From an uncultured virus (IMG/VR IMGVR_UViG_2630968639_000002) (Duplodnaviria; Heunggongvirae; Uroviricota; Caudoviricetes), in IMG/VR virus record IMGVR_UViG_2630968639_000002, positions 1 to 64,000 of that record: DNA of 64,000 nucleotides; one strand, given 5' to 3'. Position 1 is the stretch's first letter, and each line of letters starts with the position of its first letter. The translations under genes and the position numbers were made by a program. Below the pieces are notes generated by a model. It was not told the DNA's origin. It did not search any database and worked only from the letters and a program-made list of their open reading frames with translations. Shown piece after piece: positions 1 through 64,000 of this stretch.

Positions 1-272
1 TAATCACATATGTGATTACGCTACGAAAGAAATCTGGATGTCTCAGGCGACGAAAGTCATCATAATTTTCCCCGCTCACCTGTCCGACAACCGCTGGTTG
101 GATTCCACCAGCTTCCCGATGTTTTTTCTACATAAAGGCGAATGCAGCCGTTTCCCGAAAAAATCCTGGCCGTTTCCCGTCGGCTCATGAATACGTTCCT
201 CGCCGTTTCTGAAAATTTCCCTGAGGCAGCTGGTGTCTATAGAGAAAGGGCCGTTTCTGGCCCTCTTCTCAG

Positions 273-755
273 TTACACGCCATCAAGGATGTGGATGCGG
301 TTGCTTGCGTATACATTCAGCATAAAGTTAGCGCAAAACAGTTTCCATGTATCAACGCCAGCGGTATACGTAATGTTTTTGCATTTAATTGCATTGTTGG
401 CGATCCGCATCCCCTGCGATACTGCTTCATCGTCGGAAAATTTGAACGACGATTGAGTTTTAATCCAGACAGAAATCTGCGTAGCGAACTCAATCAGCTT
501 GGACTGGCAGAATCGCCCGGAGCGCACCGGAAAGACGAACGTTCCGAATCCAGAATTTACCACATACGCTTTCTCAAATACCCGCGAGTAACGACGATTG
601 CCAATGATGTCGCGTGCAATAATGCATTTTTCTTGTGCTGACAGTTCTACCGTCTCATTGTCGCGCCATGCACCAAGTACTCGTTTTTCAATGTCAGAGA
701 ACGTTACAGCGATATTGCCATGTGCGGGTGCGTTTACAGTAGCGATAAAATTCAT
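273..755 (-). CDS. hypothetical phage protein
   Basis: 160-aa ORF, AAGGA RBS, own promoter/operator, downstream hairpin at 241-270. Confidence 0.75.
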   Translation of the reverse strand: MNFIATVNAPAHGNIAVTFSDIEKRVLGAWRDNETVELSAQEKCIIARDIIGNRRYSRVFEKAYVVNSGFGTFVFPVRSGRFCQSKLIEFATQISVWIKTQSSFKFSDDEAVSQGMRIANNAIKCKNITYTAGVDTWKLFCANFMLNVYASNRIHILDGV

Positions 756-920
756 GATTAATTCCTTATCGTAAATAACAAATTGTTTCTTGTTGTTGTT
801 AATTATCGTTGTACGAATAAGGCGTCAAAGTGGAAAGTTGCGGTAGCCGGACGGGAACAGGTGGGTTTGTCGGTTGCCTGGAGGTAAGAGGTTGGTGTTT
901 TTAGCCTGCGGGAAACAGGA

Positions 921-2022
921 TGGTCATTTAAGGCCACCAATGCTGATGGCCTTGTTTTCAACTGGAATAAGAATAATCTGTATTGATGAGTAAAGGCGCA
1001 TCATCCACTAATCCTGACAGAAACCAGCGAGCAGTCCCGTAAAGTTCAAGGGCGTCAAGATAGCCTTCATGCAGTGCACCAACCCCAAACACATCATTAT
1101 CAGCCATAGCTACCGCATCTACGGCCAGATACTCTATGAGTTCTTCCATGCTTTTTATATTTATATCGTCTAAAATCTCCAGTTTGTTCTCAATCTCATT
1201 GAAAGGGATATCCGGCATCGAATGCACTATGATTTTTGGCACATCATTCTCATTATTTACCTCCACAATAACAATTCCATACTCTGTAAAAAGAGAACTA
1301 AAGAATCTATTAAACTCTAAATTAACAAAAGATGCCGAACCATTTAAACGCTCAACATATGGGGAACGAAAAGCTGAATGTAAATTATTTTTTCTACTTT
1401 CCTTGCCATATTCTATAATCAACTCTTTATTTTTGATCTTCTCGAGTATTCCACCTAGCTCCTCTACAATTAAAGCGCCAGTGTTTTCTCTTTCTTTTGA
1501 TACTATAGTTGAAAGACTGATCAAGGCTTCTGTTATACTGTTATTAGAAACGATCAGATGAAATAGCTCCAGCATAGCCAATCGACCACTATCAGTGAAC
1601 GTAACAAAGTTTATTGCATCTATTTCATTTTTAATCGCAAGAAACTCACATTTATTTTTGATGTTTTCCCGAATTGACATCTCCACACGCTGTCTTATTC
1701 TCAACACCTGCTTAAAGTAAGTATTTTCAAAACATTCGACAGAAAATGTCTTCTTACCATCATTCACAATAGCCAATCTGTATTCACATTCAAGACCATT
1801 AAGTTCAAGGCAATCACAGTCATATTGGGACCCATCTTTAACTGAAAACAATTCACTAATGTCAATTTGTCCCAAAAATACTGGTTTCATTTTTAATTCC
1901 TCGTTTGTTTTCGATGTGATAATTATCGCTGAATGAAATAGGCTAAAAAGAAGATTTGTAAGGCAACTATCTGGAAGTAAGGCAAAGGGTGGTCATTTAA
2001 GACCACCAATGCTGGTGGCCTT
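921..2022. repeat. 33-bp direct repeat pair (921-953 and 1990-2022), each containing a terminator-like hairpin
   Basis: TGGTCATTTAAGGCCACCAATGCTGATGGCCTT vs TGGTCATTTAAGACCACCAATGCTGGTGGCCTT. Confidence 0.85.
958..1890 (-). CDS. hypothetical protein (AT-rich cassette)
   Basis: 310-aa ORF, GAGG RBS, flanked by 33-bp direct repeats. Confidence 0.75.
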   Translation of the reverse strand: MKPVFLGQIDISELFSVKDGSQYDCDCLELNGLECEYRLAIVNDGKKTFSVECFENTYFKQVLRIRQRVEMSIRENIKNKCEFLAIKNEIDAINFVTFTDSGRLAMLELFHLIVSNNSITEALISLSTIVSKERENTGALIVEELGGILEKIKNKELIIEYGKESRKNNLHSAFRSPYVERLNGSASFVNLEFNRFFSSLFTEYGIVIVEVNNENDVPKIIVHSMPDIPFNEIENKLEILDDINIKSMEELIEYLAVDAVAMADNDVFGVGALHEGYLDALELYGTARWFLSGLVDDAPLLINTDYSYSS

Positions 2023-2027
2023 AATAA

Positions 2028-2171
2028 TTATCGCCCGATTACGCTAAGGATCTTTTCCTCAACTGATTTGTTGTTGCGACTAAACTGCCTTGCGTATCTG
2101 ATGACAGAAGAGGCGTTTCGCTTTCTGACCATCTCGGCTCTTTCCTTCAGGCGTTTCTTGAAATCGCCCAT
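2028..2171 (-). CDS. small basic hypothetical protein (47 aa, MGDFKKRLKER...)
   Basis: Manually read ORF directly downstream of 2174-2548, ending at a terminator. Confidence 0.55.
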   Translation of the reverse strand: MGDFKKRLKERAEMVRKRNASSVIRYARQFSRNNKSVEEKILSVIGR

Positions 2172-2173
2172 AT

Positions 2174-2548
2174 TTACCACCAGGCGCAGAAGGTCAGTCT
2201 GTTATTGTGAAAGTCGTGGTTCCTGATCAGGTCTTCCACAAGCTCTTTCAACTCCCCCACATCATGCCAGTAACCTTCATCGTACTCCTGACTGCCGAAG
2301 AAAAAACCTTCCCGGGTAGGCAAGTACTCTTCGCAATTACTTTCGTTTATGTGCATCAAATGAGCCTTCAGAAGACAAATGTCATTCATCGTTAATTCTA
2401 AAAGTTCACAATTTTCGACTTCACCTACGTTGCGCTCCATCCACCCAACGAGCGCATTGAACTTACGGAAGTAAGCAACCTGCTTTCTTGATGCCTCGTT
2501 ATTCAGATCGTTTTTAGGCTGTGTCTCGATATAGATATCAAGTCCCAT
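2174..2548 (-). CDS. hypothetical phage protein (MGLDIY...)
   Basis: ORF with AAGGA RBS; MGLD...YFRKFNAL..W pattern common in phage proteins. Confidence 0.75.
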   Translation of the reverse strand: MGLDIYIETQPKNDLNNEASRKQVAYFRKFNALVGWMERNVGEVENCELLELTMNDICLLKAHLMHINESNCEEYLPTREGFFFGSQEYDEGYWHDVGELKELVEDLIRNHDFHNNRLTFCAWW

Positions 2549-2665
2549 GATGGTTTCCTTATTAAGTTGCTTCAGTGAAATCATTTTCACAAATCAGATA
2601 AGGCAGAAAACAAATTGTTATCGGGTATAAGAAAATGGCGCGGTTTACGCGCCATTTAAAGAGGA

Positions 2666-3061
2666 TTAAGCGAATACGCTTTCAGGGATTAAGGTGTCGG
2701 CAGGAATGCCAGAGGTAATGCGCAGGCCGTACTGACCAATCCAGGTAGTGTTGGTATTCAGGTTGGAGGCGAATACGGTGTTAACCATATTCATCATGGT
2801 TTCAAACACCTCTTCATCAACCTGGCGGAAGTAGTTCTCGATTTTCAGCAGCAGCGGGTCAGTTGCATCGAGAATGGACTGGTATTGAGTCGCGTACTCG
2901 CCGCCGGAGGCATCACCTTTACGCACGATCGTACTGGCCTGGACTTCGGCACCAGTTTCGGTGTTGTGCGTAACAACGGTGATTTTTGCCACATTCTTAC
3001 CTTCGGCGGTTTCAGAGGCATAGTAAACATCAACTGTCAGTTTTTCGCGTTTAACGGTCAT
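2666..3061 (-). CDS. hypothetical protein
   Basis: GGAG RBS before MTVKREK; sigma70 promoter upstream. Confidence 0.75.
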   Translation of the reverse strand: MTVKREKLTVDVYYASETAEGKNVAKITVVTHNTETGAEVQASTIVRKGDASGGEYATQYQSILDATDPLLLKIENYFRQVDEEVFETMMNMVNTVFASNLNTNTTWIGQYGLRITSGIPADTLIPESVFA

Positions 3062-3187
3062 TTCACTCTCCGTAGTGTTTTGGTTATTTTTATATTCTAT
3101 GATAGTAAGTATGTACTTACAATACAAAAAAGCCCCGTAAGGATGGCGGGGCTGTCGTACTGTCGACTAATTGCCACTTGCACATTA

Positions 3188-3499
3188 TCAGGCTATTGCC
3201 ATCACTGATGCTCTCTGAATCTCTTGCTGGGCCACGCGGTTAACTTCCATCAAAGCCAGTTCGAGCTGATGTTCCGGCCACATTCTTTGAAATGCCACCC
3301 AGCCTTTTCCACGCTGGCGACGAACATTCATTACATAACGAGTAAAGGTGTTTTTATCGAAAGATACCGCTGTTTCACGGAACAGACGAATAGAGGTTCC
3401 ATTGGCAACGATGTCCAGCAAAGTTAATTGAGCAACCAGCGCAGGCTTCTCTTTTCTCTTCTGGTCTTTGTCCAGACCAAGAACCAATGATTTTTTCAT
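3188..3499 (-). CDS. hypothetical protein
   Basis: GGAG RBS and operator upstream. Confidence 0.7.
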   Translation of the reverse strand: MKKSLVLGLDKDQKRKEKPALVAQLTLLDIVANGTSIRLFRETAVSFDKNTFTRYVMNVRRQRGKGWVAFQRMWPEHQLELALMEVNRVAQQEIQRASVMAIA

Positions 3500-3652
3500 C
3501 ACAACTCCGTAAACAACTTGTTTTCTCAATGGCGTAAATAATACCAGTAAGAAAACGGCTACAAAGCATATTGATCAGGCGCATGAGCGATATGCAGGTT
3601 CTTCCCTGCGGCTATAGAGAAATTAAGCCAGCAATGCTGGCTTTGGTTGGGG

Positions 3653-3982
3653 TTACTCGAATACTTCAAGAAACTCCTGAACGTCCCAATGCTGGACGAG
3701 GTGAAGATAGACCTTAGAAATCACGTCATTTTCGCTATCGCATGTGAAGTAGTACTTCTGGCTGCGGTTGTATGTGTCCACACAAAATTCGCTCATATCC
3801 ATAAAGTCAGCATCTTCACCCATGTCGCAAATCATCAAAGCAGGTGCGTCATCACGAGTCATCAGCTCAAGCACCCACCGCGAATTGATCAGAGTGGAAG
3901 ACCAACCTTCTAACTCATAAAACTGATCAAACTCTTTTTGAGTTAATTTCTTGATTTGGTTGATGTCGATATTTGCAAACAT
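3653..3982 (-). CDS. acidic hypothetical protein
   Basis: AAGGA RBS and operator upstream. Confidence 0.7.
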   Translation of the reverse strand: MFANIDINQIKKLTQKEFDQFYELEGWSSTLINSRWVLELMTRDDAPALMICDMGEDADFMDMSEFCVDTYNRSQKYYFTCDSENDVISKVYLHLVQHWDVQEFLEVFE

Positions 3983-5506
3983 AAAGCAATCCTTAAACAA
4001 CTTGTTTTCTCGTTGGTGTTATTATCGCAATAACGCACAGGCGAAAAAGGATTTTATTCCGGTGAATGTTGTTTTGGCAGTGAGTTTTCAGGTTCAGTAT
4101 CGAGTACACTTTTTACATTATTCTGATTTAGTGGCCGAAGGTGGCTGGTGGGCAGAATAATCCTCTCCCCGAAAACCTACTGAAATCGATTGTGACCCGT
4201 TGGCTGTCTGGCACAATTACGCTGTAGCTGGGCATTCAGAGGGAATCCAGCGGTAAGTAAGTTCGCCTGCACGTGAGCGCCTCTCTTCTTCCCGCACATT
4301 ACAGGTGGGTAGCCGCAACTCTCCCTCACGCTATACCGGTACGCCGCCGTTCCTGAACCGGCATCGAGCCTTTTCCCGAAATCCACACAGGCAACTCGAC
4401 CGTTTCCCTGAAAACCTCCAGCCGTTCCCCGAAGGCAACCCAGCCGTTTCTGTAGCGGGATGCAACCTTTTCCCTGTATGGACCGAAGGCTGACCGTAGG
4501 GGTTTTACGGGGGATAAAATCAGGAGTTGAATAAATACGAAAAAGGAGGCGACACCCCTCCTTCCCTCCCCACTTATACATACCTGGCTTCTTCGCTATA
4601 CATGTTGTGTTTTCTTCGTGTTTTATCTGTCTCAACCTCTCTATAGGCGTTAATGCTCACTCCTTCCAGAATGTTCTATACGGCGACTATTTCTGTTGGT
4701 GAATTGGGTGTGTTGTTTTCTCTGTCGGTGTATGTGGTTTCGTTCGTTTTGCGGTGGTTCTTCTATGGGGTGTTCTCGTCGTTTTGGTGATTGTTCTTCT
4801 CCGTGTATGGAGTAATGGCAGGTGGGCGATTCCTTTCGTTATTGTGTTTGAGTTGTTTGTCTGGAGTGCGTGAAGGGCTTTTGTAGTTATTCGTGTATTG
4901 GGTAATGGCATTTCCCGTGATTGTTATGTTTCGTGTCTTTTGGGATTGAGAGAATCCTTGCGGTTACAGGCTTCGTTGGGGTTTCAGTGATTCTGGTGTT
5001 TCTTCGCTGTTTGGGGAATGGCGTGTCGTGGGTATCGCGCGTATGAATGTTTTCGGATTGCCTGTGAAAGTTAGGTTGGTTGTCCGGTAGCCTGGGGAGA
5101 AGAGGTGGGTTGTTTTTGGAAATGGCATGTGTGTTATTTAGTTGTTTTGTTATGCCTGAAAATAAGTTGTTTATATGGTTGTGTAACGCAACGGGAGCGA
5201 TTTTGAGCGTGTGTTTTTGTTGGTAGTGTGTTGGGTCGTCTGTGGTGAAAATTGGACGCTGTGGCGCTGTCTGCTGCGTAGAGTTGCGGGTATAAGAAGT
5301 GATGTGTGAAAACGTCAATTTTTTAGACCAAATCGGGTGAAAGCGTTGACGTTTCGTTGATCTGTTATTTAGTTGTTTTCTTATTTGTATAAACAACCAT
5401 AACCTATTGATATTTAAGGGTATGATTGCAGGTATGGAAGGGGAGTAGTGGCGATCAACGGATTCTTATAGAAAAGAATCAAATTGTGACCGCCATTATC
5501 AATGTT

Positions 5507-6241
5507 TTACATAGTTTTGTTTAGCAGAGAGAGAATTTCATCACTAATTTCACTCGCCTGTTTGATAGCCAATGCAGTTACCTCTTCTATGGTTGGTGAC
5601 TGTTGATGCTCATGTTTGGTTTCAGTTATGACAATGTGTTCTTCACCTGAATTTGCGCATAGTGCCGCATTGACGATAAGGTTTGAGTAAGAATTTAGCA
5701 GAGCACTGTTGATGAACGCTTTCACGGTATTACTGTCTGCACCAAATACATCTTTTCTGACCGCTTCAGCCTCACAGCGAACCCCTGCAGCAACATCGTG
5801 AAGAACATGTATGGCCTTGGAGCTTGTTTGTTCACAGTACTCAATCATTATTGTCGAATTGTTCTGTTCAACAAACGATCTGATGCCTGACGATTCACCC
5901 ATAGCATCGAAGGCAGCATGACCCGCACTGGTAGAGATATCTTCATAGAGTTCTTCATCGCTATCTTTTTCTTCAGGTGTCGAGGTGTCTTCATCGTCGT
6001 AATAGATATTGCCTTTAATCAGTGTCTTGGACACTTGATATAAACAATAAGAAACGAGATTTAAGCATTGGATTTTAGCTGTATTGTCCTTTGTCGCCTC
6101 GCTCTTCAGTTCTTTCGCTTCTTCAGTAAGGCTGTTGATAAGACTTTGTATTTTTTCCAACGCGTTAGGCGCACACTCCGCGTTGTCCATAAAGAATTTA
6201 TAACCAGTCCCAGGGATTTCTAAACTTTTCAACTTTTTCAT
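5507..6241 (-). CDS. hypothetical protein
   Basis: 244-aa ORF with acidic central stretch. Confidence 0.65.
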   Translation of the reverse strand: MKKLKSLEIPGTGYKFFMDNAECAPNALEKIQSLINSLTEEAKELKSEATKDNTAKIQCLNLVSYCLYQVSKTLIKGNIYYDDEDTSTPEEKDSDEELYEDISTSAGHAAFDAMGESSGIRSFVEQNNSTIMIEYCEQTSSKAIHVLHDVAAGVRCEAEAVRKDVFGADSNTVKAFINSALLNSYSNLIVNAALCANSGEEHIVITETKHEHQQSPTIEEVTALAIKQASEISDEILSLLNKTM

Positions 6242-6286
6242 TTCTTTGATAATCCTAAAAACAAACTACCAATGCTTTAATATCTG

Positions 6287-6586
6287 TTACCAGTTCCAGC
6301 ACTCAAGCCCTTCAACGACCGGCGCACCACAATCAAAATGTACAGAGTCAAAGCCTACATCAAGTACTTTCTGAATGTTAGCAATCGCGCCTTCGGATAT
6401 ACCATATCGACGCAAGTCGTCTTTCCAGACATCATTCTGTAACCCGGCGTGAACAATACAACCGCCATCAATTTGTGAAACCCAATCCAGCTCATTGCTT
6501 GCGATCATGAATCGGCGAGCATCTTCCTCTGATGTATGAGATGAACTGATCAATGCCACCTGGTAGGCTTGGGTAATGTTCAACAT
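6287..6586 (-). CDS. hypothetical protein (DUF5983-like C-terminus FDCGAPVVEGL..W.W)
   Basis: GGAG RBS, double operator upstream; family assignment from recall. Confidence 0.65.
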   Translation of the reverse strand: MLNITQAYQVALISSSHTSEEDARRFMIASNELDWVSQIDGGCIVHAGLQNDVWKDDLRRYGISEGAIANIQKVLDVGFDSVHFDCGAPVVEGLECWNW

Positions 6587-6747
6587 TTCAACTACTCCAA
6601 AACAAGTTGTTTTCTTATGTGGCTTATTATCTCAATCAACAAAAGGTAGAAAACAAATTGTTTTAGGGCTTGTGTAAATCAGGAGGGATTGTGTCTATAT
6701 GAAAATGCCCAGCGTGTTGCCGGGCATTGTGAAAAATGGTTGTTTAG

Positions 6748-8781
6748 TTACTTAACTTGGTGGCCTGGTTTAGCACCAGCATCCGGGCTTAACAGGAAGA
6801 TATCTTTTCCGCCAGGGCCAGCAGCCATCACCATGCCTTCGGAGATACCGAAGCGCATTTTACGCGGTGCCAGGTTAGCCACCATAATGGTGTGACGACC
6901 AATCAGTGCCTGTGGGTCTGGATAAGCAGAACGGATGCCTGAGAAGACATTGCGTTTTTCACCGCCGAGATCCAGCGTCAGGCGCAGCAGTTTGTCAGAA
7001 CCTTCAACAAACTCTGCGTTTTCGATCAGTGCCACGCGCAGGTCAACTTTGGCAAAGTCGTCAAAGGTGATGGTTTCCTGAATCGGGTCGTCTGCCAGCG
7101 GGCCAGTAACTGGCGCGGCAGCTGCTTTCACTTCTTCTTTGGATGCTTCCACCAGTGCTTCAACCTGCTTCATATCGATGCGGTTATACAGTGCCTTGAA
7201 CGGATTCACTTTATGACCCAGCAGCGGTTGCTGGATACCATCCCAGGTCAGTTCTGTATTCAGGAATGCTTCTGCACGTTCAGTCAGTTTCGGCAGTACC
7301 GGCTTCAGGTACGTCATCAGCACGCGGAACAGGTTAATGCCCATAGAGCAAATCGCCTGCAGATCGGCATCGCGTCCTTCCTGCTTCGCCACCACCCACG
7401 GAGCCTGTTCATCGACATAGCGGTTAGCCAGGTCAGCCAATGCCATGATTTCACGGATAGCTTTACCAAATTCACGGCTTTCCCATGCTTCGCCAATCAC
7501 TTCAGCGGCATCAGTAAAGGTTTTGTACAGTTGCGGGTCAGCCAGTTCGCTTGCCAGCACGCCGTCAAAACGCTTGTTGATAAAGCCTGCATTACGGGAG
7601 GCCAGGTTAACCACTTTGTTCACGATATCGGCATTCACGCGCTGAACGAAATCCTCCAGGTTGAGATCGATATCATCAATGCGCGAAGAGAGTTTCGCAG
7701 TGTAGTAGTAACGCAGGCTGTCAGCGTCAAAATGATTCAGCCAGGTGCTGGCTTTAATAAAGGTGCCGCGAGACTTGGACATCTTCGCGCCGTTCACCGT
7801 CACATAGCCGTGAACAAACAGGTTGGTCGGCTTGCGGAAGTTGCTGCCTTCCAGCATGGCAGGCCAGAACAGGCTGTGGAAGTAAACAATATCTTTACCG
7901 ATGAAGTGGTACAGCTCGGCGGTGGAGTCTTTCTTCCAGTATTCATCGAAGCTGGTGGTATCGCCGCGCTTGTCGCACAGATTCTTGAAGGAACCCATGT
8001 AGCCAATCGGCGCGTCCAGCCAGACGTAGAAATATTTGCCCGGCGCGTTCGGAATTTCAAAACCGAAGTAGGGCGCATCTCGGGAGATATCCCACTGTTG
8101 CAGGCCGGATTCAAACCATTCCTGCATTTTGTTCGCCACCTGCTCCTGCAACGCGCCGCTGCGGGTCCATGCCTGCAACATTTCGCTGAAAGAAGGCAGA
8201 TCAAAGAAGAAGTGTTCGGAATCACGCATTACCGGGGTAGCGCCAGAAACCACCGATTTCGGCTCGATCAATTCAGTCGGGCTATATGTTGCGCCGCAGA
8301 CTTCACAGTTATCGCCGTATTGATCTGGCGCTTTACATTTCGGGCAGGTGCCTTTTACAAAACGATCCGGCAGGAACATGCCTTTTTCCGGGTCGTACAA
8401 CTGAGAGATAGTGCGGTTTTTAATAAAACCGTTCTCTTTCAGGCGAGTATAGATAAGCTCAGACAACTGACGGTTCTCTTCGCTGTGCGTCGAGTGATAG
8501 TTGTCATAGCTGATGTTAAAGCCTGCGAAATCAGTCTGGTGTTCCTGACTCATTTCGCCAATCATCTGCTCCGGTGTGATACCAAGCTGCTGTGCTTTCA
8601 GCATGATCGGCGTACCGTGGGCATCGTCGGCACAGATGAAATTAACCTCGTGGCCGCGCATTCGCTGGTAACGAACCCAGACATCAGCCTGGATGTGCTC
8701 CAGCATATGGCCGAGGTGGATTGAGCCGTTAGCGTACGGCAGCGCGCACGTCACCAGAATTTTCTTCGCGACTTGGGTCAT
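6748..8781 (-). CDS. metG: methionine--tRNA ligase (677 aa)
   Basis: HLGH and KMSKS motifs, Zn knuckle, C-terminal tRNA-binding domain; nearly identical to E. coli MetG starting at MTQVAKK. Confidence 0.99.
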
Positions 8782-8938
8782 AGTAGGCATTACTTCTTTG
8801 TAGTGAAAAGGGGCTTGATAGTAACAAAATGGCCTTATGTCTGCCATGTGATAACAGCATTTCTCATAAATGATTAAATGTCGTAGCTGGAGTACACTAC
8901 AAGGCGACAATTGCGCAAATTAAAATAAAGGAGACGGG

Positions 8939-10039
8939 ATGAGCGAGTCCAAATCGCCGGATGCCCTGAGAGCAATGGTAGCCGGTACGCTGGCTAATTT
9001 TCAGCACCCAACCCTGAAACACAACCTGACTACGCTTAAAGCGTTACACCATGTTGCGTTGATGGATGACACACTGCATGTCGAACTAATCATGCCTTTC
9101 GTGTGGAATAAGCCTTTTGAAGACCTGAAAGAGCAATGTAGTGGTGATCTGCTCCGTATCACTGGCGCAAAGGCTATTGACTGGAAGCTGTCGTACAACA
9201 TTGCCACGCTTAAGCGCGTCAAAAACCAACCAGGCATTAATGGCGTTAAGAACATTATCGCCGTCAGCTCAGGCAAGGGCGGCGTGGGTAAATCCTCCAC
9301 GGCGGTAAACCTGGCACTGGCGTTGGCTGCTGAAGGTGCGAAAGTTGGTATTTTGGATGCCGATATCTATGGTCCATCAATTCCAACCATGCTGGGCGCG
9401 GAAAACCAACGTCCAACCTCACCTGACGGTACTCACATGGCACCTATCATGTCTCATGGCCTGGCAACCAACTCTATTGGTTATCTGGTCACCGACGACA
9501 ATGCAATGGTGTGGCGTGGACCGATGGCGAGCAAGGCGTTAATGCAGATGTTGCAGGAAACATTGTGGCCTGATCTGGACTATCTTGTTCTCGATATGCC
9601 GCCGGGCACTGGTGATATTCAGTTGACGCTGGCGCAGAACATTCCTGTAACTGGTGCTGTTGTGGTAACTACGCCGCAAGACATCGCGCTGATCGATGCG
9701 AAGAAAGGCATTGTGATGTTCGAAAAAGTCGAAGTGCCGGTACTTGGTATCGTCGAAAACATGAGTGTGCATATTTGCAGTAACTGCGGTCATCACGAGC
9801 CAATTTTTGGCACCGGTGGCGCAGAGAAACTGGCCGAGAAATACAACACGCAGTTGTTAGGCCAAATGCCACTTCATATCTCTCTTCGTGAAGATCTGGA
9901 TAACGGAACACCAACCGTTATTAGTCGTCCAGATAGTGAATTTACGGCTATTTATCGTGACCTCGCAGATCGCGTTGCTGCCCAAATGTATTGGCAAGGT
10001 GAAGTAATACCTGGCGAAATCGCATTCCGCGCAGTGTGA
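8939..10039 (+). CDS. mrp: Fe-S cluster carrier ATPase Mrp/ApbC
   Basis: GKGGVGKS, DADIYGPS, DMPPGTGD, CxxC motifs; divergent from metG as on the Escherichia chromosome. Confidence 0.98.
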   Translation: MSESKSPDALRAMVAGTLANFQHPTLKHNLTTLKALHHVALMDDTLHVELIMPFVWNKPFEDLKEQCSGDLLRITGAKAIDWKLSYNIATLKRVKNQPGINGVKNIIAVSSGKGGVGKSSTAVNLALALAAEGAKVGILDADIYGPSIPTMLGAENQRPTSPDGTHMAPIMSHGLATNSIGYLVTDDNAMVWRGPMASKALMQMLQETLWPDLDYLVLDMPPGTGDIQLTLAQNIPVTGAVVVTTPQDIALIDAKKGIVMFEKVEVPVLGIVENMSVHICSNCGHHEPIFGTGGAEKLAEKYNTQLLGQMPLHISLREDLDNGTPTVISRPDSEFTAIYRDLADRVAAQMYWQGEVIPGEIAFRAV

Positions 10040-10076
10040 TAAAAAGGCGGTGCATTGCACCGCCTAATCAGTTCTC

Positions 10077-10466
10077 CTACATCACGGGACAATCATCAAA
10101 CTCGCCACTTCTTGCGTCGTTGATAATGTGAGTGATCACACCAAACACGGCATTGCTGCCCGTGCATCCATCGTCATCCTTTGGCAATGCTTCCTTCTTA
10201 CCGGTTCTTAAATCCTCCAGATGCTGACGTGGGTACTTCCGGTATCTTTTTACGCGATATTCCCCATCCAGAGCGCATACAAGCAGAGAACCATCAACCG
10301 GGGTAAGTGAGGAATCGACCACCAGCAATGCACCCTGTAATATTCCCTCACGATGATGACTATCAGCTGCCCTCATGAAGTAGGTCGCTGAAGGATGTCT
10401 AATTATCTGCTGATCAAGAGAAATACGGCTCTCAGCATAATCCGCCGCAGGAGAAGGGAAGCCCAT
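10077..10466 (-). CDS. humD: HumD/UmuD'-like S24 protein
   Basis: Starts MGFPSPAADY, equivalent to cleaved UmuD'; VKR motif; SOS box upstream. Confidence 0.85.
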   Translation of the reverse strand: MGFPSPAADYAESRISLDQQIIRHPSATYFMRAADSHHREGILQGALLVVDSSLTPVDGSLLVCALDGEYRVKRYRKYPRQHLEDLRTGKKEALPKDDDGCTGSNAVFGVITHIINDARSGEFDDCPVM

Positions 10467-10482
10467 AATACTCGCCTCTTAA

Positions 10483-10502
10483 TACTGTATACACATACAG
10501 TA
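10483..10502. promoter_or_regulatory. LexA (SOS) box upstream of humD
   Basis: TACTGTATACACATACAGTA = CTG-N10-CAG. Confidence 0.92.
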
Positions 10503-10594
10503 TATATTGAAGCTATATATTTTTGAACTCTATCTCTTAAAAAAGATGTTAATAAGATGCTAACTATTGAAAGGCATAAATATATACAATTCAA

Positions 10595-10739
10595 ACAAAC
10601 GTTATTTTTAACAAATTTTTTCTTCCCATTGACTTTTTCGAACGCCTTGTCCGGTCTAAAGTGCGCAGAAGTCACTTTTTCCTTCCTGAGTTATCCACAG
10701 GCTTATGCACTTGCATGAAAAATCTATTCACACTATCTT
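10595..10739 (+). promoter_or_regulatory. E. coli nrdAB-promoter-like element with two DnaA boxes
   Basis: TTATCCACA 10691-10699, TTATGCACT 10703-10711, TTGCAT-17-TATCTT; upstream sequence matches my recollection of the nrdA upstream region. Confidence 0.7.
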
Positions 10740-10797
10740 AATTCGCAAGACACTGATGTTGCAGTATTGAGGGTATGTTGGGTTAAAAATAGACATT

Positions 10798-10828
10798 AAA
10801 AAGCCCAGTTGACTAGGCTGGGCTTTTT
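10798..10828. terminator. bidirectional rho-independent terminator
   Basis: AAAAAGCCCAG-loop-CTGGGCTTTTT. Confidence 0.85.
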
Positions 10829-10881
10829 AAAAGGAAACAGAGTTTGCGGCTCTGTTCCTGAGCCATAAGTATCTGGCGACT
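10798..10881 (-). ncRNA. putative type I antitoxin sRNA (~84 nt)
   Basis: TTGATG(10916-10911)-17-TAATCT(10893-10888) promoter; 5' 20 nt complementary to 11035-11054; internal hairpin; intrinsic terminator. Confidence 0.7.
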
Positions 10882-11128
10882 GAATTAAGATTAACCGAAT
10901 GTACTGGATTCATCAAGAAAGGTTGAGTGGTCATACCAGGTAATAATGACCATTTACTAAACATCGTTGTTCTCAAAGAAGATTTAAGTCCAGGTTTTTG
11001 GTGACTCTAAAACCTTACCTTAACTCGAAATCGTGCCGTAAGTATCTGGCGACTACAGATATTGCAACTGCAAAGGCAAGCCCAAAGGTATTTGCAGCTA
11101 GGCGCGATAAAACTAAGTGAGGCCTGTT

Positions 11129-11212
11129 ATGGTTAACTTACTGTTCAAAATCGTGCCGCCGATGTTCGCGATTATCAAAGCGATCATTGAGTACGTAAAC
11201 CAGCGTCCATAA
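11129..11212 (+). CDS. putative type I toxin peptide MVNLLFKIVPPMFAIIKAIIEYVNQRP (27 aa)
   Basis: GAGG RBS, hydrophobic/amphipathic helix, terminator hairpin at 11226-11254; below the ORF-track size cutoff. Confidence 0.65.
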   Translation: MVNLLFKIVPPMFAIIKAIIEYVNQRP

Positions 11213-11267
11213 CGCTAGTTGCTACAGGCCCCATCAAGAGCATGGGGCCTCTTTATCGTACTATTGC

Positions 11268-11894
11268 TTATTTTTTACGGACTGAGTTGTTCACTGCTCT
11301 GGCAATCTTCTCCCGCAATTGCTGCGTTCCGTGGTACTGAACCGCAATATCTCTCAACTCGTTCACCAGTTCTCGAATCTGGTGATCTTTAAGCTCATTA
11401 TTTGGGTGATTGGTAACAACTCTGGTTAATTCACCCTTGTCTTTTGCTCTTACGTATGCAGCTCTTGTGCATTCGACCCATGTATTACCGCCTACATTAA
11501 CTTCGTAGATTAGGCTGGACTTATCTGTCAATTCGGAACAAATACGGGCCGTGGTCTGGCAACTAGAGCATTCGCAGTTATCGCGGAAACCGTGATCTAC
11601 CGGTCGAGAAAGAGGTTTAACTTTTTCATCCAACTTCATCACAGCATCGTGATAAGCGTTCCAGCCGTCATCTTTACCAAGTTGATAAATCTCTGAAGGC
11701 TCCATGTAGTCTATATCGCAACCTTCTTCATCCGATCTATCTGGTCGCTTCCCTGGTAATCGCTCATAAAAACGATTTCTGTCTCGACGTTCGGCTCTCA
11801 GTGCTAACGCAAGAAGTTGCTCAAGCGAGGTATTTGCACCAGCAATAATTTTATTGAGAATATCTTCTGTGAGATCTTTCGCTACCGTGCTCAT
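11268..11894 (-). CDS. hypothetical phage early-region protein
   Basis: Overlapping start/stop operon structure. Confidence 0.7.
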   Translation of the reverse strand: MSTVAKDLTEDILNKIIAGANTSLEQLLALALRAERRDRNRFYERLPGKRPDRSDEEGCDIDYMEPSEIYQLGKDDGWNAYHDAVMKLDEKVKPLSRPVDHGFRDNCECSSCQTTARICSELTDKSSLIYEVNVGGNTWVECTRAAYVRAKDKGELTRVVTNHPNNELKDHQIRELVNELRDIAVQYHGTQQLREKIARAVNNSVRKK

Positions 11895-12274
11895 TTATCT
11901 CTCTCAGTATGTTGCGATGGCGTAAATTTGACGACATCAAATATTTTGGATGGCATCAACTTTATCCGCGAGCTTAGTTCGGCTCTTCTCTGTAATGCGG
12001 TTAATAATGTTTTCGTTCTGACGCCTTCGTGTATCCTCATCCCTGGCACAAGAACTACATCGCAGGGGAGATGCTCAGGTGACAAATCATTTTGGGCATC
12101 GCTAATCAGTCGTGTAATCTCTCTTTCAAGCCGACCGCCTAGCTCTGTTTTAGTGCAATGTTCTGACCAATCGCCAGCCTCAAGCAGCGCGAGAATGCTT
12201 AAAATATCGTCCAATAGATCAGTGGTATTATCGACTTCCTTCTGAAACTCACCGGCTACTGATTTATGCATCAT
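11891..12274 (-). CDS. hypothetical phage protein
   Basis: Translationally coupled ORF. Confidence 0.7.
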   Translation of the reverse strand: MMHKSVAGEFQKEVDNTTDLLDDILSILALLEAGDWSEHCTKTELGGRLEREITRLISDAQNDLSPEHLPCDVVLVPGMRIHEGVRTKTLLTALQRRAELSSRIKLMPSKIFDVVKFTPSQHTERDK

Positions 12275-12924
12275 TCGTCATCCTCATCCGAGTCATCCTC
12301 ATCACAGGATGAGAGTAGTGGGTTAGTCATTCGCCCTACTTGAGTGGCGTAGCCACGCCGACAGAGATTGCGCAGCACACTGTATATTTCGAACATCTCG
12401 GTTCGTTCATCGCCAACATCAAGCTCAGATGCTATAGCGTGGCATTCAGTCGCGAGAGCCGATATTTTCTGAAATAACTCTGCATTATTCACTGTTCGAC
12501 TCCTGCGGCGTTCTGGTAGTGGCATCCAGTGTGTGACATTGCTAATCAGACCATATTCATTAGTTTGAGGATGGTTGCCGTTAGCGTCTCCGTATTTAAG
12601 ACTCTCCATAAAGCCATAATGCCTATCACCATTAACGCTCACAAAGCCGTAATAAGCAGGTATAACGCCGATCTCACACGTAACCAGTAAAGGAAAACTA
12701 GTTCTCCAATTTAGCTCGCCAATTACAGGCATTCGCTCACTACAGCTTATCCAACCATCCTTAGATGCGGCTGTATTGGCATAGGCCTTACGGTGCTTCT
12801 GTAGCTCTGCTGCAATCGCTCTCACGACTTCAACTGGTGCTCTTGCAGCAAACTCAATGTTGGTGATCAGCTCATTAAGATATTTCTCGCTTGGGTAGCA
12901 TTTCTTATTGTTAACGGTGGTCAT
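12271..12924 (-). CDS. DUF551-domain protein, apparently frameshift-fused to the next gene
   Basis: WISCSERMP...VTHWMPLP motif; internal AGGAG + GTG near 12492. Confidence 0.75.
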   Translation of the reverse strand: MTTVNNKKCYPSEKYLNELITNIEFAARAPVEVVRAIAAELQKHRKAYANTAASKDGWISCSERMPVIGELNWRTSFPLLVTCEIGVIPAYYGFVSVNGDRHYGFMESLKYGDANGNHPQTNEYGLISNVTHWMPLPERRRSRTVNNAELFQKISALATECHAIASELDVGDERTEMFEIYSVLRNLCRRGYATQVGRMTNPLLSSCDEDDSDEDDE

Positions 12925-13109
12925 TAGGCAGCTCTCTCAACAACAAGCAATTCGTCGTAGTCATAATCAGTTTCGGAACCATCCGTACCGAACAGAGTCA
13001 CTTTGTCATTTTCCATCCAAAAAGATTTAACCGCACATTGTTGACCTTTAGATGTTATGAGCACATCACCAGGGATTACGTCTTCAGCGCGAACCTCTAG
13101 TGTTCTCAT
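12924..13109 (-). CDS. small hypothetical phage protein
   Basis: Coupled ORF, 61 aa. Confidence 0.65.
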   Translation of the reverse strand: MRTLEVRAEDVIPGDVLITSKGQQCAVKSFWMENDKVTLFGTDGSETDYDYDELLVVERAA

Positions 13110-13636
13110 CGTGCTGCCCCCTCTTTGGTGAAAATGCCTGCTGCAATGCTGTTTATGATGCTGTCAGTGCATGGAGTAGAAAGCTGGGCATCTCCAGCAA
13201 TTTTCATGACCTCAACATCCGCATATCGAATACCGAGGTGTATCAGACCGGCTATACCTGACTTAAGTCGAACATTTTCCATAAACAGATCTTTTTCCCG
13301 CTGTTTAGCGCCTTCCAACTCCATCGACAATTTTTCCAACTGCTCTTTATGCTTCTTGTATTCCTGATACGCGTGCCAAGACTGACCTTTGCGCACACTA
13401 TCAGTGATATCAGCAACCTGCTCTGGTGTTAGCGTGGTCAGTGGCTGTGCTGGAAAAATCATCACTTGCCCGGCATCCCAATCAAAACCCGCCTGAATTG
13501 ACTGAACCTCAACTGATGGTGTTGAACCGATGCGACCAGGCGAATGAACAACGATCGTTACATCCATATCGCGACGATGGCTGTGGTTGTTGGACAAAAT
13601 ACGATTCACCAACTCAGAAAATTTGGAAAATTTCAT
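13106..13636 (-). CDS. hypothetical phage early protein (MKFSKF...)
   Basis: GAGG RBS, ATGA overlap. Confidence 0.7.
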
Positions 13637-13956
13637 GCTGATCCCTCTTTCTCTCCCCGGATAATTCTGTTGCACACATCCACACACTCGTCGCAGATGA
13701 AAACGGCGTCCCCAGCAATTAACTTTTTGACGGCGTACTGGGATTTGTTGCAGAAGCTGCAACAAAGTGTTCGCCTGACTGATAAGGATGGAGCGCCAGA
13801 TGTCAGCCGCTCCATATCGTTCTTGCGACGCAATATCACACGGCTGAACTCAACCAGTTTCTCCGGGGATATATCCTCCTCCGTAGCAAGCGCCTCTAAT
13901 CGTTCGAGTATGTGGAAGGCTTTTTCCTGGGTAATTGCAGAATGCGATGTGGTCAT
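13633..13956 (-). CDS. ClpX-type C4 zinc-finger domain protein
   Basis: [26 protein letters not shown]. Confidence 0.85.
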
Positions 13957-13957
13957 C

Positions 13958-14560
13958 TCACTCTCCTTTGATGCGAATGCCAGCGGCGCGGGAATCATTC
14001 CATCGCTTTACTTCTTCACGAATTACGTCAATGCATTCTTTCGAATCCATTAGGTAATCTTCATCAAAAAGACGTTCCTGTTCGTTTTCTATCGCAACAA
14101 TGATTGCTTCAACTAACTTTTGTGCCTGAGAATCACTTTCTAACTCTGCTATGCGCTTACTCCCATCCGAGATAACACCTTCGTAATATTCACGCTGTTC
14201 GTTGAGTTTTGATTTTGTCTCCTCAAGCTCAACACGCAGCTTCTCAAGCGTTAGGACCATCTCTACGTTCTCCTGCTCAAGACGTCGGATGTGTTGCTGT
14301 CTTTTATCCAGTTCGTCCAGCAGTGCAATCACATCGGGATCACTAGCATCAACTACTGTTACGCGTGATTTTTCATAATGTTCGTCTGCAAAAGTACGCC
14401 CTATCTTAAAATATCCGTCATCACCCTCACCGGAACAGGCATAAACAACATGTGCTCCAGATATGCGCTGTATTGACATTTCCTCGCCACAAACAGAGCA
14501 TTTAGGCGCTGGTTTTGGTGAATAACGTTCACGTAACGTCAGGTAGTAAATCTCATTCAC
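13958..14560 (-). CDS. Ead/Ea22-like protein
   Basis: [11 protein letters not shown] and C-terminal [10 protein letters not shown] motifs. Confidence 0.75.
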
Positions 14561-15012
14561 TGTTTATTTCCTTTGCGAAGCTCAGCGGCGAAGGCTACTG
14601 CGTGATCATGATGTTCAAGTGTGTATGCGCACTCAGCAAACATCTCCACGCCCTGCGCACGTACTTCAGCCAGAAAAGCATCGGTGGCTGGAGTCTCCGT
14701 TAATTCGCTAACCCAATTATCTCCGTGTTCCTCGGCACACATCGCATCGAATGCTCGCTCAGATTCTTTCAGGGCTGCATTCTCCGCCGCTAATGCGTCT
14801 CTTTGCGCCCGCAACTTCTCAATTTCGGCAGCCATGTAGTAACCAACCATAGCGAAGACGGCAAAAGAGTTGTCTGCCTCATCAGGCGACACTGAGGCCA
14901 TTAGCAGGCCATCGTAAAAATCGTGACTCCCATTGGTGATCGCCACCGCATAGGAGTCGTGGTTCTCGCGCTTGTGAATGAGAACTACGGGATTTTCGAT
15001 TTTGTTACTCAT
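14557..15012 (-). CDS. lambdoid/P22 early-region (Ea-type) protein
   Basis: LAAENAALK...TPATDAFLAEVRAQGVEMFA motif. Confidence 0.75.
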   Translation of the reverse strand: MSNKIENPVVLIHKRENHDSYAVAITNGSHDFYDGLLMASVSPDEADNSFAVFAMVGYYMAAEIEKLRAQRDALAAENAALKESERAFDAMCAEEHGDNWVSELTETPATDAFLAEVRAQGVEMFAECAYTLEHHDHAVAFAAELRKGNKQ

Positions 15013-15150
15013 GTGTTTTTCTCTTCTTTGCTGTTACATAAGCACTACCAAGTGCTGGTTTATTTTCACAAATAAGAAAAGGTAGAAAACAATTTATTTA
15101 AGGCCATAAGTTATGGCCTTTATTTATTCATGCAGAAGGATTTGTAGCGC

Positions 15151-15531
15151 CTAATTGCCGGATAAAATGGGTTGAGGTGCTTGCCAGTAAGCTCCACCGT
15201 CCCATGTGAACCCCATGCGAATAAGAGTGTTTATTGCGGCTTTGGTAGACTCTGATTCGACACTGACTTTTCGAAACTCTTGAACCTCTTTCGCCAACCT
15301 GTATGTAATTGTGCAGGGGACGATTGCAGCCCAGCCTTTCTCATGACTGTTAATGACCATCTGGATGTGACCATCCAGAATAGGTTGATTAGGCATGTTA
15401 TTGAAAATGTCTGCCTGTTTTTGAATGTGAAGAAAAAGCCTTGCCAGTGCCATTTGCTCACTACGAGACAAGGGATTATCAAGAGGACTTTTTGCAAAAG
15501 CGGCTATACGCTGTGCATCAATGCCAAACAT
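15151..15531 (-). CDS. hypothetical protein
   Basis: Coupled ORF, GAGG RBS. Confidence 0.7.
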   Translation of the reverse strand: MFGIDAQRIAAFAKSPLDNPLSRSEQMALARLFLHIQKQADIFNNMPNQPILDGHIQMVINSHEKGWAAIVPCTITYRLAKEVQEFRKVSVESESTKAAINTLIRMGFTWDGGAYWQAPQPILSGN

Positions 15532-16235
15532 CAGCGCACCTCACCATCTTTATGGCTGGAGTTAACTTCCGCCATTAAATGTCTGACGTAATCGACAAGA
15601 GAGCCACCTGGTGGAATCTGGCATTCCTCAACTAACTGGAAGTAGATATCCGCTGCATTACGTGTATTACTACCCTCGCATATTCTTTCTTCCCGAAGTG
15701 CATGAAGCTCGCTGATCAAACGGTCACACTCTCCGTTACGCTGATCCACAACGGCCTCAAGCTCTGCGACGCGTTCACCTGGCGTCTTACCTTCTTTGCG
15801 TTGGATGGTAACGACGAAATCGCCAATTGCAGGGACGTTGTAATCCAGCTCAAGGTAGTTTTTGGCACCGCTGCGGACGAACTCACCCGCGAACATGGTG
15901 GCGAACATCGCAGAGGCCACTTCGCCGTTGAAAAGTGACTCCAGATCTAACGGAGTCCCGGCAGCAAGAGCCTCTTTTGCTGTATCCATTGCATCCATGA
16001 ACCGATCAAACTCACTAGCGCGCTTTTCCAGGTCTTTCCATTGCTCGCTCCAACGTTTGGCAACGAAGTCTATGAATGTTTTCGCGGATTCATCAAAATT
16101 CCCCTCAAACTTAACGATGCCTTTATCAATAATGATCTGGCCTACCGCATCCTCTGCATAACCTTTCAATGTAAACTTGAAAGGAAAATCAGAATGGCCT
16201 GTGACGTTAAAATGCTCTAACTGGAGGTTGTTCAT
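15531..16235 (-). CDS. hypothetical protein
   Basis: 234-aa ORF with conserved AAAAACACATG start context. Confidence 0.7.
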   Translation of the reverse strand: MNNLQLEHFNVTGHSDFPFKFTLKGYAEDAVGQIIIDKGIVKFEGNFDESAKTFIDFVAKRWSEQWKDLEKRASEFDRFMDAMDTAKEALAAGTPLDLESLFNGEVASAMFATMFAGEFVRSGAKNYLELDYNVPAIGDFVVTIQRKEGKTPGERVAELEAVVDQRNGECDRLISELHALREERICEGSNTRNAADIYFQLVEECQIPPGGSLVDYVRHLMAEVNSSHKDGEVR

Positions 16236-16296
16236 GTGTTTTTCTCTTATCGTTTAGTTACTACATTCTTACACAAATTAAGTAAGCATTTACCTA

Positions 16297-17982
16297 TCAT
16301 TTAACGCGTTTGAAAACGTATACGCTGACTGTGATCCCGGTATCTTCAAACTCGTTGGTAAACGACTTCCCTTTGGCATAAACGTAATTATCCATCGTCA
16401 TCCAGTCCAGTATTGGCGCAGTGCCCGGCAATACTGCTACAAGACGCCCGCCGACTTTCAGATGCCCCAGCGCAGCCAGCGTGTGCTCTCTATGACGACC
16501 AAGCGAGTACGGCGGGTTCATAACGATTTTGTCGAACTGATAACCTGCGTTGTCCTCAGACCACTTTATGAAGTCGCAGCAAATCGTGTTCGTATACCCT
16601 TTTCCACGCAGGATATCAGCGAAGAGAGGTGCGATTTCTATGCAGGTAACATCTTCCAGATCGGCGTTGATATAGGCCAGAAGATCCCCACGTCCGGCTT
16701 GAGGCTCCAGCAGCTTCTCACCAGACTTCAATTCAGTGGCTCTGGCAACGTACTCAGCAATCAAGCGTGGGGTAGGGTAGAACTGGTGTGATTTTGTATC
16801 CGGTATTAATCCGGTAGCCACAATCGTATTTAGCGTATGGCCGATCTCATACGGGAACTGCCAGTGTTTTTTCTCCTGCACGCCGCCAATGAAGCTCAGT
16901 GTGCGCTCAAGCTCTTCCACCTGCGACTTCTGGAGAGCTGAATCAGAGAAGTACCATACGCCTTTGTCTTTGCTCAATCGCCCGTCACGAAGCGCAGTGC
17001 GAACCGGCACGGAGATCGTCTTCTGGATTAACCCGAACTGCTTTGGTGCCCGTGTTTTTGGCGCGGTGCGACATGGCGCGGGGATTGCAGCAGGCATACT
17101 GTAAGCCAGCACCTCATTCAACTTCCAGGCCACGTCAGGATGTATTTCAAAGTGAACGTTGCCGTTCTTGAACATCTTCACGCGCATTAGATTTCCATCG
17201 ACGTTCATCCAGTCACCGGTCTGGCAGTCGTTTGCCCGATACGCAGCTGATAGCACCTCAGCAGTGCGGTTGATGGTAATAAATTCTTTGTGCGCGAAGA
17301 AATGAAGCAAGACACGCAGATCGTCGATATAGTCCTCTTTGCGATAGTTCACACTAACGCTGTCCCGCCAGAAATCAGAAATGCAGTCAGCGATTATCAG
17401 ACGTTCGCTGAAACCGTTTGTCTTATTTGTCTTGTGCGCAGGACTCAGCGCCTTAAACAAGCCATACACGCGCTCAGAGAGATATTTGTGCCTGTCATTC
17501 AGCAAATTAAGCATCGTGGGTATGACCGTTTCTGCTTTGAACTCCGGTACACCAACGAACTCTTTAACCTTCATCTGGTAGCCGGTTCTGTCAGTTTTGA
17601 TGACTTCCTGTTTGCCCTCTATAAACTGCTCGCGCCACTCATCTCGACGGGAAGCTGGCATGATCAGCAAAACGTTAGTCATGTCCGTGACCTTCCTCCA
17701 GTACTCGGCCCAAATATTCTGTTTCACCCATTCCAGATCGACTTTATCCAACCAACCTCGATTTAAACGCGAGCGATCTTCATCTGGTCGATGGTTTAGT
17801 CTCAGCAGGCGATTAATCATGTTGTGGCGTTCGTCGCCATAAACGAAGTCGTGTACCTGATACATGAAGGCGATCTCTTTCTCGCACTCGGCCACAATTT
17901 CGTGGATGACGTTCATTTCCTGCCGATAGTCGATAGCAGTGTTTGAGTTGGCATCGTCGATGATGGAAAGGGCTGTATTCAT
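16297..17982 (-). CDS. DUF4942-type protein with C-terminal N6-adenine methyltransferase domain
   Basis: QFYPTP, LEPQAGRG (SAM-binding) and MNPPY motifs; FKNGNVH motif. Confidence 0.85.
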   Translation of the reverse strand: MNTALSIIDDANSNTAIDYRQEMNVIHEIVAECEKEIAFMYQVHDFVYGDERHNMINRLLRLNHRPDEDRSRLNRGWLDKVDLEWVKQNIWAEYWRKVTDMTNVLLIMPASRRDEWREQFIEGKQEVIKTDRTGYQMKVKEFVGVPEFKAETVIPTMLNLLNDRHKYLSERVYGLFKALSPAHKTNKTNGFSERLIIADCISDFWRDSVSVNYRKEDYIDDLRVLLHFFAHKEFITINRTAEVLSAAYRANDCQTGDWMNVDGNLMRVKMFKNGNVHFEIHPDVAWKLNEVLAYSMPAAIPAPCRTAPKTRAPKQFGLIQKTISVPVRTALRDGRLSKDKGVWYFSDSALQKSQVEELERTLSFIGGVQEKKHWQFPYEIGHTLNTIVATGLIPDTKSHQFYPTPRLIAEYVARATELKSGEKLLEPQAGRGDLLAYINADLEDVTCIEIAPLFADILRGKGYTNTICCDFIKWSEDNAGYQFDKIVMNPPYSLGRHREHTLAALGHLKVGGRLVAVLPGTAPILDWMTMDNYVYAKGKSFTNEFEDTGITVSVYVFKRVK

Positions 17983-18085
17983 AATTGCACCATTAAGAAG
18001 TGATTTGTTTAATGGTGCAATTATTTCAAAAATGAAAAGGTACTAAATAGAAATAAACAGGCAATCCTTCAAATAAAGGCATTGG

Positions 18086-18700
18086 CTAATCATACTTGGA
18101 GGTATTTATCACCAGAATTTTGTTTGTATAAATCTTCTTAATATCCCATGTGACATTACCGGAATACCATTGACCGTTATATACTTGGTTTCCAGTTGCA
18201 CCTGTCATTGTTACATAGACAGGTCTGTCGTAATCGGTTCGTCTATAGTTATATACCCCAACCATAGCAGGCATTACCGCACATGGATACCCCATATCTA
18301 TTGTAAATTGAGGGTCAGAAATAGTGATAAGTTTCGCATCAAGGGGCATCATCTCACCGTGATACACCATTGCGCCTGCGCTGTTATACATGGCAATGCC
18401 ATAGCCAGAATGTGGTAACACCATATCAGAAAAAGCATAAACTGTTATTGTTCCGGGGCTACCATTTACCTGATGCAATCTGAGAGCATTGTATCCGTTA
18501 CTATGCTCATGAATAAACATCATGTTCGCCTTATTACTGCTTTTTATGAAGAAAAAGCATGATTTGTTTGATGGGATTGATGTTTGAAAAACAGAACCTT
18601 TAGATGTAGACATTGTCCCTTTATTAATCAGATTTTGCGGAGTAAATTCTGGACTCATCCACAAACTTCCATCTGATTGAGTAATTGACATCCCGAACAT
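18086..18700 (-). CDS. tail-tip-associated-like protein (DUF6453-like)
   Basis: Repeated YG-x-x-x-Y-N motifs typical of genes following central tail fibre J; from recall. Confidence 0.55.
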   Translation of the reverse strand: MFGMSITQSDGSLWMSPEFTPQNLINKGTMSTSKGSVFQTSIPSNKSCFFFIKSSNKANMMFIHEHSNGYNALRLHQVNGSPGTITVYAFSDMVLPHSGYGIAMYNSAGAMVYHGEMMPLDAKLITISDPQFTIDMGYPCAVMPAMVGVYNYRRTDYDRPVYVTMTGATGNQVYNGQWYSGNVTWDIKKIYTNKILVINTSKYD

Positions 18701-18702
18701 AA

Positions 18703-18984
18703 TTATCCCCAGTATGTGTATATGTAAGAACCAAGCCCCGTATATAAATTTGACCAACTAACCGTATTTCCATTAATAGTAACTGTTGGAACAGGTAAAT
18801 TAATGTAGTTGTCGTTGTTAAGAGGCATCAATGACCACACGGCATGTAGCGATTTACCCGGTGGCGGATTGGAGTACGTCTTAGAGCCTGATGACGCAGT
18901 AAATCGATCAAGAAAAAAAATAGGAGTAAGGAAGCCAGTAACGTTAATTCCTTTATTGTTGTAAATCCCTGTACCGTATGCCAT
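18703..18984 (-). CDS. small tail-tip-associated-like protein (MAYG...)
   Basis: MAYG start and TINGNTVSW motif; coupled to the previous gene. Confidence 0.55.
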   Translation of the reverse strand: MAYGTGIYNNKGINVTGFLTPIFFLDRFTASSGSKTYSNPPPGKSLHAVWSLMPLNNDNYINLPVPTVTINGNTVSWSNLYTGLGSYIYTYWG

Positions 18985-19039
18985 TTTTCATCCTTGTTTT
19001 TTATCAACACAATATGGCCGATCATGCGGCCATATCAGA

Positions 19040-19609
19040 TCAATTAGAGCTTTGAAAGGCTTTGTGTGGCTGTGTTGCGAGGTTATGTCGATGGCTTAAC
19101 TCACGCATCATGTCTTCAAGCCGACTCTTTGTGTCGTCGAGTTGGTCGGCCATTGCTCCCAAAAGCTGACGAACGGCCATCGGATCATCGCTGTTTAGTG
19201 ATGGCATTTTATAACCCGCCTGAGAAGACATAAGATTGAACGCAGACATCAACATCGTTAGAGAGGATTTAAGCCCAGCAATTTCACGATCTTTGCTGGC
19301 AATAATCGCCTCACTCTTGTTAGTGTCATCAGTTCGTTGAGTCTCGCTCACCATATCCAAAGTCGCCTGCAACTTATCAGCGCGCTCTTTTTCAGCAAGA
19401 TAATGAACACCGAAATGATGTGCTAAAGCTACAACCTGAGTTGGCTCTTCAAAGGTGGACTCAAAATTAAGTGCTGTAACCACTCTCTCAAATATGGAAA
19501 CGTCTTCTATTCCTCGAAGAATGGCTAACATTTTGACCAGTTCATTAGCATCCATTTCTTCGAATAAGGCGTTTTGTTCATCAGCTATCGCTTTGCATTT
19601 CTTGCACAT
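19040..19609 (-). CDS. coiled-coil hypothetical protein
   Basis: AGGA RBS and operator upstream. Confidence 0.7.
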   Translation of the reverse strand: MCKKCKAIADEQNALFEEMDANELVKMLAILRGIEDVSIFERVVTALNFESTFEEPTQVVALAHHFGVHYLAEKERADKLQATLDMVSETQRTDDTNKSEAIIASKDREIAGLKSSLTMLMSAFNLMSSQAGYKMPSLNSDDPMAVRQLLGAMADQLDDTKSRLEDMMRELSHRHNLATQPHKAFQSSN

Positions 19610-19748
19610 GTGTTTTTCCTAATGCTTAAACAAGTTGTTTTCTTATTGGCTTTATTGTGATGTGACATAAAAGGGGAGCAAGCTAAACGTAAAGGTGCAA
19701 ACTCTCTATTTCGGTCAACGAAACACAAGGGCCATTTGGCCCTTGTCA

Positions 19749-19907
19749 TTAACACGTTGCTTTACGGACTAGCGGATAAGCGAAGTAGATCGCCAGACCA
19801 ATGAGGACGCCATCAGAAATGACAGACATCATCTTTCCCGTAAAATCCACCAACACCGCCATCACCAGAAGAGCAATGACGGTCACAAGCCGGAATCTCT
19901 CAAGCAT
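19749..19907 (-). CDS. small two-helix membrane protein (DUF3927-like, 52 aa)
   Basis: Manually read MLERFRLVTVIALLVMAVLVDFTGKMMSVISDGVL..., coupled to the terB-like gene. Confidence 0.65.
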   Translation of the reverse strand: MLERFRLVTVIALLVMAVLVDFTGKMMSVISDGVLIGLAIYFAYPLVRKATC

Positions 19908-20332
19908 TAGAGATAAGCATCCAGTGACAACTGAAGCGCCTGTGCGATCTTTTTCAGGGCCAGCTCTTCTTGTTCGCCAATACCGTCTTGGTCGGCAATA
20001 TCAAGGCACAGACACAGTACATCTACTGCATCATTAGTCCCGGCCACATCAGCCAGCTCACGTAAAGCCTGGGCATTAGCGCGGCGCGGTGAGGCTTCGT
20101 ATTGAGCACGGATATTGGCGCTCATTTGGGCAATCTCACCAGCAAACGGAGAAAACGCAGGCAGAGCTGCAATTGTTTTCTCAAGAATGGAAATTTCCTT
20201 TGCGTCGCATGTGCCATCGGCATAGGAGATCATGTACGCGCCCCACACGGTGGCTTCAACCGCATCTCGGTTCTCCATTTTTTTGACCTCGATAACAGCT
20301 TTACGAGTTTTCTTTTTGAATAAACCTAACAT
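19907..20332 (-). CDS. TerB-family protein
   Basis: YADG...E and IADQDGIGEQE...LKKIAQAL motifs. Confidence 0.85.
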   Translation of the reverse strand: MLGLFKKKTRKAVIEVKKMENRDAVEATVWGAYMISYADGTCDAKEISILEKTIAALPAFSPFAGEIAQMSANIRAQYEASPRRANAQALRELADVAGTNDAVDVLCLCLDIADQDGIGEQEELALKKIAQALQLSLDAYL

Positions 20333-20425
20333 GTGCTTTCCTTTTGTTATTTGTTAAAACAAGTTGTTTTCTAGTTACATGAATTGCTTACGAAAAGACG
20401 GTCAATGCATATGCACTAACAACCG

Positions 20426-20623
20426 TCAGAAATAACCAAGTACCGAACCGACTGGAAAAACAAAAATCCCAACAACACGAGCCAAGGTCATACCAGCCTG
20501 AAACTGGAGATCACCAGAGCAAACGAGTTTTACAATGTTCGATACCCAACCGGCGGCCATGAGAGCTATGAAAGCCAGAATCGCCAGCCAAGTTTTTCCA
20601 AAGTGATTTGAAAACCAGTTCAT
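20426..20623 (-). CDS. small membrane protein
   Basis: Two hydrophobic segments. Confidence 0.65.
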   Translation of the reverse strand: MNWFSNHFGKTWLAILAFIALMAAGWVSNIVKLVCSGDLQFQAGMTLARVVGIFVFPVGSVLGYF

Positions 20624-20632
20624 ACAACCGCC

Positions 20633-21127
20633 TTAGTCACAGCATGATCCTGAGTAACTGGATGAACTTGAGGTATCGCATCCACCGTCATCCCATCCAG
20701 AGTGACAGGACGCTCTACTGGAGTGGTGGTAATTGTCGTCGACGGAGGTGTGGTGATGGATGAACCCGGCATCAAAAGGCTCTGGCCGGCTGGAACGGCT
20801 ACCGTCGCCAGTGAAACTATAATGAGAACGTAGGCCATTGGTTTCAGCCTCTTTCTTTGAAAATTTTCCATTCGAACTGTCCTTGTTGTTTTTCTCCTTC
20901 ACTAAAGGCCGTGTACTTTTCGCTTCGCGTGAAGAACCAGAGGTAACAATCGCCCCCACGTTCGCAACAACTGACGCTTGCTTATCTAAACGTTCATTCA
21001 GCAACCGAACGGCAGTCTCTAGTTCATCAAGACGTGACAGAACACGACCGCTAAATAATTCGGCCAAAATTTGACGTAGTGAACGAGGACGTTTAGTTGC
21101 AGAAGTGAAATAGGTTTGACGTGCCAT
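20633..21127 (-). CDS. hypothetical protein with Ser-rich tail
   Basis: GGAG RBS. Confidence 0.65.
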   Translation of the reverse strand: MARQTYFTSATKRPRSLRQILAELFSGRVLSRLDELETAVRLLNERLDKQASVVANVGAIVTSGSSREAKSTRPLVKEKNNKDSSNGKFSKKEAETNGLRSHYSFTGDGSRSSRPEPFDAGFIHHHTSVDDNYHHSSRASCHSGWDDGGCDTSSSSSYSGSCCD

Positions 21128-21272
21128 GTGGACTCCATCCAGTGTCAGAAAGAGTTGCGGCTGGCGATTGCCAGCCGCATTTCTCGTTCCATCCTGGAAC
21201 TGTGTCTTACCGACACATTGTCATCCTGACGCCGATAAGATACATGATTTAAAATGATAGGTAAACACTTAC

Positions 21273-21866
21273 TTACTGCTTGTTGTAAACAAAACCAATA
21301 TCTTTCTTGTGAGGCATATCTGCTGCGGAAAAAGCTGCGATCTTCGCGAGTCGATCACATATTTCATTTTCACGATGCCCGGCGTGACCTTTAACCCACT
21401 TCCAGCGAACATTATGTCGACTTGCAGCCTCATCCAGACGCTTCCACAGATCAACATTCTTTACCGGTTTTTTGTCAGAAGTCACCCATCCATTGCGTTT
21501 CCACCATTTCATCCACTGTGTCATGCCGTTTTTCAGATACTGGCTATCAGAGTGCAAAATAACGTTGCATGGATATTTCAAACGCTCCAGCCCGATAAGT
21601 GCCCCCATCATCTCCATGCGGTTATTGGTGGTGCTATGAAAACCATCTGAGAACTCGCGTTCCTCACCACGATACTGGAGAACTATACCGTAACCGCCCG
21701 GGCCACCCGGATTTTTAAGGCAAGAGCCATCACTGAAGATTTTCACGGTTTTAAGCTGGGGATTGAACTCTACGACAGGCGTTGTGGGATTGGTGCGGGG
21801 AGAATTTTTGTTTTTGTCATTTTTGCGAGTTTTTGCTTGCGATCGGGCTGGTGTCTTCGTCGTCAT
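21273..21866 (-). CDS. rnhA: ribonuclease HI
   Basis: DGSC..NPGGPGG, TTNNRME, SDSQY, WVKGHAG..ENE..D motifs. Confidence 0.95.
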
Positions 21867-22451
21867 ATAAACTCCTGAATCAAGCGCCGCGCCGATTTTT
21901 TTTCCTCGCGCGTGCGCACACGCGTGCGTGTTAATAATTATTAAAATAAACAAATTACTTCCCAGAACAGGTTTTTATAAACCTGAACTGAACGAACGAA
22001 GTGAGTGAAGTTCACCTCGAACGAAGTGAGAGGTTGTCTTTTCAGGTAATACTCTCCCAGGGAGGTGAGTATAAAAATCCCTCACCAACCTGGTCGTTTC
22101 ATAACCTGAAAAGTTATGGTCTAAGTCTACTGCCAGCTTAGACTTGGGAAGTTATGGATGACAGCACCCCAGAACCGAGATCTTCCCACACTTTATGAAG
22201 GGGAGTACTGGATTCAACCTCTCGAAACACCCCAGACTCGACAATCATAAAGTGACCCTTGTCTCCGCTCACTTTGGTTCCCCCTTCCCCGACACCTAAA
22301 CGGCACCAGTTCTACGCTGGTAGTGAGCTTTTTTAAACCTGACGCCAGTGACGCTTACCCCCACCCATCAGGTCGAGTCTCCAGTCTACGACTGGAAACT
22401 ATCAGATCTTAGCACTTACAATTCACTTTATGAATAGTTTGTACTTATCTA

Positions 22452-22682
22452 TCATTGTGATTGATTATTTTCTCTACCATGTAGTTGAACATTCAAGGCA
22501 AACACCTCATTGATCAACTCACCTAAAAGCTGTTCAACAAGTTCGCGATGCTCGCCAAGATGCAAGCACTTAATTGCCCACTCGTACAAGTTGAAAGCCT
22601 GCTCACGATCTTTCATCATTTCACGAGCCTGGGCCAGAAAATCGCTCTCTACGAGCGCAACGACATTAGTCGGGTATGACAT
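22452..22682 (-). CDS. hypothetical protein
   Basis: AAGGA RBS. Confidence 0.65.
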   Translation of the reverse strand: MSYPTNVVALVESDFLAQAREMMKDREQAFNLYEWAIKCLHLGEHRELVEQLLGELINEVFALNVQLHGRENNQSQ

Positions 22683-22868
22683 GTTGGTTTCCTTAAAGTG
22701 GTTCATAAAATCGATTTTAAAGCGTCTGGGAAGGGGTTCTAGTGGATTCTGTAGTGGTGTTCAGGTCTGGGAGTCTCTGATATAAAACAGCCTGCTTCCG
22801 TATATTAATAATTAATATGTAGTTATTTATATATACAGAAGCAGGCTAATTACAGACGCCAGAACAAA

Positions 22869-23462
22869 CTAAGCAGCCTTCTTTGATGGTCTTTTTTTTC
22901 TGATCACGTTTGCAGGATCATACCCTCCCAGACTTTTCATCACGTCCAAAGGGATCTTACTTATAGAGTGCCCGGCGTCCTGACAGAATCCTCGAAAAAC
23001 AACGAGCATACTGCCACCGGGGTTGATGTTTACTTCTACCTGACCCAAATTGACGTCAGGCTCGACAAACGCTACGCGGCCACCAAACAGAATAATCGTC
23101 TCATTCGCATACTCTGTTGCACGCTCATACCACTTTGTATCGAGGGATTGAGGAATTAGCATCACTGTTGTAACTCCGCGAGCCTGCTCACGTATAGCCG
23201 CATCAATCCAGGGGGAGATTTTGGAGTAGGGTGGATTGAGGAAGGCAATTGTACCTGGCTGCCCCCATTCAGATTTCAAAGCATCGCGCTCAACGCCTAT
23301 GAAATTAGGCAGCTTTGCATTGTCCTTGTTGCAGGCAACGTCAACATCAAATGTCACTCCAAGATAACGTTGAATGGCAGAAAACAGCCAATCAGGTGTT
23401 CTCCAGAGGTCACGAAGAGAGTTGTCGCGCTTTCGCTGTTTGATTTTTTCGGCTGCAATCAT
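22869..23462 (-). CDS. phage N6-adenine DNA methyltransferase
   Basis: WRTP, FDVDVA and FLNPPYS motifs. Confidence 0.9.
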   Translation of the reverse strand: MIAAEKIKQRKRDNSLRDLWRTPDWLFSAIQRYLGVTFDVDVACNKDNAKLPNFIGVERDALKSEWGQPGTIAFLNPPYSKISPWIDAAIREQARGVTTVMLIPQSLDTKWYERATEYANETIILFGGRVAFVEPDVNLGQVEVNINPGGSMLVVFRGFCQDAGHSISKIPLDVMKSLGGYDPANVIRKKRPSKKAA

Positions 23463-23644
23463 CTTCTTTCTCGATAGGTAAGTAAATACCTATTTTTGCA
23501 TTTGATTTTATGTCTGGCAATCAAATAAAACGCGCCAGAAATGCAAACGAGAAGCTCTCTGGCGCGTTTTTGTGGTGCTGGATATGTGATTGGCTTACCC
23601 AGCACTATAAAGCTCTCTATGGGCTTTATTTTCAGTAGGGGACG

Positions 23645-24454
23645 TCATCCAATAGTGTACTCCGCTACAAACTTCTTAACGATCGGTGATTCTTCGTTCA
23701 ATGTTAGATTTCCACCGTCTCTAACGGCAATTCCTGTCGCTGGAAATACAGCCATCATTTGCCCAGCCTGAGTTGACGCAGTGTTAAGCGGATACGGTTT
23801 TTCTGGATTGCTCATTAAAGCAATCTTAATACTATTACTTGTAGCCTTCTTTTCTGTGAGAAGGTGTCTCATGGAAATTACCGTGTAAACACTAATATCT
23901 GGACCTCCGCTAAACCAATTAAGAAGGTTTAATATCTTATCCTTTGCTTTGACAGGCGCGTTATCGTAAGCATCTAAAAAAATATCTTTCTCTAAACCCG
24001 CTTTATTGAAAAACGCATCATCTTTATCACTTAGAGTAAAACGAGGACCTCTTGCAGTACGCGCTTTTTTATTTGTGTTGCTATCATTTGACTGTTGAAC
24101 TTTTAATTCATCATTAACCTCTACACACTCTTCAACCTCAATGATCCCCAACTGCTCTGGCTCATTTTCGGCAACTTCACCACTTTCAGTGTTAATTACG
24201 TTTATAGGCTCATGCGCTAACTCCAACTCATTTAAAGCGGAGCTGAAATCACCTGCTTTTTCTTCATTGAACAGTTCTTCGGCAACATCATCAGAACTCA
24301 TGGCTACGCCAGCATCGAGGCCGAGAAGCAGATCGTCAATATCATCAGTATTTTCAACCTGTGCAGCTTTTTTTACTGGTTCATCAAGTGATTGCAACAT
24401 GGCTGTCAGCTCATCCAGATCATCATTTGTCATTACATTTTCAACCGAACTCAT
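23645..24454 (-). CDS. hypothetical protein with highly acidic N-terminus
   Basis: AGGAG RBS, 269 aa. Confidence 0.75.
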   Translation of the reverse strand: MSSVENVMTNDDLDELTAMLQSLDEPVKKAAQVENTDDIDDLLLGLDAGVAMSSDDVAEELFNEEKAGDFSSALNELELAHEPINVINTESGEVAENEPEQLGIIEVEECVEVNDELKVQQSNDSNTNKKARTARGPRFTLSDKDDAFFNKAGLEKDIFLDAYDNAPVKAKDKILNLLNWFSGGPDISVYTVISMRHLLTEKKATSNSIKIALMSNPEKPYPLNTASTQAGQMMAVFPATGIAVRDGGNLTLNEESPIVKKFVAEYTIG

Positions 24455-24614
24455 GTAAGTCTCCTTCTGTTTAGTTGCATTTGCGTTTCGATGGCTACAT
24501 TTTGACTAAACCTATCAGGCGGAAAAGTATTAAATACAGGCAGGAAATGATTGAAAGGCGACTGTTCTTTAAAAGAAAGCCTGCTTCAAACTCTCTTTAA
24601 AGCAGGCTTTTGTT

Positions 24615-25172
24615 TTACACAATTTCAGAGGGTAATTTAAAAAATCCGTATTTATTACGTGCCTTAAAGAAGCATTGCATCATTAAGTTTGTGTCATATA
24701 AGGCACTATGTGCTTTGGCATGATCGTATATAAAGCCAAGAGAGAAGGCCAATTCTTCAAGACGAGGACGTTTACCGTCTTCTGTGGCCCACAATCCCGA
24801 TAACATAGTATCTATAACGGGAACGTCTGGCAGTCTTACTCCATACCCTGAAAACTCGTGTCTAATAAATGGTATATCAAACGCTTCGCCGTTATGAGCA
24901 ACCCACGCACTACATGCCTCCATATAAGCGCCAATTTCGCTGGCATGATTTGACAACAAAGGTTCAGCTGCGAGCTGTTCCAATGAAATGCCATGAACGG
25001 CTTGAGCTTTCGGATCTATGTTTCTGCGAGGGTTAAAACGCATCTCCAGACTATCAATATGTCTCTGTGTCTCCAGTTCATAGCGGGTAATTGCGATTTC
25101 AATAATTTTATGACCAGCAAGGAAATCCAGTCCCGTAGACTCGATATCGATGCCTGCAACAATCGTTGTCAT
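24615..25172 (-). CDS. DEDDh 3'-5' exonuclease (DnaQ/epsilon-like)
   Basis: DIESTG, VAHN..FD and HSALYD motifs. Confidence 0.92.
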   Translation of the reverse strand: MTTIVAGIDIESTGLDFLAGHKIIEIAITRYELETQRHIDSLEMRFNPRRNIDPKAQAVHGISLEQLAAEPLLSNHASEIGAYMEACSAWVAHNGEAFDIPFIRHEFSGYGVRLPDVPVIDTMLSGLWATEDGKRPRLEELAFSLGFIYDHAKAHSALYDTNLMMQCFFKARNKYGFFKLPSEIV

Positions 25173-25181
25173 CAGAACTCC

Positions 25182-25601
25182 TTACAACTTCTTAGCGCCC
25201 TTAAGTAGTGCGCTACGTACAAATTGAGCCGCTTTTTTCAAAGTTTCTTCACTGGTTTCACAGACAATCGGATCTTTCCACTTACCTGACGCAGTGTTGA
25301 GAATATTGATTTGGTTGCTATCCAGACAAACAGAGATATAAAGCACCGTGCCACCAGCCAGCATCAAATGCATAGGAAACAGAGGCTTTTTACTGTCTTC
25401 ACTGAACTGAGACATGGCGATGTTAATGGCTTCACCTACTTGTGCGCCAACAAGCCCTTGCGCAATTTCGAATACGGTACGAATAGCCAGACGAGCCTCT
25501 CGATCGCTCATAAGCGACCGGGAATGTTCGTCCGCTACACGAATCAAAGCCTCTGTTGTTTTCCGATCCAGTTCATCTTCAAGTAACATTTCACTAAACA
25601 T
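25182..25601 (-). CDS. hypothetical protein
   Basis: ORF in operon. Confidence 0.7.
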   Translation of the reverse strand: MFSEMLLEDELDRKTTEALIRVADEHSRSLMSDREARLAIRTVFEIAQGLVGAQVGEAINIAMSQFSEDSKKPLFPMHLMLAGGTVLYISVCLDSNQINILNTASGKWKDPIVCETSEETLKKAAQFVRSALLKGAKKL

Positions 25602-25662
25602 TTTTTATCCTTAACCCATTTTGAGAGTTTTATTGTCGCAATGTCGAAGAGGCGAACAATTT

Positions 25663-26307
25663 CTAATGAACGGTTACTCGGCCACAGAACCGGTTTTCTA
25701 TCTTTTCTACAGCGTTATCTAGCATTCTCATCACTGATCTGGCTCTTGCTTCAACCGTGCGATATCGGTTGGAAACGACGAAGGTTTGCAGATCTCCCCT
25801 TTGCGGATGCAGGTGAATTTTTGTCAGTTCCCCGCACATCAACGCATCAATACGAGCGACATACAGACGGTCTAATGATGCTCGTTGTGATCGCAAGTAA
25901 TCTCGCTCTGAGAGAGCGACTCCCGGGCGTAAGCCAGCAATGGCGTTAAAGTTTGAAATAGCAGTTTTGTGGCAAAACTTTTCGATATCGAGGGCTAACT
26001 CAATACACCGATCTTCATTTGTATGGCCGACCAAATCCAACGTGTAGGCCATAACATCAGCAGGTGTGCGATCGATAACAAAGCCTTCAACACCACGCGT
26101 AAGTAGCTCTATATGCTTTGCTATTTCCATTTGAATCTGAAGCCGCTCATATAGAGGCATAGACTCACCTACTCGAACACCGAGGCGGCTCATCAAACTT
26201 CCGACACCAGCATCCACGTAAGGGATTCCGTAATGTTTGTCGATATATTTAGCCAGGGTTGTTTTCCCACTGCCCTGAGCACCAGTGATCCCAATCCGGT
26301 AATCCAT
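25663..26307 (-). CDS. P-loop nucleotide kinase-like ATPase
   Basis: GAQGSGKTT and IDRTP motifs; lies in the thymidylate operon. Confidence 0.8.
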   Translation of the reverse strand: MDYRIGITGAQGSGKTTLAKYIDKHYGIPYVDAGVGSLMSRLGVRVGESMPLYERLQIQMEIAKHIELLTRGVEGFVIDRTPADVMAYTLDLVGHTNEDRCIELALDIEKFCHKTAISNFNAIAGLRPGVALSERDYLRSQRASLDRLYVARIDALMCGELTKIHLHPQRGDLQTFVVSNRYRTVEARARSVMRMLDNAVEKIENRFCGRVTVH

Positions 26308-26783
26308 TACGACCTTCTGTATACGATCTGCGAAAAGCCAGGCTCTTCCTCGCTGGCTCGTTGGGTATAAGCTGTTTCAACAGGCACAAAGCCTAAATTA
26401 CGCATCATGCTTGCCGGGAAGAATGCATCGGCGTTTGGCACATCAACGCCGATGTGGGAGAGCCAAATCTCTTCAACATGCGGCATGAATAGCGAGTAAA
26501 TTTGTTCCCCGCCAATCACCCACACAGGCTCTGGTAATCGCAACACATCATCCACACCAGCAGGGTAGAATCCATTTGGTACAAAGCCATGAGAGCGCGT
26601 CAAAACGAGGTTATGACGCTCTGGAAGAGGGCGTTTGAGACTTTCCATCGTTTTACGCCCCATAACGACAGTGGCGTTTTTGGTGAGTCTCTTAAATAGC
26701 TTCAGATCGGTAGAACAACGCCAGGGGAGTTCATTCGCTATGCCGATCTCATAGTTACGGCCAACAGCAGCGATCATCTTCAT
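26307..26783 (-). CDS. folA: dihydrofolate reductase
   Basis: LPW, MGRKT.ES, PLP.R.N and VIGG motifs. Confidence 0.93.
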   Translation of the reverse strand: MKMIAAVGRNYEIGIANELPWRCSTDLKLFKRLTKNATVVMGRKTMESLKRPLPERHNLVLTRSHGFVPNGFYPAGVDDVLRLPEPVWVIGGEQIYSLFMPHVEEIWLSHIGVDVPNADAFFPASMMRNLGFVPVETAYTQRASEEEPGFSQIVYRRS

Positions 26784-27193
26784 TTGCTCACCTCATAGAT
26801 GACCGGTCGATGGTGAGAGTCGGCTAAAGCGGCACGGAGTCGAGGATCGTGCACCAGCGCAGCGATAAGCAGATCGCCTTTATGCTCCGCTAATGTGCGC
26901 TTAATATGCTTCTCATAACTGGTGCCATTCGGTACGAGATGAAGCCAGTCATAATCAACGCCAAAATCTTTCAGCCATCGTTTAGTTGGCGCTTCAAGAG
27001 TTTCAGAGCGGCTACTGATAAGCACCACTTCAGCCCCTGAGCGAGCAAAACCACGCAACATACGGCTGGTGGGGAAAATGAGTTCATCACCGGCAATGAG
27101 CTGGCCTGCATCCGCGTCAGATACTGATTTACGATGGCTGGCATTTGCCAGCACACCTTCAATTTCGCATAAGACATACATACCTCTTGCCAT
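26780..27193 (-). CDS. degenerate HAD-fold (PNKP-phosphatase-like) protein
   Basis: CEIEGVLA in place of DxDGTL; ISSR..T..WL motif. Confidence 0.6.
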   Translation of the reverse strand: MARGMYVLCEIEGVLANASHRKSVSDADAGQLIAGDELIFPTSRMLRGFARSGAEVVLISSRSETLEAPTKRWLKDFGVDYDWLHLVPNGTSYEKHIKRTLAEHKGDLLIAALVHDPRLRAALADSHHRPVIYEVSK

Positions 27194-27194
27194 A

Positions 27195-28298
27195 TCACAC
27201 CGCCACTGGAACCTTGATCCACGATAGAGGGTCATAGCCAAGAATTAAAACCTCGTCCCATTTGAAATCATCCAACTCTGACCATTCATGAGGGAAAATA
27301 ACGACCGGATCTGAATGCTCTGGAGCCTGTCGTTTCATTAGCTCACACACACCTTCCATGTGGTTGTTGTACAAATGCACGTCAAAGCCAAAATGCACAA
27401 ATGCACCGGCCATGTGACCCGTAATCTTCGCGAGAAAATGAGTGAGAATGCCATAGCCAGCAATATTGAATGGCATACCAACAAAAGTGTCTACGCTACG
27501 CTGTACGAGGCAGGAGTTGAGGATGCGTTTGGGGATTCCAAGTTCATCCAGTTCAGCTTCAGTAACACTGCCGTCCATCTCCAGATCGTATAGCATCTTG
27601 GTGTAGATAGACTCGTAACCGAGGCGACTGTGTTGAAGACCAATGTCAGTTGCCATCGTTAAACGGGTTTCAAAATCCAGCTCACGACTCCACAAAGAGA
27701 AGACAAAGTGGCAAGGTGGCAGTTTCATATCCTCAAGCTCGCCTACGTTCCATGCGTTAAGCATGATGCGACGATCGGTAGGGTTCGTGCGCAGTGTATC
27801 GACAATACGCTGTAGCTGATCGATTTCACGGGACAGCACTACGCGATCTTCACTGATACCCAGGTATCCCTCGACTTTGTACCCGCGTTCACGGAAAGTA
27901 GCGATCTTGCTCAGATATTCACTATGGCTCACGATGCGGGTATCTTCCCATCGACGCCACTGCTTACCGTAAACCGGCCCCAAATCGCCATTCTCATCGG
28001 CCCATGCATCCCAAATCTTAACGCCGTTATCCTTGAGAAATTGGATGTTGCCCGTGCCTTTCAGATACCACTCAAGTTCGACAAGCAGTGGCTTAAGATT
28101 TACCGCCTTTCCAGAAATAAGCGGCACAGTCCCACCAGTAAGCATGTAGTAAGAGGGAACGTAGCAGGTGCTTAAAGTACCAGTGCCTGTGCGATCATCA
28201 GCCTGCACGCCGCTTTTAAGCACCGTCTCAATAACTTTTGCATACGATGCGTTTGTTACCTGACCGTTCGTATGCTCACGATTCAAAAGGAGTGACAC
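27195..28298 (-). CDS. thyA: thymidylate synthase
   Basis: DRTGTGT, LGPVYG.QWR, LPPCH and QRS.D...G.PFN motifs. Confidence 0.97.
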   Translation of the reverse strand: MSLLLNREHTNGQVTNASYAKVIETVLKSGVQADDRTGTGTLSTCYVPSYYMLTGGTVPLISGKAVNLKPLLVELEWYLKGTGNIQFLKDNGVKIWDAWADENGDLGPVYGKQWRRWEDTRIVSHSEYLSKIATFRERGYKVEGYLGISEDRVVLSREIDQLQRIVDTLRTNPTDRRIMLNAWNVGELEDMKLPPCHFVFSLWSRELDFETRLTMATDIGLQHSRLGYESIYTKMLYDLEMDGSVTEAELDELGIPKRILNSCLVQRSVDTFVGMPFNIAGYGILTHFLAKITGHMAGAFVHFGFDVHLYNNHMEGVCELMKRQAPEHSDPVVIFPHEWSELDDFKWDEVLILGYDPLSWIKVPVAV

Positions 28299-28468
28299 AA
28301 AAACCTCACAAAGATAAGTAACCACTTATTAATTACGTGAGTTTACATTTATTGAGAGAACAAGACCAGACAGATAAAAAAATGGTGGCCATAGGCCACC
28401 AAAACGAATAGTCATTCCAGAGTTTTATTACGCATGTTAAATATACACAGATAGATAACTACCTACAA

Positions 28469-29338
28469 TTATTTTTTGATCATTCCGTACATTGCTGAGG
28501 CTTTAGCTTGCTCAACAAAGGAGGATAAATCGACATCACTATAGGTTGGAGACTTCAGAATCTTTCCATCGGAAATTCGAAAACCGATCATCTTATCGGT
28601 GCCATCAGCATGGCGGAATCCCAGATCTGAAGAGTCGTATTTGCAGTTGGCCACAGCCTGGCGACGTTCCTCAACATCAGCAGGCCATAATTTTGTCATG
28701 TTAGACCGATGAATTTCGCCAACCAGCTCGACGACATTGATACCGAGGAAATCAGCCAGTCGATAAGTCATCATGCACGCCACATAGATTTTGTTCATTA
28801 CACGGCGCAGTTCCTGAATCAGCTCAGAATCCTTAACAGTCTTCTTCTCAAGTTTATCTGCCAGCTCTTCGAGCATACATGACGCCTCACGAGCTTCCTG
28901 AAATGGCATTGCCATATCATCGAAAACAGTGTTACCGGGCACAAAAATTGTCTGCATAAAGCGATCAATGCTCTGTTCCTGCGTGTAATAGGTCATGCCG
29001 GTAGAAATACCACCTTTGATGGAGACCATCGTACCAACACCAACGTATAAAAAGTCGGCCATTGCATCCAGCAGTTGCTCAATATCCCCATTCATTGCGG
29101 CTGGAATACCTTCCACTACAGCTTCTTCATGAATCAGGCTTGCACGGAGACGAAGCAGCTCTGGTGTCGGCATAACGCGTCTCGGATGCTGGAAGAGTTC
29201 ATGAAACTGATCGACCATCTTGTAAATACTTTCAGTGGCTACACCATGGCCTTCATGCAACTCATATGGTTCTGGCTTAAATCCAATGAGTCGATCGGTG
29301 GCAAGTTTCAGGTGGTCAGTCAGTTTGGTAAAGTTCAT
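28469..29338 (-). CDS. MazG-superfamily NTP pyrophosphohydrolase
   Basis: LIHEE, DAMADFLYV, HRSNMTK and GKILKS motifs. Confidence 0.8.
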   Translation of the reverse strand: MNFTKLTDHLKLATDRLIGFKPEPYELHEGHGVATESIYKMVDQFHELFQHPRRVMPTPELLRLRASLIHEEAVVEGIPAAMNGDIEQLLDAMADFLYVGVGTMVSIKGGISTGMTYYTQEQSIDRFMQTIFVPGNTVFDDMAMPFQEAREASCMLEELADKLEKKTVKDSELIQELRRVMNKIYVACMMTYRLADFLGINVVELVGEIHRSNMTKLWPADVEERRQAVANCKYDSSDLGFRHADGTDKMIGFRISDGKILKSPTYSDVDLSSFVEQAKASAMYGMIKK

Positions 29339-29415
29339 GCTAGTTTTGTTCCTTCTTAATTCTTGTGATCCATTGTGGCCCAGCGTTGCCAGGCCACATA
29401 ATGCTTTGTATCGGT

Positions 29416-30558
29416 TTACAGGTCTGCAAACTGGCTTAGAGAAGCCTTGTCCACGGTAGAATCGATCTGACCTACCAGATATGTGCTTTGCTCTGCCTCT
29501 TGTGGTGCAATTTGCAGTGTGTCGGTTAACAACCACTTGTTCATCCAGACCAGCGGATCTGTGGTAACTTCTGGAAATAAAGCCTTCAGGCCAAGACGAT
29601 TCATAGCCAGATTGGTGCGGTATTTTACATAGGTCTTCAGAATATCCGCGTTTAAACCAATCATCGAACCGTCTTTGAAGAGATAGTCTGCCCAGTTCAT
29701 TTCTTGTTCGGCGACTGATTTCATGGTGTCGTAAATGACGTTTTCTTCATCAGCAGCAATCTCTTTCCACAATAAACCTTCGCGACCGGTACGCATGAAG
29801 CGGATCATGCGTTCAGTTCCTTCGCAATGCAGAGCTTCATCACGGGCAATAAAGCGCATAATTTTGGTGTTACCCTCAAGCAACTTCCGTTCGCCAAAGG
29901 CAAACGTACATGCAAAACTTACATAGAAACGGATCGCCTCAAGCGCATTAATGGACACCAACGTGCGGAAAAGCTGACGGTGCAAAGGGTATGGCTCCCA
30001 GCCATATTCATTTACGTACAGACGTTCAAACTCTTTCTCACCTAACGACTGGCGCTCGCAGGTCATCCCATAAAGCCTGTCATATTCAGCAGAGATACTG
30101 ATCGCTCGGTTGATGATTTCTTCATCCGTAACAATACCGTCAAAAACAATGCTCGGATCGTCCACCATGCCACGAATAATGTGGGTGTAGCTGCGGCTAT
30201 GGATAGTCTCAGAGAAAGACCATGTTTCAACCCACGTTTCCAGTTCAGGAATAGAGATAAGCGGCAGCAGCGTTGCATTTGGGCTACGTCCCTGAACTGA
30301 ATCGAGTAACGTTTGATAACGGAGATTGCTCAGAAAAATGTGACGTTCGTGGTCCCGCAGCTTCGTGTTGAAGTCGATACGATCGCTCGAAATATCAACT
30401 TCTTCCGGCCGCCAGAAGAAAGACAATTGACGTTCAATCAACTTTTCAAAATCACGGTATTTTTGCTGATCGTAACGTGCCACGTTGACAGATTGTCCGA
30501 GGAACATAGGCTCTTTGGTTGCATCATTAGCACCCAAACGGAACGTTGAATATGACAT
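29416..30558 (-). CDS. nrdB: ribonucleotide reductase class Ia beta subunit
   Basis: [24 protein letters not shown] and RDEALH motifs. Confidence 0.97.
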
Positions 30559-30664
30559 GTGTTTTTCCTTTTTCTTTTTTGGTGCGTTTAAACAAGTTGT
30601 TATCTTATGTGTTTAAACAAGGCTTACAAATCAAAGAGAAGGTGGGGATATCCCCCACCATATG

Positions 30665-32980
30665 TCAGATTTTGCAGGCTCCGTCGCACTCATCTTCTGG
30701 CTCGACGGCTACAGCTTGCGTCAGTGGATTCTGCGGTTCGTCGTCATCACGCTTTCCTGCCCCATCTCTGGTGTTGTGGTAGTAAAGCGTTTTAACTCCC
30801 ATCTTGTAGGCGAGAAGCAAATCTGACAGTAGCGTCATCATTGGGACTTTATCGCCTTCAAAGCGAGAAGGGTCATAGTTGGTATTGGCTGAAATAGCCT
30901 GGTCAAAGAACTTCTGGATGATCGCCACCTTTGTCAGATAGCCGCGGTTGTCCGGCATATCCCACAGGTATTCATACTGTTCCTTCAGTTTTTCAAACTC
31001 AGGCACGACCATCTTAACGATGCCGTCCTTAGAAGATTTCACCGACACCGGGCCACGAGGCGGTTCGATGCCGTTGGTGGAATTAGTGATCTGGCTGGAA
31101 GTCTCGCATGGCATTTGTGCCGTCAGTGTGGAGTTGCGAAGGCCGTATTTTGCAATACGTTCACGCAGTTCTTCCCACGGCATCTTTAACTCAAAGTTGG
31201 TTTCGCCACTTTCGTCTAATGAAGAACGGTAATGGTCGATCGGCAACTGACCAATTGCGTACTTGGTCTGCTCAAACCAGTCACACTCACCTTTTGCTTC
31301 AGCAAGTCGGCAGCTGGCATCAAGAAGGTAATACTGGATAGCTTCGAACGTTTCATGCACCAGTTTATTGCCAGCGGTATCAGAATAACGAACGCCATTC
31401 TTTGCCAGGTAATAAGCAAAGTTGGTTACACCAATTCCCAAGCTACGACGAGCTTTGGCAGGCACTTCGGCTGCCTCCATCGGATAGTCTTGATAATCCA
31501 GTAACGAATCCAGTGCAGCAACGGCATAGAACGCCACCTCTTTAAGAGACTCCAGTGAACGGATGGCTCCGAGGTTAAAAGCGGATAAAGTGCATAGCGC
31601 GATCTCACCGTTCGGGTCGTCGGTAAATGCCAGTGGACGAGTGGGTAGAGTGATCTCCATGCACAGGTTTGACTGGCGAACAGGTGCAAGAGCAGGAATG
31701 AAAGCGCCATGCTCGTTAATATGATCTACGTTCGCAATATAAATTCGGCCCGTGGACGCTCGTTCCTGCATCAGAGATGAGAACAGCTCAATGGCAGGTA
31801 CTGACTTCTTGCGAATTGAATCATCGGCTTCGTATTTATGGTACAGCTTTTCAAACAGCTCCTGGTCTGTGAAGAAGGCTTCGTACATATCAGGCACATC
31901 ATGCGGGCTGAACAGAGTGATGTTCTCGCTTCTGACGAGTCGACGGTACATTAGACGGTTACTCATGACGCCGTAATCAAGATGGCGAACGCGGTTTTCA
32001 TCAATACCACGGTTATTTTTCACCACCAGCAGACTTTCAACTTCAAGATGCCAGATCGGGTAAAACGCTGTTGCTGCGCCACCACGAACACCACCTTGCG
32101 AACAAGATTTAACAGCCGTCTGGAAATGCTTCAGGAATGGAATAACTCCGGTATGGGTGGCTTCACCATTGCGGATCTCGCTGCCCAGCGCACGGATACG
32201 GCCAAAACCAATACCAATTCCAGCACGACGTGAAACGTAGTCGATAATTGCGGCTGAAGCTGCACTAATCCCTTTCAGACTATCGCCAGACTCAATCAGC
32301 ACACAACTGGAGAACTGACGGGTTGGAGTACGGACGCCGGCCATGATTGGTGTGGGCAGAGACAGTTTGAACGTACTTGTAACGTCATAGAAACCTTTGA
32401 CCATCTCCATACGTGTTTTGCCAGCGCAGTCGTCTTCCCAATTCTGGAACAGACACATGCCTACCAGCATATAGATATGTTGCGGCCCCTCATGAATCTC
32501 ACCAGTAACACGGTTTTGAACGAGGTATTTGCTTTGCAACTGCACCGTAGCTGCATAGCCAAAAAGATCGTCACGTTTCGGCTTAATGTAATTGCCGAGT
32601 TCTTCGATCTCTTCAAACGAATAATGTGTCAGCAAATCCTTGTCATAAACGCCCTTGTTAACGTTCTTGACAATGTGTTGGTAGAAGTTCGGATAGTCGT
32701 AACGACCGAAGGCATCTTTGCGGATTTTAAAAATGTTCAGGCGGGCAGCCACCTGTGAGTAATTTGGTGCTTCTGGTGAGATCAAATCAGCGGCAGATTT
32801 AACCAAAGCCTCATGCAACTGGCTGGTGGTAATCCCATCAAAAATGCTGGCCGCAGCTCCCATTGCTACAGCGGATGCGCTTACACCACGAATGCCTTCT
32901 ACGCCATACATTACGACGCGGTTGTATTTTTCTTCGGATAACGGCTCTGTTTGGCCGTTACGTTTTACGATGCTTATCAT
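30665..32980 (-). CDS. nrdA: ribonucleotide reductase class Ia alpha subunit
   Basis: ATP cone, QFSSC, SNLCME, TLYY and C-terminal CxxxxC motifs. Confidence 0.97.
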   Translation of the reverse strand: MISIVKRNGQTEPLSEEKYNRVVMYGVEGIRGVSASAVAMGAAASIFDGITTSQLHEALVKSAADLISPEAPNYSQVAARLNIFKIRKDAFGRYDYPNFYQHIVKNVNKGVYDKDLLTHYSFEEIEELGNYIKPKRDDLFGYAATVQLQSKYLVQNRVTGEIHEGPQHIYMLVGMCLFQNWEDDCAGKTRMEMVKGFYDVTSTFKLSLPTPIMAGVRTPTRQFSSCVLIESGDSLKGISAASAAIIDYVSRRAGIGIGFGRIRALGSEIRNGEATHTGVIPFLKHFQTAVKSCSQGGVRGGAATAFYPIWHLEVESLLVVKNNRGIDENRVRHLDYGVMSNRLMYRRLVRSENITLFSPHDVPDMYEAFFTDQELFEKLYHKYEADDSIRKKSVPAIELFSSLMQERASTGRIYIANVDHINEHGAFIPALAPVRQSNLCMEITLPTRPLAFTDDPNGEIALCTLSAFNLGAIRSLESLKEVAFYAVAALDSLLDYQDYPMEAAEVPAKARRSLGIGVTNFAYYLAKNGVRYSDTAGNKLVHETFEAIQYYLLDASCRLAEAKGECDWFEQTKYAIGQLPIDHYRSSLDESGETNFELKMPWEELRERIAKYGLRNSTLTAQMPCETSSQITNSTNGIEPPRGPVSVKSSKDGIVKMVVPEFEKLKEQYEYLWDMPDNRGYLTKVAIIQKFFDQAISANTNYDPSRFEGDKVPMMTLLSDLLLAYKMGVKTLYYHNTRDGAGKRDDDEPQNPLTQAVAVEPEDECDGACKI

Positions 32981-33000
32981 GTATCACCAAATAAAGAGGG

Positions 33001-33016
33001 CCACTAAATATAGTGG
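33001..33016. promoter_or_regulatory. NrdR box upstream of phage nrdA
   Basis: CCACTAAATATAGTGG fits acaCwAtATaTwGtg consensus. Confidence 0.7.
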
Positions 33017-33053
33017 CCCATGTTAATAGATAAGCACTTACCTATCAATGAAA

Positions 33054-33623
33054 TCAAATGAGAGACTTAAGAACATCGCGCACCTGGCGGAACTGATCTG
33101 TTTGCATACCGGTATGGATGGCAGCCACCGCATCAGCCAAATGTTCGTTTTTGTTCACGAGAACATCCTGTCCAGATTGCTTACGACGCAGCCACGGTGC
33201 TTTAGGGTGTTTTTTCGTAGCCCACTGGATAATCTCTTCTTTCGATGTAGTAAGTTTATTGCCGACAAAATGCTTGATTTCGTTTGGAGTAACCTGGATC
33301 AATGGCTTATCCACACACGCAAGTACACCGATACAAATACCGTAAGACGTCTGCGAACGAGAGTTTTGGCTCCCAACCGGTAGCTCACAAAAAACCATAT
33401 TTGCCTTATCAATGATTGGCTTCGCAACACGCCATATTTCACTGGCGCGGCGCAGATCGTCACTGTTCACACGAACGGTCTTTTTGTTACTCCCCGCTTT
33501 AGTCTCAACAAGAGTAAGGCCGTGAATCTCAAGTTCGTCCGTCTCAAGGTCTAAAGTGCCCACAGCAAGCCCAAAGTTGCTCATTGAGGGATCAACACCA
33601 ACTACGCTGATTTTTTTACTCAT
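33054..33623 (-). CDS. RuvC-like Holliday junction resolvase
   Basis: GVDPS..NFG, conserved E, K..I and ADAVA motifs. Confidence 0.85.
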   Translation of the reverse strand: MSKKISVVGVDPSMSNFGLAVGTLDLETDELEIHGLTLVETKAGSNKKTVRVNSDDLRRASEIWRVAKPIIDKANMVFCELPVGSQNSRSQTSYGICIGVLACVDKPLIQVTPNEIKHFVGNKLTTSKEEIIQWATKKHPKAPWLRRKQSGQDVLVNKNEHLADAVAAIHTGMQTDQFRQVRDVLKSLI

Positions 33624-33632
33624 ATAGTCTCC

Positions 33633-34376
33633 TTACCATGTTCCCCATATAGGGTTTTCCAATAATCTCGCCTCCAACGAATTGGCTACTATTGCCGTTT
33701 GCAACGTTGGTTGGGGATAGTTTGCAAAGTCTGAATACTCATTTTCCTGCGTGACACGTTTATCTGCGGCATGTTTAACACCACTTGCTATGAAATGACG
33801 CATGATGCCCAATAGCCTCCGACTGTCTGCACTATCGTTTGCTAAAACATGAGGGAGCTGAAGTTCGATTTCTACCATTTCTCCATACTTACCAACAAAC
33901 TGTAGTTTGTCCGCACTGTACTTTTTATCCCTCCTTTGGATAAGGAAACCAGTAAAAGCATCACCTGGCGATGCCAAACTATCCACCCGCTTATTGGCAA
34001 GTCGAATAAGGTTCGTGAAAGCCATACAGTGATGCGCACCCATTCCCCCAAAGACCCCTTCGCTATTAATGTTAAGATCTTCAGTTTCATGGGATGCAAT
34101 AAACCCAGGCCCGACGTTGGGAAGATATCCCCCCTCAACAAAAGGATTAATCAGGATCGGCGCAATACATCCAGGTGGTAGTGATTTCAAACTTTGCATC
34201 AATGGCGTCTCGGATATTAGACCAAGCAACGCGGCGAATTGTACTCCGTCAATATTGTTGCTGCCCCACAGAATACGTGGAGCCGCACCATTGGAAGTAT
34301 GCCCATTGATCAGTTTTATCGACTGCATCACTGCAAATACCTGCAAAAACTGCGAGCGGCTTAATTTAAACGACAT
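33633..34376 (-). CDS. hypothetical protein
   Basis: ORF in operon. Confidence 0.7.
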   Translation of the reverse strand: MSFKLSRSQFLQVFAVMQSIKLINGHTSNGAAPRILWGSNNIDGVQFAALLGLISETPLMQSLKSLPPGCIAPILINPFVEGGYLPNVGPGFIASHETEDLNINSEGVFGGMGAHHCMAFTNLIRLANKRVDSLASPGDAFTGFLIQRRDKKYSADKLQFVGKYGEMVEIELQLPHVLANDSADSRRLLGIMRHFIASGVKHAADKRVTQENEYSDFANYPQPTLQTAIVANSLEARLLENPIWGTW

Positions 34377-36282
34377 AGCTGCGCCCCTCTTTAACTTCCA
34401 GCGTAATAGTTTCCCGGAACCATGACTTCATCTCTTTATGGGAGATAATCAGCACAGTACCTCGCTCGCGAGCTTTGGACTCCAGAATACCCATGAGGCG
34501 TTCAAGACCGGCTGTATCGAGTGCATCGTCAATTTCGTCGCCGATAAACAAATCGATGTTTTTACTCGCCCGGTTACTAACCAGATCCTGCAATGCCAAA
34601 GAACACGCAATGCGAACCTTCCGCTTCTCACCACCAGAGAGGGTCTGGAACGACTTACTTGAACCTTTCTTCTGCACACTAATGTTGAATTTGTCGCGAT
34701 ACTCACCTTTTTTAGTGACATCCATCGTCGACCACTCAGCAGTAATATTCCCGTCAGACAACGTATTGAGATACTCGGCAGTGCGTGTATTCAGGAAAGG
34801 CGTAACAGACGTCAAAATATGAGAACGCACCCCGGCAGGAGAGTAGACCTGACGAGCTTTTTCCAATAGCAACGTTTGTTCCTGAATAGCCTTCAACTCA
34901 TCTTTTAAGGACTTGAAGGTAGACTTACTGGATACCAAGTTATCTTCGTGTCTGGCGATAAGAGCAATAAACGGATTAATCTCTTTTGATATACGATCGA
35001 CCTCAGTACGAGCACGAGTCACAAGAGACTCAATAGCAACAACCTCCTTCTCACGATGACGCAAAGATGAGAGTTGTTTCGTAAGCTCTTCAATCCGGGC
35101 AATGATAGCCGTTACATCAGGTGTCGTTTTAACAAGGGCAGACTCAATGCTTAACGCTTTCTCAAGATTCGTTTTGTGTTTAGCCATTGCCTCTGCAAGT
35201 GTCTTCGCCTGACCAATTTCCTGACGTGCTTGTTCAATGAAATTCTCCTTCACCGTTGATAGATCTTCTTCGCAGTAGGCTTTGCCACAAGTAGGGCATG
35301 GTGATCCTACTTTAGTACCAACCTCTTCTGCTTTGGTCTTAAAATTGCGCGCGCGGCTCATTGCATCAGCCTGACTATTTTCTGTAGCTTTGATGCTTGC
35401 CCGAATATCAGTTATCGCACCACGAACTTTGAGCAACTTGGCGTCATGTTCTTCTTTTGAGGCTAACTTTTTGCGCTCACTTTCGATTGCCTTCTCGGTA
35501 TCACGTATCTGTTCGGGAAGAGTGCGGATCTCAAGTTCAACTTCCGTTAACTCAACTTCGGCACTGGCCAGCCCAGCCAGGGCATCGTCATAACGTTTAG
35601 AACGCTCTTGCTCCCATGATTCAGAGGAGGCTTTCGCTGACTCAATTTCTGACTGTGTTGCCTCAATGGTCGAGATTGTCGACTCCAATTTGGTTTTAAC
35701 CACATCCATACGTGCGGCAGCTGCATTAGCTCGCTCACGAGCAATAGCGTAGGCGCGTGTCAGTCTGTCAACGCCAGCGGCTTCTTCTACGATGGTTTTG
35801 AGGTTTTTGTCGGACATTCCAGGTAAATCTGGCATAGCTTCTTGGCTCGCATAGATGGAAGCCATGAAAACCTCTTTAGATGCACCGATCAGACGCTCGA
35901 CGAACTCCTGCGTCAGCGCATCTTTGCCTTTCGTCATATCGCCATCTTCACCACGAACGATAAGACGATTTTTGAACTCTTTGTGTTTACGGTGACGAAT
36001 GATTGCGTATCTCTTGCCTTCATCCTCGATGGTTACTGCAACACGACAGTTCTTTTCATGGTCGGTAGACAACACATCGTCACCCTTCACACCATGAGCT
36101 GTTTCGCCATAAAGACACCACATCAGGCTATTCATTAGAGTTGACTTTCCAGAGCCATTACTTGATGCGGAACTATCATCACTATTAACACCCTGAATAA
36201 GCACTAAACCACGCTGATCTAACTCGACCTCCGCGCTGGCGATAGCCATAAAATTCTCAACCTGGAGCTTTAAAAACTTCAT
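34366..36282 (-). CDS. SbcC/Rad50-like ATPase
   Basis: NGSGKST, coiled coil with CPTC hook, LSGGE, DE and ISH motifs. Confidence 0.93.
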   Translation of the reverse strand: MKFLKLQVENFMAIASAEVELDQRGLVLIQGVNSDDSSASSNGSGKSTLMNSLMWCLYGETAHGVKGDDVLSTDHEKNCRVAVTIEDEGKRYAIIRHRKHKEFKNRLIVRGEDGDMTKGKDALTQEFVERLIGASKEVFMASIYASQEAMPDLPGMSDKNLKTIVEEAAGVDRLTRAYAIARERANAAAARMDVVKTKLESTISTIEATQSEIESAKASSESWEQERSKRYDDALAGLASAEVELTEVELEIRTLPEQIRDTEKAIESERKKLASKEEHDAKLLKVRGAITDIRASIKATENSQADAMSRARNFKTKAEEVGTKVGSPCPTCGKAYCEEDLSTVKENFIEQARQEIGQAKTLAEAMAKHKTNLEKALSIESALVKTTPDVTAIIARIEELTKQLSSLRHREKEVVAIESLVTRARTEVDRISKEINPFIALIARHEDNLVSSKSTFKSLKDELKAIQEQTLLLEKARQVYSPAGVRSHILTSVTPFLNTRTAEYLNTLSDGNITAEWSTMDVTKKGEYRDKFNISVQKKGSSKSFQTLSGGEKRKVRIACSLALQDLVSNRASKNIDLFIGDEIDDALDTAGLERLMGILESKARERGTVLIISHKEMKSWFRETITLEVKEGRSYVV

Positions 36283-36470
36283 ATAACACCTCTGATACCG
36301 TGTGTTAGCTTTTGGCCTTCTTTCAATCTGAACTCCGTATGCGCCGGGAAGGATCTGCGCCTCAATACGCCTTTTCTTGTTAACCTTCCAAGATAAAACG
36401 CTACGGGATTTCCTTGTGGCGGGTAGGGCTTGTGAAACATCACCGTCTGGCCTCGTTCAAGTCTTTTCAT
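36279..36470 (-). CDS. small basic hypothetical protein (MKRLERGQ...; start uncertain)
   Basis: Fills the gap between the sbcD-like and sbcC-like genes. Confidence 0.5.
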   Translation of the reverse strand: MKRLERGQTVMFHKPYPPQGNPVAFYLGRLTRKGVLRRRSFPAHTEFRLKEGQKLTHGIRGVI

Positions 36471-36511
36471 CGTGATGGCAAAGTCTCGAAAGCTCCCATA
36501 ACGACTTTGCT

Positions 36512-37597
36512 TCACACAGCCTCCGAACTCTCCGCTTCGGTGAGGATTTCCTGACACAAAATATCCAATTTGCTCAGATCAAATCCGCCGTCAGTATCGT
36601 GGACAATCTTGCAATAAGCAGATACCGACTCTCCCAGGCTATCGATTTTGCTGGTTTCAGTTGTGCTGGCTGTCCCTTCCATCATTGATGACTTACGGAT
36701 GAAGTTGCACACGACACCTTTTGCACCCATTGTTTTGAGGATGTTCTGGTACTTAATGCCTTCTTCATCGTTCTCAATTACGGCGCGGAAACGCACGTAG
36801 TTGCCGCGAATTTGGTCATCAGCAACATCATCTTCCAGGTTAATGAATTTAGGCGCACTGGTTTCGTAGTGACTGAAACTGCCGTCCGGGTTTACGATCA
36901 TGTAGCCAGCCAGAGATCCAACATCTCCCCAATTTTGATGAGTCAGTGCACCGACACTGATAACTCCAGGAATGACCTCTTTGTGGTTGTGGTAATGCCC
37001 ACTAAGCACGAGACGAAAGCCGATATCCTTTAACTCCTGCGCATCGATACCGACGTCAGGCATTGTTGGAATGGCTTTGTTAATGGATGTATGGATAACA
37101 ACGTCATGATTATCACCTTCTACGCTCTTACGTAATGCTTTCAGATCGCTGATAAGCTCCGCATGATTGTTACGCCAGCTAATCAGGTGGACAGTCACAT
37201 CACCAATTTTTATTGAGTGTGGGCGCTTGCCACATACGATTACCACGCCGATAGAACTCAGCGATGCTGCTGCGTTGGCGCTATATACTGAATCGTTGGT
37301 TTCAAGATCGTGATTACCGGCCAGCATTACTACTGTCAGATCAAGCTCGTTGATAATCCACTTGTACGTTTCAGTTACGTAATGCAAAACAGAAGGGGAC
37401 ACAGTTCCTCGGACGTGAAATGTATCACCGGCAACCAACATGTACTTACAACCGGCCTTCTTCATGGCGATGGCTGCTTCTTTCGTTGCTTCCAACTGTA
37501 TTTCAAGTCTGGAGTTAAGCCCCTCAGCGTTCGTCGTGGAGAACGCATCCCATTTGTGGTAGTGGCAGTCAGAAATGACGCCGTATGGCAAAGTCAT
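36512..37597 (-). CDS. SbcD/Mre11-like metallophosphoesterase nuclease
   Basis: SDCH, AGDTFH, GNHD and SGHYH motifs. Confidence 0.92.
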   Translation of the reverse strand: MTLPYGVISDCHYHKWDAFSTTNAEGLNSRLEIQLEATKEAAIAMKKAGCKYMLVAGDTFHVRGTVSPSVLHYVTETYKWIINELDLTVVMLAGNHDLETNDSVYSANAAASLSSIGVVIVCGKRPHSIKIGDVTVHLISWRNNHAELISDLKALRKSVEGDNHDVVIHTSINKAIPTMPDVGIDAQELKDIGFRLVLSGHYHNHKEVIPGVISVGALTHQNWGDVGSLAGYMIVNPDGSFSHYETSAPKFINLEDDVADDQIRGNYVRFRAVIENDEEGIKYQNILKTMGAKGVVCNFIRKSSMMEGTASTTETSKIDSLGESVSAYCKIVHDTDGGFDLSKLDILCQEILTEAESSEAV

Positions 37598-37851
37598 GTA
37601 TTTTTCCTTTGTGGTTATTTTGATACAAATTCTAAGAGCAATGAGGAGGTAAACAACTATGCATAACGGTATGTTAGGAATGAAACGAGCGCCTTAATAT
37701 ACAAAATTTATAAGTAAGTATATACCTATATATCGTGGCGCAACTTTGCTTGTCTGTATGACTAAAAATAAGACAGGATCACTGTAGAACGCTATGAGAG
37801 CTATTTTGAGGGGACGTAGATTCTATCTACGCCAATATACGATCTGGAGGG

Positions 37852-38496
37852 TTACAGCGCGTCAGTGGGCTTTTTACGCGCTGCGTTTATGCTTATGACG
37901 CCAGCTTTTGGACGTGGGTCAACAAGGTTAAGCTCTTCTTCGCTGTGGTATTCGAGGTCGAACTCACGTTTTACATGTCTGATGTAGATTGCGGTGAGCA
38001 GGCTATCTTTGGTCAGAAAGTGTCCGTAGGATTTGCGGATCACTTCTTCTACTTTCTCGATTTTCTCACCACCCATACAGAGATGATTAAACCGGCTGTG
38101 TTTCCGCAACATTTCGTCTACTGGGCCTGAGTAAACCTTGTCTACTTTCCCAAAACGGATGATTTTCCCTGTGTCTGCGGATACGAGGCAAATCAGCTTG
38201 TCTGGTGATAAACGATCTCGCCACGTCACACCTGAACGGAGTGTGTTGAAGTAGGGAGCATCCAATCCGATGATCGGTTTACGAAATGCGAGTAATGGAA
38301 CGTACCTGATGCAACTGTTTAAATGAAAATTCACACCAGCCTTATCAAGTTTAATTCTGGTTTCGTAGATCGGGCACTTCGCCGCTATACCGCAGATGTC
38401 ACAAAGCAACTTCTGCTTATTCAGGTTGGAATTTGATTCGATAGTGTAGGAGCCGTCTTCAAGACGACGAACCCAGCGCGTGCGTTTTAGATCCAT
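37852..38496 (-). CDS. hypothetical protein
   Basis: 214-aa ORF divergent from repA. Confidence 0.7.
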   Translation of the reverse strand: MDLKRTRWVRRLEDGSYTIESNSNLNKQKLLCDICGIAAKCPIYETRIKLDKAGVNFHLNSCIRYVPLLAFRKPIIGLDAPYFNTLRSGVTWRDRLSPDKLICLVSADTGKIIRFGKVDKVYSGPVDEMLRKHSRFNHLCMGGEKIEKVEEVIRKSYGHFLTKDSLLTAIYIRHVKREFDLEYHSEEELNLVDPRPKAGVISINAARKKPTDAL

Positions 38497-38574
38497 ATGT
38501 CATTTTTCTGTGATTGTTAGCCGAGGCAACGATAACCCACCAGGTGCGCCGAAGGTAGTAAATGCCTGTTTTAA

Positions 38575-38797
38575 TTATTCACATATCCACAGGATAGATC
38601 CTAATAAAGAGATCCATAGATAGATCCTTGTATAGATCAAATAAGATCCCCGATCGCTGTAAGCCGCGCCACGACTGGTCTGAAGCCATGTTCATGTATG
38701 CTGTCAGCGGTAATTGATAGTCTGTCAGCGGTTCACCGTATGCTGCCAACTGTTTTTGGTATTCTGTCAGCGGCAAATCAAGTATGCTGTCAGCGGT
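38575..38797 (+). other. plasmid replication origin (P1 oriR-like): DnaA boxes, AGATC repeats, five iterons
   Basis: TTATTCACA/ATATCCACA; five AGATC(C/A) units at 38595-38650; TATGCTGTCAGCGGT-type iterons at 38697, 38718, 38739, 38760, 38783. Confidence 0.92.
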
Positions 38798-38817
38798 TGA
38801 ATGACAAAGGTGTCCAC

Positions 38818-39912
38818 ATGTCCACAAAAAATAAAAAAGGTAAAAATAACAAAGAAGTAGAAGATAATCTCGACAACTTTGAAGAAGGTTCCCTTGAATT
38901 GTACACAGGGGAACTTGTCCCTAATAGCAACAATACAGTCCAACCAATTGCGTTGATGCGGCTGGGATTGTTCGTGCCCACGCTCAAGGGGACAAAATAC
39001 AGCAAGCGTAACAAGCCAAATGAGATCGATGCTTCAAAGGAGCTTGTTCAGCTCGAAGTAGCCCGTTCTGAAGGCTATTCCGATATCAAGATAACCGGTC
39101 CTCGTCTCGACATGGATCATGATTTCAAAACGTGGGTGGGCGTTGTGCGTTCGCTGGCAGAATACGGCGAACCTAACGGTCGTGTCGAGTTAAGCATCAC
39201 GAAATTTGCGAAGTTTTGTGGCTATCCATCGTCACAGATCCGCAAAACACTCCGCGACCGGCTTACAAACAGTCTTTTGAAGATCATGCGTACAACTCTG
39301 TCTTTCCAGAGAACGTATGAAGAAAAGAACGTCGACGGCTCTAACAAGATCTCGCTTCTGATGGTGCACCTCATCAATAGCGTGGACTACAACGAGCAGA
39401 AAGATACGGTGGTGTTCTATGCAGAACCGAAGCTGGCCGAACTATATCGCTTTGACCATAAGGTTCTTTTGCAGTTAAAGGTTATCAATAAGCTACCACG
39501 CAAAGAAACAGCACAGGCTCTGTACACCTTCATCGAAAGTCTTCCAACCAAGCCTGCGCCGGTATCGCTTGCTCGATTGCGTGCGCGACTCAATTTGAGT
39601 AGCAGGAATGTCAGCTCGCAGAATCAGACTATACGTAACGGCTTAAAAGCTCTCCAAGATTTGGGCTATCTCGAATACAGCGAGATTAAGCGTGGGCGGT
39701 CGATCTATATCCAGATTCACAGCCGCAATCCAAAACTCAAAGTCGCACCGCCAAAACCTGAAGACATCGAACCCAAAAAACCAGATGAGAAAGCCGGGGA
39801 AATTGATGCCAAACAGAACATTATCAATAAGATAACCGAACTTTCGCAGAATTTGACGCCTGAAAATATCAAGATGATTGAGATCCTTTCCAATAGTCTC
39901 AAACTGCTTTGA
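38818..39912 (+). CDS. repA: plasmid replication initiator RepA (IncFIB/P1-RepA family)
   Basis: TVQPIALMRLGLFVPT, GPRLDM..DFKTWVG and AQALYTF..SLP motifs; flanked by iterons. Confidence 0.95.
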   Translation: MSTKNKKGKNNKEVEDNLDNFEEGSLELYTGELVPNSNNTVQPIALMRLGLFVPTLKGTKYSKRNKPNEIDASKELVQLEVARSEGYSDIKITGPRLDMDHDFKTWVGVVRSLAEYGEPNGRVELSITKFAKFCGYPSSQIRKTLRDRLTNSLLKIMRTTLSFQRTYEEKNVDGSNKISLLMVHLINSVDYNEQKDTVVFYAEPKLAELYRFDHKVLLQLKVINKLPRKETAQALYTFIESLPTKPAPVSLARLRARLNLSSRNVSSQNQTIRNGLKALQDLGYLEYSEIKRGRSIYIQIHSRNPKLKVAPPKPEDIEPKKPDEKAGEIDAKQNIINKITELSQNLTPENIKMIEILSNSLKLL

Positions 39913-40444
39913 TATGCTGTCAGCGGTGAAATGTATGCTATCAGCGGCTATTTTTCTGAAAAGTATGCTGTGAACGGTTAAAGATATGCTACCAGCGGTA
40001 TAGTGAGATAAACGTATGCTGTGAGCGGTAAATCATCTATCACCACTCAATGCTCTTTTATACCTCCCCAGTGGTTACTAACCTCGAAGAGTGCATTCCA
40101 TATAGGTTTGCGCTCACTAACATTCTATTCCCATTGCGCTGATTACTTGTAGTGAAAGGTATTTATTGCCTGCTGCTCCCTGATAGAACGTATGCTGTCA
40201 GCGGTGTTTTATTGAGGAATTTTTGTTTGGATATGCTATCAGCGGTAATTAATGGCATATGTCAGACCTTCGTATGCTGCCAGCGGTAATTTTGTTCTGG
40301 TTATACCCATACCGGTACACATTATTCATGCAATGTCTTAAGTATGCTGTCAGCGGTAAAAAATCGAGTAAAGTATGCTGTGAGCGGTGAGATAGACTCT
40401 CGATATGCTATCAGCGGCAGTTGATTGTGTATGCTGTCAGCGGT
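39913..40444 (+). repeat. downstream copy-control iteron array (incA-like), 12 copies
   Basis: TATGCTRYSAGCGGY-type copies at 39913, 39934, 39964, 39985, 40015, 40191, 40232, 40273, 40343, 40374, 40404, 40430. Confidence 0.92.
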
Positions 40445-40491
40445 GACGACTATGAAATATGACTGCGGAACGTGCCGCAGTCAGTTTGCAT

Positions 40492-40704
40492 TTAGTGTAT
40501 TTTCTTTAACAGACCCCAAAGTGTTCCGGCTTTTGTAGTCAGTTTTCCTGTTTCTGGATCGTACATACGCCATTCACGCCGCTGGTGGACGATATACCCA
40601 TCTTCACGTTCCAGACGCTCAAGAATGCCAGGCTGCTTGAAACCCTTAGCACGCCAGTAGCCGCTTGTTTTCTCGATTTCCAGACCTGCCAGTGTTAATG
40701 CCAT
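40492..40704 (-). CDS. hypothetical protein
   Basis: Coupled ORF, GGAGG RBS. Confidence 0.7.
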   Translation of the reverse strand: MALTLAGLEIEKTSGYWRAKGFKQPGILERLEREDGYIVHQRREWRMYDPETGKLTTKAGTLWGLLKKIH

Positions 40705-41039
40705 TATCCAACCTCCTTGCAGTCATCGAAAAGGTAGCTTTGCTGAGAAGCGTGAACACCATAGAAGCCCTTGTATTTGTTGTATACGAAGTGGTCTTCT
40801 CCGACGCCGGTTAATTTGCCATTACGATTTGTGAGATATGGGGATGACAACACTCGATCGTCACGCACAACATAGAACTGGTCGCCGCTGTCTACGACCA
40901 TCGCTCCATATGGTGCTTTTATGACGTCGGTAAGAGCGCCATTCTTAACGTCGGCTACAGACATTTCACACTGATAAACAGTGGTGTCGGCCACAACGAT
41001 CGAAGAAAGAAACAACAGCGCGAATGGGATGGTCTTCAT
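40704..41039 (-). CDS. secreted hypothetical protein
   Basis: N-terminal signal peptide, GAGG RBS. Confidence 0.7.
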   Translation of the reverse strand: MKTIPFALLFLSSIVVADTTVYQCEMSVADVKNGALTDVIKAPYGAMVVDSGDQFYVVRDDRVLSSPYLTNRNGKLTGVGEDHFVYNKYKGFYGVHASQQSYLFDDCKEVG

Positions 41040-41215
41040 GCTGCCACCTCTTTGATTACATTAAATGCTGAATTAAATACGAGCACGATAGCCAAAGCGT
41101 TTATGACTACGTCGTGCACCGGGGAAAAGACTTTACGAATGACACCAGTGAAAATGCAGTCGATGACAAAAGCTATTGAAACGATGAGTAACAAGTATTC
41201 AATAAAAATCTTCAT
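41036..41215 (-). CDS. small membrane protein (59 aa, MKIFIEYLLL...)
   Basis: Manually read ORF with ATGA overlap to the next gene. Confidence 0.55.
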   Translation of the reverse strand: MKIFIEYLLLIVSIAFVIDCIFTGVIRKVFSPVHDVVINALAIVLVFNSAFNVIKEVAA

Positions 41216-41254
41216 GATAGGTAGATACTAACTTATATAAATTTTACTGTAAAC

Positions 41255-41530
41255 TCACTCAAAAGTGCTGATGCTTAAAATACGCTCAAGATGTTCGGCA
41301 TCTTCATCACTGATTTGTTGAGTCTCTTCTACGTACCAACAGTTGCCGTTATGCCAACAAACACCATCATCATCAACCATCACTGAATCAGCGTCATGAC
41401 CTGTATATTCAACGAGAATACGCTGGATCAGCGCGTCAGTTTCTTCGTCGTTAAGGCCATCGGCTTTGACCATAAAAAGCGGAAACACGTCATAGACAGT
41501 GCTGGTAACGATTCGAACTAAAACTCTCAT
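41255..41530 (-). CDS. acidic hypothetical protein
   Basis: AAGGA RBS. Confidence 0.7.
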   Translation of the reverse strand: MRVLVRIVTSTVYDVFPLFMVKADGLNDEETDALIQRILVEYTGHDADSVMVDDDGVCWHNGNCWYVEETQQISDEDAEHLERILSISTFE

Positions 41531-41585
41531 GTGTTTTTCCTTTTGTGGTTAGTGTTTACTTATTTTGTTAGTTATGAATAGGCGA

Positions 41586-42010
41586 TCAATCTTCTTGTTT
41601 AGGGAAAAACTGTTCAATAACTCTGTCAACGGCTGTGTCTATATGGAGTAGATGCCACACAACCATATCTTTGCTTCCCATGCCTTGTGTGAATATCACG
41701 TCATACTTACGCCATGCGCAGTGGAACCAATATGCTGAGTCATCAATTGGTAAATCCTCTCCCGCCTCTTTGAAGTATTTCAGCAGCATTGCCTGCTCTG
41801 CCGTTGGCGTTGGACCTATTTCCTGAGCGTACATACGGATGAATCGCTGCCAGTCTGTCTCGTCGGGGGTTGGATCTGGTGGGTCATTTCTGCGATAGCG
41901 TTTCGTAGCTGATGCGCCCAATCAGGTTCAGGAAAGCCTTTTGCTACTTCATCATCAATAACATCCAGAGCCACGTTTGCGGCATCGTAGAGTTTCTTAA
42001 TAGCTGTCAT
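41586..42010 (-). pseudogene. hypothetical gene split by an apparent 1-nt frameshift near 41884
   Basis: ORF 41816-42010 N-terminus (…AIAEM) continues in another frame as PPDPTPDE…. Confidence 0.6.
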
Positions 42011-42089
42011 GTTTTCTTATCCTTTTAAACAAATTGTTTTCTTAATAAGATAATTGCGATAAAAAAGGCGTCCTGTGGACGCCTTGTGT

Positions 42090-44429
42090 TTACTCTTCTA
42101 CTGACTCGGTGGGGGTATCTTTTGCTCTCCGGTCATCGATTGCCTGCAAAGCCGCAATGATTTCAGCAAGTGGCTTCTCCCGATACATCTCGACGATCTG
42201 CGATTTGGTGTATTTCTTGTCACCAATTTCAACTCGCCCGCTGGCGTTCTTTGGCAGGTATCCTTCTTCCAGCATGTACTCGACGAGCGATTCGATAACG
42301 TCGAGGCCACGAGTAGGATCGAAGTAGAATTTCCAGGTGCATTTGCCATACGGTGGTGCAACTTTGTTTTTGATGCATTCTGCGCCTACGTCCTGGCCGA
42401 TCTTCTCTTTACCATCCTTCATCACCGATGCACCAAGACGGATACGTACAGAAGCGTAGAACTTCGGTGAATCTCCACCTGGCGACGTAGTAGGGTCGCC
42501 AAACATTACACCGATTTTTGTGCGAACCTGATTCAAGAAGATGATGCAGGCGTTGTATTTGCGTGCCCACAAAGCCAGAGTAGGGAAGTTCGCACTCGTC
42601 GCACGAGCCAGTGCCGTATTGTCGTTCATGTTTAGCTGATCTTTGTCTTTGGCAGTGCCTTCAGCCATCTTTTCGAACTTCTCGGCTTTGGAGTTCGGAA
42701 CCATAGACGCAAGAGAGTCAGCCACGATACAGATAGGTGCTGATTCAGGAATAAGCTCTTCATCACGTACCAATTTAAGAATTGTGCCGATCAACTCTAC
42801 AGAGTCTTCGAAGGTATCAGGCTGCTTGTATACCCACTGACCGTCATCCTCATCTGCGTTCAGGCCATTGGCGACAGCCAGGCCAACGTCAAAACTGTTT
42901 TCATGATCGAGGAATACCGCCAGACCATCTTGTTTTTGAGCGGAGATCATCGCTGCTGTTGCAAGGAATGTGTTGTGGCTGATAATCCCGTTAGACCAGA
43001 AAGAGTGTGTTTCCGGCATCGCTACGTCGAACGTTGGTGCTTCACCTTCCTCAATAGCCACGACTTCGTCGTAGAACAAGTTAGAGCCAATTACCGCTGC
43101 CAGTTGTGCAAACAGATGCTCGTTAAAACGATTCTTTCTGCCAATGAAGGAGACATAGATTTCTCGCAGTTTGTCTATTCCGACACGATCGCCGCGGCCA
43201 ATAACGTGGTCTACCAGAGCGTAGTCTTCACGGGTGGTCTTGGTGAGCGACTCGTAGAGTGATTTCACTAAGCCGCTGATGTGCGGAACATAGCCTGAGT
43301 AAGTGCGGTCAAAACCAATGTCCCGTTTGGTTGCCACTGATAAACGTGCCGGAGATTCGAAACCAATCGTTGACAGAAAAAGGTCGTAATTAGAGCCACT
43401 GAATGACAGCCGGTAATATGTATTTTCATAACCCGCGACGTGTTTTTCAGAGATAGTTGACGTAATCCCCAGATTCAGGAGCATGAGGCGAATTTGCTGT
43501 AGCAGCAGCCCACTCGCGCTCACAACCTCAATGCAGCGACCATCATTGACGTGGCATTCCAGCTCAAAGTAGCCGCGAAGGAATGCAATTTGAGCCTCGC
43601 TATTGGCGCGACGCACACTCAACGGAACCTGCTTGCCAGCAGCTTTCTCATACTCCAGACCATATTCTTTAAAAAGCAGCGAACGCACCTCTTTGCTAAA
43701 CAGCACATGGTCTTCCGAGCCGTTATGTTTTCTCGTAACTGGCATCTTGTCTGATACCAGCGAAATGAGGCGGTAGTACTCATCCTTGATGAAAGGATCT
43801 GTGTTAGAAAAATTCACTGAATTTTCAGAGGCCACGTATCCGTCAGCAATTAAATAGCCCATCAGTTTTGCGATATTGGCATCCAGGTGCTGATCGCCGA
43901 ATTGATGTGTGCCAACCATTGAAGGAATCGTGTCGCCTACACTGATTTTTTCAGCATGTCGCCAGACGACATTACCTAAGTCGTCAACCACACGGATTGG
44001 GTGACGGAACGTAGCCTCGATATAACCGCCTGATGCCAGCTTAATACGCTTGAATTTGCGACGGTTGTTCCATGTCAGGTGTGAGGTCTTCTCTATCACG
44101 CCATTTTCATTGATGAGTCCAACGTTATGCTCTACATCGCGAGTAGTGCATGTCGCTTTGTACCCTTCAATCTCAAACAACTCTTTCACTGTTACCATTC
44201 CACGCTCCGTCAGCAGCATGGTGTCTGCGGTAACACATTTCCCCGCGCTTGGTGGCCCGAATACTTCTACGATACGACCACATGGGAAGCCGCCATCGTA
44301 ACGACCAGAAATAGCTTTGTTTAACGGAGGAAAGCCTGTGTCAATCCAATGAGTTACTTTCTGAATTTCGTCGTTGCTACCGATTTTCTTTTTCAGAGCA
44401 AGTGCCAGTGCGGATTTTCCTTTTGCCAT
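42090..44429 (-). CDS. recA: RecA/UvsX recombinase with intein
   Basis: GRIVEVFGPPSAGK|T, DSLASM, FLNQVR and GG...KFYASVRI motifs. Confidence 0.95.
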   Translation of the reverse strand: MAKGKSALALALKKKIGSNDEIQKVTHWIDTGFPPLNKAISGRYDGGFPCGRIVEVFGPPSAGKCVTADTMLLTERGMVTVKELFEIEGYKATCTTRDVEHNVGLINENGVIEKTSHLTWNNRRKFKRIKLASGGYIEATFRHPIRVVDDLGNVVWRHAEKISVGDTIPSMVGTHQFGDQHLDANIAKLMGYLIADGYVASENSVNFSNTDPFIKDEYYRLISLVSDKMPVTRKHNGSEDHVLFSKEVRSLLFKEYGLEYEKAAGKQVPLSVRRANSEAQIAFLRGYFELECHVNDGRCIEVVSASGLLLQQIRLMLLNLGITSTISEKHVAGYENTYYRLSFSGSNYDLFLSTIGFESPARLSVATKRDIGFDRTYSGYVPHISGLVKSLYESLTKTTREDYALVDHVIGRGDRVGIDKLREIYVSFIGRKNRFNEHLFAQLAAVIGSNLFYDEVVAIEEGEAPTFDVAMPETHSFWSNGIISHNTFLATAAMISAQKQDGLAVFLDHENSFDVGLAVANGLNADEDDGQWVYKQPDTFEDSVELIGTILKLVRDEELIPESAPICIVADSLASMVPNSKAEKFEKMAEGTAKDKDQLNMNDNTALARATSANFPTLALWARKYNACIIFLNQVRTKIGVMFGDPTTSPGGDSPKFYASVRIRLGASVMKDGKEKIGQDVGAECIKNKVAPPYGKCTWKFYFDPTRGLDVIESLVEYMLEEGYLPKNASGRVEIGDKKYTKSQIVEMYREKPLAEIIAALQAIDDRRAKDTPTESVEE
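42972..44237 (-). mobile_element. intein (422 aa) with LAGLIDADG homing endonuclease
   Basis: C1 (CVTADT), block B TFRHP, LMGYLIADG, FLRGYFELEC, terminal SHN followed by Thr. Confidence 0.95.
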
Positions 44430-44431
44430 GA

Positions 44432-44704
44432 TCAGGCTCCTTTTGTTTCGTTGATTCGTTTTAAAGCGGCGGATTCGTCGAATACAATCGCATCGTGATT
44501 AAGGAGTCTGGATACACGAGCGAGGATTTTTACGACCTGCTCGCTGACTAATCCAAACTCGCGATCTGTCGCTTTCATTCCGGCAGCGCCTAGAATTGAC
44601 GGCAGTGCGATGACAGCGTACTCACCGTGATAAAAGACAATCTCTTTTGCCAGTTGGGCAGGGGTGGTTGTAGCGCCATTGATAATCGATTTAAGCATTA
44701 GCAA
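44432..44704 (-). CDS. hypothetical protein
   Basis: Coupled ORF. Confidence 0.7.
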   Translation of the reverse strand: MLMLKSIINGATTTPAQLAKEIVFYHGEYAVIALPSILGAAGMKATDREFGLVSEQVVKILARVSRLLNHDAIVFDESAALKRINETKGA

Positions 44705-45642
44705 TACCTTTCGAATGGAAGAACAAACACTTCAAGGTCTTCAAGGAACGAACGGAAATTCAGCTCGTAGCACAGTTGCTCGAATGCTTTCACGTCACGA
44801 TTGCCTTTGATTGTTTCGATTTCGGTAGGCGGAAACTTCGTCTCAATCAGGTTCATTAGCGTGATGTTTCTCTTGAACGCTTCGAGCATTCGACAGCCTG
44901 TTTTCTCGTTGAAGGCATTCTTCGCTAGTTTGTTGAAGGCGGTCTTATGGCGTCCTTTGTCAACCACGATTGAGCCGTCGTTGATGCCGCGTACCATCGT
45001 TGCGACACTTCCCCATTCATGCAGCAGCTCTTTCGCACCGCCAGCACCAATGCCACCAACACCGCTAATGTTGTCCGAGTTATCGCCTTGTAATGCTTTT
45101 GCTTCCAAAAATGCGCGAGGCGTGGCGAATCCTGTCAGCTCCGCAAATTGCTCAAAATTAACCTGCTTGTTTTTGGCGTCTTCACGCAGGCTTACCCAGC
45201 TTACGTTTTCACGAACTAACTGAAGCCAGTCGCTATCGCCTGTTAACAGATAGATGTGTTCAACGGTTGGCTGCGGTGCCATGCGGGATACCAGCAGCCC
45301 GGCCAGATCATCCGCTTCTGCATCTTTTGCAATGAGTTGGGTAACTCCAAGCGCGGTCATCATTTTGAGGATGTATGGCTTCTGGATAGCAAAGCCTTCC
45401 TTCATCTTTTTCATATCAGGATCGTCGTCGCGATTTGCTTTGTAGTCCGGGTAAAAGTCGCGACGCTTGTCACTAAATCCATCCCAAAGAATCATAGGTC
45501 GGGCATGGAGGATGGAGGCATAACGACGGACGTTCTTAACAAAGCCGAAAGCAGCCTGTACTTCCATTTCGCCGTTGTGCAATTTGTCAGATTGTTGATG
45601 GTAATAACCCAGGCTATTGCCATCTACGAAGAGATAATTCAC
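44698..45642 (-). CDS. 5'-3' exonuclease (FEN / PolI N-terminal-like)
   Basis: VDGNS, YKANR, EADD, GDSD and GD.SDNI.GV.GIG motifs. Confidence 0.92.
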   Translation of the reverse strand: MNYLFVDGNSLGYYHQQSDKLHNGEMEVQAAFGFVKNVRRYASILHARPMILWDGFSDKRRDFYPDYKANRDDDPDMKKMKEGFAIQKPYILKMMTALGVTQLIAKDAEADDLAGLLVSRMAPQPTVEHIYLLTGDSDWLQLVRENVSWVSLREDAKNKQVNFEQFAELTGFATPRAFLEAKALQGDNSDNISGVGGIGAGGAKELLHEWGSVATMVRGINDGSIVVDKGRHKTAFNKLAKNAFNEKTGCRMLEAFKRNITLMNLIETKFPPTEIETIKGNRDVKAFEQLCYELNFRSFLEDLEVFVLPFERYC

Positions 45643-45702
45643 CGGTACATTCCTTCCAAAAAGTAAGGCGTCCGTAGACGCCTTACTGGTCACGTAATGG
45701 GA

Positions 45703-46731
45703 TTACAGAGAGTCCAGCTCTCTCAGTAGGTCATCCAGACCTTCATCTTCCGTCGCAGATGCGGTTGCTACAGATGTCGCTGCGACTGCTTCAGACTCTT
45801 TGACTGATACGGCAACGGCAGCGGAACTTGCCTCTGGTTTAAATTCAGTTTCAACGGCACGGAGGATTTCTTCATCAACCAGACTGGTTGGTTCAGAAGC
45901 CGGTGTGTGCGCGGTTGCTACAGCCGTCGCTCCTTCTGTATGACCAGTGACAGAGCCAAATCCAGGTAGTGCCGCAGCCGATGTTTTCGCGGTTGAGGAA
46001 ATTGCTGGTGCAGATGCTGCGGCAGTTGGTGCAGCGATGCCAATCAGACGACCCATAGTGCGAACTGTCGACAGAAGACGAGTTTCATCAGCCTGATTTG
46101 CGTATGCGATCAGATCATGCTGGGTGTTCCAGAATTTATCTTCGATATCGCCTTTGTAGACTTTACGCTTAGGCGAGACGTCATATTTGGTATCGCGACC
46201 AGAGCCAGTACGTTTAATCAGGAATGCGTAGCCTTCCTCTTTGCTCAGTGGATTGCCGATATCATCAGCGATGTCTTCGGTGATTGCTTTGCAGATATCA
46301 TCGAATACAGTAGACGGCAGCTCGATTAACTGGCATTTCTCAGCATCTGCGAAATCCTCACGAGCAGAAAGAATGCCGTTGACCAGGTAGCGAGGAGTGG
46401 CACGCATTTGACCGATGCGTTCTTCCATTGCTTTGTTACCCTTGTGACGAGCGCGACCTTCCATAACCATTTCGCATAGCTGACAAGCGCGACCGTGAGT
46501 ATGTTGCTCACAAATATAAGCGTTGGTTGCTTCTTTACCTTCCTCGTTCTGATACTTAACGTAGTGCATACCGAAAGTCTGGAAGAACTTACCGTTTGGG
46601 TCGTCTTTATTCGGGAAGATGCGGATATAGTTGACGCCGTCTTTTAAGCGAGTCAGATCAACGTTGTTGCCACGTTTGGCGGCAATGTCTTCACGAGTTT
46701 TGTTAAGCAAATCAAGTAATGTCTTAGACAT
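45703..46731 (-). CDS. phage single-stranded DNA-binding protein (gp32-like)
   Basis: IRIFP, C/H Zn motif, G...DTKY, acidic C-terminal tail. Confidence 0.75.
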   Translation of the reverse strand: MSKTLLDLLNKTREDIAAKRGNNVDLTRLKDGVNYIRIFPNKDDPNGKFFQTFGMHYVKYQNEEGKEATNAYICEQHTHGRACQLCEMVMEGRARHKGNKAMEERIGQMRATPRYLVNGILSAREDFADAEKCQLIELPSTVFDDICKAITEDIADDIGNPLSKEEGYAFLIKRTGSGRDTKYDVSPKRKVYKGDIEDKFWNTQHDLIAYANQADETRLLSTVRTMGRLIGIAAPTAAASAPAISSTAKTSAAALPGFGSVTGHTEGATAVATAHTPASEPTSLVDEEILRAVETEFKPEASSAAVAVSVKESEAVAATSVATASATEDEGLDDLLRELDSL

Positions 46732-46848
46732 GTGTTTCTCCTTGTTGTGATTTGGCCGATGGCGCTATGCGCGTTGGGCTTTCGTTCATTCGTGGCTCTT
46801 TCGAGCTGTTAAATGATAGATCAGTACTTACTTATTATCTATCAAAAA

Positions 46849-47280
46849 TCAACGGGGAGTAATAAAGCGTTCAGAGCCTAATCGCTCTAATTCAACGATA
46901 GCCATCTTCGACGCCTGAACGATCATGTCTCGGCGATGCGAAAAGGCGGCGACAGCATGTTTGTATATGTCTGCGATGTGCCGTGCTTCATCCAACTTCT
47001 GCCGTTTAGACAGATACTGTGGGTTTGTTTTAACCTTAGCGTCCAGTACAGACTCATTGAACTTAATGCCGTTCATACTCAAGTTCTTACGCTCTGTGTC
47101 GTATAGCTTTGCTTCAACAGCTTCAAGGTTAAGTTTTGCTTCTGCGACATCTCGATCTGCCTGCGCTAGTTTTGACCCATACTCCATTAAAAGCCGTGGC
47201 TGTTTACGCCATACTTCCTCAAGGTTGTCGCGGTCGAACTCCAGATCGGCCATGATTTTAGAAAAAATATCAGTGTTCAC
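46849..47280 (-). CDS. UvsY-like recombination mediator (putative)
   Basis: All-helical ~140 aa protein next to SSB and RecA. Confidence 0.55.
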   Translation of the reverse strand: MNTDIFSKIMADLEFDRDNLEEVWRKQPRLLMEYGSKLAQADRDVAEAKLNLEAVEAKLYDTERKNLSMNGIKFNESVLDAKVKTNPQYLSKRQKLDEARHIADIYKHAVAAFSHRRDMIVQASKMAIVELERLGSERFITPR

Positions 47281-47487
47281 TCTAATAGGTTCCTACTTAT
47301 AAAATCTGTATCAATTATATCAAACAGAGAACGGGTTTATGGCGTCATGTCAACTTTGTTCAGGGGAAGATATTGAGATCACCGAAGATAATTAGTTGTC
47401 TTATTTTGGTAAGCTGTGCTGACCATCTTTAGGTCACATACATGAGATGGATGGGGGTGTGGCATGAACGGATGAAATTCAGTCGCC

Positions 47488-47517
47488 GTTGACAGATGTC
47501 AACACTGTGAATAGAAT
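47488..47517 (+). promoter_or_regulatory. sigma70 promoter with palindromic operator over the -35
   Basis: TTGACA-17-TAGAAT; GTTGACAGATGTCAAC palindrome at 47488-47503. Confidence 0.8.
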
Positions 47518-47534
47518 ACTATTATCGGAGGCGA

Positions 47535-47759
47535 ATGAAGCAACATCCGAATAAGCATATTCAAGCAGCCATTGACTATGCATTAAGTAAAGGCTGGATC
47601 TGGGTAGCAGCTGGTGGTGCTGCACATTGTTTTTGCAGACTGCGATGCGGTAATCCAGAAGGTGAACACAAAACTCACCAAATGAGCGTATGGTCGACTC
47701 CGGGTAATCCCGAAAACCATGCCAAACAGATCAAACGAATGGTTGATCGTTGTAAATGA
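47535..47759 (+). CDS. HicA-like putative toxin
   Basis: 74 aa; GW......G..H and STP motifs; first gene of a two-gene operon. Confidence 0.6.
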   Translation: MKQHPNKHIQAAIDYALSKGWIWVAAGGAAHCFCRLRCGNPEGEHKTHQMSVWSTPGNPENHAKQIKRMVDRCK

Positions 47760-47819
47760 TTTCAAGGCGGCATTAGCCGCCTTTTGCAGAAACTGTCCAA
47801 CTATCTTCAAAGGAAAACT

Positions 47820-48383
47820 ATGGCGCTTTATAACTTCACTCTGACGCTCTCAGGCGTATCGTATGAGACGGAAGGACTGGAAGACGCGCTGTACCAAAAC
47901 GGCTGTGACGATGCGCTAATTTGCGCATATGGAAACTCCGTCTATGTAGAATTTGACCGCGAAGCACAATCACTTGATGCAGCTATCGCATCTGCGGTCG
48001 ACAATATTGAATCAGCCGGTATCGGTGCAATTGTTGAATCCGTCGACTCGGCTCTTGTGGGCTTAAGCGATATCGCGGAACTGACAGACCTGTCTCGCCA
48101 GGCAGTGGCGTTGCTCAAAGACGGTAAGCGCGGAAGCGGCGACTTCCCTTGCCCTGTACAACGCATAAAAGGCCAGTCTCCTCTCTGGGATTGGGCTGAT
48201 GTGGCTGAATGGCTCATGAATAACGGACGACTTAAAGAGGGCGATCAAATTGTCCAAAATGCCCGAACTTTGAGTAAATGGAATCTGGCGCTTCGAAACA
48301 GCGTCTCGAAAGATTTCAACGAAATAGAGCAAATTGCGGAGAAACTGATTAAACGCCGCAAAGATATTGCGAAATGCGCATAA
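47820..48383 (+). CDS. HicB-like / AlpA-HTH putative antitoxin
   Basis: EA.SL..AI.SA N-terminal fold; LVGLSDIAE...SRQAV HTH; FP.P....PLW motif. Confidence 0.65.
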   Translation: MALYNFTLTLSGVSYETEGLEDALYQNGCDDALICAYGNSVYVEFDREAQSLDAAIASAVDNIESAGIGAIVESVDSALVGLSDIAELTDLSRQAVALLKDGKRGSGDFPCPVQRIKGQSPLWDWADVAEWLMNNGRLKEGDQIVQNARTLSKWNLALRNSVSKDFNEIEQIAEKLIKRRKDIAKCA

Positions 48384-48712
48384 TGATGCCCGCCAATTGG
48401 CGGGCATCTGTTCTCTGTAAAGGTGTCTGGCATCGTCTGGTTCGTTAACGTTTACTAAACCAATGGTGACAAAAATTAGTTATCTTTGAAAAATAAAGGT
48501 TGCATGAAAAGAAGGGGTATGCGTTAATAGCATCGTTGGTTTGCAAGACAGACCTTATGTAAGCAGTTTTAGTAAAGCAGTCTCAGTTCAGTGTTATCTT
48601 CTGATTTCCCTTCTTCGTGAGTCTCCTCCTTAAGTGCCTAAGTAAGTCCCAATCTATACAGATCAAATTCTCGCCGCACTATGTGGCTCACAAAATTAAG
48701 AAGGTAATATCT

Positions 48713-48928
48713 ATGTCTAATAAAATGACTGGTTTAGTAAAATGGTTTAACTCTGATAAAGGCTTTGGCTTTATTTCTCCTGCTGATGGCAGTAAAGATG
48801 TTTTTGTACATTTTTCGGCAATTCAGAGTAATAATTTCCGCACTTTGGAAGAAGGCCAGCAGGTCGAATTCTCTATCGAGAATGGTGCTAAAGGCCCAGC
48901 AGCAGCAAATGTCGTTGCTCTAAGCTGA
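48713..48928 (+). CDS. cold-shock protein (CspB/CspG/CspI-like)
   Basis: KWFN..KGFGFI and VFVHFSAI motifs; long csp-type 5' UTR after TTGCAT...GTTAAT promoter. Confidence 0.95.
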
Positions 48929-49231
48929 TTCAACGCTGATGATCCTCATTTCTACAATAACGAAGACGGTGTAAGCCTGAGTGGATAGATTTGTAGGATT
49001 GTACAAGTTGAATAAATTAGCATGGTAAGGCCATGCTAATTAAATCGACACAACGGCCAGTTTATTCCATAAAAGTGAATTGCCCATTGTGGCGAAATGC
49101 GGGGTTGCCGCATGAATAGTCAAAGGCAGAAGCTAACTGCCGGCATGGCAAAACAAAGTGCGTAAGAGGAGTGACTTCCTCAACAAGCGCCATAATTCTT
49201 TATAAACCCGCCAACAGGCGGGTTTTCTTTA

Positions 49232-52200
49232 TTACTTATTTATTGTCTCCGCGATATCAGCCAGAATGGCCTCCAGTCGCTCTCCTTCTTCCGGTCGGAA
49301 GTACAGGATATTCGGGTTAAATCCGTAGAAGACGGTTGCATCAAGCTCTGGGAAGTACTCCTTACGACCAATCAGATCTGATGGTTTACTCTTATTGTTA
49401 AATAGTGCGGTTGAACGACTACCACACGTCAAAATGTAGGTCGGACGCACCAGATTGATCTCTTCACGTATAAAGTCGGTGAACTGGCCGATCTCGTCTT
49501 TGGTATAGTCTTTCTCTTTGTCCTTAACCTTCTTACAAACACCCGTGACATAAAGATCGCCCATGCGCAGATCTCCAACTGTCAGTAGTTTTGCCTTAAA
49601 GTCGTCGTATCCGTTCTCCATGAAGTAGCCGGTACGAGCGTCATTGCCGTTCGCATTGTCCAGAATGATCATGATTTTGGGTTTAATACCAATAGTCGGG
49701 CGTATCAACTCCTCACCCAAGCCCATTTCAGCCGCCATACGTGTCATGAGTACGTTGATTTCGGCAGAACGCTTAGGATTCATTTCGAACGGACGTGATG
49801 CTTTAACAGCGTCAATGATGAGATTGCCCATCAGCTCAGCCTGGTCGCGCAGTCGTTCAGGATCAGTTGCTGGCAGACTGCCTGGCTCAATTGACGCAAA
49901 AGCCCCTACTTTATGAAGCGACTCGCGTACACGACTGTTACATGCACGCTTCTCGACCGCTTCATCGAATTGTGCCACTGACTCGAATTTGCCACCAACT
50001 TTCTCACGCGCACGCATAATTGCCTGACAACCATTTTCAGAACAGCCTTTCACAGCAGAGAATGGCGCATACAGTGCCTGACTGCCGTCTTCGAGTGTGC
50101 GGATCTCAATTCGGTTAGATGACACATTAACGTCTGGTGGCAATACGCGAATGCCATAGGTCAGCGCATCCTTCACCAGCCCCTGATGCTTATCCTCGCC
50201 CAGAATGGTGAGCGCAGCTGCGAAGAACTCAGCAGGGTAGTGCGTCTTTAGCCACATAGACTGATAACTGATTAAAGAATAAGCAACGGAGTGTGATTTA
50301 TTGAAGGCATATCCACCGAACTTCTCAAAGGCGTCCCATATTTCTTGGGCTTTTTCCTTACTGAGACCTTCTTGTTCAGAGACGATCTCCACGTAGTCTA
50401 TGCCGTCACTAATAGCCTCGCTGTAGCTTCTACGCTTACCGTCTGAGCAATCCAGTTTTGCGTGTTTGTGAACCTCTACAGTACCTCCATTTTTGAGTGA
50501 CAGTGTCACCCAGCCTGCTTGTGCTCGTTCTACAAAATCGCTGCCGATCGCTTTCATCTTATCCATGTTCTTTTTACCGATAGCGGAACGCAGAGCGTCT
50601 GCTTCGGCCATAGAGAACCCGGCAAGTACTCGGGAACTTTGCATGATTTGTTCCTGATAGAGCAAAACACCATTAGTCTCCCGGGTGACTTCCTCAAGAC
50701 GCGGATGAATTGAATGTGGAGCCATGAAGCCTTTGGCCACGGAGACATAGTCGTCCAACATGCCGGATTGGATCGGGCCAGGTCGGAAGAGTGCGGTCGT
50801 GGCGACAACGGTTTTAAAGCTCATTGGCTCAATGCCACCGCCTAGATCTTTAAGCAGCTTGCGCATGGGGCCGGACTCCAGCTGGAATACGCCCTGTGTA
50901 TACCCTGCAGCAAAACCATCCAGCACCTTGCGATCTTCAAGAGAAATGGCATCAAGATTGATATCTTCACCTGTGTTCTCTTTTATGTAGCGTTTTGCAC
51001 TATCGAGCAAATCGAGAGTTGCCAGGCCAAGCACGTCCAGCTTAATTAGGCCCATAGCCTCGCAGTAACGCTTATCAAATGCGATACAACGCGCGTCACC
51101 ACGGCGCTCAACCGGTGTACGTTCTGTCAGAGGAACACCTGCTACAATCATCCCTGCCGCATGTCTACCAAAGCCACGCATAAGGCTTTGTAACTTGCAG
51201 GCTGCATTGAATGCATCAGGATATTTTGTTGCGTATTTGTCGAGACTTGCCAGTTGTTCGCGCAGCTCTTCCAATGGAAGGCTATCATCCTCGACGTTCT
51301 TCAGTTCTTTTGATACCGCCATATCTGCGGACTCCACACCATAAATACGAGCGGTGTCACGTAGTGCAGAGGCTGCGCCCAGGTAGGTGAAGTTCGGAAT
51401 GCCTGCAACGTAATCTTCGCCGTAGCGTTCATTCAGATACTCGATCACCTCATGGCGACGTGCCTGGCTGAAGTCCAAATCCGCATCTGGCAAGTCGAGA
51501 CGCTCAGGGTTGATGAAACGTTCAAACAGAAGACCGTGACGGATAGGGTCGACGTTGGTTATGCCTATGCACCATGCCACCAAAGAGCCAGCGGAGGAAC
51601 CACGACCAGGCCCGACAGGAATGCCAGTTTCACGGCTGTGATTCATCAGATCGCGTACCATCAGGAAGTAACCACAAAATCCCAGGCGAGTAAGCGTGTC
51701 CATTTCGTACTTAAGTCGCTCAACATAAACCCTGTTCTCAGAAGCCGGTGGTGTGTATCCAAACTCTTTTGTGGTAAGACGTTTACGCAGCCCTGCAACA
51801 GCCAGTTTCATCAGCGTTGCAGGTTCGTCGTCTGCCATCTTGGGCAGTGCTGGTGGCAATTCATGCCAGCGCCATGTACAGGCTTCGATAATGGAGTCCT
51901 GCGTTGTTGAGGCCATTGCAGCTGTTACCGGCACATCCATGCGAACGGAGAAGGCTTTAAGCGCCTCAAGGAGATGGCGGCGACCATTGACGGCGTTATC
52001 TCGCTGGTGGGGTATACGCAGACGATGCGGCTGGTCGATTTTTATGTTGTTCGTAACCATGTGCGCAATGTCTTTAATGTCTGCATCGTCGATCGATTCG
52101 TAATAAGCGGGATAGAACGCTACTGGCTCTATTTTCAGTGCGCTGGCTACTTTCATCGCTCGGACGTTAATCTGGTCGTAGAATGGGGTAGGGTGCGGAT

Positions 52201-52738
52201 AAACCACGCTATAGAAGTTGTCTTTCCCGCCCGCTGTAATCAGTGAGCTTATGATTTTTGCAAAATCGTTGCGTTGGAACACGCTACCGATGTCGGAAGT
52301 GAGCAGGATGATGTTGCCTTTGGCATATGTAGAAACCAACTGTTCGAGCGAGAGACGCGGTACAAAGTAGAACTGTTCTCGTGTGTTGGCCACCGTCATT
52401 AGTTCGCAGATGTCGCGATATCCTTGCTCATTTTTAATTAGAGCGGTAAACGAGTAGTTACGTCCCCGCTCTAATGATTCCATACATCTCATAGATTCTT
52501 TAGCAAGTTTAGCCCGGTGCTCGTATGTGGGATCATCAACGATATTTAGTTTCACACCACAAATAACCGCCATGTCGTCACCAGCGGCACGTTGTAGTGG
52601 AATAACACTCGCAATATTCATGCTATCTGCTGAAATTACAGCGGTGTAGCCAGCTTCTCTGGCAATCTTCACCGCGTTTTCTGCTTTTAGAGCCGACTCC
52701 CCAAGTGAGAAGTCAGTTCGAACCATCAGTGCTTTCAT
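49232..52738 (-). CDS. dnaE: DNA polymerase III alpha (DnaE) with C-terminal UDG-like domain
   Basis: GPGRGSSAGS, FERFINPER...PDADLDF, RHAAG, KLDVLGL and YAFNKSH motifs. Confidence 0.95.
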   Translation of the reverse strand: MKALMVRTDFSLGESALKAENAVKIAREAGYTAVISADSMNIASVIPLQRAAGDDMAVICGVKLNIVDDPTYEHRAKLAKESMRCMESLERGRNYSFTALIKNEQGYRDICELMTVANTREQFYFVPRLSLEQLVSTYAKGNIILLTSDIGSVFQRNDFAKIISSLITAGGKDNFYSVVYPHPTPFYDQINVRAMKVASALKIEPVAFYPAYYESIDDADIKDIAHMVTNNIKIDQPHRLRIPHQRDNAVNGRRHLLEALKAFSVRMDVPVTAAMASTTQDSIIEACTWRWHELPPALPKMADDEPATLMKLAVAGLRKRLTTKEFGYTPPASENRVYVERLKYEMDTLTRLGFCGYFLMVRDLMNHSRETGIPVGPGRGSSAGSLVAWCIGITNVDPIRHGLLFERFINPERLDLPDADLDFSQARRHEVIEYLNERYGEDYVAGIPNFTYLGAASALRDTARIYGVESADMAVSKELKNVEDDSLPLEELREQLASLDKYATKYPDAFNAACKLQSLMRGFGRHAAGMIVAGVPLTERTPVERRGDARCIAFDKRYCEAMGLIKLDVLGLATLDLLDSAKRYIKENTGEDINLDAISLEDRKVLDGFAAGYTQGVFQLESGPMRKLLKDLGGGIEPMSFKTVVATTALFRPGPIQSGMLDDYVSVAKGFMAPHSIHPRLEEVTRETNGVLLYQEQIMQSSRVLAGFSMAEADALRSAIGKKNMDKMKAIGSDFVERAQAGWVTLSLKNGGTVEVHKHAKLDCSDGKRRSYSEAISDGIDYVEIVSEQEGLSKEKAQEIWDAFEKFGGYAFNKSHSVAYSLISYQSMWLKTHYPAEFFAAALTILGEDKHQGLVKDALTYGIRVLPPDVNVSSNRIEIRTLEDGSQALYAPFSAVKGCSENGCQAIMRAREKVGGKFESVAQFDEAVEKRACNSRVRESLHKVGAFASIEPGSLPATDPERLRDQAELMGNLIIDAVKASRPFEMNPKRSAEINVLMTRMAAEMGLGEELIRPTIGIKPKIMIILDNANGNDARTGYFMENGYDDFKAKLLTVGDLRMGDLYVTGVCKKVKDKEKDYTKDEIGQFTDFIREEINLVRPTYILTCGSRSTALFNNKSKPSDLIGRKEYFPELDATVFYGFNPNILYFRPEEGERLEAILADIAETINK

Positions 52739-52922
52739 GTGTTTTTACCTTTATGGTTTTTTTGATTTTGTCATTGGGGAAGCCTACGAACTTCCCATAC
52801 ATCGAAATCGCAACTTCTTTTGCTGATTGGTGACAATCGGGCTTGTCTGGACATACCAGACAAGCCTTACCAGTTTCAGAAGCAGCGATAAGAGAGCCGA
52901 AACATCCTTTACGCACGATCAA
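52713..52922 (-). CDS. small Cys-containing hypothetical protein
   Basis: Coupled to the cobS-like gene; CxxC motif. Confidence 0.5.
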   Translation of the reverse strand: MIVRKGCFGSLIAASETGKACLVCPDKPDCHQSAKEVAISMYGKFVGFPNDKIKKTIKVKTHESTDGSN

Positions 52923-54154
52923 CCAAATATTTTTTGAACAACTTCACGAGCCGCTTGTGCAGAAGCTGAAGGGAGTTTGTTAATGAAAGAACGCTCAATA
53001 CCTGTCACAAAGTCGCCTCGCATCATTCCAATCTTGGCCGACAACAAAAGTTCACGAGGGCCAATTGGCTGACTGATAAGGTGTTCTTCGTATCCATCGC
53101 GAACGATACCGGCAAACTTAACCATCTTTTCTGCGTATTCATCCACGATACCGGCATTTATCAACATGTTGATCTCTGCCTCTTTGCTCATGTATTTCAC
53201 ATTCGAAACGATGCCAAAACGCGAAAAGTTCGCGGCGTTCTGGATGTTTGTACCCTGGTACAAGCCGGTTTCATCACCAGATCCGTTCGTGTTGCCAGTG
53301 CCAATGAAAGCAAACCGTTCATGCGGAGTAATGCGACGCCATTCTGGAGTCGCCTCTTTGATGACCAACGCTTCACCTTCCAGCACTGGCTGATACACGC
53401 CAAGAATCTGTGGAAACGCAAAGTCGTATTCATCCGCGAGGTAAACCCAGCCATGCTTCATTGCGAGCGCAAGCAAGCCAGGCTCGAAATACGTAGAGCC
53501 ATCACGCGCCAGAATTTGCCCCGTAACATGTGCCTCTTCCATTGATGCTGTATGTTGGGCACGGATCAACGGACGATTGAGCAAAGCACATAGTTGTGTA
53601 GGCAATGACGATTTGCCTGTTCCTGCATGACCCCACAAATAGCCAGGTATGCCAAGTTCAAGCATCATGAAAATGTCTTTGATCAGTTCGAAGTCGCCAT
53701 ATACGTAGCCCTTCTTCACTTCTGGAACGAACTCTGGAAACGGCGTATTGACGTTGACGCTAACCATGAGCGGCGTCCCACGTTTTGTTCCGAGTTCTTT
53801 CACCGTTACATTTAGCAGTTCGTGAGCTGCGACCAGATCTGTCTTGTACTCAACTGTGCCTGTGTAGCCTGGGCTACTGGTCACGCCAGATGATTTGGCC
53901 ATTTCGCTTTTTTGCTCGGCACGTTTAGCTTGAATTGCATCAAGTGCCTTTTTCGATAGCGTTGGTTCATCTGGAAACTGTGTTGTGTACATTTTCAGTA
54001 CGGTGTCAGGATCGGCATCTTTTACTGACTCAGGAATGCCCTCGCAATTACCATTGGCAACATGGGACTTAAAATAGTGAAATGATTTTCCGCACCACTT
54101 GCAAACAAGGTAATCAGAAGGATTTTTTTCATTTTGCAGTGCAGTAGTAGTCAT
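52919..54154 (-). CDS. CobS/MoxR-like AAA+ ATPase
   Basis: GHAGTGKS, LADEYD, TGNT.G and SRF motifs. Confidence 0.9.
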   Translation of the reverse strand: MTTTALQNEKNPSDYLVCKWCGKSFHYFKSHVANGNCEGIPESVKDADPDTVLKMYTTQFPDEPTLSKKALDAIQAKRAEQKSEMAKSSGVTSSPGYTGTVEYKTDLVAAHELLNVTVKELGTKRGTPLMVSVNVNTPFPEFVPEVKKGYVYGDFELIKDIFMMLELGIPGYLWGHAGTGKSSLPTQLCALLNRPLIRAQHTASMEEAHVTGQILARDGSTYFEPGLLALAMKHGWVYLADEYDFAFPQILGVYQPVLEGEALVIKEATPEWRRITPHERFAFIGTGNTNGSGDETGLYQGTNIQNAANFSRFGIVSNVKYMSKEAEINMLINAGIVDEYAEKMVKFAGIVRDGYEEHLISQPIGPRELLLSAKIGMMRGDFVTGIERSFINKLPSASAQAAREVVQKIFG

Positions 54155-54249
54155 GCGTTTTTCCTTTGTTTTCTAATGAGCGTTCAACTTCTTATATAAA
54201 TATATCATTATCTATCGTAAGTGGTTACTTATCGTTAAGGCTGTTTTGT

Positions 54250-56358
54250 TCACTTTAAAATGATACGAGATAGTTCAGTAACTACAGATGAACCAAGACT
54301 ATCAACGCTCGTTACCAGGGCATGATTTGAGTAAAATCTCTCCGGTGCGTCAGTCATGATGCCAATTGCCATCAAATCAATGTCAGTCTGCGTTTCAATT
54401 TGCTTCGCAACCGAACGCAAATGAGCGTCAAAACCTCTCCCAACAGCCCACGGCTCGCCATCACTCAGAACAAGCATGATCTTCCTGTCCTCCATGCGAC
54501 CGGAAAATAACGATGCAAGGCTGGCTATGCTTTCACCATCCACGTTATTAAGAAGTGGGAATGTGTAGCCTACGCACCCCATACGTGAGCGAACTTCGCG
54601 AGAATTTACCTTTTCATTCCAATTTTTGATGATAGGTAGCATTAAAGATTCAAAGCGAGAGAACTCATACTTGACAGCCTTAAGTTCTCCTGCCGCCATA
54701 TGACTACCAAATGTAGTGAAGCCGGTGATAATGTTGGGAACATTTATTCGATCAAGGGCATCGGCGATGGTATATGCACTTGCAAGAGCTAGTTTTATCG
54801 TTTCGCCACTCATTGAACCTGATAAATCAATCACTTGCTGAACACAGGCGTTAACGGCTTTAGATTCTTCTTTTTTACGAAACACGCGATCATCATTCAT
54901 TGCTAATCTGTAGATACTAGAACCATGAATGCGCCCCCGACGCTGGCCCGGTATAAACTGAACTCTGTTTCTGCTTGCTATTGCTCGCTCCAGGTCTTTT
55001 GCCAGCGTCGACGAAACACCTGACGAAAGATGCTTTTCAATATATTTGTCGAAGAGCTGGTTGCCTTCAGGAACGATGCGATAGCGGCTGATTGGACATC
55101 CTCCTAAATCAATATCGGAGAATGTTTTAATAAGCCGTTTGATATGGGCTTCTGCCTGATCAATCGAGCCGATGAAGTCGTATGAGCGATTGTATGGCCT
55201 GTATTCGCTTTTCGAGCTTTCTGTTAACTCGCTTTTAATCGTTTCGGATAGAGCATCTTCTGTCATGCCTCCGACTTCATCTTCTATGCTATCCAGCTCC
55301 TCTAAAGCCTCTTCCAGACTCATTTTTGACGGAGTTGGGATATCTGAAGAGCCGTCTTCTGTCGTTTTTCTTTTTTCGTGGTCAGCGGTAAATGATTCTG
55401 ACACCGCGTTATCAGAAGCATCAGAATCTGATACCTCTTTATCATTTTCTGTATCATCGAATATTGTTTCTGATGATTCAGAATTATCTGAATCATCATC
55501 GTCGTTATTATCATGTTTGTGCTTACTGTGTGATTCTGATTTGATAGATTTGTGATTATCTAACGCTGAGGGTGTCTCATGATCTTCGTTGTCTTCATTG
55601 TTTTCTCCAGAGGCATCCGTCTGGTCAGCGTCTGAAGGATCGGAAGTTTTTCCCGTAGCTGACTCCTTACCTTTGCTTTCACTTTCAGTGTCTTTGAGGA
55701 TCTTAGCTATGGTCGCAGCCACCTTTACACAATCCTCGGTGCAAGACATGTTACGCACGGCCACATCGATACCATGTTCTTTTAATAATGAAATTGGTTT
55801 CTCAATGACAGGCCAATATTCATCCATGAAATCTACGAACGGTGCTTGGCCATCCCAGGCTCTTACAACCGGACAGAGAAAGAAGTTTAGAAAAAGCGCG
55901 CGCTGATCTTTGCCACAATAAGCAATAGCCTCTGAAGCCTTTGGTTTAAAGACTTTTTCGATTATAAGGCGCTGAGTTGCCATCAGATTACGTCTTGTTC
56001 CGTTAAAGACCTGACCCATTTTTCGCTCGATGAACACGTCTTCTAAGGCATTCCATAGCGACCAGGAAGGAACGCGTCCTTTTTCTCTCATTTTGTTGGA
56101 CACACGAATATCGGTAAACAAAATGTGAGCAACCTCATGATCGAGAAATCCGCGCACAGCATTCATCAATGCCGGTGTTGCGTTATCCGGGATTGATGGG
56201 ATGTTTACGAGAATTGGCTCTCCATCATCGTTATAGCGTACATAAGCGTCGTCCCCTCGTTCTGCAACAGGGATGTTTTTACCTGAAAGGAGAGCGACTA
56301 CTCGTTTTACACTGTCACGGAAGTCCTGAACCTCTTTGATGGAACGTTTTTTAGACAT
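54250..56358 (-). CDS. CobT-like protein (HExxH N-terminus, acidic linker, VWA domain)
   Basis: HEVAH..NALED, DLSGSM MIDAS and LSDGEP motifs. Confidence 0.88.
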   Translation of the reverse strand: MSKKRSIKEVQDFRDSVKRVVALLSGKNIPVAERGDDAYVRYNDDGEPILVNIPSIPDNATPALMNAVRGFLDHEVAHILFTDIRVSNKMREKGRVPSWSLWNALEDVFIERKMGQVFNGTRRNLMATQRLIIEKVFKPKASEAIAYCGKDQRALFLNFFLCPVVRAWDGQAPFVDFMDEYWPVIEKPISLLKEHGIDVAVRNMSCTEDCVKVAATIAKILKDTESESKGKESATGKTSDPSDADQTDASGENNEDNEDHETPSALDNHKSIKSESHSKHKHDNNDDDDSDNSESSETIFDDTENDKEVSDSDASDNAVSESFTADHEKRKTTEDGSSDIPTPSKMSLEEALEELDSIEDEVGGMTEDALSETIKSELTESSKSEYRPYNRSYDFIGSIDQAEAHIKRLIKTFSDIDLGGCPISRYRIVPEGNQLFDKYIEKHLSSGVSSTLAKDLERAIASRNRVQFIPGQRRGRIHGSSIYRLAMNDDRVFRKKEESKAVNACVQQVIDLSGSMSGETIKLALASAYTIADALDRINVPNIITGFTTFGSHMAAGELKAVKYEFSRFESLMLPIIKNWNEKVNSREVRSRMGCVGYTFPLLNNVDGESIASLASLFSGRMEDRKIMLVLSDGEPWAVGRGFDAHLRSVAKQIETQTDIDLMAIGIMTDAPERFYSNHALVTSVDSLGSSVVTELSRIILK

Positions 56359-56456
56359 GGCTAATCCTTTGTTATGAAAACAAATTATTTACTAGTGTGT
56401 TTAATGTAGCACTGCGCGAACAGGGAACTAAGCCATTCGCGCAGGGAGAAGAGGGG

Positions 56457-56669
56457 TTAACAGATTCTGACGGCTAAAGACCCGGAGCCGGTATTGAGAA
56501 GCGTGAAGCGTTTGTTGTTAAGTTCGAATATAAATCCAGTTGTGTCATTCACACCAACCTGAATCTGCTCATTCGGTAGATCGGTGAGGATGTCAGCTAC
56601 ACACTCATCAACTAATTTCTGTACGTGTCCGATCTCAAGAGCGATTAGGCTGGAAATAGTGGTGTTCAT
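56457..56669 (-). CDS. hypothetical protein
   Basis: First gene divergent from the XRE regulator. Confidence 0.6.
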   Translation of the reverse strand: MNTTISSLIALEIGHVQKLVDECVADILTDLPNEQIQVGVNDTTGFIFELNNKRFTLLNTGSGSLAVRIC

Positions 56670-56920
56670 TCAATCAATCCATTCTAACTTATACTATGGT
56701 AAGGAATACTACTAAAATTTGTATCAATACTGAATACATTCATATCATATGCAAGTTGATTTTCTTACCTATTTTTGGCTAATTTTTCTCCGTGCAATGG
56801 CCTTTAACCGGTCTTTTAAGTGCCTATCGAAAAAAATGATAATAGCTTTACAACCCTAACCTTTGATGTAATATCGGTAAGCACTTACCAGAGAGAATTG
56901 AACGCGCAAAGGTTGTAACC

Positions 56921-57307
56921 ATGTCTGATAACAAGATTGAATTTATAGAAAGTCGCTACGCTGCTTTTATCGCAGGGTTGATTGAATCCTCACCTATGAG
57001 CCAGGCCCAGATAGCCAAAACAATTGGGTATAAAAACGCCAACAACCTTTCTTTAATTAAAAGCGGCAAAATTCCTTTGCCTATCGATAAGGTTCGTCCG
57101 CTGGCGCTGGCACTGGGTATTGAGCCAAGTCGTCTTATGATGATGGTGCTGGAAGAACGCCAACCCGAACTCGCAGCATTTTTATACAAAGAAGGCACTG
57201 CTCCTCTTAACGAGGACGAAAAACAGGTTCTTGCTGCATATAACGAGCGATTCGGTAAAGAGAAAGGCGCATCACAAAAGGTTGTTGAGGCCATAAAGTC
57301 TCTATGA
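56921..57307 (+). CDS. XRE-family HTH regulator (candidate prophage repressor)
   Basis: SQAQIAKTIGY....LSLIKSG...P...LA.ALG; no S24 peptidase domain. Confidence 0.85.
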   Translation: MSDNKIEFIESRYAAFIAGLIESSPMSQAQIAKTIGYKNANNLSLIKSGKIPLPIDKVRPLALALGIEPSRLMMMVLEERQPELAAFLYKEGTAPLNEDEKQVLAAYNERFGKEKGASQKVVEAIKSL

Positions 57308-58405
57308 AAAATTTACACGAATAAGCTCTGTTGATAGACGATCTCCCTTAAATTTGTGGTCAATTTCGTCTAAATCCGGTTGCTCTACGATTGATGCGAT
57401 GTACGTCGAGAAACTTTCTAAGGCGTCTCGCATCTCGTCCATATAATCGTGCCGGTCGTAGACCCGATCTATCCCCTCAAGACTGTGGTTCATGATTTTA
57501 CGTGATACCTCCTGGCTTATGCCTAATGCTGGGAAGTAACTACGCGCAGTACGGCGCAAATCTCGGGGTGTAAATGGCTCAAGCTCCATCAGTTCTGGTC
57601 GTTCCAGAATACGACGTAATGCCTGGGCTATTGCCACTTTAGACATAGGAAGGTCTTTCCCGATTTTTTTATTCGAAGGCACGAGCCACTGGCTGTCTTT
57701 ACCATATTCGAACAACTCTTCAATACAAGTGCGCATTAATGAGCTTAAAGGCAGAGAATGCTCACGGGCAGATTTGTTCCTCTTGCCTTGATTCCAAACC
57801 CCACGCTTAAGATTGAACTCACTTTTTTTAGCCCGCAGTACTTCGTCAGGTCGTCTTGCGGATACAAGACATAGCCTGGCCGCCCATTTTGTACCAGCAC
57901 ACACATTGAAGTAGTCCCATATATTCCAGAACACCCATACCTCTGCGTCGGTCAGCTTCCGCTCGCGAGGTGTGGGCTTTGCGCCACCGGCAACTTTGTT
58001 AAGTGACATATCGTTTAACGGTGACACGTCTATCATCCCCTGGAAGGCGCACCAGCTAAGGAACTGCTTCATCAGAGAGAAAACGCGGCGGCCCATAACA
58101 ATTTTGCCATCCAGTATTAGTGGGTTGACCAGTTGGTTCACCATGAACCTATTAATGTCACTTACTTTTACATCGGCAATGTGCGGCAAAACATGTATCA
58201 AAATACAATGAACAGCGATCTCTGGCCGACGTCTGGTTATCAGCAGAGATAAGCGAGTGAATAACATGAATGCGTCCGAGAATCTCATGTCATTGCTGAC
58301 CTGGGAGATCATAACGGCCTGCATTTGAGATGCTCTTTCGAGATACTCTATCGCCTCTTTTGAGGTGTTCTCCGCAGCGCGTGCTCTGTCAAAGCTATTT
58401 TTCAT
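57302..58405 (-). CDS. tyrosine recombinase/integrase
   Basis: R(RPDE), RDLRRT, MNH and VYDRHDY catalytic motifs. Confidence 0.92.
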   Translation of the reverse strand: MKNSFDRARAAENTSKEAIEYLERASQMQAVMISQVSNDMRFSDAFMLFTRLSLLITRRRPEIAVHCILIHVLPHIADVKVSDINRFMVNQLVNPLILDGKIVMGRRVFSLMKQFLSWCAFQGMIDVSPLNDMSLNKVAGGAKPTPRERKLTDAEVWVFWNIWDYFNVCAGTKWAARLCLVSARRPDEVLRAKKSEFNLKRGVWNQGKRNKSAREHSLPLSSLMRTCIEELFEYGKDSQWLVPSNKKIGKDLPMSKVAIAQALRRILERPELMELEPFTPRDLRRTARSYFPALGISQEVSRKIMNHSLEGIDRVYDRHDYMDEMRDALESFSTYIASIVEQPDLDEIDHKFKGDRLSTELIRVNFS

Positions 58406-58431
58406 ATGACAATCACCGAGTTACGCCGATG

Positions 58432-58451
58432 CACTGTATAAGTAAACAGTA
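58432..58451. promoter_or_regulatory. LexA (SOS) box upstream of the recombinase
   Basis: CACTGTATAAGTAAACAGTA = CTG-N10-CAG. Confidence 0.88.
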
Positions 58452-58503
58452 TATTAGGCATAGATTCTTATAGGATCAAGAGTAAAAGTAACTCATTTTC
58501 ACT

Positions 58504-58536
58504 AATGATTCCATACATAGTAGGTATGGAATCATT
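58504..58536. repeat. 13-7-13 perfect inverted repeat (candidate recombination core site)
   Basis: AATGATTCCATAC-ATAGTAG-GTATGGAATCATT. Confidence 0.75.
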
Positions 58537-58617
58537 TAGACGTCGTTTTTTAAATTTTAAGGTAAACAGGAGTGAGTTTGGTGGGGAATAAAAAACGGCT
58601 CCTGTGAGCCGTTAAAA

Positions 58618-58866
58618 TCAGAGGGTGCTGACGTATGCAGCCAGTTCTGTGTATCCGCCAATCGGCTGGCCATCGATCAGCACCTGGGGGATAGTCTCTA
58701 CCGGTTTATCAACAATTTCACTTAGTTTTTCCTTGTCGATACCGGCAGTGGTGATGTCGATGTACTCATAATCACCGTAGCCATGTCCCTTTAGTTGCTT
58801 CGCCAGCTCAACCGCACGTTTGCAGTATGAGCAGTTATCTCGTCCGTAGATAACGACTTTCATCAC
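58618..58866 (-). CDS. grxA: glutaredoxin (GrxA-like)
   Basis: CSYC, TIPQV and IGGY motifs. Confidence 0.9.
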   Translation of the reverse strand: MMKVVIYGRDNCSYCKRAVELAKQLKGHGYGDYEYIDITTAGIDKEKLSEIVDKPVETIPQVLIDGQPIGGYTELAAYVSTL

Positions 58867-58988
58867 TTCACCTCGTGCAACTGCTGTTCATTAACGATGA
58901 TTGTGTCAATTTCGTAGCCGTGGATGCGTGGCTTTGGCTTCACTGCCTGACGAGCTGCGCGACGCGCCTGTTTACGTTTGTTTCCCAT
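58863..58988 (-). CDS. small basic protein (MGNKRKQARR...)
   Basis: AAGGA RBS, ATGA overlap with grxA. Confidence 0.5.
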   Translation of the reverse strand: MGNKRKQARRAARQAVKPKPRIHGYEIDTIIVNEQQLHEVK

Positions 58989-59137
58989 ATAGAGTCCTTT
59001 CAAGTGAGTAAGTGTCGTGACTATAGCTAAAATGAATAGGTGAGTCATTACCTATTTAATGTGTTTGGTTACTAAGCAGAAATGGCTTTGTGAGGTTGAC
59101 ACATTAGAAACGGCAAGACAGCTTTAAACTAGCTGAA

Positions 59138-60427
59138 ATGGTATGGTCGATTAGGTATCATTCAGTTTCAAAATTAACCAAAGACACTGATAAAATGCCT
59201 GTTTTGTTAATCCTCATACTTGGGACAGTGATGATTATTTTCTGGGATACCGTCAAGGAAAACGTAGAGGTCATAGGTACACTTGCCACTTCACTTGCAT
59301 TTTTCGCCACAGCATGGGCCGCTTACGAGGCAAGGCATAGTGCAAAGGCAGCAATGAGGGCCACTAGGCTGACGGCAGCTTCACTCCTTGAAATGAAAAA
59401 AGCCTCTTTTAAGGAATGGTACGGCATATTACTTGAACAGCATAATAGATTACTTGAGGATGTTAACAAGACCTTGCAGGATGATAGGGAACTTAATGCA
59501 AAACTGGGAACGAATCTCATCAAGGCTATTTATTACCATGTAACCAAAAACTCCGTTTACATTAAATATATTAACCACATAGTTTTAATTCTTGATTATT
59601 TAGATAAAGACTTCTATTCGCCGTCATCAGCCGATTATGAAAAGAGAGCTTACATAGAACAGCTGCGCAACAGCATTAGTCCTAATGTAAGCCTGCTGAT
59701 AGCTACATTCGGCCTTAATATTGACACTAATAAAACCTATGACGCAAAGAGGCTTTACAGCCTGCTAAGCAAGTATAACTTCTTCGAAGGCCAACTTTTT
59801 TTTGAAGAAGCAATATCGAAAGTTCATTATTTGGACTCTTATGCTGCTGTGATATTTGATAACGAATACCGAAAAGATGTAGAGTTTTATGTTGAAGAAA
59901 TGGTTCGAGGTCGTGAGACCCCTAAAATCGATTCAAGATATCGTCATTTAAGGGCTACGTTCGCAATTCTGTGGTCTTACAACAACCCCTGCCGACAACA
60001 TTTGCTTCAAAGATTTAATGACCTACCTATGCATATGCGAAACAGCATTGAGCTGAGGATGGAAAATGCAGCCGATAAAGTAGCTGAGTTCAACTCTTTG
60101 TTACTTGGTTTTATAGGCTGGGAGCTTAGAATCGCAGGTAATAAAGTGAGGGTGATCAAGGATGAAAAACATTTAAAGAGGCTAATAAAACTCAACGATA
60201 AGTATCCTATTCCCCCCCGAGAGAAAGGTATTCTGTTAACCAATGGTTTCACCAATAGATTCGCTGATGAGATTAAAAATAGTCTGTCTATGTATAAGTT
60301 AGAAAATGCCTATTTAGCACTCAACTCTAATCAACACAAAGAAAAGGTGATTGATGAAATTGTTGTTGAAGTTGAGAAAATTGTCGATAAATTTAAAGCA
60401 GAACTTGATTCTTTGGATTTCAACTAA
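59138..60427 (+). CDS. putative abortive-infection (AbiC-like) membrane protein; start uncertain
   Basis: N-terminal TM helix, F......L..H.. and Y......IL..LD....KR.Y...LR..IS pattern; AT-rich; opposite strand; own terminator at 60430-60451. Confidence 0.6.
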   Translation: MVWSIRYHSVSKLTKDTDKMPVLLILILGTVMIIFWDTVKENVEVIGTLATSLAFFATAWAAYEARHSAKAAMRATRLTAASLLEMKKASFKEWYGILLEQHNRLLEDVNKTLQDDRELNAKLGTNLIKAIYYHVTKNSVYIKYINHIVLILDYLDKDFYSPSSADYEKRAYIEQLRNSISPNVSLLIATFGLNIDTNKTYDAKRLYSLLSKYNFFEGQLFFEEAISKVHYLDSYAAVIFDNEYRKDVEFYVEEMVRGRETPKIDSRYRHLRATFAILWSYNNPCRQHLLQRFNDLPMHMRNSIELRMENAADKVAEFNSLLLGFIGWELRIAGNKVRVIKDEKHLKRLIKLNDKYPIPPREKGILLTNGFTNRFADEIKNSLSMYKLENAYLALNSNQHKEKVIDEIVVEVEKIVDKFKAELDSLDFN

Positions 60428-60606
60428 GCAAAAAGGGGCCGAAGCCCCTTTAATTATTTGCGCTGAAAAAAGTGTTGCTAGGATGTTAGCAAGCTATGGT
60501 TAAGAACGTCTGCCGCAATTGTCTATCACAGCGTTGAGCGGTCTGGTTTATGTTAGCGGAGTCTTAATCTGGGTGATTAAAAGGCCAAACCGCTCAACGC
60601 TGTGTC

Positions 60607-60693
60607 TGGCGGAGAGTAATGGAATCGAACCATCATCGCTTGCGCAATGGGACGGTTTTCAAGACCGCTTGAGCACCATGCTCCCTACTCTCC
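60607..60693 (-). tRNA. tRNA-Ser (UGA)
   Basis: Cloverleaf, long variable arm, CT-TGA-AA loop, GTTCGA, CCA. Confidence 0.9.
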
Positions 60694-60906
60694 AGTTGTT
60701 GTGGTGCCGGGGGCTTCCCGGTGTCCTTTGGCTGGTTATCCACCGTGGACGGAGCCAATAGTCATCACAAAGGATCAATATAACCATTTCCCCGCGTGCG
60801 CTTAGCCGCATTCACCACAACGAAAAGAGCACTGTATGACGTTTGCACGGACTTACGCTTAAAACAGGGCAGTCTCGGCGGTTCTCAATGCTCTTTCCTG
60901 TTGTGT

Positions 60907-60982
60907 TGGTGCCGGTTAACGGATTCGAACCGCCGACCATTCGCTTACAAGGCGACTGCTCTACCAACTGAGCTAAACCGGC
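60907..60982 (-). tRNA. tRNA-Thr (UGU)
   Basis: Cloverleaf, CT-TGT-AA loop, CCA. Confidence 0.93.
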
Positions 60983-60986
60983 AATT

Positions 60987-61073
60987 TGGTGGGGAGTGAT
61001 GGAGTCGAACCACCCGAGTCGCAATGACAGTAGATTTACAGTCTACACCGCTACCTCTACGGACTAACTCCCC
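60987..61073 (-). tRNA. tRNA-Tyr (GUA)
   Basis: Cloverleaf, CT-GTA-AA loop, long variable arm, CCA. Confidence 0.9.
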
Positions 61074-61078
61074 TAAAT

Positions 61079-61153
61079 TGGCGATGGTGGGTGGATTCGA
61101 ACCACCGACCAGTTGGTTAACAGCCAACTGCTCTACCGCTGAGCTACACCATC
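61079..61153 (-). tRNA. tRNA-Asn (GUU)
   Basis: Cloverleaf, CT-GTT-AA loop, CCA. Confidence 0.93.
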
Positions 61154-61931
61154 AATTCGGCACTGCCAGTATTTATTACTCAACAGTGCCAATCGCGACG
61201 GTTTAGTTTCTGCCAGGAAACGCACCGCTACTTGCACTTTTCGTTAGTGCCAGACGCTTTCGACTTCGCTCAATAGTAGAAGGCAAAATCTTTAAGTAGA
61301 TGATGTTTCTGAGGACAGCACCTACTTTGTAATTTATACAATGTGATGTATGGAATCATTTGTTGTGAAAACAGGCACCAATGGCAACAGTGGTTAAACC
61401 TACACAACAATCCTGTCTTCACAACGTTGAGGCCACTACTCCGATTGAATGTTTGCCCAACATGTTACATATCAACGCTCGCCGGTATCTCTGTGAATAG
61501 AACCTTAGAATTGATAAAAATGTAATGGCCTCAACGTTGTGTGCTGGCTAACCATACCAGCCGGGCTACGTCGCCGCTTTTTAACCCAGTATAAACGACA
61601 TAATTGAACAAAATGACGTAACAGGATGGGCGGTCAGAGGCTAAGAATCCGGGAGTCATATGGAGTTGAAAATATACCGACCGCCCATTCTGTTACTTCA
61701 TCGGAGGGAACACTCATGTTCCCTCCTGCGTTCTGCAATCACACTCGCTCAGTGTGTCCCATTTCGGTAACGAGGCTGGAAACTGACCTCGCTGGTGTTT
61801 GGCTTATTAGGCTACTGCCAGATAGACTTCTTCGTTTGCACTTGTATTTAAGTTCAAACAGTCGCGTCTCAACGAAAACAAAGTCATCTTATACATAAAA
61901 GATAAGTAAGTAAATACTTATTGTTGTGTTT

Positions 61932-62222
61932 TTATTCGGTTGTGACTTTTTTGATCAAGGCCACTCTACGACTAGGTGTTCTTGTGATGGTGGCAGTGAA
62001 TCGTTTCGCTTGGATAGTAATGGTTTCGTTCTCCTTAAGTTGCCCGTAGCGAGTTTCCACCAGGGTGCCAAGACGCCACAGACCATCATCGATACGTTTA
62101 TGACTAGCAAATTTAATCAGCAGCAGTTTTACGACTAACTGACCTACGTAAAAGGCGAATGCGACTCCGGCCGCTAAGAAATAGGTGGCCAACCACCAGT
62201 CCCAAGAAGTTAAATTGCTCAT
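61932..62222 (-). CDS. membrane-anchored hypothetical protein
   Basis: N-terminal TM segment. Confidence 0.65.
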   Translation of the reverse strand: MSNLTSWDWWLATYFLAAGVAFAFYVGQLVVKLLLIKFASHKRIDDGLWRLGTLVETRYGQLKENETITIQAKRFTATITRTPSRRVALIKKVTTE

Positions 62223-62371
62223 TTTCTAACCTTTGTTTCATGAACTACCCGATACACACGCTTTCCGATGCACAGTGTTTTGGTTTTAAGTTCCTGCTTA
62301 ATTAAATCACGACAGATGCCGAAGCCGATAAGGAAGCCACCCATAAAAGCTAATGAGATGTATGGAATCAT
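62219..62371 (-). CDS. small membrane protein (50 aa, MIPYISLAF...)
   Basis: Manually read; AGGAG RBS; ATGA overlaps on both sides. Confidence 0.55.
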   Translation of the reverse strand: MIPYISLAFMGGFLIGFGICRDLIKQELKTKTLCIGKRVYRVVHETKVRK

Positions 62372-62583
62372 TTTAACGCTCCTGATTCTACTAATTGCTG
62401 TAGCAATACTTTCCCTTTATCAGTTAACTGGTAGTTGGCCGAACACCACGTTTCAGAAACGTTTGCAACCAACCCTAACCGCTCTAACTTAGCTCGCGTT
62501 TTAGGCTTCCAGTACTCAGGGAACTCCGGCCACTTACTTATTTCATGAAGCGTTTCTTTCTCCCGTTTACTTAATACGATCAT
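62368..62583 (-). CDS. small winged-helix-like hypothetical protein
   Basis: LERLGLV...YQLTDKG pattern. Confidence 0.65.
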   Translation of the reverse strand: MIVLSKREKETLHEISKWPEFPEYWKPKTRAKLERLGLVANVSETWCSANYQLTDKGKVLLQQLVESGALK

Positions 62584-63902
62584 TCTTTATCTCCGATTCG
62601 ATCTTCGGTATCGCGTAAGCAACGCGGCCATTTCAGTCGTGGGTGGCGTAAGCTGCCATCAGGTGTTTTCTCGTGACAATGAACCTCGACAATACGACCA
62701 CGGTACTTCTCTTTGTTGTTCCAGATCTCGTCCAGATATTTATGCTTAATGCCACTCGCACGAACGATGACGCCGTTTTCAAGACGAATAACAATTTTTC
62801 CAAGCGTGTTGGCAAAACCAGAGTCCGGGTCGCCCGGCTCAAAATCGATAATTTCACCATCTTCTGAATCTTCGTCTTTTAACTTCCACCAGCTGCGGGT
62901 ACGTTTAAACTCGTAAACAGAGTTCGGATCTTTGCCCATCTCCCCTTCTTCGTTATCGTCCAGGCGTTTCATGAAGCGTTCGATGAAGTCTTCGTGGCTA
63001 TGGATGATGTAGAACGGATGTAGGTGAATGTCTTGCGCGTAGTCTTCACTGCGATCGTTTTTGAACAACGCCACGAGAATAGCCAGGCGCTCTTTCAGCT
63101 TCATACCTGTCTTTGCATACTCTTTGGATTTAGCCTGTGCCCGCCATTCCGGTAGGAAGAAGTCGAAAACATGATAAATAGCGCCAATTGCCTGCACGTT
63201 CTTTTTGCGCAATGCAGATACGGACTGGTTAAATGAACCGGCTGTTCCTTCACCATCGAAGAAGATGTGTTTGTGGCCTGAAAGTTTGCCTAATTCGAGC
63301 ATGGCTGGCTTTAGGTGATCGAGAGACGTGATTGGATTACCAGTACGAGAAAGGAAGTTCACCTCTTCCTCGTCAACAATAACCTCGCAAATTACTCGCA
63401 AACCATCGAGCTTAAGGCTGCCAATCATCGGCCATTTTGCTTTAGGATTTGGCTTGAAGGGGTATTTGTCGCCTTTTTCTTTATACGGTGACGCCAGCTG
63501 CACCTCAAATTTCGGAATGGGATTTTCAAAAACCTTGTTGCATAGGCTAATCCCAACACCCGCTTTCGGGTCTTTTAAGAGGAAACGACGGAACACGTCC
63601 TGCCCATCGGCGCACATTGACGCCACGATAGACTCAACAGCAGCTATTGCTGCGTTCCCCGTCAGCTCGCGAGAGGCCAGCTTATTCAGTATATCAATGG
63701 CTTTTTCGTCACTTGGGACGGACTCACTAAGCGGCTCTGCCACTTTGTATTTCTTTACCCCAAAACGGATGAAAGGGTTGAGCATCAATGAAACCATGCT
63801 TTGCTCGAAGTCATCCATGTTGGCCAATGCCTCTTTTTTTGCATTGGTTCCCATAGCTTTCATTTCGTCCAGCTTATGCTTAAGTGCGATCAACTTTTTC
63901 AT
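62580..63902 (-). CDS. ATP-dependent DNA ligase
   Basis: KLDG.R, FDGE, EGEMGK, KR...W.KLK and SLRHP motifs. Confidence 0.95.
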   Translation of the reverse strand: MKKLIALKHKLDEMKAMGTNAKKEALANMDDFEQSMVSLMLNPFIRFGVKKYKVAEPLSESVPSDEKAIDILNKLASRELTGNAAIAAVESIVASMCADGQDVFRRFLLKDPKAGVGISLCNKVFENPIPKFEVQLASPYKEKGDKYPFKPNPKAKWPMIGSLKLDGLRVICEVIVDEEEVNFLSRTGNPITSLDHLKPAMLELGKLSGHKHIFFDGEGTAGSFNQSVSALRKKNVQAIGAIYHVFDFFLPEWRAQAKSKEYAKTGMKLKERLAILVALFKNDRSEDYAQDIHLHPFYIIHSHEDFIERFMKRLDDNEEGEMGKDPNSVYEFKRTRSWWKLKDEDSEDGEIIDFEPGDPDSGFANTLGKIVIRLENGVIVRASGIKHKYLDEIWNNKEKYRGRIVEVHCHEKTPDGSLRHPRLKWPRCLRDTEDRIGDKE

Positions 63903-64000
63903 TGTTGTTTTGCCTCCATATGTTGATCGATTTGCTCATGTGTTTCTTTTGTTGTTTCTTCAAGCAACGCCGCATACACGTCAGTGATCGCTGTTTGTGA

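Follow-up and report, generated by a model that had tools for sequence, protein, structure and literature searches.

A putative toxin-antitoxin module of type I, with a covarying antisense RNA and a small hydrophobic peptide, on SSU5-like phage-plasmids and related elements of Enterobacteriaceae

Does the unannotated DNA next to humD in an SSU5/pHCM2-like Escherichia coli phage-plasmid encode an RNA-controlled toxin that would tie the host to this element? The window analyzed here, a stretch of 64,000 nucleotides (64 kb), is part of a virus record of 73.8 kb, and the stretch shares 99.8-100% identity with plasmids of ~105-120 kb and with phage Cyrano. The locus is flanked by humD on one side and by a block of small accessory genes on the other, and RefSeq shows no features between the two. 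An earlier note, made from the letters of the window, had ascribed to this region the architecture of tisB/istR-1, zorO/orzO and dinQ/agrB; what this reading predicts at the level of sequence is indeed present and is conserved, with covariation, in relatives. We consider the locus to be a type I toxin-antitoxin (TA) module of the divergent, trans-pairing kind, with a presumed addiction role on the phage-plasmid, and assign to this reading a probability of about 0.75.

Antisense RNA, target and leader

The surroundings and the small RNA (sRNA) half of the locus, together with the target, comprise the following features:

10077-10466, minus strand: humD, S24 peptidase gene, neighbor of the locus
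10485-10500: perfect LexA box, CTGTATACACATACAG, at humD
10796-10830, both strands: bidirectional intrinsic terminator, a 13-bp perfect inverted repeat (10796-10808 / 10818-10830)
10797-10881, minus strand: predicted antitoxin sRNA, ~85 nt, the 3' end inferred from the U-run
10833-10858, minus strand: sRNA hairpin 1, plus-strand letters GGAAACAGAG / CTCTGTTCC; 88.4% of cells paired, both sides changed in 4 of 10 pairs
10862-10881, minus strand: seed, formed by the 20 nt at the sRNA 5' end and complementary to 11035-11054
10888-10916, minus strand: sRNA promoter, TTGATG-17-TAATCT, with +1 at A 10881
11035-11054, plus strand: target of the sRNA, within the 5' UTR and 75-94 nt before the ATG

The 20-nt direct repeat on which the original reading was built (10862-10881 and 11035-11054) is real and non-random: with up to 3 mismatches allowed, the 64-kb window contains only two matches to it (with 0 and 1 mismatch), and none of the 100 dinucleotide shuffles contains any. 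The claimed 20-bp duplex with one G-U is borne out, with 19 Watson-Crick pairs and 1 G-U, and the claimed distance of the target from the ORF is correct. The cognate seed duplex has a predicted energy of -38.5 kcal/mol vs -13.7 +/- 3.0 for 1000 shuffled seeds; this seed-only test was used instead of long-range duplex folding of the whole sRNA with the whole mRNA, where shuffles scored equally. In relatives, the pairing extends to as much as ~25 bp.

Among these relatives, the seed and the target change together, with at least six alleles. The variants that appear in both copies include the window type, an AATG type, GGCAGC (L005/L013/L064), TCCGG (L006), AAAACACTGG (L020/L051), GGCTACA (L038), GTTGTTAACCGG (L058) and CTAGC (L065). 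The 14 distinct best 20-mer pairs add up to 267 Watson-Crick positions, 12 wobble-compatible ones and a single mismatch, and in fixed alignment columns, the 20-nt core is free of mismatches in 18 of the 18 distinct pair types. The 12 differences between the copies, located at ~5 different sites, are all A to G or C to T when going from the sRNA-side copy to the target, so that a U-G or G-U pair is retained; given the small number of independent events, this one-direction bias alone corresponds to p of about 0.03. The cognate pair is, or comes close to being, the most stable one across alleles, with differences of 10-20 kcal/mol for those that have diverged strongly.

The predicted sRNA begins at its 5' end with a single-stranded seed, which is followed by hairpin 1, by a linker rich in A/U and, finally, by a terminator hairpin and its U-run; the predicted fold amounts to -32.5 kcal/mol. 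The leftward sigma70 promoter that had been claimed for it, with +1 at ~10881, is present as described and is kept in 21 distinct relatives: on the minus strand, the -35 (10916-10911) and -10 (10893-10888) hexamers are separated by 17 nt, and 6 nt lie between the -10 and the +1. This promoter was read from the sequence, and TTGATG-17-TAATCT is not among the sites listed by a stricter sigma-70 consensus scan. Across the 21 distinct upstream regions, the -35 is TTGAAG in 13, TTGATG in 7 and another hexamer in 1, and the computed picks for the -10 are TAAGCT (14), TAAGAT (2) and a shifted AATCTT with an 18-nt spacer (5), which, in our reading, is TAATCT with 17 nt in the same DNA. Computed spacer lengths are 17 nt (15 regions), 18 nt (5) and 16 nt (1), and the start lies 5-6 nt further on.

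Both the hairpin and the terminator that had been proposed to follow the seed were found, and both covary in 19 distinct relatives. In the 19 distinct sRNA sequences, 93.2% of the cells in the two helices are paired and 7 pairs (30 cells) have changed on both sides, values that none of the 500 shuffles reaches; when the helix partners are slid by 1-3 columns, pairing falls to 29-63%. The terminator helix, which is helix 2 of the sRNA, is 97.9% paired, and both sides have changed in 3 of its pairs; besides ending the sRNA, this terminator would halt plus-strand read-through from the humD side.

The stretch is contained in 14 public RNA libraries; because contigs from the 4 libraries that were examined span the flanks, too, these data show presence only. 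In two RNA-seq runs of one study, short contigs fuse Illumina adaptor letters to positions 10776 (X13) and 10869 (X14), which hints at abundant short fragments ending there. These positions match neither of the predicted sRNA ends (10797 and 10881); the one at 10869 lies within the sRNA-target duplex region and could be a cleavage product, and is not counted as evidence.

The leader of the peptide mRNA and the coding region downstream of it contain the remaining features:

10992-11015, plus strand: SL1, first conserved leader hairpin, AGGTTTT / AAAACCT with loop TGGTGACTCT; 3 of 7 pairs changed on both sides
11031-11037 with 11101-11107, plus strand: P2, long-range helix, TCGTGCC with GGCGCGA, closing the SL2+SL3 domain
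11042-11062, plus strand: SL2, target hairpin, GTATCTG / CAGATAT with 7-nt loop GCGACTA, from fold and covariation
11068-11097, plus strand: SL3, CTGCAAA...TTTGCAG, most conserved leader element, invariant in the alignment
11116-11145, plus strand: SD region, GAGG at 11119-11122, in a local hairpin with codons 3-5; one-sided changes only, modest support
11129-11212, plus strand: candidate toxin ORF (type B), 27 aa, MVNLLFKIVPPMFAIIKAIIEYVNQRP, preceded by GAGG at a distance of 6 nt
11226 to ~11250-11256, plus strand: intrinsic terminator of the toxin mRNA, with a terminator at the same place in relatives

In 21 distinct leaders, 93.4% of the helix cells pair and 6 pairs have changed on both sides, which none of the 500 shuffles equals. 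The target is formed by the 5' arm and the loop of SL2. This loop, GCGACUA, has an unpaired probability of 1.0 in the predicted ensemble, and its letters complement the six 5'-terminal bases of the sRNA, which suggests loop contact as the first step of the interaction. The 3' arm of SL2 follows the seed, with CACTG/CAGTG in L020/L051 and GTTAAC/GTTAAC in L058; because, in the AAAACACTGG and GTTAACCGG alleles, this arm has changed as well (to CAGTG and GTTAAC), the sRNA, the target and the hairpin partner of the target covary three ways. P2 is 95.2% paired, with 1 pair changed on both sides, and, in the folding model, pairing with the sRNA would open its 5' strand. The invariance of SL3 is due in part to the use of this hairpin as the search pattern, and L065, which was found by protein only, has a compensated version, CTGCAAG/CTTGCAG. 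Covariation across relatives, proposed in the earlier note as a check, is thus seen in the seed and target, in the sRNA helices and in the leader helices alike.

The SD is 97% paired in the predicted ensemble, and when the target is blocked in silico, the predicted accessibility of the SD is unchanged (0.03 vs 0.03), so that folding alone does not explain the repression mechanism. Because SL1 is conserved as an mRNA helix, the mRNA must start at or upstream of ~10991; SL1 is preceded by a conserved A/T-rich block, GATTTAAGT, which could be a processing site of a longer transcript. The promoter of the toxin mRNA, which the first reading had been unable to pin down, eluded us as well: no plus-strand sigma-70 site passes the scan of 10830-11035, and no site found by the promoter scan together with our own scoring across clades is common to all clades. 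In relatives, TTTACT-17-TTTAGT ends 1-4 nt before SL1, and in the clade of the window, 24 nt lie between the hexamers. The absence of a convincing sigma-70 promoter implies that the toxin may be poorly or conditionally transcribed. Between the divergent promoters, the E. coli clade carries an inverted repeat, TGGTCAT-N11-ATGACCA (10928-10952 in the window), which could serve as an operator or belong to a longer primary transcript; at the same place, there is GGAACC...GGTTCC in L004 and a tandem GGTTTAGAAC in L035/L044.

The candidate toxin and the spread of the module

The 27-aa ORF with its GAGG ribosome-binding site and its own terminator, all noted previously, are in place. Among 12 distinct 27-codon ORFs, 60 usable, non-independent pairs yield a median dN/dS of 0.175 and, by this comparison of codons, the peptide ORF is under purifying selection. 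The genes, the pairing, the RNA structures and the selection on the ORF are all supported by the sequence and its comparison among relatives. The best 19-residue Kyte-Doolittle window scores 1.85 in the peptide of the window and 1.85-2.26 across the peptides; the corresponding value for DinQ and DqlB is ~2.5, above the 1.85 of the candidate toxin, which has two prolines and three charged residues inside its putative helix. The peptides belong to two paralogous types that share the pattern L-L-x-K, central P, I-I, [ED]-[YF] and terminal R; some loci have type A in place of type B, and in others, both stand behind the same leader, type A first.

At E <= 10, the peptides have no matches in Pfam, NCBIfam and PHROGs save for one 0.16 match to an unknown phrog. 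The impression that the peptide is unlike the known toxins stands, in that it matches none of the known toxin models and the positive controls, DinQ and DqlB, match their own NCBIfam models with 54.2 and 73.5 bits, respectively. By exact look-up, the 27-aa and 31-aa forms are present in the protein collection, unnamed. The peptide and seed strings occur in none of the papers searched, the module sequences are absent from the searched supplements of Fozo 2010 and Kristiansen 2016 (all but one file of each), and neither a description of the module nor papers joining 'type I toxin' with SSU5, pHCM2, pECOH89 or pLF82 were found. It is, then, very probable, as judged from sequence comparison against Pfam, NCBIfam, PHROGs, Rfam and these papers, that the locus represents a new family of type I TA modules; the earlier suggestion of a possible new family holds within this same scope of libraries and papers.

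By blastn, 114 of the 5426 complete E. coli genomes searched carry the locus, at 105 places on plasmids and 10 on chromosomes; it was also detected in 98 of 72,556 PLSDB plasmids, from Escherichia, Citrobacter, Klebsiella, Enterobacter, Shigella and Kosakonia hosts, and in 2 of 50,697 phage records. The sRNA half and the toxin half co-occur (115 vs 116 E. coli records) and are never found apart. A pattern scan with SL3, the most conserved leader hairpin, as the query recovered true loci in 34 of 35 IMG/VR cases and in 3 of 12 cases from species-representative genomes, together representing 30 distinct 600-nt regions; the chance matches to the pattern (L008-L012, L014, L016, L018, L019 and L021; 9 of the 12 genome loci and 1 of the 35 viral ones) were dropped. 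Two loci, L023, which contains an N, and L060, which has several 1-nt indels, were excluded from the alignments. An additional relative, on a Klebsiella pneumoniae IncFIB conjugative plasmid, came from tblastn. The peptide profile, run against six frames of 401 Enterobacteriaceae species genomes, matched 5 genomes at E <= 0.001, 4 of these credibly; the match in G153 (19.5 bits over 12 residues) was taken as spurious, and the K-12 chromosome yielded no matches to the profile. Two of the 4 credible genomes are beyond the reach of the RNA pattern, and both of these protein-only relatives (L064 and L065) also have the sRNA and a matching target.

Overall, the relatives come from plasmids, phage-plasmids and prophages of E. 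coli, Citrobacter, Enterobacter, Klebsiella and Kluyvera. The module resides in unrelated contexts, namely, the SSU5-like phage-plasmid, RepB plasmids, the IncFIB conjugative plasmid and a chromosomal prophage remnant, which fits the behavior of autonomous TA modules. In chromosomal copies (L002, on an E. coli chromosome), it lies in a decayed prophage beside torI/intS, with a truncated S24 gene and IS3, a layout that implies joint movement of the humD-TA block into a different element. No feature is annotated under the matches in the annotated records checked, so that annotation overlooks the module almost everywhere.

Several individual records deserve comment. A near-identical copy of the E. 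coli phage-plasmid locus is found in a 29.6-kb contig binned as Bacillota (L015), which is probably a mis-binned contig. In L060 (CP088831.1), several 1-nt homopolymer differences are present, one of which frameshifts the peptide ORF after residue 19; these are either assembly errors or signs of an inactivated toxin candidate. In L059, an annotated 117-aa hypothetical protein (555-908) overlaps both the module's leader and its type A ORF and is probably a mis-called gene. Finally, a conserved non-coding block, AACCTCAATTTAAC...ATCAACTCTTGTACTGAAA...CTACTAGAATACT, is located just beyond the sRNA terminator in the Citrobacter/Enterobacter relatives and in the two protein-only matches (L003, ~1370-1440; L004, ~1160-1240; L006, ~1150-1225; L064 and L065, ~1081-1125), and is absent from the window.

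Known type I systems and alternative readings

In tisB/istR-1, under the standby-site model, a divergent sRNA pairs ~100 nt upstream of an RBS that is locked by structure, and TisB is an amphipathic membrane peptide of fewer than 30 aa. The locus described here has the divergent sRNA, the far-upstream pairing, the locked RBS and the amphipathic peptide of less than 30 aa in common with this system; unlike tisB/istR-1, it has no LexA box and resides on mobile elements, as opposed to the core chromosome. No relation to tisB/istR-1 in sequence was found, all Rfam, Pfam and NCBIfam families being under threshold. With zorO/orzO and zorP/orzP of E. coli O157:H7, the locus shares a divergent sRNA that pairs in the 5' UTR and sequence-specific sRNA/target alleles; the candidate toxin is not known to be related to ZorO. 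The Rfam OrzO-P model (RF02083) has no match in the window and matches L004 only, with 34.2 bits vs a gathering score of 60. In zorO/orzO, the long 5' UTR in which the divergent sRNA pairs hinders translation by itself, as described in PMC5397157. Rfam gave sub-threshold matches only; those to Thr_leader and to the Betaproteobacteria toxic sRNA merely cover the terminator, and those to AgrB, OrzO-P and RNAI are inconsistent among relatives; all of these were set aside.

The closest systems are dinQ/agrB of K-12, dqlA/dqlB of enterobacterial plasmids and DqlB/agrB of pOXA-48 (PMC5066626, PMC12365149). These systems and the present locus share a divergent, non-overlapping sRNA (~82-85 nt) composed of a 5' seed, a single internal hairpin and a terminator; its target, 20-35 nt in length, lies within an extended, structured 5' UTR; and the peptide has one helix and 27-31 aa, and is followed by a terminator of its own. 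Also in common are a plasmid-borne location and the leader motif TTTAAGTCC[A/T]GG followed by a hairpin with TGGTG in the loop. This motif marks the start of the conserved leader here and the start of the active +44 mRNA in dinQ/dql. Unlike in dinQ/dql, the target of the present locus is placed in a hairpin loop, the candidate toxin has a central Pro or Pro-Pro and a conserved E/D-Y...R tail, and some loci carry two tandem toxin paralogs.

Could the locus, then, be a highly diverged DinQ/AgrB-Dql branch that has kept the ancestral leader and sRNA around a replaced or diverged toxin? The identical order of elements and the shared motif with its TGGTG-loop hairpin are what such descent would leave, as are the end-to-end alignment of the window sRNA with Rfam AgrB (RF02891; 27.6 bits, E = 0.083) and the M-[IV]-N-L-L start common to DqlB and the type B peptide, with an hhalign P of 0.0053 for DqlB. 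The AgrB score, however, is under the gathering score of 40, and none of the 14 relatives matches AgrB, showing weak OrzO-P or RNAI matches instead, when agrA/agrB of K-12 score 106-108 bits; given that the pOXA-48 antitoxin does not match the AgrB model either, this test is weak for the dql branch. On the protein side, 6 peptides compared with NCBIfam NF041472 (DinQ) and NF041473 (DqlB) at E <= 10 give no matches, against the 54 and 73 bits of the controls, and hhalign assigns probabilities of 6.8% (DqlB) and 0.2% (DinQ). The nhmmer profile of the leader finds nothing in the dinQ or dqlB loci, BLAST of the leader against dinQ/dql returns 13-15-nt motifs only, and no LexA box (CTGT-N8-ACAG, <= 1 mismatch) occurs in 10830-11040, the nearest one being that at humD. 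Because all these formal tests of membership in DinQ/Dql failed, we file the locus as working like dinQ/agrB and not as a member of that family, and deem the diverged-branch origin fairly unlikely.

A different question is whether the peptide is a toxin at all: the sRNA-mRNA pair might be real, with the sRNA tuning the level of a small membrane protein under regulation, such as one that modulates a host membrane protein or serves as an exclusion factor. The evidence of pairing and coding fits such a role equally well, the peptide is only moderately hydrophobic and contains a PP motif, it matches no toxin family model, and the toxin promoter is weak or unclear. Taken together, however, the features amount to the type I TA signature laid out in PMC8594479 and PMC5066626: the sRNA is divergent, its target lies far upstream, the SD is locked, the peptide has 26-28 aa and the module moves between replicons as a self-contained unit. 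The two halves are never apart in the 115-116 E. coli records, and we regard a non-toxic membrane protein as an unlikely answer. A third possibility would be to take the 20-nt copies for DNA sites, such as operators of one protein, or for products of gene conversion, with antisense RNA not involved. Co-changing direct repeats are, to be sure, also expected of paired protein-binding sites; such sites, however, predict no bias of the kind seen in the 12 copy differences, all of which go in the direction that keeps the RNA pair. Furthermore, the similarity between the copies ends exactly at the +1 (10881) predicted by the conserved promoter, the sRNA-side copy is followed by two covarying hairpins and a U-run, and the target copy is embedded in a hairpin whose other arm covaries. 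An explanation in terms of DNA alone appears highly improbable.

Proposed mechanism and biological implications

For the type I TA module, which is the reading that we favor, we infer a scenario that extends to transcription, sRNA instability, the mode of repression, toxicity and the role in addiction. The ~85-nt sRNA would be made constitutively from the minus strand, from 10881 to ~10797, and its free 5' end would make first contact with the apical loop of SL2, within the peptide mRNA's leader. From there, pairing would grow to the 20-bp duplex (up to ~25 bp in relatives) at 75-94 nt ahead of the start codon, opening SL2 together with the closing helix P2, and the mRNA would be silenced, most likely, by RNase III cleavage, by blocking of the ribosome standby/entry region, or by both. 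Because the SD is locked locally and is unaffected by target blocking, it is through cleavage of the duplex and/or a block of the standby/entry site that repression probably works. The same mode of repression reportedly has been proposed for tisB/istR-1, and for dinQ/agrB, it has been demonstrated (PMC5066626). The 27-residue amphipathic hydrophobic peptide would become inserted into the inner membrane and damage the cell once the supply of the short-lived sRNA ends and, on a phage-plasmid, cells losing the element would be killed or arrested. The DqlB/agrB pair of pOXA-48, which has the same layout, is described in PMC12365149 as a toxic, sRNA-repressed addiction module.

A broader proposal, which we put forward tentatively and which may well turn out to be wrong, is that the family is specialized on phage-plasmids, prophages and plasmids of Enterobacteriaceae, with a conserved leader in front of interchangeable toxin cassettes (A, B and tandem) and with a target, displayed on a hairpin, that has split into at least six poorly cross-reacting seed alleles serving as private addiction barcodes. 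If so, each element would enforce its own retention, and a co-resident relative could not cover its loss.

SSU5-like phage-plasmids are common in E. coli and, to our knowledge, their stable inheritance has been little studied. Some SSU5-like elements, such as pECOH89, carry CTX-M-15, as reported in PMC3999498. On such elements, an unannotated RNA-controlled killer module would be a maintenance determinant, as DqlB/agrB is for pOXA-48. What makes the module interesting is the series of alleles, the tandem candidate toxins and its presence on widespread phage-plasmids. The type I TA field gains a candidate toxin family with a conserved proline core, along with cases of two candidate toxins under one antitoxin, and the natural series of compensated seed, target and hairpin alleles offers a ready-made system for exploring the evolution of antisense specificity.
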